From: Candidatus Bathyarchaeota archaeon
Lineage (GTDB): Archaea; Thermoproteota; Bathyarchaeia; Bathyarchaeales; Bathycorpusculaceae
Assembly: GCA_963827165.1 (NCBI GenBank)
Contig: CAWGZR010000008.1
Location: 1-49,798 of the forward strand
Reading direction: 5' to 3'
DNA length: 49,798 nt
The notes beneath the pieces were generated by a model. The model was not told the DNA's origin. It saw nothing but the letters and a program-made list of their open reading frames with translations, and ran no database searches. The position numbers were made by a program, and so were the translations under genes. This document shows, piece by piece, positions 1 to 49,798 of the stretch. Position 1 is the stretch's first letter. Every line of letters begins with the position of its first letter.

Positions 1-57
1 CTCTTCCCTCTTCGTTTTCCTTCTCTCTAACGAGACTTTCCTTGTGGCGACAAAGAA

Positions 58-282
58 TTACGGTGATAATGTGCTTCTTACTCCTTTGATTTTCATAACT
101 TGCTTCTGGAGAACATCTCGAAACTCCTCTAGAGTTGGGGCTGAGATAAGCGAAACTATGTCAAATTCTCCCGCTACCTCGTATACTTCTTGGGTGTTTT
201 GAAGCTTTGAAAGCTCGCTTATCACATTGTTTTTCTGAGATTGATCAATGAAAATATTTACCGAAGCTAAGAATTGGCTCAA
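58..282 (-). CDS. Stand-alone Lrp/AsnC ligand-binding (RAM) domain protein; probable frameshift near 70, so the true 3' end may run off the window
   Basis: VYEVAGEFDIVSLI...KIKGVRST pattern of AsnC C-terminal domains; an alternate frame after 'RST' continues IITVIL as expected for the last strand. Confidence 0.8.
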   Translation of the reverse strand: MSQFLASVNIFIDQSQKNNVISELSKLQNTQEVYEVAGEFDIVSLISAPTLEEFRDVLQKQVMKIKGVRSTLSP

Positions 283-339
283 TTTAATGCACGCCCTCTC
301 ATTAAAGAGTGAGGATGTTTGCCGATAATATAAACGTGA

Positions 340-356
340 TTATGAATTGTTCATAA
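340..356. promoter_or_regulatory. 7-3-7 palindrome TTATGAA-TTG-TTCATAA next to the TATA box of the Lrp/AsnC gene
   Basis: Perfect inverted arms; TTTATAT on the minus strand at 334-328. Confidence 0.4.
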
Positions 357-701
357 CCCATCGATTTTACTCAACAATTGTTTAATAAGAATCTAATTAA
401 TTGGAATAACAAATGAGAAAGTGTTGATTCAGAAGATAAATGTCTAAAAATGGGCAAAATGAAATATTTCAAAGAAGCTTTTCGCGCTGACATTGACACA
501 CTTTGTTAAGTATCCACCAAGCCCAAAAATAACCAAACAAACTATTATTGTCGGGATTTTCAAGTTTGCATTTCTTTAGCCTTGGAAATAGATCCCGCGC
601 ATTTTCTTTTTCAATTGCAGCAAGGTCTTTTGTATTAAAAACCCTGCGTATTCCTCCATGCCTTCAATCGTTAATGGAACGACATCTTAGAGGCAAATTG
701 G

Positions 702-1923
702 TTAGGCGCGTTTTTTGGTGCTAACTATGCTTATGACTTCCCGGTCTTTGAGGATGGCTTCTTCGCCTATTCGTCTTTTGTCTCTGGCGTCGATTGCGTA
801 TAGAAAGTTTTCTCCCAGTTCGGTGTGAATTACATAAGCGAATTGACGTGCAGTGGTTCCATTCGGCACAAGATAGGTGTCGGGCAGGACTCTTCCGTTG
901 TGGTCAGAGAGGTGCTCAATATCTTCCACGGGGTAAACAGTTATCATGTTAAGTAGTTTGAAGTACGCTACGTTCATAGCTTCTTGAACCCCTGTTGAAC
1001 CGTTTTTCTTCAACACCTTTTCACGAATGGCTTCCAAGGCGTTAATTTGTCCTTGCGTGAGTTTTTCTGGTAGCTTGATGTTGAAGTCGCTGTCGCGGGC
1101 TTGTAATAGATTAGTCCTTTTTCGGCGGCGCGTCGCAGTGCGAGTTCAGCTTCTGCGGAGCAGGGGATAACCATGTAATCAAGCTTTTTTAGCTTCTCTA
1201 CATTTGAAGCGGCCGTTGGTAGATCAATCTTGTTGGCTACAATCAACATCGGCTTTGATATTTTTCTCAAATTGTCAACAAACCGATAGAAGTCCTCATC
1301 GCTCCATGTAGCAGGTTTGTCAATGTTTAGGTTTGCTTTTCTGATGGCTTCAGCGACGCTGAGGCGTTTTATCCCCAAACCATTTAGACGGTCTTCAAGC
1401 GGTATAGCAATTCCTTTCTTATCTGCTTCTGCTTGGCGTGCAATTTTTGGCCAATCTTTCTTAAGTATTGTTACCATCCACATTGTTATTTCCCGTTCAA
1501 GAAACTTGACATCTTCTAAGGGGTCATGTTCGCCTGGTTTGCAAGTTTTTCCTTCGCAGTCTGTGCCGCCTGAAGCGTCAACGACATGGATTAGCGCGTC
1601 TGCTCTGCGTATCTCGTCGAGAAACTGGTTGCCTAAGCCTTTTCCTTCCCAAGCACCAGGCACAAGGCCAGCAATGTCGATAAGTTCTACGGGAACCATC
1701 CTTTCGCCATCGAGGCAGAGCGAGTTCCTCGGGTTATCTTTAACTTTGAATTCTTCATGGACGCATTTGGTGCGAACATAGCCAACTCCCCTGTTCGGTT
1801 TGATAGTGGTGAATGGATAATTCGCAATTTCAGCCGCCGCCAAAGTTGACGCGCTGAAAAACGTGGATTTCCCGTATTGGGTTTTCCCACTACTCCAAGT
1901 AACCGTGAATATGACCGCTGCAT
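702..1923 (-). CDS. ychF: Redox-regulated ATPase YchF/OLA1 (Obg family, C-terminal TGS domain), split by two single-base frameshifts (~1870, ~1097)
   Basis: Joined frames give GVVGKPNTGKSTFF, ANYPFTTI, DIAGLVPGA, NKID and TARQFAYVIHTELGENF; joins ORFs 1687..1923, 1010..1954 and 702..1037. Confidence 0.92.
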
Positions 1924-2077
1924 CCGTAATCCCTCTTACGTAGTGTTGCATCAATGCGCTATAATACTTGCGCTTAAAAATAATCTGGTTTTGTCATGAC
2001 GTGATCCTTGCGTGCGCTCAATTGTGTTGAACATGTTTTTAAGTTTAAAAAGTAAAGATTCTTTGACGGTGGCACAT

Positions 2078-2746
2078 TTGAAGAAGATTATCGAAGGAAT
2101 CTATCAAGTAGAAGGGGTCAACTGCAACGTTTATCTTGTTGAAGACGGGGATACGCTGATTTTGATTGACACAGGTTTGCCGAGAAGCGACAAGAAAATC
2201 ATAAAGGCTATCGAAGAGTTAGGACGAAAACCAAACGATGTGTCAACTATCGTAATTACACACTTTCACATCGACCATGTTGGCAGCCTTAAAAAAATGA
2301 AGGTTCTCACCGGCGCTAAAGTGGCAGTTCATAAAGCCGATGCAGACTATGTCTCAGGAAAGCAGTCGCCGCCTAAGCCTAAGAACCTAATGCTTAAAGC
2401 ATTAACCTCTGTTTTAAAGGCAACTCCAGTTGACACTGAGGTGGTTCTCGAAGAAGGCGACAAAGTCGGAAGATTAGTCGTTATTCACACTCCCGGGCAT
2501 TCGGAAGGAAGCATTTCATTGTTGGATGGCGAGCGGAAAGTTATGTTTGTCGGCGACGCCGTCAGATTTATGGACGGTGAGCTTGAGGGTGCGCCGCCCA
2601 GGTTTACGCTCGACGCGGCAAAGGCAAAAGAGTCAATTGGAAAAATAGCTACTTTTGAGTTTGACATTATGCTTAGCGGACATGGGCAACCCTTAATGGA
2701 GAAGGCTTCGCAAAAAATAAGAGAGTTTAGCGCTGCTTCTAAGTAG
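2078..2746 (+). CDS. MBL-fold metallo-hydrolase
   Basis: LIDTG, THFHIDHVG, HTPGHSEG, VGDA, SGHG motifs; start placed at TTG 2078 downstream of TTTAAAA (ORF track starts at 2012). Confidence 0.9.
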   Translation: MKKIIEGIYQVEGVNCNVYLVEDGDTLILIDTGLPRSDKKIIKAIEELGRKPNDVSTIVITHFHIDHVGSLKKMKVLTGAKVAVHKADADYVSGKQSPPKPKNLMLKALTSVLKATPVDTEVVLEEGDKVGRLVVIHTPGHSEGSISLLDGERKVMFVGDAVRFMDGELEGAPPRFTLDAAKAKESIGKIATFEFDIMLSGHGQPLMEKASQKIREFSAASK

Positions 2747-4433
2747 CTTTTGTATTTTGGTTTTCTTTCTGCGGTGCTCCTTTAACGATAGGGGTTGTTT
2801 CGCCTCTGAGCGCTGAGCATATTGCGGCTGCAAAGCACAATAATGCGCCGATTATGAATGCTGTTGTTAGGGCTGACATCAGAGGTGAAGCTATGGCGTT
2901 TGGGAAGAAGCTTTGACCTGTGAGAGTATTCAATGTGTTTGTTGGTACAGATGAAGCCATTGTTCCCATGCTTTGAAGCAGTGTCCCTATTGGGTTGTAG
3001 CCTAGGAAAGCGGCGAATAGTGCGCCTGATGCGGGAACATGGCCGAATGCGGATGCGACTTGCGCTGAGACTCCTGCGCCTGACACTGCTGCGACAAGCG
3101 CTTTGGGGAAAGATGCGTTCAGTGAGATTATGACTATGCCAAAGAATATTGCTTGGCTTATTGTTTGTCCGCAGTTCTGAAGAGTGGAGCGCATTCCTGA
3201 TGCAGCGCCTCTGGATTCTGCTGGACAAGAGTTCATCACTGAAGCCATGTTAGGCGACATGAAAATTCCGTTTCCGATGCCCATCACCAGTAAAATTAGG
3301 GCAAACGGCATGTAAGTGAAGTTTGCCGGCAACATGGTGAAAGCTAGGAATGCGCAGCCTGTTATTATCATCCCTGTTGTCGCCAGCACCCTTGCCCCGT
3401 GCTTATCTGATAACCAGCCGCTTATTGGACCAGTAAGGGCTACTCCTATTGACAATGGAATCATGAAGATTCCCGCCCAAAACGGAGCCGAATCATAGCT
3501 GTAACCGTGCAACGGCAGCCAGACCCCCTGAAGAAGAATAACAATCATAATCATAACTCCTCCTCTTGACAATGCACTAAGGAATGTCGCGACGTTTGCC
3601 GATGCGAACTGACGGTTTTTGAAGAGGCTGATGTTAAACATCGGATCTTTAACACGCGATTCGATAAATGGAAAAGCAATCAAGAGCGCTGCTCCTGATG
3701 CAAACGATGCTATGACCCAGGGGCTACCCCAACCCATTGGAGAGCTCCCATAAGGCGTTAAACCGTAGGTCATGCCAAGAAGAATCAAAGTTAAGCCAGC
3801 GCCGAAAGTGATGTTACCCCAAATATCCATCTTTTGCTTTCTGCGTACAACATTTTGCTCTTTAAGCTTCCAATATGACCATATTGTGCCCACAACGCCA
3901 ACGGGAACGCTGACTAAGAAAACCAGGCGCCAGTCAAAAACAGCTAAGACTCCGCCTAAAACCAAGCCTATGAGCGAGCCAGCTAAGAAGGAAATCTGGT
4001 TTATTCCTAGCGCTTTACCACGTTCGTTCTGGGGGAAAGCATCAGTTATGATTGCGCCGCTGTTTGAGAAGATAAATGCGGCTCCGACTCCTTGAACCAA
4101 ACGGAAGATTATTAGCTCCATTGCTCCTGCGTCGCCTTTGTTCGGTGTTAAGGACAGCAGTATCGAGCCTACGGTGAAAATTGCGAAGCCCATGTTGTAG
4201 AGCCTTACTCTGCCGAACATGTCAGATAATCTGCCAAAAGTCACGAGTAAAGTGGCGGTTATGATGCTGTAGCCGAACATCAACCACAGAAGGTATTGGA
4301 AAGATGTGAAGGGGTTGATGTTTATCCCTCGGAAAATTGCAGGCATCGCGATAAGCACGATTGTGGCGTCAATAGACGCCATTAGCATGCCAAGAGTCGT
4401 ATTCGACAGAGCTACCCATTTATACTCTACCAT
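2739..4433 (-). CDS. MFS transporter, DHA2/EmrB-QacA-like (14 TM)
   Basis: IDATIV, motif A GRLSDMFGRVR, FRLVQGVG, WRLVFLVSVPVG; many hydrophobic helices. Confidence 0.9.
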   Translation of the reverse strand: MVEYKWVALSNTTLGMLMASIDATIVLIAMPAIFRGININPFTSFQYLLWLMFGYSIITATLLVTFGRLSDMFGRVRLYNMGFAIFTVGSILLSLTPNKGDAGAMELIIFRLVQGVGAAFIFSNSGAIITDAFPQNERGKALGINQISFLAGSLIGLVLGGVLAVFDWRLVFLVSVPVGVVGTIWSYWKLKEQNVVRRKQKMDIWGNITFGAGLTLILLGMTYGLTPYGSSPMGWGSPWVIASFASGAALLIAFPFIESRVKDPMFNISLFKNRQFASANVATFLSALSRGGVMIMIVILLQGVWLPLHGYSYDSAPFWAGIFMIPLSIGVALTGPISGWLSDKHGARVLATTGMIITGCAFLAFTMLPANFTYMPFALILLVMGIGNGIFMSPNMASVMNSCPAESRGAASGMRSTLQNCGQTISQAIFFGIVIISLNASFPKALVAAVSGAGVSAQVASAFGHVPASGALFAAFLGYNPIGTLLQSMGTMASSVPTNTLNTLTGQSFFPNAIASPLMSALTTAFIIGALLCFAAAICSALRGETTPIVKGAPQKENQNTKAT

Positions 4434-4650
4434 AAGTCGGTCAGGCTGACATTTTTCCTTCGGCTAAGGACCTAAGGTTATAAAAAGTTTGCTTGAAAGT
4501 TTGCGGCTTTTCTCAACATTTGACGAGGCATTTTACAAAAACGATTGCGCAACAACGAAACAAACTTAAAATGAATGAAGTCGAGTCAAAAACCTATTTC
4601 TAAATGATTAAAACCTCACGCTTCCGAAGCGAACAAGAAAAACGGCGTAG

Positions 4651-4884
4651 CTATTGCTCGATTATTATTAGGGTAACCGTGGATCTTACCTGGTCGATGG
4701 TTCGGATTTTATGTGAAACTGTTTCTTTCATTTCTTCCATGGTCGCAGACTTCAACCTGATAATAAGATCGTAAACGCCGTATGAAACGTAGGCTTCAAT
4801 TACAATAGCTAGATTTTTAAGCCGTTCCAGCACTTTGCCCTCTGCGCCGGGTTCAACATTGAGCAAAATATAGGCTTGCACCAT
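4651..4884 (-). CDS. Stand-alone Lrp/AsnC ligand-binding domain protein
   Basis: AYILLNVEPG...YGVYDLII...IRTIDQVRSTVTLII. Confidence 0.88.
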   Translation of the reverse strand: MVQAYILLNVEPGAEGKVLERLKNLAIVIEAYVSYGVYDLIIRLKSATMEEMKETVSHKIRTIDQVRSTVTLIIIEQ

Positions 4885-5015
4885 TAACTACCCCAAATAT
4901 ATAGTAAAGAACCAAAATAATTAAACGTTTTTAGTTTTTTAAAGGCCGCCTCTTCGTAAACACGCCACGCGAGCTGATAAAAGCATAGACGAGGAAAAGT
5001 CTTCCCACCCAAAAA

Positions 5016-5807
5016 CTAAACTGGGTTGTCTGCGGGATTTTTGGGTTTCAAGAGCTCTTGCAATGTTTTGTGGCATTTGCTGCATGCAAACATTGCGTTC
5101 CCGCATGAAGGACAATACAACTCATGCTTTTGCAGGCGACTCAGAAGAGTCAACAACTCAGCGACGTTTTGGGTGTCACGGGGGCTCTGCTGTTTCTCAA
5201 CGGGCTCAGCAGCTTCTTTTCCAAGTAGCGCATTTTCGCTGGATTTTATTTCGCTATAAACTTTTGCTATGCTCGCTTTTCCCTCACGTAGCTTCTGCTT
5301 TTCGTCTTCACTGGCTTTCTCAAGTATCGTTTTTCCCCGCTCAAAAGTTCGGGTTGAAACACCAGCCTTCCTTGCCACCACTTCAGTTGCCTTAGACTTA
5401 AGCTCTGGCTCAGCGGCATCTGACGCTAACCCCAACTGCAAGTCTCGGCCATCCCTGCCGCCCTTAACCTGCCGCTTCTTTGCAAGCGCTTTTTCAATCT
5501 CCAGCAAGGGCACAGCCAACTCTACGAGCTGGAAATTGTTGAGGTGACGACGCCTAAGGTTTGCCTCTATAACGAATTTTTTCTCAAGCAGCTTATCCTC
5601 AAACCTGCGGACCTCAAAATCTGGTTCTATGCCCAGTTCAGTACAGGCTTGGAACCTGTGATGCCCATCTAAAACTTCAAGATCTTCGTTTACAATGATT
5701 GGGTAATGCTGACCTTCCGATTCTATGGAAGCTTTCAGCTCGGCGAATTCTTCCTCAGACATCTTAGGCAACAGTTTGCTATACTCAGGGTTCAAATGCA
5801 AGCTCAT
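5016..5807 (-). CDS. ParB/Srx N-terminal domain protein with HTH and C-terminal CxxC-x6-CxxC
   Basis: LKASIESEGQHYPIIV, LDGHHRFQAC, NLRRRHL, VARKAGVSTRTFER (HTH), CPSC...CSKC. Confidence 0.8.
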   Translation of the reverse strand: MSLHLNPEYSKLLPKMSEEEFAELKASIESEGQHYPIIVNEDLEVLDGHHRFQACTELGIEPDFEVRRFEDKLLEKKFVIEANLRRRHLNNFQLVELAVPLLEIEKALAKKRQVKGGRDGRDLQLGLASDAAEPELKSKATEVVARKAGVSTRTFERGKTILEKASEDEKQKLREGKASIAKVYSEIKSSENALLGKEAAEPVEKQQSPRDTQNVAELLTLLSRLQKHELYCPSCGNAMFACSKCHKTLQELLKPKNPADNPV

Positions 5808-6004
5808 GGTCTCGCTGCCTATGAGTCTTTATCTTTTGTTCGCCTTATTATTTAAGGTGAAGGGTTCATTAGCCAGAAACCAAAATCGCTCTTTCGTTAG
5901 CTCACCCAAGTTCAAGACAGTTTGAGTCGGCTTAAACCTGTCAACTTAGATGTGGGGTATACCCATAATCGTCACGCCCTGCTATAGTCATAAGACCCAC
6001 AAAA

Positions 6005-6238
6005 TCACGGTTCATAGATAACTAAGTATTTTCCTTCATTGTCCTCTTCAATGATTAATCCATGTTCCTTTGTGAATTCTTCTATTCGGCTTCTGTTATA
6101 ATCGCATTTAATTTGAATCTGGCAATGTTTGTCTATGCTGTTTATTATATTTACATAATCTGGGTTAACTAAGTCATTGGCAACTAATTCTTTTAAGAGC
6201 GTCATCGCTTGCTGTCTATTCAAGTGTACGTTCCCCAA
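6005..6238 (-). CDS. Small hypothetical protein, paralogue of 6426..6680
   Basis: 77-aa ORF with TATA-like TATATA near 6260; shares NRxQA, QIxI/V, HxL and IY-x-P motifs with the divergent neighbour. Confidence 0.7.
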   Translation of the reverse strand: MGNVHLNRQQAMTLLKELVANDLVNPDYVNIINSIDKHCQIQIKCDYNRSRIEEFTKEHGLIIEEDNEGKYLVIYEP

Positions 6239-6425
6239 ATGTCTTAGTTGTTTCTTGATATATAATACTTCGCAAAAAACGTCTTACGTTACCGCCGTTA
6301 TTTCGCTGAAAACGCTTTTGTACCGTTTAGCCACCTTACGACTCACGAAAACAGTGAGACGGTGTTTGTTGTATCTTTTAGTTGCCTACAAACAGTTTTA
6401 AGGACGTTAAAGTACCGAACTTGTT

Positions 6426-6680
6426 ATGAATAGAGAACAAGCCGTCAATATCATAAAACAAATTTTTGAACAATGCCGATTCATCGAAGGCAAATCCCTA
6501 AAACTTTTGCCCCCTAAAGGAAACGATGCTCTTTCAAATACATATCAAATACATGTTCAGGTAAACTCTGACGCATTATTAGCCGATTGTATTGAAGGTA
6601 TAGCAGGGAAACATAATTTGGCGGTAACAAGGAAAAACGGCTACTGTATTGTGTATAAACCCTACCCAAACCTAAGTTAA
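6426..6680 (+). CDS. Small hypothetical protein, paralogue of 6005..6238
   Basis: 84-aa ATG ORF, TTTTAA about 28 nt upstream; MNREQA...YQIHV...KHNL...YCIVYKP. Confidence 0.72.
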   Translation: MNREQAVNIIKQIFEQCRFIEGKSLKLLPPKGNDALSNTYQIHVQVNSDALLADCIEGIAGKHNLAVTRKNGYCIVYKPYPNLS

Positions 6681-6926
6681 TTTATTTCGGCATTAAATCA
6701 AAGAAGCAAGGCAAAAACAAAGAACAAATTTGTAAGGTAATCTTCTTTCAGAATAAAGTATCTTCGTCTAATTACTATCTGTCAATTGCTCAAGCATAGT
6801 GTCCCCTTGAAAAGTTCAAGATTTTCTCAAATTCAGGATCAAAACAATATGTGTCTTATGCCTACAACATACTCTTTTATTTTCTCCCTCGTTTAGCCTA
6901 TTGCGCAAGTAAAACCCGCATAGCAC

Positions 6927-7036
6927 GTTTGGCGAATCATCGGTTAACCCATAATGCGGCAAAGATCTCTCTCTCCTCGCTCTTCCCAAAATTTTTAAGC
7001 AGCCGCATTCGGTTAACAAAGGATGGTTCGCCAAAC
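6927..7036. repeat. Long imperfect inverted repeat (three stacked stems)
   Basis: GTTTGGCGAATCATC/GATGGTTCGCCAAAC, GTTAACC/GGTTAAC, AATGCGGC/GCCGCATT. Confidence 0.75.
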
Positions 7037-7116
7037 TCTACTTTTCGGCGAAATGAAAGTCCTTGCTGGAGGCTTTTCATGAAGGGTTTGAAAACTACAT
7101 TTTAAGCAGCCAGATG

Positions 7117-7335
7117 CTATCTTAGAAGTTTTTGAAATTCCGCTTTTGTTATACCGGCCTCTTCTATTATCGCCATAAGCAATCCTTTCTTTATTTGCTC
7201 ATGTTTTGGAACCGGAACAATACGCTCGTCTTTTACAAGAATCAAATGGCTACCTTTTTGCCTAGCTACTTGAAAACCTGCCTTAGTTAGAGCTTTAACA
7301 ACTTCACGCCATGAGAGCAGAGGGAGCTTCGACAA
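7117..7335 (-). CDS. hicA: HicA family toxin (mRNA interferase)
   Basis: LSWREVVKALTKAGF, RQKGSH (catalytic His), VPVPKH, GLLMAII. Confidence 0.92.
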   Translation of the reverse strand: MSKLPLLSWREVVKALTKAGFQVARQKGSHLILVKDERIVPVPKHEQIKKGLLMAIIEEAGITKAEFQKLLR

Positions 7336-7537
7336 TTACTTCAGCCTTTTCACCTTTAGTTCTATTTCCCAGAAGTTCTGCTTTGGCCTCCAGATAACCT
7401 TCGATGGCCTCTTTGATGTTGGCTAAAGCTTCTTTTTTCGTTTCTCCTTGACTTGCAACTGGAAGCTCCAAACATTTAACCACAAAGCCGCCTTCCTCAG
7501 CTTGTTCAAGCAAAACGGTAAATTTACGAGCAACCAT
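7304..7537 (-). CDS. hicB: Short HicB family antitoxin (no DNA-binding domain)
   Basis: EEGGFVVKCLELPVASQGETKKEALANIKEAIEGYLE; overlaps hicA. Confidence 0.9.
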   Translation of the reverse strand: MVARKFTVLLEQAEEGGFVVKCLELPVASQGETKKEALANIKEAIEGYLEAKAELLGNRTKGEKAEVIVEAPSALMA

Positions 7538-7836
7538 ACATGATCTCACTTATGCTTTATTTCGTTCTTGCATATATACAAGTTACTATGTATTGACAGA
7601 GCGCCTGCCCAATATAGCAACTTTGACTAGGCGTGAACAGAACGCAAGCTTAAATGTTCAACCACAATCGTCAAGTGCAAAAGTCGCAATCCACCCAACT
7701 AAAAGGCTACCCAAAACACAAACAGAAAAATCGGCTGAGGGTGAAATATCACCTCACGACTTATGTCTGACACTTGCGTGTTGGGTGATAAGCCTTTAGT
7801 AATAGTTTGTTCATTGACGTAACATAGGGTGGGTTC

Positions 7837-8049
7837 ATGAAATTCGGTGTTGTTGTTGAGAAAGATGAAGACGGATACTACGTTGCTTCAGTTCCGGAGT
7901 TGCCGGGTTGCCATACCCAAGCTAAAACCCTCGATGAGGTTATGAAAAGAATCAAGGAGGCCATTGAGGCATGTTTGAATGTCGAGGGATTAAAAAGTCA
8001 GGGACGCACCGAGCTTGTCGGGGTTCAATTCGTCGAGGTCCAATCCTAA
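7837..8049 (+). CDS. hicB: Short HicB family antitoxin (second copy)
   Basis: DEDGYYVASVPELPGCHTQAKTLDEVMKRIKEAI. Confidence 0.92.
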   Translation: MKFGVVVEKDEDGYYVASVPELPGCHTQAKTLDEVMKRIKEAIEACLNVEGLKSQGRTELVGVQFVEVQS

Positions 8050-8271
8050 ATGAGTTTAAAGCCTTTACCGCCTCAAAAAGTGATTAAAGCTCTATCGAAA
8101 TTGGGTTTTAAAATTGTACGAAACATGGCAGTCACGTCGTTCTCAAGCATCCAGATGGCAGGTTAACTGTTGTTCCCGTTCATCCTAGGGAAAATATAGG
8201 AATAGGGCGGCTGAATAAAATAATCAAAGATACTGGAATTATCAAAAGAGGAATTTTTATCGGCACTTTAG
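8050..8271 (+). pseudogene. hicA: HicA family toxin, frameshifted (~8122 and probably ~8238); absent from the ORF track
   Basis: ATG directly after the hicB stop: MSLKPLPPQKVIKALSKLGFKIVR, then shifted frame HGSHVVLKHPDGRLTVVPVH...IIKDTG, then LSKEEFLSAL* back in the original frame. Confidence 0.85.
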
Positions 8272-8430
8272 GAGCACCAGACCGCCTAAGCTGAGGGGAA
8301 GCAAATTGTGTCCTATTCTTGGGAAAATAATTTTCTCAAGAATTTTGACTGGGGTTTCATTAGGCTATGGGTCTTGTTTTGGATCTGTGGGTTGTCTAAT
8401 ATTGTCTTAGGCGCATAAAAGTTTCTGATG

Positions 8431-8470
8431 GTGTATGATAGTGTATGGATGTGTATAATAGTGTATAATT
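8431..8470. repeat. Four tandem 10-bp units with a GTGTAT core
   Basis: GTGTATGATA GTGTATGGAT GTGTATAATA GTGTATAATT. Confidence 0.8.
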
Positions 8471-8613
8471 TTATCTTTTTTGGACTCAACCTGCATTAAG
8501 TCCAAGCCCGGAATCAAGAAAGCAAGTCAAAACACAAACAACAAAAATTTTTCCACCCAAAAACGCGGATCCAACCGCTCACAAATCTGCTCATTGTGCA
8601 ATCTTTTTCGACT

Positions 8614-8686
8614 TTTTGGTATGTTTTGAGATGTTTTGGGATGATTGTTGCAACCAAATCAATTCCCAAACCAGAAAACCAACCCA
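8614..8686 (+). repeat. 73-bp dispersed repeat, copy 1
   Basis: 57/73 identical without gaps (hand count) to 13467..13539; internal TTTGGG/CCCAAA stem. Confidence 0.8.
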
Positions 8687-8952
8687 TTTCACAAACAAAA
8701 AAAAATTCTCGAAGCAGCAGCTTTCACCAAACCAAAAGTCTCACCTAAGAACTTCAAAGAAAGTCTCATTTTGAAGAAACCACTGTAGAAAAGCAAAGAG
8801 CTGCGTGAATCGGTGAACCATAAGTATTATTAGATTGATTGTACCTAAATTGTATCAAATTAACAAGAAATTAAAATCTCATTATAGCGAGAATACGCTC
8901 GCTTTATGTGATTAACAAATAATCAATAGTAAATCATTAGGAGTGCATATTT

Positions 8953-10128
8953 ACGGGAACATCCCAGACCTTTACGATTAAGTACGTTGTACTTGCTAGA
9001 TTCGAAATAGAAGGTGTTGTAGAAAAACCCGATGTGATCGGCGCAGTTTTCGGGCAAACAGAAGGACTTTTTGGACCCGAACTTGACCTACGCGAACTGC
9101 AAAAGACAGGACGCATCGGACGAATCGAAATCGACCTCCACTCAAAAAACGACCACACCACAGGTGCAATAACCATACCCACAAGCCTCGACAGAGTTTC
9201 AACAGCGCTAATTGCCGCAAGCATCGAAAGCATAAACCGCGTCGGCCCATGCTCCGCCAAAGTCAGCCTAGAAAAAATCGAAGACATACGAGAAGCACGA
9301 CGAAAAATCATAATTGATCGCGCCAAAGAAATCCTACACAAATGGAACATCGAATCGATGCCAAGCGTCGAAGACGTATACAAAGAAATCTCAGACACCA
9401 TGAAAGTAGGCAAAGTGGAGAAATACGGTCCAGAAGACCTACCAGCTGGTCCAGGATTAGACGCAGCCAAAGAAATCATAGTTGTAGAAGGGCGAGCAGA
9501 CATAATCAATTTGATGCGTTGCGGAATCTTCAACACCGTAGCTCTTGAAGGCGCCAAAGTTCCAGAATCAATAAAGAAACTCACCAAAGAAAAAAGCGCC
9601 ACTGCACTGCTTGACGGCGACAGAGGCGGCGACCTAATACTAAAAGAGCTCCTGCAAGTCACGAACATAAAATATGTCGGTCGCGCACCCCGGGGCAAAG
9701 AAATCGAGGAATGCAACTGCAAAGAGGTAAACGAAGCTCTAGAAAACAGAGTCCCAATTGCAGAAGCAGCAGGCAAACCACAGCCGCCAGCACCAACACC
9801 AAAAAAGATCCCCGAACCCGTCAAAATCGAGGTTCCAGAACCAGTCGCCCAAGCCGCAAAAACACTACAAGGAACACTTGAAGCCATTTTGCTAAACGAA
9901 AAACTCGAGCAGGTTGAACGTTTACCTGTAGCCCAACTGGCAGAGAAACTCCAGCAGGTTACAGGCATTGAAACAGTTGTCTTCGACGGCATCATCACAC
10001 AGAGAATCGTTGACATAGCCGGCGAGAAAAACATCAGACGCATCGTTGCCTCAAGAATCTCCGAAGCAGTAAAACCAGCCTTAAATGTTGAATTGGTAAC
10101 TTTCCAAGAGGCCGTTCCAGCAGCTTAA
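8953..10128 (+). CDS. dnaG: Archaeal DnaG-like primase (Toprim; exosome-associated in archaea)
   Basis: KYVVLARFEIEGVVEKPDVIGAVFGQTEGL, DLRELQKTGRIGRI, IVVEGRAD, LLDGDRGG, FDGIITQR; conserved N-terminus extends upstream of GTG 9034, start tentatively ACG 8953. Confidence 0.93.
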   Translation, partial: TGTSQTFTIKYVVLARFEIEGVVEKPDVIGAVFGQTEGLFGPELDLRELQKTGRIGRIEIDLHSKNDHTTGAITIPTSLDRVSTALIAASIESINRVGPCSAKVSLEKIEDIREARRKIIIDRAKEILHKWNIESMPSVEDVYKEISDTMKVGKVEKYGPEDLPAGPGLDAAKEIIVVEGRADIINLMRCGIFNTVALEGAKVPESIKKLTKEKSATALLDGDRGGDLILKELLQVTNIKYVGRAPRGKEIEECNCKEVNEALENRVPIAEAAGKPQPPAPTPKKIPEPVKIEVPEPVAQAAKTLQGTLEAILLNEKLEQVERLPVAQLAEKLQQVTGIETVVFDGIITQRIVDIAGEKNIRRIVASRISEAVKPALNVELVTFQEAVPAA

Positions 10129-12522
10129 AAATAATCCGTTAAGCTCTTGATTTCCTTAGCTTCTTTCTTTTCTCCAGAAGCCAGTTGTTTTTCTTTCACC
10201 CCGAAAAACGAAAGTATCCGAGCCGCTGCAGGAACCACTTGGTTATTTATGTAGTAATCGACATCTACCTCATCATACTTCGCGAAGACATAGGGCTTGA
10301 CACGGCTATAGAATCGTCCGGTGCCAGACAAGATGACAAAACCTACTTTGTCGCCGCCAGCCAGCCGCCAACCTTTTTCCTTAAGCATTTTCGCAGCCTC
10401 AACATGCGGAGACCGAATAGCATATCGTTCCGGTGGCTTAGTTAGGGTCTTCCAAATTATGAGGTCTCGGAAAGGAACCGTTCTGTTTTGGAGTTCAGCC
10501 ACCATTTTATGCACATATTCGACAGCGTTCTTCGCGGATTTTTCCCGAAGGATTATTCCAAGCACATTCTCCTGCACATCTTTAGCTACCTGAGCCCAAT
10601 CTCCCCGCACAACTTCTAACCCAACAATGTCCAAGCTGCCGTCTGCCCTCAAACCAGCATACCTTTTTTTAGCTTCCGTGAAGAAGACACGTTTGTAAAC
10701 CTCGCTTACTTCAACCTCAAGACCCAGTTCTTTGCCTATTTCCTTTTGTAGCTCAAGCAGGTTCTTTTCGTCATTAGTTAAGAATAAGCTGTCTGTGTCG
10801 CCGTAAATGACTGTTAAGCCTTTGCTTTCAACCATTTTGGACGCAGTAAGAATCGTGTATCTGCCCCATGCTGAAGCTGCCTCAGCCACAGGTTTGATGT
10901 ACCATCTTGCGCCAGTCCACCCCGCGTACCCGTAAGCTGCGTTCGTTATGACTTTCACAGCTTTTTGCCTCGCATCCAAAACGCTGAATTCCACTGTGCC
11001 GGAGTGTAATGCCTTCATCTGAACCCTAATTTGGCTCCTGACCTGTATCAGAAAAATCAAAGCTTCCTTGTAAAACCCTGGCGGTTCTTTTCGAAATCTA
11101 TGGTTTACTTCTGGCGCTTGATACACCCCGCCTTTAGGTTCCGGCGCTTGTGGAGGAACGTAGGTGTCAGGGGACAGATTGTATCTTATCATTATGTTTG
11201 GGTACATTGATTTGAAATCTAACACCGCTATGTCGTCGTGCAAGCCAGGCTTCGGCTTTAGCACAAGCCCGCCAGCATAGGGCCTGTAAGGCTGCTCAAC
11301 CCGTCTTGGGACCAGCTCGCCGATTTTGCGTGTCTGCTTAATCAGGAACCATTCCACCCGAAAGCCAACTGCCGCAGTCATCACGTGGTCAAGCGGCAAA
11401 CTAACCAAACTCGAAAGCTCCACCGCAAAATCCAGCAGCAACAGGGAGGCGCCTTGAATTTTGCGAGCGTTGTTGAGGCTGAACAGTTTAAGCTGCTCCC
11501 TCTTATGCGGGGCATCCCAGTAATCGGCAAAGTCTACATCTTCAATTTCGCGTCCTGAAGCATCTTTTGTAGCGCCGAGGTGATCGAGCTAGATTGGCAA
11601 GGGTTTGAACTTTCACTTCGGGAAAAACATCCATGAAGTCGGCGAGGTCAACGTTAGCTACGCCTGTGAAGGACACGTGGCCGTAAACGCTTGTATGTGG
11701 TTCTTTCTTCGCTCGGTCAACGTCGAATGTTCTCTGCAGCCGGCGACTACGCTTCGTAAGGTAATCCCAATGTTTTGAGTTGCCGCCGAAACTCAGGATG
11801 ATGTCGGGATCAAATCGGCACACGTAGTCAACGAACTGCTCAATGAGGGGTTTGTCGTCTCTGTCTTCATCTGCCAGGAACTGTTTTTCTTCGCCGTTGC
11901 TTGCGGAAGTAGATATTATCACTACTGGGTTTCTCTCTGGTTTTGGCGATCCTTCACGACTGTAGCTTACCATCGAGAAACTTAAGGTTCGGAGGCTCGG
12001 TTTCTCAAGACCGTCAAGCTGTTTCGGAGAAGAGCATGCAGCATAAACTTTGTCGACTCTCACTTTAGGCGCAGCTTGCTCTTCCTCAGCCTCCACTTCA
12101 AGCCAGGTGCTCGGGGACACCTCGTTATCAATCAGGTACTGCATTGGAACGCGAATATCATCTTCGAGGCAATCCTCCACTTCTTTTAGACCGCGAAGTT
12201 GCCGCGCAAGCTTCCCCGCCTCATTCGCAGCCTTGCAATATACTTTTATTGCCTGCACAGGTTTGCCGAAGAAGCGACGTTCCAGAACCTCGGTCTTCAC
12301 GATTGATCCTTGACATACATTGATGATTTCCTTTTCAATCGAGAGGGGATAAAATCCTTCTTTCACCACAACGTAAAAGTAAGCAGCGAAGTTTCTGTCA
12401 ATAACCAGTACCCTGTTTCCATGTGTGTCAATCCCCCAAAGCCACAATTCAACAGGTTTCCCCTCCACGGATCGGGGATTAATGTCCAGCATCCAAAACT
12501 TGATTTTCAAAGGCCTCGCCAT
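10125..12522 (-). CDS. polB: Family B DNA polymerase (PolB3-like) with degenerate proofreading motifs; one frameshift at ~11587
   Basis: DFKSMYP, RQKAVKVITNAAYGY, YGDTDS, KKRYAG, C-terminal PIP-like KSLTDYF; ORFs 11542..12522 and 10125..11441 join via LANLADHLG...YWDAPHKR. Confidence 0.92.
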
Positions 12523-13004
12523 TAGAAACTAGATGCTTTAATCCTTTAAACTTTCAACATATGCCTTCATCTTACGCTTCTAAAGTAGTTAGCTTTCGGT
12601 TGAGGTAAACGGATCTTTCTGGCGCAATTTTTTTTCGTATTTTTTTTATTCTTTTCTAGATGGTTCTATATGTAACCTACAGCTAAATCAAACCCGAATT
12701 TAACAAGCTTTTCTTTGATAATTTGGTTCAATTTAGAAATTCAACGATTATTCCCTGCTTAGAAGAAAGTAAAGTTGGTCTCATGAATTTTGCATTCATA
12801 AAGCTTTAAAGATAAATTCTGTTCTTCTTGAATTGGGTTCAGAGGGAAATGCAGTTGATGGTTCGCCATCACATTTTGCATATTCCGCACAACTCTGAAC
12901 CCGCCCTGCAATTACATAAAATCTAGGGAGTTAGCAGTTTAGCAATATCGCTTTCCTTGTCGTATATCCATCTATTTGCTTCGGAAATTCAAAGCACTGA
13001 AAGT

Positions 13005-13035
13005 TGAAAAAATCCGCGGGAACATTTACACTCGT
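13005..13035 (+). repeat. 31-bp direct repeat, copy 1
   Basis: TGAAAAAATCCGCGGGAACATTTACACTCGT versus the copy at 13335. Confidence 0.7.
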
Positions 13036-13123
13036 TCATACTAAAGCAGGGTACGGCTGAAAAACTTAATCCCGCATTCATAAAATCTATTTATGTGTTA
13101 AGTCAAACTGCTTTCGATTCAAA

Positions 13124-13252
13124 ATGAGACGTAAACAAAAGGTTGAAAACTGCAGTGAGCTCCCAGTTACTATCGACTTATTAGATTTAAACATCGTCGA
13201 CATCGTTGAACAAGTTGTTGAGGAAGCCTTAATTAAAGAACCGAAGAAATGA
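13124..13252 (+). CDS. Possible 42-aa small protein
   Basis: ATG ORF MRRKQKVENCSELPVTIDLLDLNIVDIVEQVVEEALIKEPKK, TTTATG about 30 nt upstream; no recognised homology. Confidence 0.35.
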   Translation: MRRKQKVENCSELPVTIDLLDLNIVDIVEQVVEEALIKEPKK

Positions 13253-13334
13253 AGAAGAAAAGCTTAACTTCTTCTATAACTGGCAGAAAAGTTTCTAAGA
13301 ACTAAACGCAGCAGTAATTTTGCTGAATTCAATC

Positions 13335-13365
13335 TGAAAAAATCCGTGGGGAATACTTCACTCGT
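13335..13365 (+). repeat. 31-bp direct repeat, copy 2
   Basis: TGAAAAAATCCGTGGGGAATACTTCACTCGT; 24/31 ungapped identity to 13005..13035. Confidence 0.7.
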
Positions 13366-13466
13366 CGTTGATGTTCTATCTCACTCGGAAAGAATCCCGG
13401 GCAGCAAGCCCGAGCAATGCGCAGAGCGCCATAAGCACAGCGGTTTTATTTTGTATTTTTTAGATC

Positions 13467-13539
13467 TTTTGGTACGTTTCGAGATGTTTTGGGCGACTAG
13501 TTGAAACTAATCCGAGACCCAAACCAAAAAAGCAACCCA
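13467..13539 (+). repeat. 73-bp dispersed repeat, copy 2
   Basis: Same orientation as 8614..8686; TTTTGGT/ACCAAAA and TTTGGG/CCCAAA arms. Confidence 0.8.
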
Positions 13540-13667
13540 AACCGCCTTGTTCAATAACGCCATACAAAAAATTTCGCTCCACAAAAGACGCCAGCACTAT
13601 TACACAGAACCTCGCTGCAAAATCGTTAGTTTTAAGTTGATGCCTGAGAGTTATTTTTTGAAGTTTT

Positions 13668-14594
13668 ATGATTTCAGATGAGGTTCTGATTGAGGCGAAG
13701 GGTTTAACCAAGGTGTACGGCGACATCACCGCAGTGGACCATATCGATTTTAAAGTTTACAAAGGCGAATGCGTCGGTTTTCTAGGTCCTAACGGCGCGG
13801 GCAAAACAACGACAGTGCGCATGATTTATTGTTTTCTTCCGCCGACTTCAGGCGAACTTAAAGTTGCAGGCTTAAGCGTCACGAGCCAGTGCAGACAAAT
13901 CAAAGGCTTGGTTGGCGTGGCGCCTCAAGAGGACAATTTAGACCCTGATTTCACAGTTATCAAAAACCTCACCGTTTACTGCCGCTATTTCGACATTCCC
14001 AAAGAAGAAGCGCTAAAGCGGGCGAAGGAGCAACTGAAGTTTTTTCAGCTTGAGGAAAAGAGAGATGTGCAGATTGGTGCTTTGTCAGGAGGCATGAAAC
14101 GCCGCCTCATATTTCCTAGAGCTCTGATTAATCAGCCTCAGATTTTGCTTTTGGATGAGCCAACCACGGGTTTGGATCCGCAAGCGCGTCATTTGGCTTG
14201 GGATGAAGTTCGCAATCTCAAGAAGAAGCAGGTTACCATAATTTTGACAACACATTACATGGATGAAGCCGAGGCACTGTGCGATAGAATACTCATAGTT
14301 GACAAAGGCAAAATCATTGAGGAAGGCAAACCCTCGGAGCTTGTGAAGAAGCATGTTGGCGAAGAGGTTTTAGAGGTTGACTACGACGAGAAGCTGCTGC
14401 CCGCACTAAAGGCGGCTTTTTCAGGCGGGGATTTTGAGCGGTTGGGTGATCGGCTGCAAATCTTTACAGATAAGCCGCACGGCGTTTTCGAAGGGTTCCT
14501 TAAGGATCATCCGATGCCGAACGTAACTATACGGACCGCTAACCTTGAGGATGTATTCCTAAAGTTGACAGGTAGGGGGCTAAAGGAAGAGTGA
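13668..14594 (+). CDS. ABC transporter ATP-binding protein (NodI/DrrA-like)
   Basis: GPNGAGKTT, LSGGMKRR, LLLDEPTTGLDP, TTHYM. Confidence 0.93.
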   Translation: MISDEVLIEAKGLTKVYGDITAVDHIDFKVYKGECVGFLGPNGAGKTTTVRMIYCFLPPTSGELKVAGLSVTSQCRQIKGLVGVAPQEDNLDPDFTVIKNLTVYCRYFDIPKEEALKRAKEQLKFFQLEEKRDVQIGALSGGMKRRLIFPRALINQPQILLLDEPTTGLDPQARHLAWDEVRNLKKKQVTIILTTHYMDEAEALCDRILIVDKGKIIEEGKPSELVKKHVGEEVLEVDYDEKLLPALKAAFSGGDFERLGDRLQIFTDKPHGVFEGFLKDHPMPNVTIRTANLEDVFLKLTGRGLKEE

Positions 14595-15439
14595 CGAGCC
14601 CGAACCTGCGTAAGTCGCCCGCTCGATTCGCTATCCCAAAGTTGACTTATCGTGTTTGGAAGGTTTGGCGCCGCAACTTTGACGTTTTCACCAAAACCAT
14701 CACCGTCAACTTTTTTCCCTCGCTGCTTGAACCTATCCTGTACTTGCTGGCTTTCGGCTTAGGTTTAGGCGGCTACATTTCGAGCGTTCTGGGTCAGCCG
14801 TATCTTGTGTTTATTTCGCCTGCTTTGATTGCGATCGCAATTATGAACGGCGCTTTCTTTGAATGCACCTTCGCCTCGTTTGTCCGCATGTATTTCCAGA
14901 AGACTTTTGACGCAATCGTCGCTACGCCAATAAGCGTTGAAGAAGTTGTTGCGGGCGAGCTGCTGTGGGGAGCGACCAGAGCCACGATCAACGCAACCAT
15001 TGTGCTCGCCGTGATAGGAGCAGTAAGTTTAACCTTCAAACCTCTAATTCTTACGCCTCTGTTTCTGTTAGCGATACCCTTGTCTTTCGTGGGCGGACTA
15101 ATGTTTGGCTCCATTGCCATGTGCTTCACAGCTGCAGCGCCTAACATCGACTTCTTCAACTATCCATCTTTTCTTTTCCTGACTCCGATGTTTTTTCTCT
15201 GCGGGACCTTCTTCCCTCTGTCTCGCCTCCCCCAAGCTGCACAGGGAATTGCTATGGCGATTCTGCCTCTGACCCACGTCGTTAACATCGCCCGCGGTGT
15301 TATCTCAGGCAAAGTCGAGCCGATACTCGGACTCAGCACACCCGTCATACTCGCGATAAGCACGGCTTGGATAATTGTAGTGACCATATTCTTCTTCATA
15401 CTGAGCATAAATTTGATGAAGAAAAGACTAACAAACTAG
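14591..15439 (+). CDS. ABC-2 type permease (NodJ-like)
   Basis: About 6 TM; LLEPILYLLAFGLGLG, FLCGTFFPLSRLP, LPLTH; overlaps the ATPase by 4 nt. Confidence 0.9.
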   Translation: MTSPNLRKSPARFAIPKLTYRVWKVWRRNFDVFTKTITVNFFPSLLEPILYLLAFGLGLGGYISSVLGQPYLVFISPALIAIAIMNGAFFECTFASFVRMYFQKTFDAIVATPISVEEVVAGELLWGATRATINATIVLAVIGAVSLTFKPLILTPLFLLAIPLSFVGGLMFGSIAMCFTAAAPNIDFFNYPSFLFLTPMFFLCGTFFPLSRLPQAAQGIAMAILPLTHVVNIARGVISGKVEPILGLSTPVILAISTAWIIVVTIFFFILSINLMKKRLTN

Positions 15440-15714
15440 GAATAGCGAATGCGGCGCTTTTGCAGTGTTTTTTGTTGCAAAAATAGCAGGGCCCATTTTC
15501 AATCTCTGATGTAAAGAGGGGTATCTCCGAGACTTTCGTGAAAACTGTTCTTCATGTTTGAGCTGCTTTCTTGAAATAAAGCTTGGATTGGCTACAAAAG
15601 TAAGCTAAAATACGGTAAAAAAGGCAATGCCAGTCAACAGCAAACAAAAGTCAAAGAAAGACAACAGAAGTCTAGAATGCTCTTTAGCTTCCTTCAAGAT
15701 GAGGAGTAAGAAAA

Positions 15715-16227
15715 CTAAATTCTAATTTTTGCCCGGACTCTGGGCACAATTTCCTTCTGCGCCTGCGCAATGCCATACGCGGTTATCCTGAACTTTTCTT
15801 CAGGCGTTTTCGCCAACACCCCATTCTTCACCAACTCGCCCAGCCGCGTGCTAACTATCTTTGCACTTTTCCCAAGCTTTGTCTGCAACTCCTCCTTTGA
15901 CACAGCGTCACTACCCAACATGCCGAGTTCGTGCCCCAAATATTGAGCCGTCAACCAAATCGACAACGCCTCGTTATCCGTCAACTTATTTTTTGGCGCC
16001 ATTAAACTTGCCCCGTCGCCTGAAAACGCAACCAACCCGTCCAGGTCTCTGGCAAGCTGCTTAAGGTCAACGTTTAGCCAAAGTTTGCGTGCAATATCAA
16101 AGCTTGGAATGAACTCTTTAAAAAACTGATTTAGCAGAAGCCAAGCTTCCTGAGGTTCAGCTGAAAACCCCTGCGAAATGTCTCTGTATTTGATTTGGAT
16201 CTGGATTTTCTCTGGTTTTTCGCTCAA
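15715..16227 (-). CDS. Hypothetical protein with C-terminal winged-helix; paralogue of 16224..16712
   Basis: SKEELQTKLGKSAKIVSTRLGELVKNG...FRITAYG wHTH pattern. Confidence 0.75.
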   Translation of the reverse strand: MSEKPEKIQIQIKYRDISQGFSAEPQEAWLLLNQFFKEFIPSFDIARKLWLNVDLKQLARDLDGLVAFSGDGASLMAPKNKLTDNEALSIWLTAQYLGHELGMLGSDAVSKEELQTKLGKSAKIVSTRLGELVKNGVLAKTPEEKFRITAYGIAQAQKEIVPRVRAKIRI

Positions 16228-16712
16228 GCCATCTTGCCTCGAAGCTTCGTTAAGACCTCGTCTTCAACCCATTTCTCGCCCTGAATCGTCAGCTTAAAAT
16301 CGGGTTTGTTCGGGTCAGGCTTGAAAACTTGCCCGCGCTTAGTCATCTCGTTAAGTCTTGCGGGAACCATGCTTTTTATGCCGCTGGACTCCAAAAGTCT
16401 CTGAATCTGCGCCGCCGTGTTCTTCCGCTCTGTAGAAGCGTACATAACCAACCCCACCGCCTCGTAATGTGTCAGGTTTTCCCGCGTCACAATCACGGGT
16501 CCTTCAGTGGTGGCTTCAATAATGCCTTTAAGCTGCGCCCCAGACGGCGTCAACCGATCAGAAACAAAATCCGAAAGCTTCTCCACAAAATTCTCAGGAA
16601 TAAGCCCCAGCATATCCAGAATCTCCTGCGGGTTCTCCCCTTCAATAATAACTTCCCCGAAAGGAGTTTTAATCTTAGCCTCAATGCGCTTCAACAAGTT
16701 AGCCTCTTTCAT
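16224..16712 (-). CDS. Hypothetical protein with C-terminal winged-helix; paralogue of 15715..16227
   Basis: TAAQIQRLLESSG...VPARLNEMTKRG...FKLTIQG; 4-nt overlap with the downstream gene. Confidence 0.75.
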   Translation of the reverse strand: MKEANLLKRIEAKIKTPFGEVIIEGENPQEILDMLGLIPENFVEKLSDFVSDRLTPSGAQLKGIIEATTEGPVIVTRENLTHYEAVGLVMYASTERKNTAAQIQRLLESSGIKSMVPARLNEMTKRGQVFKPDPNKPDFKLTIQGEKWVEDEVLTKLRGKMA

Positions 16713-16886
16713 GTTATATGCTATATCAAGCCTTTTTAGGATTTGCGGCTCAGCGCTGCTTTTAAACCCAAAAAATCAGCTATCACGTGAACGTTCTTTA
16801 GAAGCTGCATCTATGTGAAAGGAATTAAATATTAACCATTACCAATTACAACGTTGCTTGAATTGTTTGGACGAATGGGTTAACTA

Positions 16887-18104
16887 ATGAAAGATGTTCA
16901 TAAAGCATTGACCATTGCTTTAGCGTCACGAATCTTGATTGTTGCTGTCATGGTAATTAGCAGTTTCTTATTCGCCTATGTAACCACCGCAAACATGAAT
17001 GCAAACGAGATGAGGATGCCATTTCTTGGTATGTTCATGCGATGGGATTCAGCTCACTATATGGCTTTAGCCAAAAATGGTTACCCTCTGGGATACCCGA
17101 ACGCTTCAACCTTCCCGAAAATGACGGGAACAGGCAGTCCCATGCCGTCAAAGATAGCGAATCATTTGTGGGCGTTTTTCCCCTTGTATCCTGCGGCTAT
17201 GGCGACGCTGGCGCGGATGTCTACGCCGTTTCTCAGCCTCACTTTTTTCAACATAACTCCTTCGCTGATGCTATCAGGCGTAATCATAAGTAACATCTCG
17301 TTCTTTGCAAGTGCATATTTCTTCTACAAATTAACCCAGAAACTCTTTAACCCCCGCCTAGCCATAATTGCAACAGCGTTCTATTGCTTCTGGATTGGCG
17401 GCGTATTCTTCTCGCTCATTTACACGGAAGCACTTTTTATGGCTCTGGCGCTGGGCGCATTCTATTTGCTTGAAGAAAACAAGATGCCCGCCGCGGTTTT
17501 CATTGGGTTCTTGGCGGCTTTCACGAGAAGCGACGGCTTTTTGATTTTTATTCCTTTTTTCATCTATGGGCTGCAACAGTTAGGAACTCAAAAGCGGGAA
17601 TCTTTAAAGCTTCTTTTGTCGTCCGCGGTTGTGGCTTCACCCTATCTACTTTTTAACATTGCAGGTTACTTTTTGGCAGGCGGCGTTTTTCCCGTGCAAA
17701 TAATTGCTCGTGAATCAAACTGGGGAACTTACCCGTTGTTGATTCATCAGTTTTCGGCGCCTTACTGTCCAACTTTGAACTTTCAAGCATTCGACATCTT
17801 AATCTTAGCTTTAGTGCTGTTGCCCATTGGATATTTTGTTTTCCGCACCCGAAAAGTATTTTCTGAAGAATCAAAAACTTTGGGGTACTGGGTATTCTAC
17901 GCTTCAATGGTCTTGGTTTTATTCACGAATTCCGTTGTCTCAAACATTGCACGCTACTCTGTACCCATGTTGCCTATCTACTGGGTTTTAGCTAAAGTCT
18001 ACACGAAAAACCGTTTGGTCGGGGCTGTGTTGTTTGGGTTCGTGTCGGTGATGTTGATGATAGCTGCTTATCTGCTTGAAACGGCTAACCCCTACTTCAT
18101 GTGA
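16887..18104 (+). CDS. GT-C membrane glycosyltransferase (PIG-V/mannosyltransferase-like)
   Basis: RWDSAHYMALAKNGY, AFFPLYP, YTEALF, TRSDG, RY motifs in a polytopic membrane protein. Confidence 0.82.
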   Translation: MKDVHKALTIALASRILIVAVMVISSFLFAYVTTANMNANEMRMPFLGMFMRWDSAHYMALAKNGYPLGYPNASTFPKMTGTGSPMPSKIANHLWAFFPLYPAAMATLARMSTPFLSLTFFNITPSLMLSGVIISNISFFASAYFFYKLTQKLFNPRLAIIATAFYCFWIGGVFFSLIYTEALFMALALGAFYLLEENKMPAAVFIGFLAAFTRSDGFLIFIPFFIYGLQQLGTQKRESLKLLLSSAVVASPYLLFNIAGYFLAGGVFPVQIIARESNWGTYPLLIHQFSAPYCPTLNFQAFDILILALVLLPIGYFVFRTRKVFSEESKTLGYWVFYASMVLVLFTNSVVSNIARYSVPMLPIYWVLAKVYTKNRLVGAVLFGFVSVMLMIAAYLLETANPYFM

Positions 18105-18184
18105 GCAACCAGAGCGGAAAGTCTAGCCTGTCTTATTCATCCCCAAAAAATTGGAAAAGAAAAAAGGGTCTTGAGAAAAGGGCG

Positions 18185-20080
18185 TTATTTTAGGCGTTCT
18201 TTTAGGAGTTTGGCGACGAGTTCAGGGTTCGCTTTTCCGCGTACTTCCTTCATGACAGCTCCCATAAGCATCCCAAAGGCGCCTTTGCCTATTTTTTCAA
18301 CCTGCGCCTTGTTAGCTTCGAGAACGCGGTCAACAATCGGCACTAAGTCAGCTTCGGTGAACATTTTCAAGCCTAAAGCAGCTATTGCGTCGTGCACATT
18401 TTTGTCGTCGTTTTTTGAGAGCCAGCCGAAAACGTTTGAGAGGGCTTCTTTGGCGAGTTCTCCTGACCCGATGGCTTGGAAGATGGCTTTGATTTGGTCT
18501 TCGTTTACGGCGTCGATTTGGATGCCTTCGCGTTTTAGAGCTTTCAATGTTTCAGTCAGAAACGCCGCCGCAGTCGAAGCCGAAACCCCGCTTATGCCTG
18601 CGAGGTCTTCGAAGAGGAACATGTATTCTGAATCGGCTAGCTGTTTGGCTAATTTTTCGTTCAAGCCGTACTGCTTCGTGATGCGTGTGACTTTCTTTTC
18701 CGCTGGCTCGGGCAGGTTGCTGCGGATTTTATCCAGTAGCTCGTTGGTAATGGGCTGCGGTGGGATATCGGTTTCGGGGTACATTCTTGCGGCGCCAGGT
18801 CTAGGACGCATATAACGTGTTGTTCCATCATCTTTCGCTGTTCGCGTTTCAGCTGGAACCCCCTTGATGAGTTCCTGAGATCGTTCCACGACGGCTTTGA
18901 GTGCATCGGTGGCGTTTTCTGCTGTGTCAGCCACGAAGACAAAGCAGTCCGCTTCGCCTGCGCAGACGGCTTCGCGTACGGCTTCTACTTCTTCGGGTGT
19001 GATGCCGTAGTTCGGCATTTCGTCGGAGTGGAAGATGCCGCCGACTCTGCCCCAGAACTTTGCACGATCGGAGAGTTCAGTTCCGACTCGGAAGTCAGGC
19101 ATAAGCTCCCGCTTTAGCAAACCAGCGAAGCAGGGCAACTTTACAGCCATAACCTTCTGGTTTTTGTCGACAGCTTTGCGGATGACTTTGCTTTTTGTCT
19201 CCTTGAAGATTTCGGTAACGTCAACCAATTCGGCTTTGAGAGCGTCGATTTTCACTCCACGTCTAGCAAGCTCCTCTTTGACTTCAATGAGCCCAAGTTG
19301 CCGATTAACCTCATATTCAATGACCGTTGAGATTAACTCCAACTCTTGGACGCCTTTGATTTCAATTAGGGCCCCGTTTGGCAGCGAAACATTGACGTCT
19401 TGGCGAATCGTGCCTAAGCCACGCATGACTTTACCCGTATCACGCAATATCCTCCCGATAACCAAGGCGACTTCCTGCGCTTCCATCGGCGAGTAGATAA
19501 CGGGTCCAGTGGCGATTTCGATAAGCGGAATCCCGAGGCGGTCGATGCGGTAACGGATCGTTTTTCCCTCATCCTGTGTTCCCGTCTTGCGTGCGGCGTC
19601 CTCCTCGAGAAACAGAGCCTGAATCGGGATGACTTTTTCGCCGACTTTTATCCAACCGTCTGAGGCGATGGTGCAGGTGCGTTGAAACCCAGTGGTGTTT
19701 GAGCCGTCGATCACTGTCTTGCGCATGACATGGATTTCGTCAACGGGAGAAGCATTCATCATCAACGATACCGTCAAGAGGATTTCTACAGCTTGCAAGT
19801 TAATTGGATGCGGCGGTTCCTCATCCATCTCGACTAGGCATGAGCTGGTTTTGTTTGATTCGTATAGGATTCGAACCCCTTTCTGAAATTCAAAATAGGC
19901 TGCTGGGTCGACTTGTCCAAGTTCGCTTTGGGTTGGTCGCAATCGCCGCAGGAAGGTAATTTCGGGTTCACCTTTGAAAAGTTCTGGCGGGCAACTGCAG
20001 AACAGCTTGGTTTTGGCGTTTAACTGCTGGTGTATTTCCAGTCCCACTTTCAGACCAACTTTTGTGTAGTCAACTGTCAA
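18185..20080 (-). CDS. gatE: Glu-tRNA(Gln) amidotransferase subunit E
   Basis: GLKVGLEIHQQL, KLFCSCP, MRKTVIDGSNTTGFQRT, LEEDAAR, PRPGAARMYPETDIP; start set at TTG 20080. Confidence 0.97.
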   Translation of the reverse strand: MTVDYTKVGLKVGLEIHQQLNAKTKLFCSCPPELFKGEPEITFLRRLRPTQSELGQVDPAAYFEFQKGVRILYESNKTSSCLVEMDEEPPHPINLQAVEILLTVSLMMNASPVDEIHVMRKTVIDGSNTTGFQRTCTIASDGWIKVGEKVIPIQALFLEEDAARKTGTQDEGKTIRYRIDRLGIPLIEIATGPVIYSPMEAQEVALVIGRILRDTGKVMRGLGTIRQDVNVSLPNGALIEIKGVQELELISTVIEYEVNRQLGLIEVKEELARRGVKIDALKAELVDVTEIFKETKSKVIRKAVDKNQKVMAVKLPCFAGLLKRELMPDFRVGTELSDRAKFWGRVGGIFHSDEMPNYGITPEEVEAVREAVCAGEADCFVFVADTAENATDALKAVVERSQELIKGVPAETRTAKDDGTTRYMRPRPGAARMYPETDIPPQPITNELLDKIRSNLPEPAEKKVTRITKQYGLNEKLAKQLADSEYMFLFEDLAGISGVSASTAAAFLTETLKALKREGIQIDAVNEDQIKAIFQAIGSGELAKEALSNVFGWLSKNDDKNVHDAIAALGLKMFTEADLVPIVDRVLEANKAQVEKIGKGAFGMLMGAVMKEVRGKANPELVAKLLKERLK

Positions 20081-20081
20081 A

Positions 20082-21428
20082 TTAGTCCTCTCCCTCAACA
20101 ATCTTGTCTTGCGGAAGCGTCCTAGGCGAGAATTCTCCTGCCACGTTGGTTTTCAGAAGTTTTTCGGCTTCTTGCGGGTCTTTAGTTTGCCCAAGAGCCC
20201 ACATGAGTTTGACAAGGGCAGTTTCTGGAAACATATCGTCCGTGGGGATAACACCGAACGAGAGCAAATCCCTGCCTGTGTCGTACACGTTCATGTTCAC
20301 CCGTCCCCAGATGCATTGAGAAGCAAGTGCGACCACAACGCCTTTTGCGACGGCATTTTTGATGTTGTCGAAGCAGAATTTGCTTACGTGACCCAATCCC
20401 GAGCCTTCCAACAAAATGCCTTTCACGCCTTTTTCGACGTACCAGTCAATGACAGCGGGGTCAAGCCCAGGATAAAATTTGACTAACGCCACTTTTTCGC
20501 AGAAGTTCGGTTTCAAAACCAACTTTCGATTTGGGTCCCGGCGCTGGTACCTGTCTGCAACCATGGTTACTTGGCCATTTTTCACGGTTGCGATTGGGAA
20601 CCCGTTTATGGATTTAAAAGTGTCTCGTCGGCTTGTGTGGCATTTGCGGACTTTTGTTCCTCTGTGAACAACGATACTGACATCTGAAACGTGCTCGTGC
20701 ATTGCTAAGCCGACTTCTGCGAATGGCCCTTCACCAGCGACTTTCACGGCGCCGATGAGGTTTGTTGCTGCATCGCTGCTTGGTCGGTCACTGCTACGTT
20801 GCGCACCAACGACAATGACGGGAACTGGCAGGTTTTGCAGTGCGAAGCTGAGGGCGGCTGAAGTATAAGCCATAGTGTCCGTGCCATGCGCGATGACCAC
20901 GCCATCTACGCCTGTTTCGATGCGTTTAGCCACTGTTTCCGCAAGTTCTTTCCAGTGCTGAGGGGTAATGTTTTCGCTGTATAAACTAAAGACGATTTCT
21001 GTGTCAACCTTGGCGATGTCCGACAGTTCAGGGACTACGCCATACAGGTCGCTTGCTGAAATCGCCGAGCGTACTGCACCCGTTCGATAGTCCACCCGGC
21101 TAGCGATTGTTCCGCCCGTGCTCATGATTACAACATGTGGCAAAGAAGGGTTCTGCTTTGGTAGAGGCGGAGAAGCAAAAGCTGGTTTTGTGCCTTTCCC
21201 AATTTTTTCAATTTTCACTTCGGATGTAACGCGGATCCCAACGTTGTAGCCGCTTTTGATTTTGATGATGACTACGGTTCCTTCTCCGAGTTCTGAGCGG
21301 GGTATGAGGATCCCTTCGTAGATTTTATTTTTGCTGGTGATCCGAATTATATCGCCGACTTCGACGTCTGCAGCTTTCAGAGATTCCAAAGCTGCATCCC
21401 GATAACCTGACTCTTCAAGTTGACTCAT
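20082..21428 (-). CDS. gatD: Glu-tRNA(Gln) amidotransferase subunit D
   Basis: KSGYNVG, STGGTIASRVDYRTGAV, HGTDTMAY, GAQRSSDRPSSDA, KCHTSRRDTF; start set at ATG 21428. Confidence 0.97.
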   Translation of the reverse strand: MSQLEESGYRDAALESLKAADVEVGDIIRITSKNKIYEGILIPRSELGEGTVVIIKIKSGYNVGIRVTSEVKIEKIGKGTKPAFASPPLPKQNPSLPHVVIMSTGGTIASRVDYRTGAVRSAISASDLYGVVPELSDIAKVDTEIVFSLYSENITPQHWKELAETVAKRIETGVDGVVIAHGTDTMAYTSAALSFALQNLPVPVIVVGAQRSSDRPSSDAATNLIGAVKVAGEGPFAEVGLAMHEHVSDVSIVVHRGTKVRKCHTSRRDTFKSINGFPIATVKNGQVTMVADRYQRRDPNRKLVLKPNFCEKVALVKFYPGLDPAVIDWYVEKGVKGILLEGSGLGHVSKFCFDNIKNAVAKGVVVALASQCIWGRVNMNVYDTGRDLLSFGVIPTDDMFPETALVKLMWALGQTKDPQEAEKLLKTNVAGEFSPRTLPQDKIVEGED

Positions 21429-21429
21429 C

Positions 21430-23028
21430 TTAACCCTCCAATTTCTTAGACACGTAAACTCCATCGCGTTCGTAACCAAAACGCATGTAATACCTTCTTG
21501 TTCCTAATGCACTGATGACTAAAAGCTTTTTGAGACCGAAATCCTCTCGTGCCATGCGTTCGGCTTCCCTCAACAAATCAGCGCCAAAACCTTTATGCTG
21601 CCAAGCCATCGCGGAATGTTTCCCGACTGGCACGAGGGGTCCGTAAACGTGAAGTTCCCGAACGATCGCAGATGGCGCAGGATTAATTTCGGGCCTGAGC
21701 GCCTTTTCTGAAGGGATACGTAGACGCAGGTAGCCAAGCAGCACGTTGTTTTCCCAATCTTCGGCCGAAATGAAAACTTCCTGACCTTCCGAAGCATCAT
21801 AGCAGAAGCTTCGAATCTGGATTTTCTCCAATTCCGGCGCTACATTGTCAACCGCTAATCTGTGCCCAACTTCTCGGCAGCGGATACATTGGCACCTGAC
21901 CCCCTGCTGCTTCAGCCTTTCAGTGGCAAGTTGCCGGAGGTTGCTTTTTTTGACGCCTGCCAAAATCAAATGTGAAGGAATGTCTCGTTGAACTCGCATC
22001 ACCCTTATCCAAGGCGGAATAAAATGTTTGATTTCGGCGATGAGATCCGCGGCTTCCTCAGTTGTGTAAGGGGTGTAAGTGCCTTTTTGGTACCATTCGT
22101 ACGCTTTTGTTCCTGCGATGCACAAGCACGGGTAAATCTTTACCATGTCTGGCTTAAACGCTGGGTCAGTGAAAACCCTCTTGAAAGCGGCGAGGTCTTT
22201 TTCCCTGTTGGAGCCGGGCAATCCAGGCATCATGTGGTAAACGATTTTCAACCCAGCATCTTTCGCGATGCGGGTTGCCTCCTCTACGTCGGTCACGGTG
22301 TGTGTTCTTCCGACTAAGCGGTAAATGTTGTCGTCAGGGTTCTGTACTCCGAGTTCAATTCTGGTGACTCCCATCTCCAGTAAAGCGTCGATGTTGGGTT
22401 GTTTTGCCCAGTCAGGACGGGTTTCAACGGTTATACCGACGTTGCGTAAGGCGCTGGTTTCTGCGTTTGCTTTTGCTTCTTCCAAACTTGCAGAGGCTTT
22501 TCCTGTTATTGCGTCCAGACAGCGTCGGATAAACCAGGTTTGGTACTCTGCAGGTGTAGCTGGGAAGGTGCCGCCCATTATGATTAACTCGATTTTGTCA
22601 ACTTTATGTCCGATAGCTGTAAGCTGCTCGATGCGGCTTTGGACCTGCAGGTAGGGGTCGAAGTTGTTTTGTGCGCCACGCATCGCAGCTGGCTCGTGTC
22701 CCGTGTAGCTTTGAGGGCTGCCCTGCGACGGACCGCCCGGGCAGTATGCGCATGGCTCAGGCTGCGGGCAAGGATAAGGCTTAGTCATGGTTGCAACGAC
22801 GGTAACTCCGGAAATGGTGCGAGTTGTTTTCCTCCGCAAAATGGGCAGAAGCCGTTTGGTTTCCTGAGGCGTTAAAAGGCTTATCAGTTCCGAATTCGAA
22901 GGTACTTCCAAAAGCTTGTATTTGCCAGCGGCCTTCATCTTGAGACGGTTCAAATCATCGCGTGAAGCCTGCGGCATCTCTTTTAGAGTGTCGATGATTT
23001 CCCGCAGAGCCAAGGTCTTTTCTGTCAA
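21430..23028 (-). CDS. elp3: tRNA uridine(34) carboxymethylase Elp3 (radical SAM + acetyltransferase)
   Basis: RTISGVTVVA, CPQPEPCAYCPGG, QSYTGHEPAAMR, MGGTFP, ETRPD, KIYPC, VRELHVYG, QHKGFG. Confidence 0.96.
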   Translation of the reverse strand: MTEKTLALREIIDTLKEMPQASRDDLNRLKMKAAGKYKLLEVPSNSELISLLTPQETKRLLPILRRKTTRTISGVTVVATMTKPYPCPQPEPCAYCPGGPSQGSPQSYTGHEPAAMRGAQNNFDPYLQVQSRIEQLTAIGHKVDKIELIIMGGTFPATPAEYQTWFIRRCLDAITGKASASLEEAKANAETSALRNVGITVETRPDWAKQPNIDALLEMGVTRIELGVQNPDDNIYRLVGRTHTVTDVEEATRIAKDAGLKIVYHMMPGLPGSNREKDLAAFKRVFTDPAFKPDMVKIYPCLCIAGTKAYEWYQKGTYTPYTTEEAADLIAEIKHFIPPWIRVMRVQRDIPSHLILAGVKKSNLRQLATERLKQQGVRCQCIRCREVGHRLAVDNVAPELEKIQIRSFCYDASEGQEVFISAEDWENNVLLGYLRLRIPSEKALRPEINPAPSAIVRELHVYGPLVPVGKHSAMAWQHKGFGADLLREAERMAREDFGLKKLLVISALGTRRYYMRFGYERDGVYVSKKLEG

Positions 23029-23125
23029 AGCTCAATAAACCAAAATAAGGTCTAGTCAACAGATAAATAAACTAAGCTAACGATAAAGAATTTTTATGAG
23101 GTGAAAACAAGTTTTGACCTTACGC

Positions 23126-23287
23126 TTACATCCAGTTTTGGCCGGCTTTTCGCTGCAGAATCACACGTTTCTCGTAGTTGCGACGGGTCCGGGTTTTTGG
23201 GCTGGGAGAGGTTTTCGGGGTCGCTTGGATTTTCGGCGTTTGAGATCTTACTTTTCCAGCTTTCGATAAACTTCCGTGAGTTGGCAT
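23126..23287 (-). CDS. rps30e: 30S ribosomal protein eS30 (53 aa; absent from the ORF track)
   Basis: Manual translation [53 protein letters not shown] matches the HGSLxKAGKVRxQTPK signature. Confidence 0.95.
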
Positions 23288-23595
23288 TATATTACACCTT
23301 GCACATTAAGCATAACTGTCACACTTAAATCTTTACCCGCAAAAAAACCAAAGAATTCCGAAGAAAACGAATGCTAACGCCATGGCAATTAAGTACCCCA
23401 TCTGCCTCTTCCCGGCATTGCCATCCAAGCATTGGTTTCCCATTTAACCTATAACTTTATTGGAAAAAAGGAAAAATGCAGACTGAAAAAACACCCGCAA
23501 ATTAGGCGCAAATAAAAAAGCGTTTTTCTCGTCATTTCTTTGCTACAAGCTATACGCTGAGTTAACAAGTTTTATATTCACATATAAAGAAAAAC

Positions 23596-25077
23596 GTGTC
23601 AATCGGTTACTCGGCGCTGATGGACATGAAGAAAATTCAAATTGGAAATCAGGGGTTTGGTAGAGCTGCAAAGTTTTTGGCTTTTGCGGTTTGTTTCATT
23701 GTTTTGTCTTCGTTGGCTGTTGCGCCTTTACATGCCTCAATTAGTTCTGCCAGGGACCTAAGTGGAACGTGGCAAAGCTCCTCTTCAGGCACGTACTATG
23801 AAATGGATGCCTTTGGCACAGGCATACGCCAAGCAGATGTTACGGGAACGTTCAGTATGGACGTAACTCAGGATAGCAGCCAAATAACCATTGCGCTATA
23901 CTTGAACCCGGTAAGTTGGGTTGTAGACCCCGCGTTCACTCAAGCATACGGAAGCGACGTAACAGGTGCTCCGCCAGTTGCCGGCGAAATTGATTTTTCA
24001 GGAACCGTTTCCAGCTCAAGCTTCACTGCGCAAGAAACTGGGAGCCAACTAACCTCGGAACAACTAGTAGGCACATTCACCACAAACATCATCACCGCCA
24101 CATTAAGCGGAACAGCGGAAGAAACAGACCAAAACGGCATAATCGTCACTCAAACAAGCTCGGCAACTTCGGGTCCGACTACAACCCCGGCAAATACCCC
24201 GCCAACGACCAATGAGCCACTCGCAAGCCGCTACTACGGTGATATCTCGTCAGTCAAGGGGCAAGCATGGTCTCCTGGAAGCAGCGGTAACACGCCTCGT
24301 TCAACTGGTCAAATAGTAAGCGGCACCGAAATCAAAACAGGCAATAACGGAATTGTAGCTTTTGAGACCCCTAACCAAGGTGGAACCGTTTATTTGGGCG
24401 CAAACAGCGACGGCGGCTGGGTAGGATTAACTTCAGAGCCTGCCCCAGACAACGGAATAACCTACATGATTTACCCGCTGGTGTCAGGCGGAACTATTTT
24501 TCCAAATGGCGCTGAGCAGCTAAGTGACCTAAAATACTCCGTATCCCTTGACGTTGCAATTGCGGTATTGGTTTTCACGCATCCTCTTGGGCAATCCCTA
24601 GCTATCGCCACCTTTGTCGAGGGAGGAGCTTTTCTGATACCTAATGGCGTCGCGTACGTCAAAGAAACTGTTTCGCATCTCATCGTCGTGCCTCAGGGAG
24701 CACTTGCAGGCGAAAACACAGAGTACACCGTAAACGTCTCTTCTAATGGAACAACCACAGTTCAGGTGATTGAGGGCCCAGTTATCTTCATGGATCCCGC
24801 ATCAAACAACACCGTGACTGTACAGTCAAATCAAGTATTGACGCTGCCGCCGACGCAAGCAACTGGGTTTAGCAAGTCTGACCTGCAATCTTACTTATCA
24901 ACTCTAGACAGCGCTTCGGTCAATCAATGGTGGATACAGGAATCAACGAGCTCTTTCTCAATGGGCGGGTTCATGAACTCATCTACGCTGATGGCGATTG
25001 TTGTTGTCGTTGTGGTTGCTGTAATAGCCGCCGTTGCCGCCTTGTCTGTGCGGAAAAAAAGGATGGCTTCGGTTTAA
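23596..25077 (+). CDS. Secreted, C-terminally membrane-anchored Ser/Thr-rich protein with a FecR-like beta domain
   Basis: Signal-peptide-like N-terminus, Thr/Pro linker, GDISSVKG..EIKTG..YLGANS..TEYTVNV..TTVQVIEGPV, C-terminal TM plus basic tail; true start may be ATG 23619 or 23625. Confidence 0.7.
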   Translation: MSIGYSALMDMKKIQIGNQGFGRAAKFLAFAVCFIVLSSLAVAPLHASISSARDLSGTWQSSSSGTYYEMDAFGTGIRQADVTGTFSMDVTQDSSQITIALYLNPVSWVVDPAFTQAYGSDVTGAPPVAGEIDFSGTVSSSSFTAQETGSQLTSEQLVGTFTTNIITATLSGTAEETDQNGIIVTQTSSATSGPTTTPANTPPTTNEPLASRYYGDISSVKGQAWSPGSSGNTPRSTGQIVSGTEIKTGNNGIVAFETPNQGGTVYLGANSDGGWVGLTSEPAPDNGITYMIYPLVSGGTIFPNGAEQLSDLKYSVSLDVAIAVLVFTHPLGQSLAIATFVEGGAFLIPNGVAYVKETVSHLIVVPQGALAGENTEYTVNVSSNGTTTVQVIEGPVIFMDPASNNTVTVQSNQVLTLPPTQATGFSKSDLQSYLSTLDSASVNQWWIQESTSSFSMGGFMNSSTLMAIVVVVVVAVIAAVAALSVRKKRMASV

Positions 25078-25147
25078 GTCCGAAAGATGGTAACCAAACG
25101 TCTTAGAAGGGCTAAGTAAACTTGCTCTCTCAATGTGGGAAATCTGG

Positions 25148-26686
25148 TCAGCCCGTGTAGTTTAGTATGTAGATGCTCAGGGGTGTGTGTCCAAAGGTTT
25201 GTTCAGGTGTTGCGGAAGTGAAGTTACCTGAGCTATTGATTTGGGCGTAGATGTCCATGAGTGTTACGGTTGAGTTGAAGTAGTCTATGTGGTTTCCGCC
25301 GAATTCCGTTGTGAAAATGAATTTGACATTATACAGCTGGCACCGGCTGATTATGACAGTGACGTTGAAAGTGGGATCTATGATTCTTGACCAAGGATAA
25401 CTATAAAGTTGAATTCGGGATCCTCCATCTTTGAGAAGATAAAACTGTATTATGCCTTGGCTGAAGTAGTTATCTGGACAAAGCACCATTATCGGTTGGT
25501 TCGAAGGGTCATGCGATATGGCGTATTTGACGGCCTGTTCCAAGTGAAAAGGCGCTGCTTCAGAGTTTGTCCAATAGATAGTGTCGTTTACACTGCAAAA
25601 AACAGATAGGCATGCAAGGACTATCAGGACTAAACCGCCTATTTTCGTTAATGTTTTTCGGTTTAGACTCCGCACTTCCGCGAACGTGAATGTGAGAAAA
25701 ACCGCCGCGCCAATCGCTAAAACTGGGAACAAAGGAAGGACATAACGCCAATTTTTGTTGCTTACCAACGTGTAAAAAACAAAAACAGTAACGAACCATA
25801 TCAACAGAAGTTTGTCAGCTCTTAGTCGTCTAAAAGCAAATACTCCCAAGCCGAGTAAGCCAAAAATGTACGGCAAAAGCGAAATCGGGTGAATGGTTGG
25901 ATATATGCTGTTCATTTCCGTTAGGTAGTAAGTTGGCGCTATCGTTCGGCTTCCATTGGCACTCATTCCGATAACGCTAAGCCACATTCCAAGGTAGGAC
26001 TGGAGGCTGTAGATAAAATATCCGATAACCGCCACCAGCACAGCGATTATGGCAACATAGCGTTTTTTTGAAAATGGCCTCTTAAGTTGGCTTCGGCTGA
26101 AAAGCAGAATGCCGAAAAACATCACGAGCATGGCGACGACAATTTGGTATTTGACTAAAAGACCAATGATAAAGGTCAATGCTATGAAGATTAAGTTTCT
26201 GTCTTGGTGAGTTTGCAGCCAAAGGTAAAAGAAGAAAATGGATAGTACAAAAAAGAACGTGAGCATTATGTCTAGCAAGGCAAAATGAGACGCGTAAAAG
26301 TAACCGGGCATTAAACCCAAGAAAATTGAGCTTATCAACGCGGTTTTAGAGTTGTAGACTTTGGATGTGAACTCGAAAACTACCCAAAGGAGCAAGACTG
26401 AGAAGATAGAATCAATTATTCTTGCAGAGACAACGCTTACGCCGAAAACGTTGTAAGAGAGGAAAGTTAGGCCGTCATAGAGGGGCGGATAAAACAAGTT
26501 GCCTGAGAATTGTTTGTACATTCCAAGTTTAAGAAATAATCCATTGTCAAGATGTGCGGCTTCATCCCATTGAATAGGCATGTTTGAAAGGTTCATAATT
26601 AAAAAAGCAACAAGGATGCTTAGGTAGCAAATGGCGAAAACCAAGAAGGCTAACCTGAAGTTAAAGCTGCCTTTCAATATCCGCAT
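25148..26686 (-). CDS. GT-C glycosyltransferase (GT39/GT83, ArnT/PMT-like)
   Basis: QWDEAAH, YPPLY, VVSAR, LVKY, WRYVLPLFP in a polytopic membrane protein. Confidence 0.82.
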   Translation of the reverse strand: MRILKGSFNFRLAFLVFAICYLSILVAFLIMNLSNMPIQWDEAAHLDNGLFLKLGMYKQFSGNLFYPPLYDGLTFLSYNVFGVSVVSARIIDSIFSVLLLWVVFEFTSKVYNSKTALISSIFLGLMPGYFYASHFALLDIMLTFFFVLSIFFFYLWLQTHQDRNLIFIALTFIIGLLVKYQIVVAMLVMFFGILLFSRSQLKRPFSKKRYVAIIAVLVAVIGYFIYSLQSYLGMWLSVIGMSANGSRTIAPTYYLTEMNSIYPTIHPISLLPYIFGLLGLGVFAFRRLRADKLLLIWFVTVFVFYTLVSNKNWRYVLPLFPVLAIGAAVFLTFTFAEVRSLNRKTLTKIGGLVLIVLACLSVFCSVNDTIYWTNSEAAPFHLEQAVKYAISHDPSNQPIMVLCPDNYFSQGIIQFYLLKDGGSRIQLYSYPWSRIIDPTFNVTVIISRCQLYNVKFIFTTEFGGNHIDYFNSTVTLMDIYAQINSSGNFTSATPEQTFGHTPLSIYILNYTG

Positions 26687-27327
26687 ACCCCACCCCGCTC
26701 GCTGTCACCACGGGCAACGATTCTTTTTTAGTGCTAACTTTGTTCAATCAAAATATAAGGTTTGGCAGAATGCACTTTTATAAACTAATTGGATAGAAAA
26801 AGGATTCACTATAAAGAAGAGAGCCTGCAAGTCGTAAAAAATGAAAGCGAACTACAGCAACATTTAACCAACACGCTTGCGCCTACTTTATTGCCTCGCC
26901 AAAATTGAGCACCCATAACGACGGACTCAACAGAGGTACGCAAGAAACACAAATCTTGCACCCATGACGATAGGGTTCTACCCAATTATGGAACAGGCGA
27001 GGCGCGGGCGAAAAAAAATCCCATGCCGAGAGAACTTAGCTAAGCAAAAGGCAGAGCCCAGCTATGCGGTTAAGCGTTAGGTTACATGGGAGACAAAAAA
27101 GCCCGTAAAAAAGTTACCGCCCGTTTCCATTAATTTATGCCTTGCTTACGCAATCGAACGCATAGAATATAAAAGAAATAGCGCCTCTTCTCGTCTGGAA
27201 AAACTTTAAAACCTGAATAGCATAGTAAAATGACGAATAGCTTAAGATGATTAGGTTTACATTTTCAATACTTTGAGTATTGAGACTTTTAAATCCCTAA
27301 TCCGTATTAGCTATGAAGAACTGAGCC

Positions 27328-28425
27328 GTGAACAATTTGGATTTAGAGAAGAGGATTGAGCTTATCTGCAGACCGCCGACGGAAGAGGTTGTTACACCTG
27401 AGGATCTGCGTCACCTTTTGGAAACTGAAGAGCACCCTATAGCCTACAACGGTTGGGAGCCGTCGGGGCTGGCGCATTTGGGTACGGGTGTTATTTGCGC
27501 TTATAAAATGAAGGATTTCGCTGAGGCAGGCGTGCATTTCAAGGCGTACTTGTCCACTTGGCATGCTTGGCTGAACAACAAGTTAGGGGGCGACTTGACT
27601 CTTATCCGCAAAGCCGCTGATCTTTTCAGACATTCTTGGCTGAGCCTCGGCGTACCCGGTGACAAAGTAGAATTCATCTATTCAGACGAACTCTACAAAG
27701 ACATTGACTACTGGGCTAAAACAGTAATAATCGCTAAGAACCTGACCATTGCCAGAACCACTCGAACGCTTGAAATCGCAGGAAGACAGGAAGCTGAAGC
27801 CCACTACGTTTCAGACTACCTGTACACGCCCATGCAAGTCGCAGATATTTTCCAGCTGAAAGTAAAAATCTGCCAGTTAGGCATGGACCAACGCAAAGCC
27901 AACATGGTCGCAAGGGAAATCGGGGAAAAAATAGGCTGCTGGAAACCCACCTGTATTCATCATCATTTGCTGCAGGGTTTAGAGAAGCCAAAGATTTGGC
28001 CGATTCCTGAGGGGCAGGAAAAGGAGGCGGTGGCGTCAGCTAAGATGTCTAAGAGCAAGCCACAGACTTGCATATTTATCTACGATTCGCCCGACGAAAT
28101 CAAAGAGAAGATGGCGAAAGCTTTCTGCCCAGAAAAAACCATTAAATTTAACCCGATAATGGACATCTGCAAATACATTATTTTCCGTGAGAAACCCGTT
28201 TTTAGAGTGGAGCGTCCAGCGAAGTTCGGAGGAAACGTTGAGTTCCAAAGTTTTCAAGAGCTTGAATCGGCTTATTCAGAAGGTAAACTTCATCCAATGG
28301 ATCTGAAAAATGGTGTTGCAGCCGACTTGGCAGATGTTCTTGAGCCTGTACGTCGGTACTTTGCAAACAACAAGGAAGCCATGGACTGCTTAGAAACCGT
28401 GCGGCAAGCTAAGATTACAAGGTAG
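27328..28425 (+). CDS. tyrS: Tyrosine--tRNA ligase (archaeal type)
   Basis: YNGWEPSGLAHLG (HIGH-like), YTPMQVADIF, GMDQRK, KMSKS, KFGG, LHPMDLK. Confidence 0.95.
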   Translation: MNNLDLEKRIELICRPPTEEVVTPEDLRHLLETEEHPIAYNGWEPSGLAHLGTGVICAYKMKDFAEAGVHFKAYLSTWHAWLNNKLGGDLTLIRKAADLFRHSWLSLGVPGDKVEFIYSDELYKDIDYWAKTVIIAKNLTIARTTRTLEIAGRQEAEAHYVSDYLYTPMQVADIFQLKVKICQLGMDQRKANMVAREIGEKIGCWKPTCIHHHLLQGLEKPKIWPIPEGQEKEAVASAKMSKSKPQTCIFIYDSPDEIKEKMAKAFCPEKTIKFNPIMDICKYIIFREKPVFRVERPAKFGGNVEFQSFQELESAYSEGKLHPMDLKNGVAADLADVLEPVRRYFANNKEAMDCLETVRQAKITR

Positions 28426-28430
28426 CGGCG

Positions 28431-28841
28431 TTGTCAACAAAGCTCAAAGAAAAACAGGAAAAACTTGAAGCTCTAATAGCTAAAGTGGCGGAGGATGCGG
28501 CCAAGGGCAAACCTATAGTTGTTGAGGGCAAAAAAGATGCTCAAGCCTTGCATGAGTTAGGCATCGAAGGCAAAGTAGTAACTGTGAAAACAGGCGGCAA
28601 ATCCTTTCTTGAAGCAACCACGGAAATAGAAGAGCTGGGGGTTGGGGCGGTTGTTCTTTTTCTGGATTTTGACAGACGCGGCAAAGAGGGGACTTTGCGG
28701 TTGAAACGTGATTTGGAGTGTGCAAAAATAAAAGCTGACACACAGTTCTGGCGTGAGCTAGAGGCTTTAGTGGGTAGAGAAATTCAATGTATCGAAAGCT
28801 TACCTGCATATTTGGGCACCCTAAAACAAAAGTTAAACTAA
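28431..28841 (+). CDS. Small Toprim-domain protein
   Basis: IVVEGKKD and LDFDRRG Toprim acidic motifs; 5 nt after tyrS. Confidence 0.88.
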   Translation: MSTKLKEKQEKLEALIAKVAEDAAKGKPIVVEGKKDAQALHELGIEGKVVTVKTGGKSFLEATTEIEELGVGAVVLFLDFDRRGKEGTLRLKRDLECAKIKADTQFWRELEALVGREIQCIESLPAYLGTLKQKLN

Positions 28842-29005
28842 TGGATTTCCTCGCAGCGTGAGCAAATTGTTGCTAAGTCTTTGGTTCTAAGTTGCAGAAT
28901 CGCGAGACGCCTTTTTGGCTCTTCAAATTGGTCAAGAAACAGCATCGAAACTGTCAGCAGAATTCTTTTTATAAACCGTTAATATCCATGTAAATGGGAA
29001 TTTTT

Positions 29006-29584
29006 ATGCCTAAAAACCAAGTTTTAGAAGCTATTAAATCCAGACGGGCAATCCGCAGCTACGAGGACAAGCCCGTTCCTGAAACCGCAATCGAAACAAT
29101 GCTGGAAGCTGCAACTTACGCACCTACCGCCATCAATCTTCAACCGTGGAAATTCACGATCGTGGCAAGCAAAACAGAAATGAAGCGTCTCTCAGACATT
29201 GCAAAACCCACGTTGCTTCGAACCCTTCCTGACGCGGGCAACCCCGCATTAGCTGCCTTGAAAAAGAGCCTATCAGACCCCAAGTATAACGTTTTCTATG
29301 AAGCGCCGTTACTCATTTTTGTCTCAGCTGCTCCAAGCCGCTTCGGAGTCTACGATTGCACGATGGCTGCACAAAACATGATGCTGGCAGCTTACTCGTT
29401 GGGCATTGGAAGCTGTTGGATAGGAACCGCTGTAGGTTTGGCGAATGACCCGAAAATCAAGGCGGAACTCGGAATCCCAGATGACCATGAGGTCCACGCC
29501 GCAGTCATTTTCGGCTACCCAAAGAATGGGTTCCCCCAGTCGCCACCGAAGCATCCAGCTCAAGTTCTCAAGCGCATAGCTTAA
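29006..29584 (+). CDS. Nitroreductase family protein
   Basis: IKSRRAIRSY, APTAINLQPWKF, AAQNMMLAAYSLGIGSCWIG, FGYP; alternative ATG at 28994. Confidence 0.92.
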   Translation: MPKNQVLEAIKSRRAIRSYEDKPVPETAIETMLEAATYAPTAINLQPWKFTIVASKTEMKRLSDIAKPTLLRTLPDAGNPALAALKKSLSDPKYNVFYEAPLLIFVSAAPSRFGVYDCTMAAQNMMLAAYSLGIGSCWIGTAVGLANDPKIKAELGIPDDHEVHAAVIFGYPKNGFPQSPPKHPAQVLKRIA

Positions 29585-29594
29585 AGTGGTTTCC

Positions 29595-30338
29595 ATGGAT
29601 GTCAAAGGTAAAGTCGCCGTAGTTACAGGCGCATCAGGCGGCATCGGGTTAGCCGCCGCAAAATTGCTCTCGAGTAAAGGCGCTAAGCTGGCACTTGTTG
29701 CTCGTTCAAAAGAAAAACTTGAACGGCTCGCAAAAGAATTGCCCGAAGCCCTCGCAGTTCCCGCGGACATGTCCAATGTAGAAGACGTCAAAAGCATGAT
29801 GACAACGGCTCTGCAGCATTTCGGGAGGATAGATATCTTGGTTAATGTTGCGGGGCAAGGATACGATACACCTGTTGAAAAAACAGATTTCAAGATTTTT
29901 CACTACATTTTTGACGTAGACGTTGTCGGTCCATTAGCAGCCATGAAAGAAGTTATTCCCATCATGCGCAAACAGGGCGGCGGAGCAATAGTTAACGTGA
30001 GTTCGGGAACAGCTTTGATGATTCTCCCTGACAACGGACCTTACTCGGGTGTTAAGAAGGCGTTGGCTCACATTAGCTTGACAGCAAGGGCGGAGCTCGC
30101 AAAAGACAACATTATCGTTACCGTTGTCTACCCGTTTATTACGTCGACAGATTTCGAGAAGAACACGATTAAAGACGCGTCGTTGCAGGGACAGGAGGAA
30201 TCGCCTGAGGCGAAGGAAGCCTTCAGTAGGGCTGACACGCCTGAGTACGCGGCGCAGCGAATAGTCGCAGGTATCGAAAGCGGGGAAGCGGAAGTTTTCG
30301 CACATGACTGGATGAAGCCTACATTAAAACCGAGTTAA
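29595..30338 (+). CDS. SDR family NAD(P)-dependent oxidoreductase
   Basis: TGASGGIG, DILVNVAG, NVSSG, YSGVK (YxxxK). Confidence 0.92.
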   Translation: MDVKGKVAVVTGASGGIGLAAAKLLSSKGAKLALVARSKEKLERLAKELPEALAVPADMSNVEDVKSMMTTALQHFGRIDILVNVAGQGYDTPVEKTDFKIFHYIFDVDVVGPLAAMKEVIPIMRKQGGGAIVNVSSGTALMILPDNGPYSGVKKALAHISLTARAELAKDNIIVTVVYPFITSTDFEKNTIKDASLQGQEESPEAKEAFSRADTPEYAAQRIVAGIESGEAEVFAHDWMKPTLKPS

Positions 30339-30751
30339 GTCAAGAATTTTCTTCTAACATGAGGCAGCGACAAGTAGATAATAACGATTACGCTGTAGGC
30401 TATCTCTGTTGGTGCAGCAAAAGATGGAATACCTGGGATACTCGGTAAACCTAAAACAGTCAACGAATCCACCAAGATCACAAACAGAAGAACCCCGTAG
30501 GTTCCAACCCAACCTGCTTTTTTTCCTTGCCAAATGTAGTTTGCGAAAAAAAGAATCAAGCTGCCGAAAGCCATAGTGTAAACGTCGTAGGCTAAACTTC
30601 CTTGCTTATTGAGTATTTCAACGGCGAGAAGCCCAAGGCCGATAAGCAGATGGATCGTTCCAATCAGAAGTTGGGCAACTGTCAAGGTTAGGATTCCTAA
30701 GCTTCTGCCTTTGTATGAGATTGGAGGATGCTTGCTACTCATGCATATCAC
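30335..30751 (-). CDS. Hypothetical 4-TM membrane protein
   Basis: Four hydrophobic segments; ends YLSLPHVRRKF. Confidence 0.7.
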   Translation of the reverse strand: MICMSSKHPPISYKGRSLGILTLTVAQLLIGTIHLLIGLGLLAVEILNKQGSLAYDVYTMAFGSLILFFANYIWQGKKAGWVGTYGVLLFVILVDSLTVLGLPSIPGIPSFAAPTEIAYSVIVIIYLSLPHVRRKFLT

Positions 30752-30825
30752 CGTTAACCTTTTAGCATTACTAACTGCTAAATAGTCTTATAACCTTCGG
30801 AACCCATTTTGGGTTTGGTGGTTTC

Positions 30826-31293
30826 TTGGTTACTAAAATAGAGCGAGGCGCTCTTTCAACGTCGCTCTCGGTGCTTTTCGCCTTGTTTTTAGCCCAGTTT
30901 TTTATTGGGATGGCACTTAATCTTCTTGTTGCTTTCCCGACAAATCATTTTCCAGGCAACGGCGGCTCATTCACCGGTGCAATCGGATATGCTTTGACAG
31001 GCGGCAACTTGCTTTTAGCCAGTCACTTCATCGTCGACATGGGTGTGATCGCAGTCGGTGCAGTAAATCTGGCACTCGTTATTCATAAAAGCAACGTGTA
31101 CAGAATCCTGTCGTTGGTCAGCTTCATTTTCGTATTGTCCGCCTTCGTCAATGGAGCACGTTTTGTAGCGTCAAATTTCACAATTAACGGGATATCTTAC
31201 GGAATGGCAGGCGGGTTCATGGGAGCGTTTGTATTGTACTTCGTGATGGCTATGCTCATGTACCGGGACGTGGCTATCCAAACCGAACGTTAG
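30826..31293 (+). CDS. Hypothetical 4-TM membrane protein
   Basis: Hydrophobic ORF with QFFIGM and SHF motifs. Confidence 0.7.
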   Translation: MVTKIERGALSTSLSVLFALFLAQFFIGMALNLLVAFPTNHFPGNGGSFTGAIGYALTGGNLLLASHFIVDMGVIAVGAVNLALVIHKSNVYRILSLVSFIFVLSAFVNGARFVASNFTINGISYGMAGGFMGAFVLYFVMAMLMYRDVAIQTER

Positions 31294-31364
31294 AAGGAGC
31301 ACCGTGGATAGTCAAAGCTTATATTCAAACGCCAACAGAAACACCCCGCAAGGAAGCGCCCGCG

Positions 31365-32309
31365 TTGGAGTACGCTATCGAAACCAGCGATCTGACAAAA
31401 TGTTTCGGTTCCTTAACAGCCGTAAACAAACTCAACCTTAAAGTGAAGAAAAACACGATCCACGGTTTTTTGGGTCCAAATGGCGCAGGAAAAACCACAA
31501 CCATAAAAATCCTGGTTGGCCTTCTGAGACCAGACTCTGGTTCAGTTAAAGTTTTGGGACAAGAAGTCCGTGTGGACGACGCTGATTCTCGGCTAAACAT
31601 AGGTTACATGCCTGAGTTGCCCAAGTTTCCAAAGCATCTCAAAGGAGCCGAGCTGCTTGACATATACGGTCGGATGTATGGAATGAGCCAGCAGCAAAGG
31701 GCGGAGCAAGTTCCTAAACTTATTGAAATGGTGGGTTTAAAAGGCAGAGAAAACGATCTAATCGGAAAATACAGCAAAGGAATGCAACAACGGATCGGCA
31801 TCGCACAAGCGTTGCTTAGCAACCCTGAGCTAGTGGTTTTGGATGAGCCAAGCATCGGTTTAGACCCTGTTGGCATGGTGGAAGTTCGGGAGTTGGTGAA
31901 AGCTATTTCAAAAGAAGGCATGACTGTTTTCTTATCCTCTCACTTGCTTTTTGAGGTTGAGCAACTTTGTGACCATGTCACAATTATCAACAATGGATCG
32001 ATGCTGGTTTCCGATACTCCTCAGAATATTTCACATGCCCTTGGGCCAGCAATGATACATATTGATTTGGTTGACCTTTCCTCCCCTGTTATCGCCGCCG
32101 TTAAAGGCTTAGAATTTGTTTCGGGCACATGGAGGACAGACAACACTCTGTTGATTCAAGTAAACACTTACAACGATGTTAGAGCACAGGTTTCCCAGGC
32201 GGTCACAGGCGCAGGCGGCGTAATTGTGGGAATGAATCAGAAAAATGCTACTTTGGAAGACATTTTTATTCAGCTTATCAGCAAAGATAAGGAAGGAAAA
32301 CCGCAATGA
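31365..32309 (+). CDS. ABC transporter ATP-binding protein
   Basis: GPNGAGKTT, YSKGMQQR, LDEPSIGLDP, SSHLL. Confidence 0.93.
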   Translation: MEYAIETSDLTKCFGSLTAVNKLNLKVKKNTIHGFLGPNGAGKTTTIKILVGLLRPDSGSVKVLGQEVRVDDADSRLNIGYMPELPKFPKHLKGAELLDIYGRMYGMSQQQRAEQVPKLIEMVGLKGRENDLIGKYSKGMQQRIGIAQALLSNPELVVLDEPSIGLDPVGMVEVRELVKAISKEGMTVFLSSHLLFEVEQLCDHVTIINNGSMLVSDTPQNISHALGPAMIHIDLVDLSSPVIAAVKGLEFVSGTWRTDNTLLIQVNTYNDVRAQVSQAVTGAGGVIVGMNQKNATLEDIFIQLISKDKEGKPQ

Positions 32310-33256
32310 CAATAACGCAGAATCCAAAGAGGGAGCACCCAAGCTGGCTCACAAGGTTTTGGGCAATAGTGCGTTATGAGATGCTTTGGAATATTCGAAA
32401 GAAAAAATTCGTCCTCATACTGGCGCTTGTGTTTATCGTCTCTACGTTAATTCTTATATTGCCTCTTGCACTCAGTGCATCAAACGGCGAAAAGATAACT
32501 GCTAACCCAACTTACGCAATAACATTCGGCGGGTCGGGATTTCTCTATTTACTCTTGGCAATTGGAACAGCAGTAAACACGTTTTCAAGCGAATTCGAAA
32601 CCGGAAGCATTGTGCCTTTGGTGACTAAGCCTGTTTCGCGGACAATGATTTTCTTAGGTAAGCTTTTTGGAACCTTCATAATTCTGCTTATTTCATACGT
32701 TATTTTGTACGGTTACACAACTGTGGCTGCACTCGCCATCTACGGTCCGCAGAGCAACCTCCAGTATATGCCTGTTATTGTGATTGGAAGCCTCATTAGC
32801 ACCTTCATATGGGTAGCACTGCTTTTCGCCGTGGGCACGATCTCAAAAAACACAATTGTGACAGTGATAGCCGCTATAATTTTGTTTTTGGCTTTCTTCT
32901 TTTCAGCGCCAATTATTAACGAGTTCTCTGGACCTTCCCCCGCACTTAACTATTTTCCGGGCACAGGTGCCAGCGGCAACATATTAGGTACCAACATCAC
33001 CGTCGGTTCTGGCACCGATAACGTTGGCATCAACATCGTGAATTATGGACTCTATCCTTCGGCAAACGTAACTTATTACAAGTTAAACATCACCGCAGTG
33101 AGGGTGGGCGAACGCTCTATACCGACAGCGGGATTGGTTTATACTGAGCCGACTTCCTTGGTTGCGGCAAGAGCACTCTCTGTGGCTGCAGCTTACATCG
33201 CAGGCTTGCTGCTAGTAGCTTGGTTTGCATTCAAACGTTCACAAATAATGGATTAG
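32306..33256 (+). CDS. ABC-2 type permease
   Basis: SSEFETGSIVPLVTKPVSRTMIFLGK signature; about 6 TM; coupled to the ATPase. Confidence 0.88.
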   Translation: MTITQNPKREHPSWLTRFWAIVRYEMLWNIRKKKFVLILALVFIVSTLILILPLALSASNGEKITANPTYAITFGGSGFLYLLLAIGTAVNTFSSEFETGSIVPLVTKPVSRTMIFLGKLFGTFIILLISYVILYGYTTVAALAIYGPQSNLQYMPVIVIGSLISTFIWVALLFAVGTISKNTIVTVIAAIILFLAFFFSAPIINEFSGPSPALNYFPGTGASGNILGTNITVGSGTDNVGINIVNYGLYPSANVTYYKLNITAVRVGERSIPTAGLVYTEPTSLVAARALSVAAAYIAGLLLVAWFAFKRSQIMD

Positions 33257-33600
33257 GCAGGTTGGGTGCCGCTAAGCAATTTGCCCAGGGTTGCAACCAA
33301 CGCCGAGATGCGTTCATTTGTTCTGCCATAATCAGCCATGGCTGTTATTGTGGTTACGGGAGTTTCGGCTGTGACAACCATTTTCGTCGTTTTCTCATCT
33401 ACGGCTATTAGATCAATTTCAAGTTCTGAACCATAGGATAAGAAGGCGCCTTTAGTTTTGATTTTAGCGTGATGCGTGGCGACATCTGCCGTCTCGACTC
33501 TCCACTCCAGGTTTGCAATTGCTTTGGGGATTGCCTGCCAGATAGTATCAATGGGGTATGAGACTTCAAAAGTTTCTTTTCCTTCGCGCGTATAAGCCAT
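33253..33600 (-). CDS. Hypothetical soluble alpha/beta protein
   Basis: 115-aa ATG ORF with TTTAATAA upstream; no family recognised. Confidence 0.7.
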   Translation of the reverse strand: MAYTREGKETFEVSYPIDTIWQAIPKAIANLEWRVETADVATHHAKIKTKGAFLSYGSELEIDLIAVDEKTTKMVVTAETPVTTITAMADYGRTNERISALVATLGKLLSGTQPA

Positions 33601-33716
33601 AGTGATTCGCCTATTCGTTTATTCTTGGGGCTGCTTTTTATTAAAGGCACATGGTTCAGATTTTATTTTGAATTGTAATTTCGAAATCAGAGGTCTGAAG
33701 GAAGATCTTAAAAATT

Positions 33717-34154
33717 TTAAGCGCGAAGCGCCGCGTAGAGAAGAAAACCCAAAATTAACGAGGCGAACCAAAGGAAAGCGAGTGCGAACATAAGTCTCCT
33801 ATTTAACGCGCCAGAACATCTGAACTTAACGGGAACAACCATCAAAGGCGACAGAAGCCAAACACCCACAACCCAGACGCTCAAAAGCAAAGCTAAACCT
33901 CCCACCGAGCCATGTATCATCGCGAGGCTATAGGTAGTGCTGCTTAAACCACTCGAAACTTTGGAGAATGCTGAAGACATAACGGCAACAAATGAGACAA
34001 TATTCAAAACGACTACGGCTAACGTGATTTGAGCATGAGCCTTGATTTTCCGTTTGCGGATGAAAAGAATGCTGACGAAGAGCAAGACAAAGAGTGCAGT
34101 TTGAAATACAATGTTTACTTGGGCAACGAGAAGAGAAACCATCAGTCTCTCCAC
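33717..34154 (-). CDS. 4-TM membrane protein, DUF420-like
   Basis: IRKRKIKAH and MIHGSVG His residues in TM context; start may be ATG 34142. Confidence 0.65.
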   Translation of the reverse strand: MERLMVSLLVAQVNIVFQTALFVLLFVSILFIRKRKIKAHAQITLAVVVLNIVSFVAVMSSAFSKVSSGLSSTTYSLAMIHGSVGGLALLLSVWVVGVWLLSPLMVVPVKFRCSGALNRRLMFALAFLWFASLILGFLLYAALRA

Positions 34155-34264
34155 ATTAAATAAGGCGCGATTTTGTTATTAAGGATTACTTAAAATTTAA
34201 TAAAGCAAACAGCCGCTCCCATAAAGCAAAAACCTGAAAATAGGGCGCTTCAAAAGAGACACAA

Positions 34265-35542
34265 TTATTTTTTGATTAGCTCCATCAGTTTAGGCAGTAA
34301 TTCGGATCCACGATCAAGAGTGCCCAAGCTTCCTTTTGCGCATTCCTTCTCTGAGAACTTCAATGTTTTGCCGTCGCCTAGTTTGTTCCCCGAAATCAAA
34401 ATAGGTACAGGGGTGTCGCTGTGTACTTTAAGTGAGCAAGGCGTTGCGTGGTCTGCGGTTATGCAAATAAGGTTGTCCTTGAGTGAAATCTGCTTCAGCA
34501 GCGGCCCGAAAAAGTATTTGTCGATGGCTGCGATAATCTGCATTTTTAATACGCAGTTTCCGTCATGACCAGGTTCATCTGGACCTTTTAGGTGGATGTA
34601 GAAGCAGTCATGCTTAGGCAGCACGTCGAGCAGTGTTTTGACTCTTATCTCGCAGTCTTTCTGTAAGTTGCCTGAAGGGGGCGGAAGCAGCATTGAATCC
34701 ATCCCTGCCAGCTGCGCTATGCCTCTTTCAGCTTGCATATCTGCTAAGGCGGCGAAGTTGACGTGGTAATGCTCGTTGATGTTAAAAAATCTTGGAAGCA
34801 GGTGCCCAGCATCTCGGGTTAATACAACGTTGGCTTTGAGCTTGCCTTCTGCCGCGCGTTTTGTGTTTAATGGATGATTATCCCATAGCTTATGGGTTTT
34901 GTCGATAAACTCGTTAACAAGGGCAGCTGAAACTTTTGCGGCTTCAGTTTTGTCTGTGGGCTCGCAGGTTTTAAGAATCATTTCAACGTTTGTCTGCGCG
35001 ACGCCGATGCCGTTTACAACGATGTAGGCTGGGTCGCTGTTTGTTATGTTGCTTGAAAGAGGCTTCGCTCGACTTTTTATGAGAAGAACCGCCCTGTGAC
35101 CCAAGGTGTTTTTGAACTCAAAATCTGCAGGATAAGATTCAAGCGTAACTTCCTCGTTGGCGGCTCGGGTCAGCTCAGTGGCTTCTTCAGTGCTTAGGCT
35201 TCTTGCAACTCTGCGATCAATAATTGTTTTTCCTTGTCCTAATGTTGCAAAGTTGCATCTTAAAGCTAAATCGCCATCCTTCATTTTCAAGCCCGCTCCA
35301 GCTACTTCTATGACGCCTCTGCCAGTGCTGTATTTGAATGGGTCATAACCCAAAAGCGAGATGACAGCCACGTCGCTTTCAGGTGCAACGCCTTTCTTCA
35401 CCGTATACATCAAGCCTGTCTTGCCGCCGGCTGCCAACGCATTCATATTTGGAGTATCGGCTGCTTCCAGCGGTGTTTTGTTATCTAAGTCTTTGTTTGG
35501 TAAATCGCCCATTCCATCTATTGCAACATAAATCAACTTCAA
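34265..35542 (-). CDS. apgM: Cofactor-independent phosphoglycerate mutase (archaeal, alkaline phosphatase superfamily)
   Basis: IDGMGD, TPLEAADTPNMN, PESDVA, GRGVIE, RCNFAT, HLKGPDEPGHDG, TADHATP; GGAGGA precedes TTG 35542. Confidence 0.9.
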   Translation of the reverse strand: MKLIYVAIDGMGDLPNKDLDNKTPLEAADTPNMNALAAGGKTGLMYTVKKGVAPESDVAVISLLGYDPFKYSTGRGVIEVAGAGLKMKDGDLALRCNFATLGQGKTIIDRRVARSLSTEEATELTRAANEEVTLESYPADFEFKNTLGHRAVLLIKSRAKPLSSNITNSDPAYIVVNGIGVAQTNVEMILKTCEPTDKTEAAKVSAALVNEFIDKTHKLWDNHPLNTKRAAEGKLKANVVLTRDAGHLLPRFFNINEHYHVNFAALADMQAERGIAQLAGMDSMLLPPPSGNLQKDCEIRVKTLLDVLPKHDCFYIHLKGPDEPGHDGNCVLKMQIIAAIDKYFFGPLLKQISLKDNLICITADHATPCSLKVHSDTPVPILISGNKLGDGKTLKFSEKECAKGSLGTLDRGSELLPKLMELIKK

Positions 35543-35852
35543 CTGCCGATATTCCTCCAAGACATGGATAGCTCGGTTGCTAACCTCATTGTCATTTTGA
35601 TAAGTTAAACTTTATTCCAAAGAGAAAGCACTCAAACTGCTTAAAAAATCGTTCGCACATGATGCCCTGCAACCGCCTCTTTCAGTAAGAATTTTAGAAA
35701 CAAGTTTTAGCTTCTCACAGGCCCGAATGGCTTAATATCTTCTCTGTAGACGCGTTAGCATTTAACTAATGATCAAATATGAAGTGAACTATTTGGTCGT
35801 GATTTCACTCCATTATAAATCAGAATCGAACCTATAACAAGTAGAAAAGTTG

Positions 35853-36155
35853 TTAGCGAAACTGCCCCAAAATAAATGGTTGACCAATGCGTGATGGTAT
35901 AATCACTAGCAAGATAACAAAATAGGTTGCAACAAGAACGCCACCAGCGACCAACATTCGCTTGTTAAATGGCGAACTCGAACTCGGGCGATTTATCCCT
36001 GCACCAACCAGAATTAGTCCTACAAAAATTGCAATAAAAGCAGCGAAGAAAAAAGCATTCGGCAGAAAGTCTACTATAGAGATTATCAAGAATACAAAAC
36101 TGATTGTAAAAACCATTAAACCCCCAAAGAAAATTCTAATATCCATACTACTCAT
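35853..36155 (-). CDS. Small hypothetical 3-TM membrane protein
   Basis: 100-aa hydrophobic ATG ORF. Confidence 0.55.
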   Translation of the reverse strand: MSSMDIRIFFGGLMVFTISFVFLIISIVDFLPNAFFFAAFIAIFVGLILVGAGINRPSSSSPFNKRMLVAGGVLVATYFVILLVIIPSRIGQPFILGQFR

Positions 36156-36325
36156 CGCTAAAACATTCTTCGCTATTCAGATTTAAGGTTTAGTTATCGT
36201 GAAACTTAGCTTGTTCGCCCTTTTAATCACTTTCAAAATGGTCGCTACTGTGAACAATAACGTATTTTGTCTTTAACAGTCTCTCTTATGGTTAGGTCTT
36301 CTTCTTCGGGCTCTTTTAGGTGAGG

Positions 36326-37003
36326 TTATACTCGCAGAACAATGTTTTCAGCGTAACCCTTCAGTGACGCCGCAAAATCCTTTATGGTTTCAGGTGCGTA
36401 AGGATGAACTGCTTGCAACTTCTTATCTAATGTATCCGTAGGCACAAACTGCTGCAATGCTAAAGTGCAAGCGCCTTTTACTAACTCTCCAATTCCGCTT
36501 ATGTCTGGAGTAGCTACCAAATTGGGAACAACAGTTGTCCTGAACTCGTAGGGCACCTTGCCAGTTTTCAGCATTTCAATGCTCCTCATAAGTCCATCCG
36601 TGTTCTGTGCACCTAGGAGCTTGTATTTTTCCCTGCATGTCTTCACATCCATAGCGACGAAATCCACGCTTCCTAAGCATTCCTCAAGCACATTAGGGAA
36701 GAAACCGTTTGTATCTAACTTGACTGCGAAGCCGCGTTCCTTGAGTTTCGCAAGGAATTTGGGCAATTCTTTATGCATGCATGGTTCGCCACCGGTTATC
36801 ACGACGGCGTCAACGTATTTTTTGCGGCTCTCCAGGATTTCAATGGCGGCTGCTTCCTGCAGAAACGGAGGCTGCGGATCAACAGCTATGCGCCAGTTAT
36901 GGCAGAAGGGGCATCGAAGGTTGCAGCCTGGCGTAAACAGCACGCTGGCCACTTTATCAGGATAGTCAAGCAAACTTGTTTTCTGTATTCCGCTAAACTT
37001 CAT
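36326..37003 (-). CDS. nrdG: Anaerobic ribonucleotide reductase activating enzyme (radical SAM)
   Basis: GCNLRCPFCHN, ITGGEP, KLDTNG, YEFRTT; directly after nrdD. Confidence 0.93.
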   Translation of the reverse strand: MKFSGIQKTSLLDYPDKVASVLFTPGCNLRCPFCHNWRIAVDPQPPFLQEAAAIEILESRKKYVDAVVITGGEPCMHKELPKFLAKLKERGFAVKLDTNGFFPNVLEECLGSVDFVAMDVKTCREKYKLLGAQNTDGLMRSIEMLKTGKVPYEFRTTVVPNLVATPDISGIGELVKGACTLALQQFVPTDTLDKKLQAVHPYAPETIKDFAASLKGYAENIVLRV

Positions 37004-37018
37004 TTTTGTTACTCCTCT

Positions 37019-39145
37019 TTAACTGGTTAATGGCGCTGAAGTCACAACGGTTGATCGGTCGAATGTTTTGCGCATACCAAACTCTGCTTGTTTTCCATCG
37101 TTCCATTGATCAACTGGGCGTAGGTAACCGACTACTCTCGAGTAGACTTCGCAGTTTGCTCCGCATGTTGGACAAACTTTGTGTTCGCCGTTTGTGTAGC
37201 CGTGGGTTGGGCAAACGCTGAATGTTGGCGTCAACGTGAAGTATGGCAACTTTGAGTTCCAAGCTACTTTTTTGATTAACTCGGCAGCAGCCTTCCAAGA
37301 GTTAAGTCTCTCGCCAAGGAAAATGTGAAACACAGTGCCTCCAGTATAGAGCGTCTGCAAACTTTCCTGATGTTCCAGCGCTTCAAATAGGTCTCCAGCG
37401 AAATCAACTGGCAGCTGGGAAGAGTTCGTGTAGAATGGTTCCGCGTGGTCAGCCTGTACTTGTTTTTGGTTGGCGAATATGATGTCTTTGTAACGCCGTT
37501 TGTCTATGCGGGCGAGTCTGTAAGATGTGCCTTCAGCTGGTGTTGCCTCGAGGTTGTATATGCTACCGGTTTCTTCCTGGTAGTCTGCTAGGCGGTCGCG
37601 CATGAAACTTAGTATTTTAACGGCGAAGGCTTGTCCGTCACGTGATGCAATGTTTTGTCCCAGCAGGTTTATGATTGCTTCGTTGATGCCTACTATGCCT
37701 ATTGTGGAGAAGTGGTTCTTCCAGAATCTGTCGTGGCCCTCTTTCACATGGCGCAGGTAACGTCTTGAATATGGATATAAGCCGTTGTCTGTGAAGGCTT
37801 CAAGCACTTTACGCTTAATTTCTAGACTTGCTTTTGCAGTTTCCATTAGAGTTTCTAAACGTTCAAAGAACTCGTCTTCATCTTTAGACAAGTAGCCGAC
37901 TCTGGGCATGTTAAGAGTTACAACGCCAATACTGCCTGTTAACGGGTTAGCGCCGAAGAATCCGCCACCCCGTTTGCGTAACTCGCGGTTATCTATTCTT
38001 AAGCGGCAACACATGCTTCGAACATCTTCAGGTTTCATGTCGCTGTTTACAAAGTTCGAGAAGTATGGCACGCCGTACTTGGCTGTTACCTCGAAGATGG
38101 CTTGAGCTACTGACGAGTCCCAGTCGAAATCTTTAGTGACGTTGTATGTGGGAATTGGGAAGGTGAAAACTCTGCCTTTGGAGTCGCCTTGCCGCATGAC
38201 TTCTGCGAAGGCTAAATTGAACATCTCCATTTCTTTAGTCATGCTACCGTAGGTGTCTTGAGTTATCTTTCCGTTGAAGAGTACTGCCTCGTCTTTCATG
38301 AAGCCTGGCACAACCAAATCCAGAGTCAAATTCGTAAATGGCGTCTGGAAGCCTACCCGGGTCGGCACATTCATGTTAAAGAAGAATTCCTGCAGCGCCT
38401 GTTCGACATCTTTCTGTTGAAGATTGTCGTACTTTATGAATGGAGCAAGATACGTGTCAAAGTTGCTAAACGCCTGAGCCCCTGCCGCTTCACCCTGCAA
38501 CGTATAAAAGAAATTTACAACCTGGCCTAATGCCGTTCGGAAATGCTTCGCGGGTTTGCTCTCTATTTTACCTGATACGCCGCCAAATCCTGAAAGAAGC
38601 AGGTCGCCGATGTCCCAGCCGACGCAATAAGGTCCTAGGACTCCTAAGTCGTGAATGTGCAGGTCACCTGAAAAGTGAGCGCCAGCGATGTTTTCTGGAT
38701 AAATTCTTGAAATCCAGTACTTCGCAATTACTGTGGATGACAAATAATTGTTCAATCCCTGCAACGAGTAGCTCATGTTGCTGTTTTCTTTGACACGCCA
38801 ATCCTCAACCTCAAGGTATTGGTCAACCATGTCTGAAGAGCTCAGAAGAGCAGCCAATTCACGCATGTCACTGTGCTGTTTGCGGTACAAGATGTAGGCT
38901 TTCGCTGTTTGAGCATGCCCATTTTCGATTAAGCGTTTTTCAACAACATCCTGTACTTCCTCAACCGTTGGTACCCCGTCGTCACCGTAGGTTTTTTGGA
39001 GTTCCGCAACTACTTCTTCACTTACGCGTCTTGCTTGCTCTTTGTCTGTTCCTCCGCATGCCTTTGCCGCTTTCCAAATCGCGTTGGTTATGCGTTCTTG
39101 ATCGAAGGGTTCTAATTTACTATCACGTTTTAATACGAATTTCAA
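37019..39145 (-). CDS. nrdD: Class III (anaerobic) ribonucleoside-triphosphate reductase
   Basis: N-terminal ATP-cone, HIHDL, PYCVGW, RSMCCRL, EATPAE, YTGGT, CPTH..CPTC, YSRVVGYLRPV glycyl-radical loop. Confidence 0.96.
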   Translation of the reverse strand: MKFVLKRDSKLEPFDQERITNAIWKAAKACGGTDKEQARRVSEEVVAELQKTYGDDGVPTVEEVQDVVEKRLIENGHAQTAKAYILYRKQHSDMRELAALLSSSDMVDQYLEVEDWRVKENSNMSYSLQGLNNYLSSTVIAKYWISRIYPENIAGAHFSGDLHIHDLGVLGPYCVGWDIGDLLLSGFGGVSGKIESKPAKHFRTALGQVVNFFYTLQGEAAGAQAFSNFDTYLAPFIKYDNLQQKDVEQALQEFFFNMNVPTRVGFQTPFTNLTLDLVVPGFMKDEAVLFNGKITQDTYGSMTKEMEMFNLAFAEVMRQGDSKGRVFTFPIPTYNVTKDFDWDSSVAQAIFEVTAKYGVPYFSNFVNSDMKPEDVRSMCCRLRIDNRELRKRGGGFFGANPLTGSIGVVTLNMPRVGYLSKDEDEFFERLETLMETAKASLEIKRKVLEAFTDNGLYPYSRRYLRHVKEGHDRFWKNHFSTIGIVGINEAIINLLGQNIASRDGQAFAVKILSFMRDRLADYQEETGSIYNLEATPAEGTSYRLARIDKRRYKDIIFANQKQVQADHAEPFYTNSSQLPVDFAGDLFEALEHQESLQTLYTGGTVFHIFLGERLNSWKAAAELIKKVAWNSKLPYFTLTPTFSVCPTHGYTNGEHKVCPTCGANCEVYSRVVGYLRPVDQWNDGKQAEFGMRKTFDRSTVVTSAPLTS

Positions 39146-39591
39146 TGTTTTTTCACCTCAAGGAGTAACCGCCTGAAATCTTCAGGCTCTTCAAACTGCT
39201 TGTAAACCGATGCAAACCGAATGTATGCTACGCGGTCGGCTTCTTTTAGATGCTTCATTATTAAATCGCCTATTTCCTGAGATTCAACTTCTTGCGCGTC
39301 TTTAAGCATCAAGTCTTGCCTTACCTTCTCAGCTAACTCGTTGATTTGGGTCATTGTAACAGGTCTTTTTTCACACGCTTTTTGCAAGCCACGGATTATT
39401 TTGTTTACGTCGAATCGTTCAAGTTTGTCATCTTTTTTTCTAACCATGAGCTCGACGGTTTCAACGTATTCGTAAGTTGTGAAGCGTTTTGCACAGGTGC
39501 CGCATTCTCTTCGTCTGCGCGTTGTGTTTTCTGGGGAATCGCGCGTTTCCAAGGTTTTCGAGTTTTCGGAGTTGCAGTAAGGGCATCTCAT
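39142..39591 (-). CDS. nrdR: Transcriptional repressor NrdR
   Basis: MRCPYC...RRRREC..C.KRFTTYE zinc ribbon, ATP-cone, VAYIRFASVY. Confidence 0.96.
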   Translation of the reverse strand: MRCPYCNSENSKTLETRDSPENTTRRRRECGTCAKRFTTYEYVETVELMVRKKDDKLERFDVNKIIRGLQKACEKRPVTMTQINELAEKVRQDLMLKDAQEVESQEIGDLIMKHLKEADRVAYIRFASVYKQFEEPEDFRRLLLEVKKH

Positions 39592-39614
39592 AGCTTATAC
39601 ATGTTTCAAGGTTT

Positions 39615-39662
39615 GTTATATATGTAGTGTAAGCAATCTTAACAACACACTATATTTAGCGC
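39615..39662 (-). promoter_or_regulatory. Tandem NrdR boxes (39615..39630 and 39647..39662)
   Basis: ACACTACATATATAAC (minus strand) and ACACTATATTTAGCGC (plus strand) versus consensus acaCwAtATaTwGtgt; starts 32 bp apart. Confidence 0.8.
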
Positions 39663-39906
39663 ATATTTAAGTTGTTTTCACAATAATCTCGCAATATAGC
39701 ACGAAATCCGAAAGCCTACACCATGAAAAATAAACAAAAAATCTCAAAGAAAAAAAACCTAGAAAGCCGTTATTTGGGAAAAAAACCGATTTTTAGGTAA
39801 ATAATAGTTACTTTAAAGCTTGCGATAGGGCTATAATCAAAAGTGTATATAAATCCATAGTTGCTTTTTGTTGTAGCATACATGAGATGAACGCGAGGTT
39901 GAATAT

Positions 39907-40281
39907 TTGAAGCCGAAAATTGTTAAGGGTAATGCCCTAAAAGAAATCCCGACGGCAGAGCGCGTCCTAATAGCTGAAAACTACAGTGCCGAAGATGTTT
40001 CTGTCGCGCAGGCTCGAATAAAACCCAGAATCACGACTTTGGCGCACCACCTTGATGGCGTAAACGAAATGTACCTTATAACCAGTGGGACAGGACAAGT
40101 TGACGTTGGCGACTTAGAATCGACCAAGGTAACCAGAGGAGACTTGATTGTTATTCCAGCGGGTATATCGCAGAGAATAAGCAATATTGGAAAAACGGAT
40201 TTGGTTTTCTACTGCATTTGCACCCCAAGATTCACCGCGGAATGCTACTGCGACGAAGAAAACGAAAGCAAGAAGCAGTAA
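39907..40281 (+). CDS. Cupin domain protein
   Basis: AHHLDGVNEMYLITSGTG, GDLIVIPAG, N.GKTDLVFYCICTPRF. Confidence 0.88.
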   Translation: MKPKIVKGNALKEIPTAERVLIAENYSAEDVSVAQARIKPRITTLAHHLDGVNEMYLITSGTGQVDVGDLESTKVTRGDLIVIPAGISQRISNIGKTDLVFYCICTPRFTAECYCDEENESKKQ

Positions 40282-40427
40282 ACCCTGGCAGGAATATATC
40301 GAGAGTTGCAATACCGCTTTATATCGCCTGACTACGCTTAGTTGTTTAAGGAAAGTTGAGGAGAAGGATCGAGGAGAAAGGAGAAGAGGCTTCTAATCCG
40401 CCTCTATTTCCCAAAAAAAGAAAATTT

Positions 40428-43327
<2,900 letters not shown>

Positions 43328-43353
43328 GAATAATTTTGCTGATGCTTGAGCGG

Positions 43354-43494
43354 TTACCCGCCGCCAGATGCTTTATCGATTCCTATGCAGCACGCGCACT
43401 TTGCAGTTTCCCCGCAATATGGGCACACGCACTTACAGTCGTCGATAAAATTTCCGCAGTTTACACAACGAGGCAAATCTTCTTCGTTCATCAT
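43354..43494 (-). CDS. 46-aa cysteine-rich (9 Cys) small protein ending in GGG (absent from the ORF track)
   Basis: Manual translation MMNEEDLPRCVNCGNFIDDCKCVCPYCGETAKCACCIGIDKASGGG; GAGGCG upstream, TTTAAA near 43515, 26 nt before the alpha-subunit start. Confidence 0.8.
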   Translation of the reverse strand: MMNEEDLPRCVNCGNFIDDCKCVCPYCGETAKCACCIGIDKASGGG

Positions 43495-43732
43495 ACTTCG
43501 CCTCTGCCATCTTTAAATGTGCAGTTGTTCGGAATTAAGGTTTCGGAAAACCATTTTTAACCAAACTTAATATCTTAAACAGCCAATTGAAACCTTAATA
43601 GTTTCATGGCGATCGGAGTCTTTATTGCTTTAATTGTTCTTGTGCCCAAAAAAAACGAAGCCCTAAGCAAGCTTAGTTGTAGGAGCAAAGAAAAAAATTT
43701 CCCTTAAGAGAGGGAGAAAAGAATAGTCGGTT

Positions 43733-44713
43733 TTATTTGACGTAATCGTCGAATGTCCAATAGTGGTCTTCTTCTTGCAGAACGATGTCTTCGAACAGTC
43801 GTCTTGTCGCTGTGTCGCCGCGTTTGAGCGCTTCAGCGATAATTTGTCGGTAAAGCGATATTGTGATGCTTTCCAGAGAGTGATCAAGTTTCATGAAATC
43901 CAAGGGTGTTTCGCCGACAACTGGCAATGGATCCGGCTTGTATACTGCTTCACCTTCAAGCAAGTAAATTCGTTCACTGATTTTTTCCAGATGATCCATT
44001 TCCTGCATGAAGACTCCTTTGAGTATTTTGCTTACAACCGAACCGTAGTTGGTTTCAGTGACAGTCTCTAACGGGGTATTTTTCATTCGGATTCCAAGGA
44101 AAGCCATTTTCTCATGTTGATTTGTGTATTGGATAATTCCAGTTATTTCCCCTGCGACAGCCTTGTTTAAGAGAGCAAAGTAGTCATCTGTGTATATTTT
44201 ACGCCAGTCGTCCATAGGAACTTTGCTTGGTTCATCTTTCTCATCTTGGAACTTCGTATATTCTTGGAATTTGAATAGGTGCCCTTCTTCTTCACCATAG
44301 ATTTTCTCAAAGAGCTCACGCGTTTCCCAATCGCCCATTTTCCCAGCGGTTTCGATGATTTCGCGGTAAAGTGTCAAGGCTTCTTCCTCAGCTTTGACGC
44401 CTAATTTCGCGAATTCGCTTAAGCTGTTGCCAATGCTAACTTTTGATGATTTCGTTGATGCTTGCCCACCGAGATAGTAAATACGTTCAATTATGCTTGC
44501 GGCATGCTTCATTTCTTGGATTGCTATTTCGCGCAGAAACTTTCCAACGGCGTCGTAGGTAGTTTTTTCCAAAAGGATGTTTTCAGGGATGATTTTACGT
44601 ACTAGCTTTTCCATTTTTGCATGCTGAAGCATGTATTGGAGTGAAACTTGTATTTCGCGTTCGACTGCTTTGTTGAGCAAGTCAACATAATCTGGTGTTG
44701 TTTTAACAGCCAT
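43733..44713 (-). CDS. Tandem two-domain ferritin-like (bacterioferritin-like) protein
   Basis: Repeated LLNKAVxxEI...QY..QH...QEMxH...ERIYxLxG...E....LYRxII...GDxxTRxLFExI..EExH. Confidence 0.88.
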   Translation of the reverse strand: MAVKTTPDYVDLLNKAVEREIQVSLQYMLQHAKMEKLVRKIIPENILLEKTTYDAVGKFLREIAIQEMKHAASIIERIYYLGGQASTKSSKVSIGNSLSEFAKLGVKAEEEALTLYREIIETAGKMGDWETRELFEKIYGEEEGHLFKFQEYTKFQDEKDEPSKVPMDDWRKIYTDDYFALLNKAVAGEITGIIQYTNQHEKMAFLGIRMKNTPLETVTETNYGSVVSKILKGVFMQEMDHLEKISERIYLLEGEAVYKPDPLPVVGETPLDFMKLDHSLESITISLYRQIIAEALKRGDTATRRLFEDIVLQEEDHYWTFDDYVK

Positions 44714-44801
44714 AAACAATCACAACTTCCTGTCGGAAATGAGCGGGCACCGAGATATAAAATTTGTTGTCAGAAAAAGATCCAGCTTAACGCAGAGGCT
44801 T

Positions 44802-45593
44802 TTATTGAGGCACTTGCCTTCCGCAGTTTGGGCAGTAGAGTGCATCTGAGGTGATCTGCGCTCCACAGTATTGACAGTACTTGCTAAGGGGCAAGGTACC
44901 CAACGCCGAGGGTGGTGAATTGTATTGGGGATATGAGGGGGCGGCTGGGTTTGCGTTCGGTTTGAGAGAGTGGAATCCTGATGCGGCGAAGATCCATGCC
45001 AGCCAAGCGATGATGCCTCCGATTCCGATGAATGATGTGATGGCGCCGACCAATAGGAGTATGCCGGCGGTGTGAAAGCTGTCGACATTTGATTTTTGGC
45101 TGAGTTTGTTGAAGGCTTGCATGAAGAAGACGGCTGCAACTATTTCAACTACAACTGCACCGAGAATCAGGAAAATGAACGGGAAAATGATCGATACACT
45201 CGTACCCGTAGAGATAGTGCGTTGCGAAAACAAAGAAACTATTTCTAACACAACTAAAATGCCGATTCCTGCGACCGCTATGACAACGCCGTAGATGACG
45301 TCTCTGAAGATTCCTTGTTCATTGTAATAGTGGCTTAAACTGTGCATTGAGTAGACAAACAGGATAAATCCAACTAGGGCGATTAAGGCAAGCCCATCAA
45401 GCAGAAAAGGAATTAAGGCTGCGGATGTCAGTGCGGAAGGAACGACTGTGTGTGAGCTAGAAGTCGCGGCGGTTAAGATCGAGCTGATTATGGATAAAAT
45501 GAGCAATCCGCTCAAAGCAAAAGCGGCAACAGGCACAACAACCGCGATTAAGCTGGCAATTAAACCCGTTGTTTTGCCCGATTCAAAGGACAT
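44802..45593 (-). CDS. DUF996-like membrane protein with C-terminal zinc ribbon
   Basis: LSHYYNEQGIF, FHTAGILLLVGA, CQYCG...CPNCG. Confidence 0.8.
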   Translation of the reverse strand: MSFESGKTTGLIASLIAVVVPVAAFALSGLLILSIISSILTAATSSSHTVVPSALTSAALIPFLLDGLALIALVGFILFVYSMHSLSHYYNEQGIFRDVIYGVVIAVAGIGILVVLEIVSLFSQRTISTGTSVSIIFPFIFLILGAVVVEIVAAVFFMQAFNKLSQKSNVDSFHTAGILLLVGAITSFIGIGGIIAWLAWIFAASGFHSLKPNANPAAPSYPQYNSPPSALGTLPLSKYCQYCGAQITSDALYCPNCGRQVPQ

Positions 45594-45626
45594 TCTGAAC
45601 CACTCTTGCTGCTACTTTGTGGCAAG

Positions 45627-46448
45627 TTAGGGATAAGCTTTGTGCAATCTAACCGAAATTGGGGTGGAGACGGCGTTGTTTTCGATGTTTCTGCCTGCAT
45701 ATTTAACTGCGTACCAAGCAACCAAGACAGAGACAACCGCCAACGCGAATACTACAGCCTCGAAAACCACAATCCCGATACTTGATGCAAACGGAACCAA
45801 AAAATCAACAAATCCCATGGGCAAAGCAATAAGGAACAATCGCCTTTTTCGAAGGATGACAGCCATGAAGCAGAGGTACCCCCAAGCGAAATGCATCATA
45901 ATTGACGAAACTCTCTCAACCGTGCCCAAAGCGACAGACCTTAAGGCTTCAGAGGCTGGAGCGAAAAGTCCAGAGGAATTTGCGTTTAGTTGGCTGTAAA
46001 CCGTCTGCGCCAAAGGCGTGTTCGACGAGAGGATGCTCCAGTAGGCAATGAGGTTGATCAGTGAAAGGATGCCAAGCAAACCGGCGTTTTCCCAGAATGC
46101 CAAACTTGAACCATAGGCTTCCGCGTCTTTTCTTTCAAGTAGCCCACGGGAGATCACGTACCACGCAACCACGTAAGCCAAACCTACCTCGAAAAAGACG
46201 GTTTGGAGACCATAGTAAACGCCGAGCCCGACGCTGGCCGAGCCGAAATAGCCCGTTACTGCGTTTATGGTGGGGATTTGCACGGCGTATTTGAGAGCGA
46301 TGGCGACAGCGTATGCTACCAGAGCATAAAGTAGTACCATCCAGTGAAAGCGGCGTTTGGGGTACCAGTAAAGAAGAAGTGCAGTGCAAAGCGCGATTAC
46401 GATTATGGGTTGAAGGATAAAGAGGGGATCAATATTCTGCATATCCAT
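45627..46448 (-). CDS. YhfC-like intramembrane protein (glutamic/metalloprotease superfamily)
   Basis: Polytopic; FFEVG, FWEN, ERVSSIMMH. Confidence 0.65.
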   Translation of the reverse strand: MDMQNIDPLFILQPIIVIALCTALLLYWYPKRRFHWMVLLYALVAYAVAIALKYAVQIPTINAVTGYFGSASVGLGVYYGLQTVFFEVGLAYVVAWYVISRGLLERKDAEAYGSSLAFWENAGLLGILSLINLIAYWSILSSNTPLAQTVYSQLNANSSGLFAPASEALRSVALGTVERVSSIMMHFAWGYLCFMAVILRKRRLFLIALPMGFVDFLVPFASSIGIVVFEAVVFALAVVSVLVAWYAVKYAGRNIENNAVSTPISVRLHKAYP

Positions 46449-46567
46449 CGTTATTTGGTTTTGACTTAAAAAACTTGGTTACGGAAGACTCTCAAGTTTT
46501 GAATAGAAAAACTTTTTGAACTGCCACTCTTGCTGACAGAATAAAAATAATCAAAGGGCGAAAATAA

Positions 46568-46999
46568 CTATTTCTTCCATTGTGAAGTAGCCCATTTGCT
46601 GTAGCTCGTGGGCGTGATCTTGATTATGGGTACATCGCCTTCTTTCCAGCCGCCGTCGGTTGTTCTGTACTCAGGATATTTTTCTTCAAGAAGCGAATGA
46701 GCATAACGGTATTCTTCTCCGTCCCACATGATTTCTGCTTCTCCTTGAATACGGATTCCTTTAACGTGTGCCCAGTTTTCTGGGTCGTAATCGTCGAAAA
46801 CCAATGAAACTTCGGGGTTTTCTTCGATATGTTCAAGCTTTGGCATGTCTGGATCGGATGCGAAGTAAATGAATACGCTGTCAAAAACAGGCCAAATAGG
46901 CCTAACTATGGGTTCGCATTCTTTGGTTACAGTTGCAAGCCTTCCCACTGGAAGCCGCTGAATGAACGCAACGTCAGACTTGGACAATTTTTCAACCAT
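46568..46999 (-). CDS. Pyridoxamine 5'-phosphate oxidase-like (split-barrel flavin/F420-binding) protein
   Basis: VGRLATV, PIVRPIW, KLEHIEENPEVSLVFD, IQGEAEI, EKYPEY. Confidence 0.88.
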   Translation of the reverse strand: MVEKLSKSDVAFIQRLPVGRLATVTKECEPIVRPIWPVFDSVFIYFASDPDMPKLEHIEENPEVSLVFDDYDPENWAHVKGIRIQGEAEIMWDGEEYRYAHSLLEEKYPEYRTTDGGWKEGDVPIIKITPTSYSKWATSQWKK

Positions 47000-47862
47000 A
47001 CTTCACACCTCAAAACATATTATGAGTAACTATCGCTCAAGTATTTCTTCTTGCACACCTTCCTTTAAATTTCTTCCGCTATCTCACCCCAGTTCGGCTG
47101 CCATAAATCGCTTTCCATGTTGTTTGACTCAACAATCGAGCATCTTTTACTTGCTGAATACGTATTGGCTAATTTTGCCGACGCAGAAAAAAATCAAATG
47201 ACTTATTTAATAACTTAAAAGAGACAAAAATGGATACTTTGAAAGGATCTAGTCAAAAAAATTATAAATAAGTGAACAACTAAACCTTGTTTGGAAAGAT
47301 CTTAAATAAATTGCTTGATTCGTATGAAAAAGAAAAATGAATCTAAAAGGACAGCTTCCGAGCAAAAGTTTATTGAAGATGCCTCAAGGTACCTCAAAAA
47401 ATTAGAAAAACAAAAGCGAGAACAAAAATAGATAATCAATCACTTGTTAGGAAGCAACTGCGAGATAATTGCGTATTTTTGAGTTTAAAAAAATCTCACG
47501 TTCTACGACTCAAAATCAGTTCTTGGGGATCTTAAAAGCAATCGACCACGATGGGTTCCAAAGTCAAGTATGATGTAAATGATGCTAATCTCATGTGTGT
47601 AATCGACGTTATCCTGCAGTTAGCAATTATTACGTGATGAGGCTTTATGAAGGCAAGGCTGACTACGGCAAGAACAAAAATTGGTCTATTATCAACAGTT
47701 CGAAGAGACTTCGGAAAGACACCTGAGCGATAGCAGTGGTTTAAATCTCAGAAAACTTTAATTAAATTACCTCATACTGAGATGGCTGAGACTGACCACT
47801 TAGGTGCTTAATTAAGCCATCTAAACAAGTCTAAACAGGTTAGAACAACCAAATAGTTTCGT

Positions 47863-47949
47863 GCGGGATTGCCCTAGCCTGGTAGGGGGCAGGCCTGCTA
47901 AGTCTGTGGTCGAAAGGCCGCGTGGGTTCAAATCCCACATCCCGCGCCA
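47863..47949 (+). tRNA. tRNA-Ser(GCT), intronless, CCA encoded
   Basis: Acceptor GCGGGAT/ATCCCGC, anticodon arm CAGGC-CTGCTAA-GTCTG, long variable arm GGTC-GAAA-GGCC, T arm GTGGG-TTCAAAT-CCCAC, G discriminator + CCA. Confidence 0.95.
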
Positions 47950-48543
47950 TTTACAAATTCAGCCAGTTGTTACAGTTGATTTTGAAAACTAAACCTAAAT
48001 TCTTCTCCGAAAAAATGCGCTACCCCTTACGGTCTACGGTTTGAAGCCATGCAGGGTTACAGAGTACTCATTTGGGGCGTTTTCTTTCGATTCATTGTAG
48101 TCTTCGGTGGGGCTGCTGCTGAAGCTGAGCGGATTCCTGAGTTCTTTGCCGTTGATGTATCATACCTTGTAATTGGTCAAAGCCTGACTATCAACGTCAG
48201 AGAAAACCAGTTAAAACATTACAAAACAATCCTTTAGCTCGTTATACCGTTTTGCCCGTATGTATTTCTGTTGAACGTTGCTTGCTTCAGTCGCCCTTTC
48301 CAGTAGGTTTTTGTTTAGCAATCGTTTGCTCAAGTTTTATGCGGGATTGGGGACATTGTTGCTTTAGCGGTAGGCTCTATTTTCTTGCGCCTTGCTAGTA
48401 AATTATTTCGTCCAAATTAATTTAACATAGGCTAGAAAGTGAAGATGGAAATCAGCGGTATAAAGAGCGGTTGCTTGTCAGCGGTTCCCGTCGGCCTAGC
48501 TTTTATGGTTCATTACCTTGCTGGGAACTAATGCTTCAACACT

Positions 48544-49520
48544 TTAAGTATTCGGAAGCAGAGCTAACCTGCCTATATGGTGTGAGTTTACGGCTTCGAA
48601 TGCGTCCACCACCTGATCAAGCTTGAAGGTCTTGTCAAGATGTACCTCGAATGCACCGGCTTCGACCAGTTTGTTGAGCTTATTCACAAAATCTCGATTT
48701 GTGTTGCCCATGTAGCCATTTAGGCGGACGTTAGATGGTGCCTTTGGAGCTGGCCTGATGTTATTTATCCAAGGGTACGCCACTCGTCCTCCTTCGCGAA
48801 TGGTAATTAGTGCTTTTTCGGATGCCTCGATCGCTCCAGGAGTCTGTGCAGAAACTGTTATCAGGGCTGCGTCAAAACCAGTGGGGGCAAACTCGCGTGC
48901 TGAAACAACTATATCTCCATTATGCCCATCGACCGCAGCTTCGGCGCCCAACTTTAGGGCAAGCTCTACTCCGTCTTTCCCTGACGCTACCGCAAACACC
49001 CGTGCCCCGAGTCGTTTAGCGAGTTGTATTGCTAAATGCCCCATGCCACCGCTCGCGCCAAAGATCATAAGTTTTTCGTCATGCTTCAGAGAGAGTGCGT
49101 CTAACCCTGTTAGTGCAGTCGCTCCGTCGATCAGCAAGGCTCCTGCCTGCTTTGTCGTTACCGTAGATGGAATTGGCCATGCATTCTCAGCCTTTAGAGA
49201 GGTGTAATCAGCGTAAAATCCTGCCTTTGGATTTGTCGCCCATACACCGCCATAAACCCGATCGCCATTCCGAAACTCGCTGACTTTGTCTCCGACACCC
49301 ACAATCTTACCGGCACCCTCTAACCTAGTATCCAGGGGAACTTGGGTTGAACTCCGGATCTCCGTGCAAGAAACCCCTCACGTTCTGCGGCATCCCATAT
49401 CGCGATTCCGGCTGATTCGACCTGGATTAGAATCTGCTCTGGCTCAGGTTCGGGGACGGAAACGTTCCTTACTGATAGGACTTCAGGACCGCCGAAGCGA
49501 TCTATAGTTACAGCGTGCAT
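48544..49520 (-). CDS. MDR-superfamily NADP-dependent (quinone) oxidoreductase, frameshift at ~49322
   Basis: MHAVTIDRFGGPEVL, FPWILG/EGAGKIVGVGDKV across the shift, GFYADY, FGASGGMG, GRLAL. Confidence 0.88.
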
Positions 49521-49765
49521 CTCGTTGTTTTTAGGCAAGAGTTTCTTCACCGACTTACTTTGCAACACATCGATCTTTATATTTATTCGTTGATCCGTGT
49601 AACCAAAATTTAAAAAATTGCGTCGATTTCGCCAAACTTGAAGGGGGGGCTCATACCTGTGCGATAAGTCCCGTCCGATCCGTCGCTAATGAAAAACGAA
49701 CTTGAAAGCAGCAGTCACTTTTTTAAATTACGCGCATTTTTCGCGTGGAATTTAAACTAGGGCGT

Positions 49766-49785
49766 AAATCTAACCTCCCGCGCCA
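49766..49785 (+). repeat. Degenerate direct copy of the tRNA-Ser 3' end (att-like)
   Basis: AAATCTAACCTCCCGCGCCA versus AAATCCCACATCCCGCGCCA at 47930..47949 (17/20, last 10 exact). Confidence 0.55.
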
Positions 49786-49798
49786 CTTCCATATTCCG

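Follow-up and report, generated by a model that had tools for sequence, protein, structure and literature searches.

Archaeal DNA polymerases of the PolB3 type are usually treated as the proofreading, 'major' polymerases of their cells, and an inactive exonuclease domain is seen as a feature of PolB2. The window analysed here, a stretch of 49,798 nucleotides from a Candidatus Bathyarchaeota archaeon, carries a PolB3-like gene with substituted exonuclease motifs and an intact polymerase site, and so raises the question of what kind of polymerase this is and what it does. An initial annotation proposed a PCNA-bound, non-proofreading enzyme distinct from PolB2, for lesion bypass, gap filling or mutagenesis. 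Sequence comparison identifies it as the chromosomal polB3 gene of a member of the Bathyarchaeia. Its product is most likely an active, DNA-specific PolB3 without proofreading, for which uracil in the template is probably no longer a block.

Reading frame and polymerase site

In the assembly, the gene is broken by one +1 frameshift into open reading frames 12522-11542 and 11588-10125. At 11586, one base fewer is present in the contigs from two runs, X1 (depth 13.9 of 13.9) and X3 (2.1 of 2.1), and the frameshift is therefore regarded as an assembly error, although X1 is possibly the source sample itself and X3 is shallow; runs X2 and X9 yielded no contig spanning the position. Once repaired, the reading is a single gene (Table 1), and intact relatives are ~795 aa long. 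A pseudogene and a programmed frameshift were both ruled out, given the two runs and the fact that breaks in relatives lie at other sites. Frame breaks occur in 5 of 81 tested loci of the source genome; one assembly series, with 37 records, has 15 in polB3 versus 2 in dnaG, and outside that series there are none in 43 records. The excess in polB3 within the series (p 0.045) is a point against the explanation preferred below.

Two Pfam domains, PF03104 (E 7.6e-18) and PF00136 (E 8.8e-62), are recognized, and the best sequence match is the PolB of Pyrobaculum calidifontis (5mdn, E 1.7e-208). For an intact relative, the predicted structure (pLDDT 91.2) superposes on 5mdn with TM 0.87 and Z 40.1 over 750 residues, and Pfam and this model together give N-terminal, exonuclease, palm/fingers and thumb domains with the PolB fold. 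All exonuclease, polymerase and tail motifs quoted in the initial annotation were found, on the minus strand. In the clade of exonuclease-dead relatives described below, the motif A Asp, the motif B Lys, Asn and Tyr, and both motif C Asp are present in 66/66 rows and the steric-gate Tyr in 65/66. Median dN/dS is 0.097 for the exonuclease domain and 0.07 for palm and fingers (106 pairs, 23 loci), with 0.09 over the whole gene; judged from such values, polymerase site, steric gate and fold are under purifying selection.

Upstream of the gene, we infer that AAAGTTTAAAG is a BRE plus TATA, and the same promoter-like element precedes most orthologues; a by-eye look for a damage-response operator in the 110 nt upstream of orthologues revealed only the TATA-like element. 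A metatranscriptome run contains an identical 248-nt contig at 10499-10746, which is a weak hint of expression only, because RNA libraries can hold DNA.

Table 1. Features of the polB3 locus in window coordinates
Feature	Position	Strand	Remark
polB3, exonuclease-dead family-B DNA polymerase	10125..12522	-	~799 codons, one-base assembly error discounted
Extra base splitting polB3 in the assembly	11586..11586		absent in contigs of two runs
dnaG (Toprim primase-type gene)	8941..10128	+	convergent with polB3, stop codons overlap
Promoter-like element AAAGTTTAAAG	12544..12556	-	TATA 28 nt before ATG
N-terminal domain, decayed uracil pocket	12127..12489	-	residues compared with Pfu
ExoI LSFSMVSY	11962-11985	-	catalytic D to S183, catalytic E to V185
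ExoII SFGGNSKHWDYL	11758-11793	-	N to G, catalytic D to H251
Conserved exonuclease-domain segment PHTSVYGHVSFTG	11662..11700	-	His at second position typical of dead clade (94%)
EIEDVDF segment	11529..11549	-	sole newly conserved acid of dead exonuclease domain
ExoIII LFSLNNAR	11463-11486	-	Y to F, catalytic D to N
Motif A DFKSMYP	11199-11219	-	catalytic D and steric-gate Y intact
Motif B KVITNAAYG	10929-10955	-	intact
Motif C YGDTDS	10788-10805	-	both aspartates intact
PIP-like tail IKSLTDYF	10128-10151	-	C-terminal; without canonical Gln

The exonuclease domain and the uracil pocket

Alignment of an intact relative with 5mdn pairs AFDIEVY with SFSMISY in ExoI, GYNSNGFDWPYL with SFGANAQDWDYL in ExoII and YVLDD with FSLNN in ExoIII, and the exonuclease positions are therefore homologous. 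The substitutions are not indel noise, as had been argued at the outset, because an ExoI Asp or Glu is kept in 0/120, 0/29 and 0/80 close homologues (three overlapping sets; two of the 80 do not cover ExoI), a comparison that also rules out sequencing noise as the source of the changes. The ExoI DxE is retained in 0 of 62 class-level orthologues, a count that leaves out three non-orthologous rows (L172, L175, L176). The statement that all three proofreading motifs are substituted holds for the window copy, from which all four carboxylates (Asp and Glu of ExoI, Asp of ExoII, Asp of ExoIII) are missing. It does not extend to the clade, in which the ExoII Asp is mostly kept (99/120, 26/29 and 67/80 close homologues; 39/66 dead-clade rows). 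The ExoII His of the window copy thus reads as a local change, since most relatives retain Asp.

Among the 66 dead-clade rows, 17 keep no carboxylate, 48 keep one and one keeps two, i.e., at most one in 65/66, while sister crenarchaeal-type PolB3 have all four in 21/21; both tallies come from a 108-row set from which 21 outgroup or unplaced rows, including G248, G223, G230 and the odd PolB of G073, were omitted. The central proposal of the initial annotation, loss of proofreading beside an intact polymerase site, is very probably right: the enzyme should, with high probability, be exonuclease-dead and polymerase-active. The former catalytic positions vary freely within the dead clade. The conserved segment PHTSVYGHVSFTG is presumably, by homology, the beta-hairpin region. 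The new acid of EIEDVDF is D or E in 56/66 dead rows and aromatic or Gly in most intact enzymes; it sits in the loop before the ExoIII helix and starts a helix in the model, where it may act as an N-cap.

The uracil-stalling pocket, absent from the initial annotation, has decayed in the same clade. With the pocket residues listed in PMC2241895, Pfu Y7, P36, P90, V93, R97, F116 and R119 correspond to P16, A47, A99, A102, A106, V125 and Q128 of the window copy, and the equivalents of Pfu Y37, E111, D113, I114 and D123 are retained. All seven scored residues are present in 21/21 intact enzymes, the full set is found in 0/66 dead ones, the window copy has 0/7, and Arg97 is present in 0/66 dead-clade rows. 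As the V93 position in dead rows is mostly occupied by other hydrophobics (L 24, V 11, I 9 of 66) and Y37, E111 and D113 persist, it is by inference that the enzyme is considered uracil-blind, i.e., not stalling at template uracil, which is nevertheless probable.

The dead enzymes form one clade (FastTree 100; IQ-TREE SH-aLRT 96; 94, not starred, with N-terminal and exonuclease columns removed), sister to the PolB3 of Thermoprotei and Nezhaarchaeales within the B3 tree. All dead rows lie on one side of a single tree branch, and branches are longer within the clade. The carboxylates and the uracil-pocket residues were lost in a single event, at the stem of a PolB3 branch that comprises Bathyarchaeia, Aigarchaeota and related lineages. 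The B3 placement also upholds the earlier separation from PolB2: the PolB2 of the source genome is a separate gene on contig C4, the window protein is ~30% identical to the PolB1 and 24-29% to the PolB2 of the genome, its best match is 5mdn, and PolB2 identity was rejected. Text-level literature searches turned up no account of a PolB3 from these lineages with a dead exonuclease.

Companion polymerases and known relatives

A second, exonuclease-proficient polymerase, whose presence the initial annotation suggested checking, exists twice over in the source genome, which encodes PolB1 with intact Exo motifs, PolD with DP1 (intact motifs) and DP2, PolB2, two PolY, one PCNA, UDG and NucS. PolB1 was detected in 50/53 genomes with a dead or degenerate PolB3, and its exonuclease motifs are intact in 30/30 sequences fetched. 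DP2 is present in 34/35 Bathyarchaeia and 15/16 other dead-clade genomes and in 0/21 genomes with an intact PolB3, an association that goes back to one evolutionary event and is therefore not statistical evidence. Korarchaeum also has PolD. Both PolB1 and PolB3 are reported for it in PMC4104785, and in a PolB3 labelled as Korarchaeota (P0137) none of the four carboxylates is lost, so that three polymerases do not force the loss.

The closest known system is crenarchaeal PolB3 (5mdn), the best sequence and fold match (TM 0.87, 44% identity) and a member of the sister clade, with the same domain order, the canonical polymerase motifs, a PIP-like tail at the C terminus and dnaG as convergent neighbour. 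It differs in that ExoI D/E and ExoIII Y/D are gone here, the pocket residues Y7, P90, V93, R97, F116 and R119 are not conserved, and the dead type co-occurs with PolD and PolB1, whereas sampled intact-PolB3 genomes do not show this. Thermococcales PolB (Pfu, KOD, Tgo, 9N), also of the B3 group, shares the fold (TM 0.8, ~30% identity), coexistence with PolD and dispensability, and, given its behaviour in PMC4432273 and PMC13136892, serves best as a model of how gaps are filled and strands displaced; unlike the dead type, these enzymes proofread, stall at uracil and are the sole PolB of their cells. Dead PolB3 resembles a natural version of their laboratory exonuclease-minus, uracil-tolerant mutants.

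PolB2/Dpo2 has in common with the window protein family B membership, a dead exonuclease domain and a patchy distribution. However, in most PolB2 the first Asp of motif C is missing, the exonuclease domain has decayed and the gene lies beside those of inactive RadA and PPB2, whereas the window protein has DTD and a full-size, conserved exonuclease domain; no RadA/PPB2-type gene was found by Pfam in the window, nor as a conserved neighbour in the 45 most frequent clusters around 81 loci. Dpo3 of Sulfolobales is a PolB3 that is non-essential beside PolB1 and acts in the damage response (passage in PMC8100216), but the two degenerate rows of this type in the sample (G223 and G230, probably from Sulfolobales) group with the intact enzymes in the tree, their polymerase motifs are altered and their genomes have no PolD, so that their degeneration was a separate event. 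Pol alpha and Pol zeta are likewise active family-B enzymes with an inactivated exonuclease domain (passage in PMC7544198); being of another clade (E 1e-44 or weaker), multi-subunit and equipped with a C-terminal metal-binding domain that is missing here, they offer an analogy only.

Proposed role and its alternatives

Among the roles listed in the initial annotation, gap filling fits best, and the balance tips modestly towards an accessory, strand-displacing, gap-filling polymerase that is PCNA-recruited and dispensable. The presence of two proofreading replicases, PolD and PolB1, would have freed PolB3 from bulk replication, and PolB3 would have been kept beside them as an accessory enzyme. 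Brought to PCNA by its C-terminal tail, it would fill short gaps and displace the downstream strand, in settings such as Okazaki fragment finishing after PolD or excision-repair synthesis, where proofreading and uracil stalling would be of minor use or even a hindrance. The exonuclease domain, though dead, would be retained as a structural and DNA-binding module, and several sub-lineages would since have dropped the dispensable gene. A precedent is the PolB of Thermococcus, which closes the gaps that PolD leaves and carries out strand displacement downstream of them (PMC4432273 and PMC13136892), and it is dispensable, with an exonuclease-minus D141A/E143A allele tolerated (passage in PMC13136892). 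Okazaki finishing could also be done by PolB1 itself.

The tail was described initially as an intact PIP-like motif; it is present, but without the canonical Gln (I-K-S-L-T-D-Y-F). A loose PIP pattern is found in 26/66 dead enzymes (one row ends in masked residues) versus 18/21 intact ones, and PCNA recruitment is therefore not universal. A model of PCNA with the tail scored 0.56 (best of three controls 0.02; contacts agree in at least 94%; partner pLDDT at least 46), passing a mark met by 51/78 solved and 2/108 mismatched pairs; scores of 0.60 or below comprise only 5/78 solved pairs but all 4 passing mismatches. As PIP-PCNA complexes have already been solved, the pass may be memory, and the model lends weak support to PCNA binding via the tail.

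A dedicated lesion-bypass or mutator polymerase, the lead of the initial annotation, would read through or extend past damage like PolB2 or Pol zeta, both extenders with dead exonuclease domains (passage in PMC11791011). Both brakes, proofreading and uracil stalling, were lost together, Sulfolobus without PolB3 is sensitised to 4-NQO (passage in PMC8100216), and neither PolY nor PolB2 was found in 23/46 PolB3-bearing Bathyarchaeia genomes. However, PolY and PolB2 each occur in 16/46 genomes with and 7/20 without PolB3 (Fisher p 1.0 for PolY; PolB2 searched with one protein query at E 1e-60, which may miss distant copies), and 11 of the 20 PolB3-less genomes lack all three. There is thus no complementarity, and replacement of PolY or PolB2 by PolB3 was ruled out. 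With a canonical polymerase site unlike that of PolB2, no radA-like or PPB2 neighbours, convergent dnaG as the only constant neighbour and two PolY plus PolB2 already in the source genome, this role is unlikely. A relic under relaxed selection, in which fidelity modules were lost neutrally after PolD and PolB1 took over and a redundant backup is on its way out, is somewhat less likely still. PolB3 was not found in 20/67 good Bathyarchaeia genomes, whole families included, and is absent from three phylum families (0/20, 0/15, 0/7), matching its absence from Thaumarchaeota (passage in PMC4104785); freely varying former catalytic positions, longer branches and an often eroded tail point the same way. 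Against this stand the low dN/dS, catalytic residues in 66/66, the conserved promoter, retention across the whole class and unbroken frames outside one assembly series, so that the exonuclease loss may have been neutral, yet the protein is clearly maintained.

Two further readings are both highly improbable. A Pol-alpha-like primer extender would lengthen DnaG or PriSL primers before hand-off to PolD or PolB1, as suggested by the inactivated exonuclease domain of Pol alpha (passage in PMC7544198) and by the convergent polB3-dnaG arrangement in 79/81 loci. That arrangement has been described for crenarchaeal polB3 (passage in PMC4104785) and, being convergent and common to exonuclease-intact genes, is inherited synteny rather than an operon, and functional coupling to dnaG was rejected; moreover, the adjacency is gone in many dead-clade genomes, the protein has no zinc domain at its C terminus, many genomes do without the gene, and Thermococcus PolB extends RNA primers poorly (passage in PMC4432273). 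Hidden proofreading would require a site rebuilt from the ExoII Asp and the new acid before the ExoIII helix, or an exonuclease in trans, and the domain does keep its fold in the model of the intact relative. But the ExoII Asp too is gone from the window copy, the alignments leave no more than one or two acids where two-metal exonuclease catalysis needs four, the new acid may be an N-cap, and no exonuclease gene was found as a constant neighbour in 81 loci. In addition, D141A/E143A alone inactivates the Thermococcus PolB exonuclease (passage in PMC13136892).

Beyond the gap-filling role, a bolder and more tentative version, less probable than that role itself, is that this PolB3 branch was selected into a natural exonuclease-minus, uracil-blind lagging-strand finisher or damage-tolerant fill-in enzyme of a three-polymerase replisome (PolD, PolB1, PolB3). 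If true, it would be an archaeal parallel to the loss of proofreading by Pol alpha and Pol zeta, the missing stage on the way to the disappearance of PolB3 from ammonia-oxidising archaea, and a source of heat-stable polymerases that tolerate uracil by nature. All the parts were already known individually, and the role is proposed from sequence. What emerges is that a whole PolB3 branch of abundant sediment and soil archaea appears to have lost both fidelity devices and kept a canonical polymerase site, which suggests that replication in these lineages is probably the task of PolB1 and PolD, may represent an intermediate stage before the loss of PolB3 in Thaumarchaeota, and provides a testable case for the division of labour among three archaeal polymerases; its hot-spring members may serve as natural exonuclease-minus, uracil-tolerant enzymes.

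Gene, reading frame and identity

All motifs quoted in the initial annotation were located on the minus strand at 10125-12522, where two ORFs match PF03104 and PF00136 in Pfam. Their split is an assembly error: the base at 11586 is absent from contigs of run X1, a possible source sample of the assembly (depth 13.9 of 13.9), and of the shallow run X3 (2.1 of 2.1), while relatives of polB3 are single ORFs of ~795 residues. Frame breaks among relatives were confined to a single assembly series, whose 37 records hold 15 breaks in polB3 and 2 in dnaG, with none in 43 records outside it; within the series they are commoner in polB3 than in dnaG (p 0.045). The further splits listed in the table are probably the same indel noise. 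Most orthologues share a conserved TATA-like element, which here lies 28 nt before the polB3 start.

The protein is a PolB3. Its named homologues are from Bathyarchaeia, its best sequence match and best fold match are both Pyrobaculum calidifontis PolB (5mdn), and a structure model of the relative P0004 (pLDDT 91.2) compares with 5mdn at TM 0.87 and Z 40.1. Identity to the PolB1 and PolB2 of the same genome is at most 30%, in keeping with the initial separation from PolB2. Convergent dnaG abuts polB3 in 79 of 81 loci, which is the known context of crenarchaeal polB3 in the available text of PMC4104785. A close relative with an intact ORF aligns with 5mdn at E 1.7e-208, placing AFDIEVY over SFSMISY at ExoI, GYNSNGFDWPYL over SFGANAQDWDYL, and YVLDD over FSLNN at ExoIII; since the motifs align position for position, the altered residues are the catalytic ones.

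A dispersed intergenic repeat with a 27-nt core (0 matches in 100 shuffles) flanks the dnaG-polB3 pair on both sides; longer copies with tandem 10-nt units occur on contigs C5, C9 and C14, and many loose contig ends lie near 13505-13541. The two unannotated ORFs in the table gave zero Pfam matches.

Table. Coordinates of polB3 and other features of the window
Feature	Position	Strand	Basis or remark
polB3 ORF 1	12522-11542	minus	ORF calling
polB3 ORF 2	11588-10125	minus	ORF calling
ParB-N-like gene	5016-5807	minus	Pfam; homologue beyond dnaG in 44/81 loci
Small ORFs resembling HicB antitoxins and a HicA fragment	7304-7549, 7828-8049, 8112-8294	minus, plus, plus	by eye
Dispersed repeat	8614-8640, 13467-13493		
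Two adjacent unannotated ORFs (170 and 162 aa)	15715-16712	minus	winged-helix-like C-termini by eye
Obg-like GTPase, apparently split	702-1954	minus	
2-oxoacid ferredoxin oxidoreductase alpha/gamma, apparently split	41380-43327	minus	
Zinc dehydrogenase, apparently split	48544-49568	minus	

Distribution and phylogeny of exonuclease loss

Three sets of close homologues, which overlap, comprise 120, 29 and 80 sequences. The ExoI Asp or Glu is present in none and the ExoIII Asp in 1/120, 0/29 and 2/80, whereas the ExoII Asp is retained in 99/120, 26/29 and 67/80, so the ExoII His of the window is a local change. Substitution of all three motifs, as initially described, thus holds for the window copy and not for its relatives, in which the ExoII Asp mostly remains. 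Across the class, ExoI DxE occurs in 0 of 62 orthologues. Elsewhere in the phylum, 40 PolB3 were sampled: 21 have all four carboxylates and 16 fall in the dead group (carboxylates lost); one of the other three (genome G248) is degenerate and unplaced, and two, whose polymerase motifs are altered, are degenerate members of the intact branch.

The dead enzymes form a single branch, sister to intact enzymes of Thermoprotei and Nezhaarchaeales, with support of 100 (fasttree) and 96 (IQ-TREE), and of 94, not starred, when N-terminal and exonuclease columns are removed. By source name its members are Bathyarchaeia, Aigarchaeota (Ca. Geocrenenecus) and other Nitrososphaeria; a few labelled Thermoprotei, Thermoplasmata or bacterial may reflect misbinning or transfer. 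Four carboxylates are found in 21/21 intact enzymes; the 66 dead ones have none (17), one (48) or two (1).

Several other sequences were observed. P0169, P0166 and P0182 (Thermoplasmatota labels), P0173 and P0188 form a second, separate PolB group inside the euryarchaeal-type B3 branch, with degenerate exonuclease and mostly intact polymerase motifs, and represent an independent loss of proofreading. Locus L172 (G073:C137:1674-4178) is an exonuclease-intact PolB of 27-30% identity. It lies on a 4 kb contig from a Bathyarchaeia genome, is not an orthologue, and is contamination or transfer. Locus L219 (G248:C2:129128-131251) lies in an AT-rich stretch (24% G+C) of a genome that also has PolD; it encodes a long-branch PolB3-like protein whose ExoI is dead and which fasttree does not place in the main dead clade.

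Polymerase repertoire

The search for a second, proofreading-proficient polymerase in the genome found a PolB1 with intact exonuclease motifs and PolD (DP2, plus DP1 with its motifs), alongside PolB2, two Y-family polymerases, one PCNA, a UDG and NucS. DP2 was found in 34/35 Bathyarchaeia genomes and in 15/16 others of the dead clade, the one miss among these being a genome of 77% completeness; it was found in 0/21 genomes with intact PolB3. PolB1 was found in 61/64 genomes searched, including 50/53 of those whose PolB3 is dead or degenerate, and all 30 of the PolB1 sequences fetched have intact exonuclease motifs. The co-occurrence of dead PolB3 and PolD is one evolutionary event, not many. 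The presence of three polymerases permits exonuclease loss without forcing it, because the Korarchaeota-labelled PolB3 P0137 has all four carboxylates; this protein branches beside the crenarchaeal and dead clades, and its V93/R97 segment is apparently altered.

By counts from the search table, PolB3 was found in 47/67 Bathyarchaeia genomes at least 90% complete, and whole families are without it; in three families of the phylum it was not found (0/20, 0/15, 0/7), consistent with its known absence from Thaumarchaeota in the available text of PMC4104785. PolY is present in 16/46 genomes with PolB3 and 7/20 without, and PolB2 in the same proportions (16/46, 7/20); PolB3 does not substitute for translesion enzymes. 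Eleven Bathyarchaeia genomes of 92% completeness or more (G030, G052, G057, G063, G079, G097, G106, G111, G115, G123, G134) yielded none of PolB3, PolB2 and PolY, and would apparently have only PolB1 and PolD.

Retained polymerase site and probable role

The polymerase site is intact, as first described: 66/66 dead enzymes keep Asp in motif A, Lys/Asn/Tyr in motif B and both Asp of motif C, and 65/66 keep the steric-gate Tyr. Positions that never vary among the intact enzymes but are lost from the dead ones also cluster in the N-terminal uracil pocket. Of the pocket residues scored from the list in the available text of PMC2241895, 7/7 are present in 21/21 intact enzymes and 7/7 in 0/66 dead ones; Arg97 is missing in 66/66, and the window copy holds 0/7. 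Dead-clade PolB3 is probably uracil-blind, although Tyr37, Glu111, Asp113, Ile114 and Asp123 (Pfu numbering) persist and Val93 is often exchanged for another hydrophobic residue.

The gene, its dead exonuclease domain included, is under purifying selection (median dN/dS 0.097 in the exonuclease, 0.07 in palm and fingers and 0.14 in the N-terminal domain; 106 pairs, 23 loci), and that the enzyme is a redundant relic is improbable. Proofreading might also persist in hidden form, and one newly conserved acid (D/E in 56/66), which begins a helix in the structure model, is the only candidate for the relocated acidic residue considered initially. One or two acids cannot replace the four exonuclease carboxylates. 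In Thermococcus PolB, D141A/E143A alone abolishes exonuclease activity, as stated in the available text of PMC13136892, and hidden proofreading has very little probability.

PolB3 is most likely an active polymerase, specific for DNA, that neither proofreads nor stalls at uracil and performs short-tract synthesis, that is, gap filling and downstream-strand displacement after PolD, and also used in repair synthesis. Such a role appears most likely because of the Thermococcus precedent and the damage sensitivity of Sulfolobus mutants: in the available texts, Thermococcus can do without its PolB3-type enzyme, although this enzyme completes the Okazaki fragments left by PolD (PMC4432273, PMC13136892), and Sulfolobus PolB3 mutants are sensitive to damage (PMC8100216). 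Lesion bypass, one of the functions initially proposed, is unlikely, though slightly less so than the relic, and a Pol-alpha-like primer extender is scarcely credible.

The proposed binding to PCNA is weakly supported by a model of PCNA with the C-terminal tail (score 0.56 against 0.02 for the best of 3 controls; contact agreement at least 94%, partner pLDDT at least 46). The mark was attained by 51/78 solved and 2/108 mismatched pairs; at scores of 0.60 or below, it was attained by only 5/78 of the solved pairs and by all 4 of the mismatches that passed. The pass may be a memory of solved PIP-PCNA complexes. The tail does not have the Gln of a canonical PIP box, and only 26/66 dead enzymes show a loose PIP pattern.

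In the available texts, the exonuclease-dead family B enzymes on record are PolB2, Pol alpha and Pol zeta (PMC7544198, PMC11791011), and a 2014 review assigns inactivation to PolB2 only (PMC4104785). 'Bathy' occurs nowhere in the main text of the 2020 survey (PMC7544198); its Table S2, as far as available, lists exonuclease-dead Bathyarchaeota sequences as 'PolBmain', and no comment on them was found in the accessible portions. The available text of PMC12680538 makes no mention of such a clade, and literature outside subscription papers yielded no description of exonuclease-dead PolB3 from these lineages. The clade is real and ancient, and apparently undescribed in print. Precedents exist for the components and the general pattern; what is new is a PolB3 variant from which two fidelity devices disappeared jointly, in lineages that also carry PolD and PolB1.
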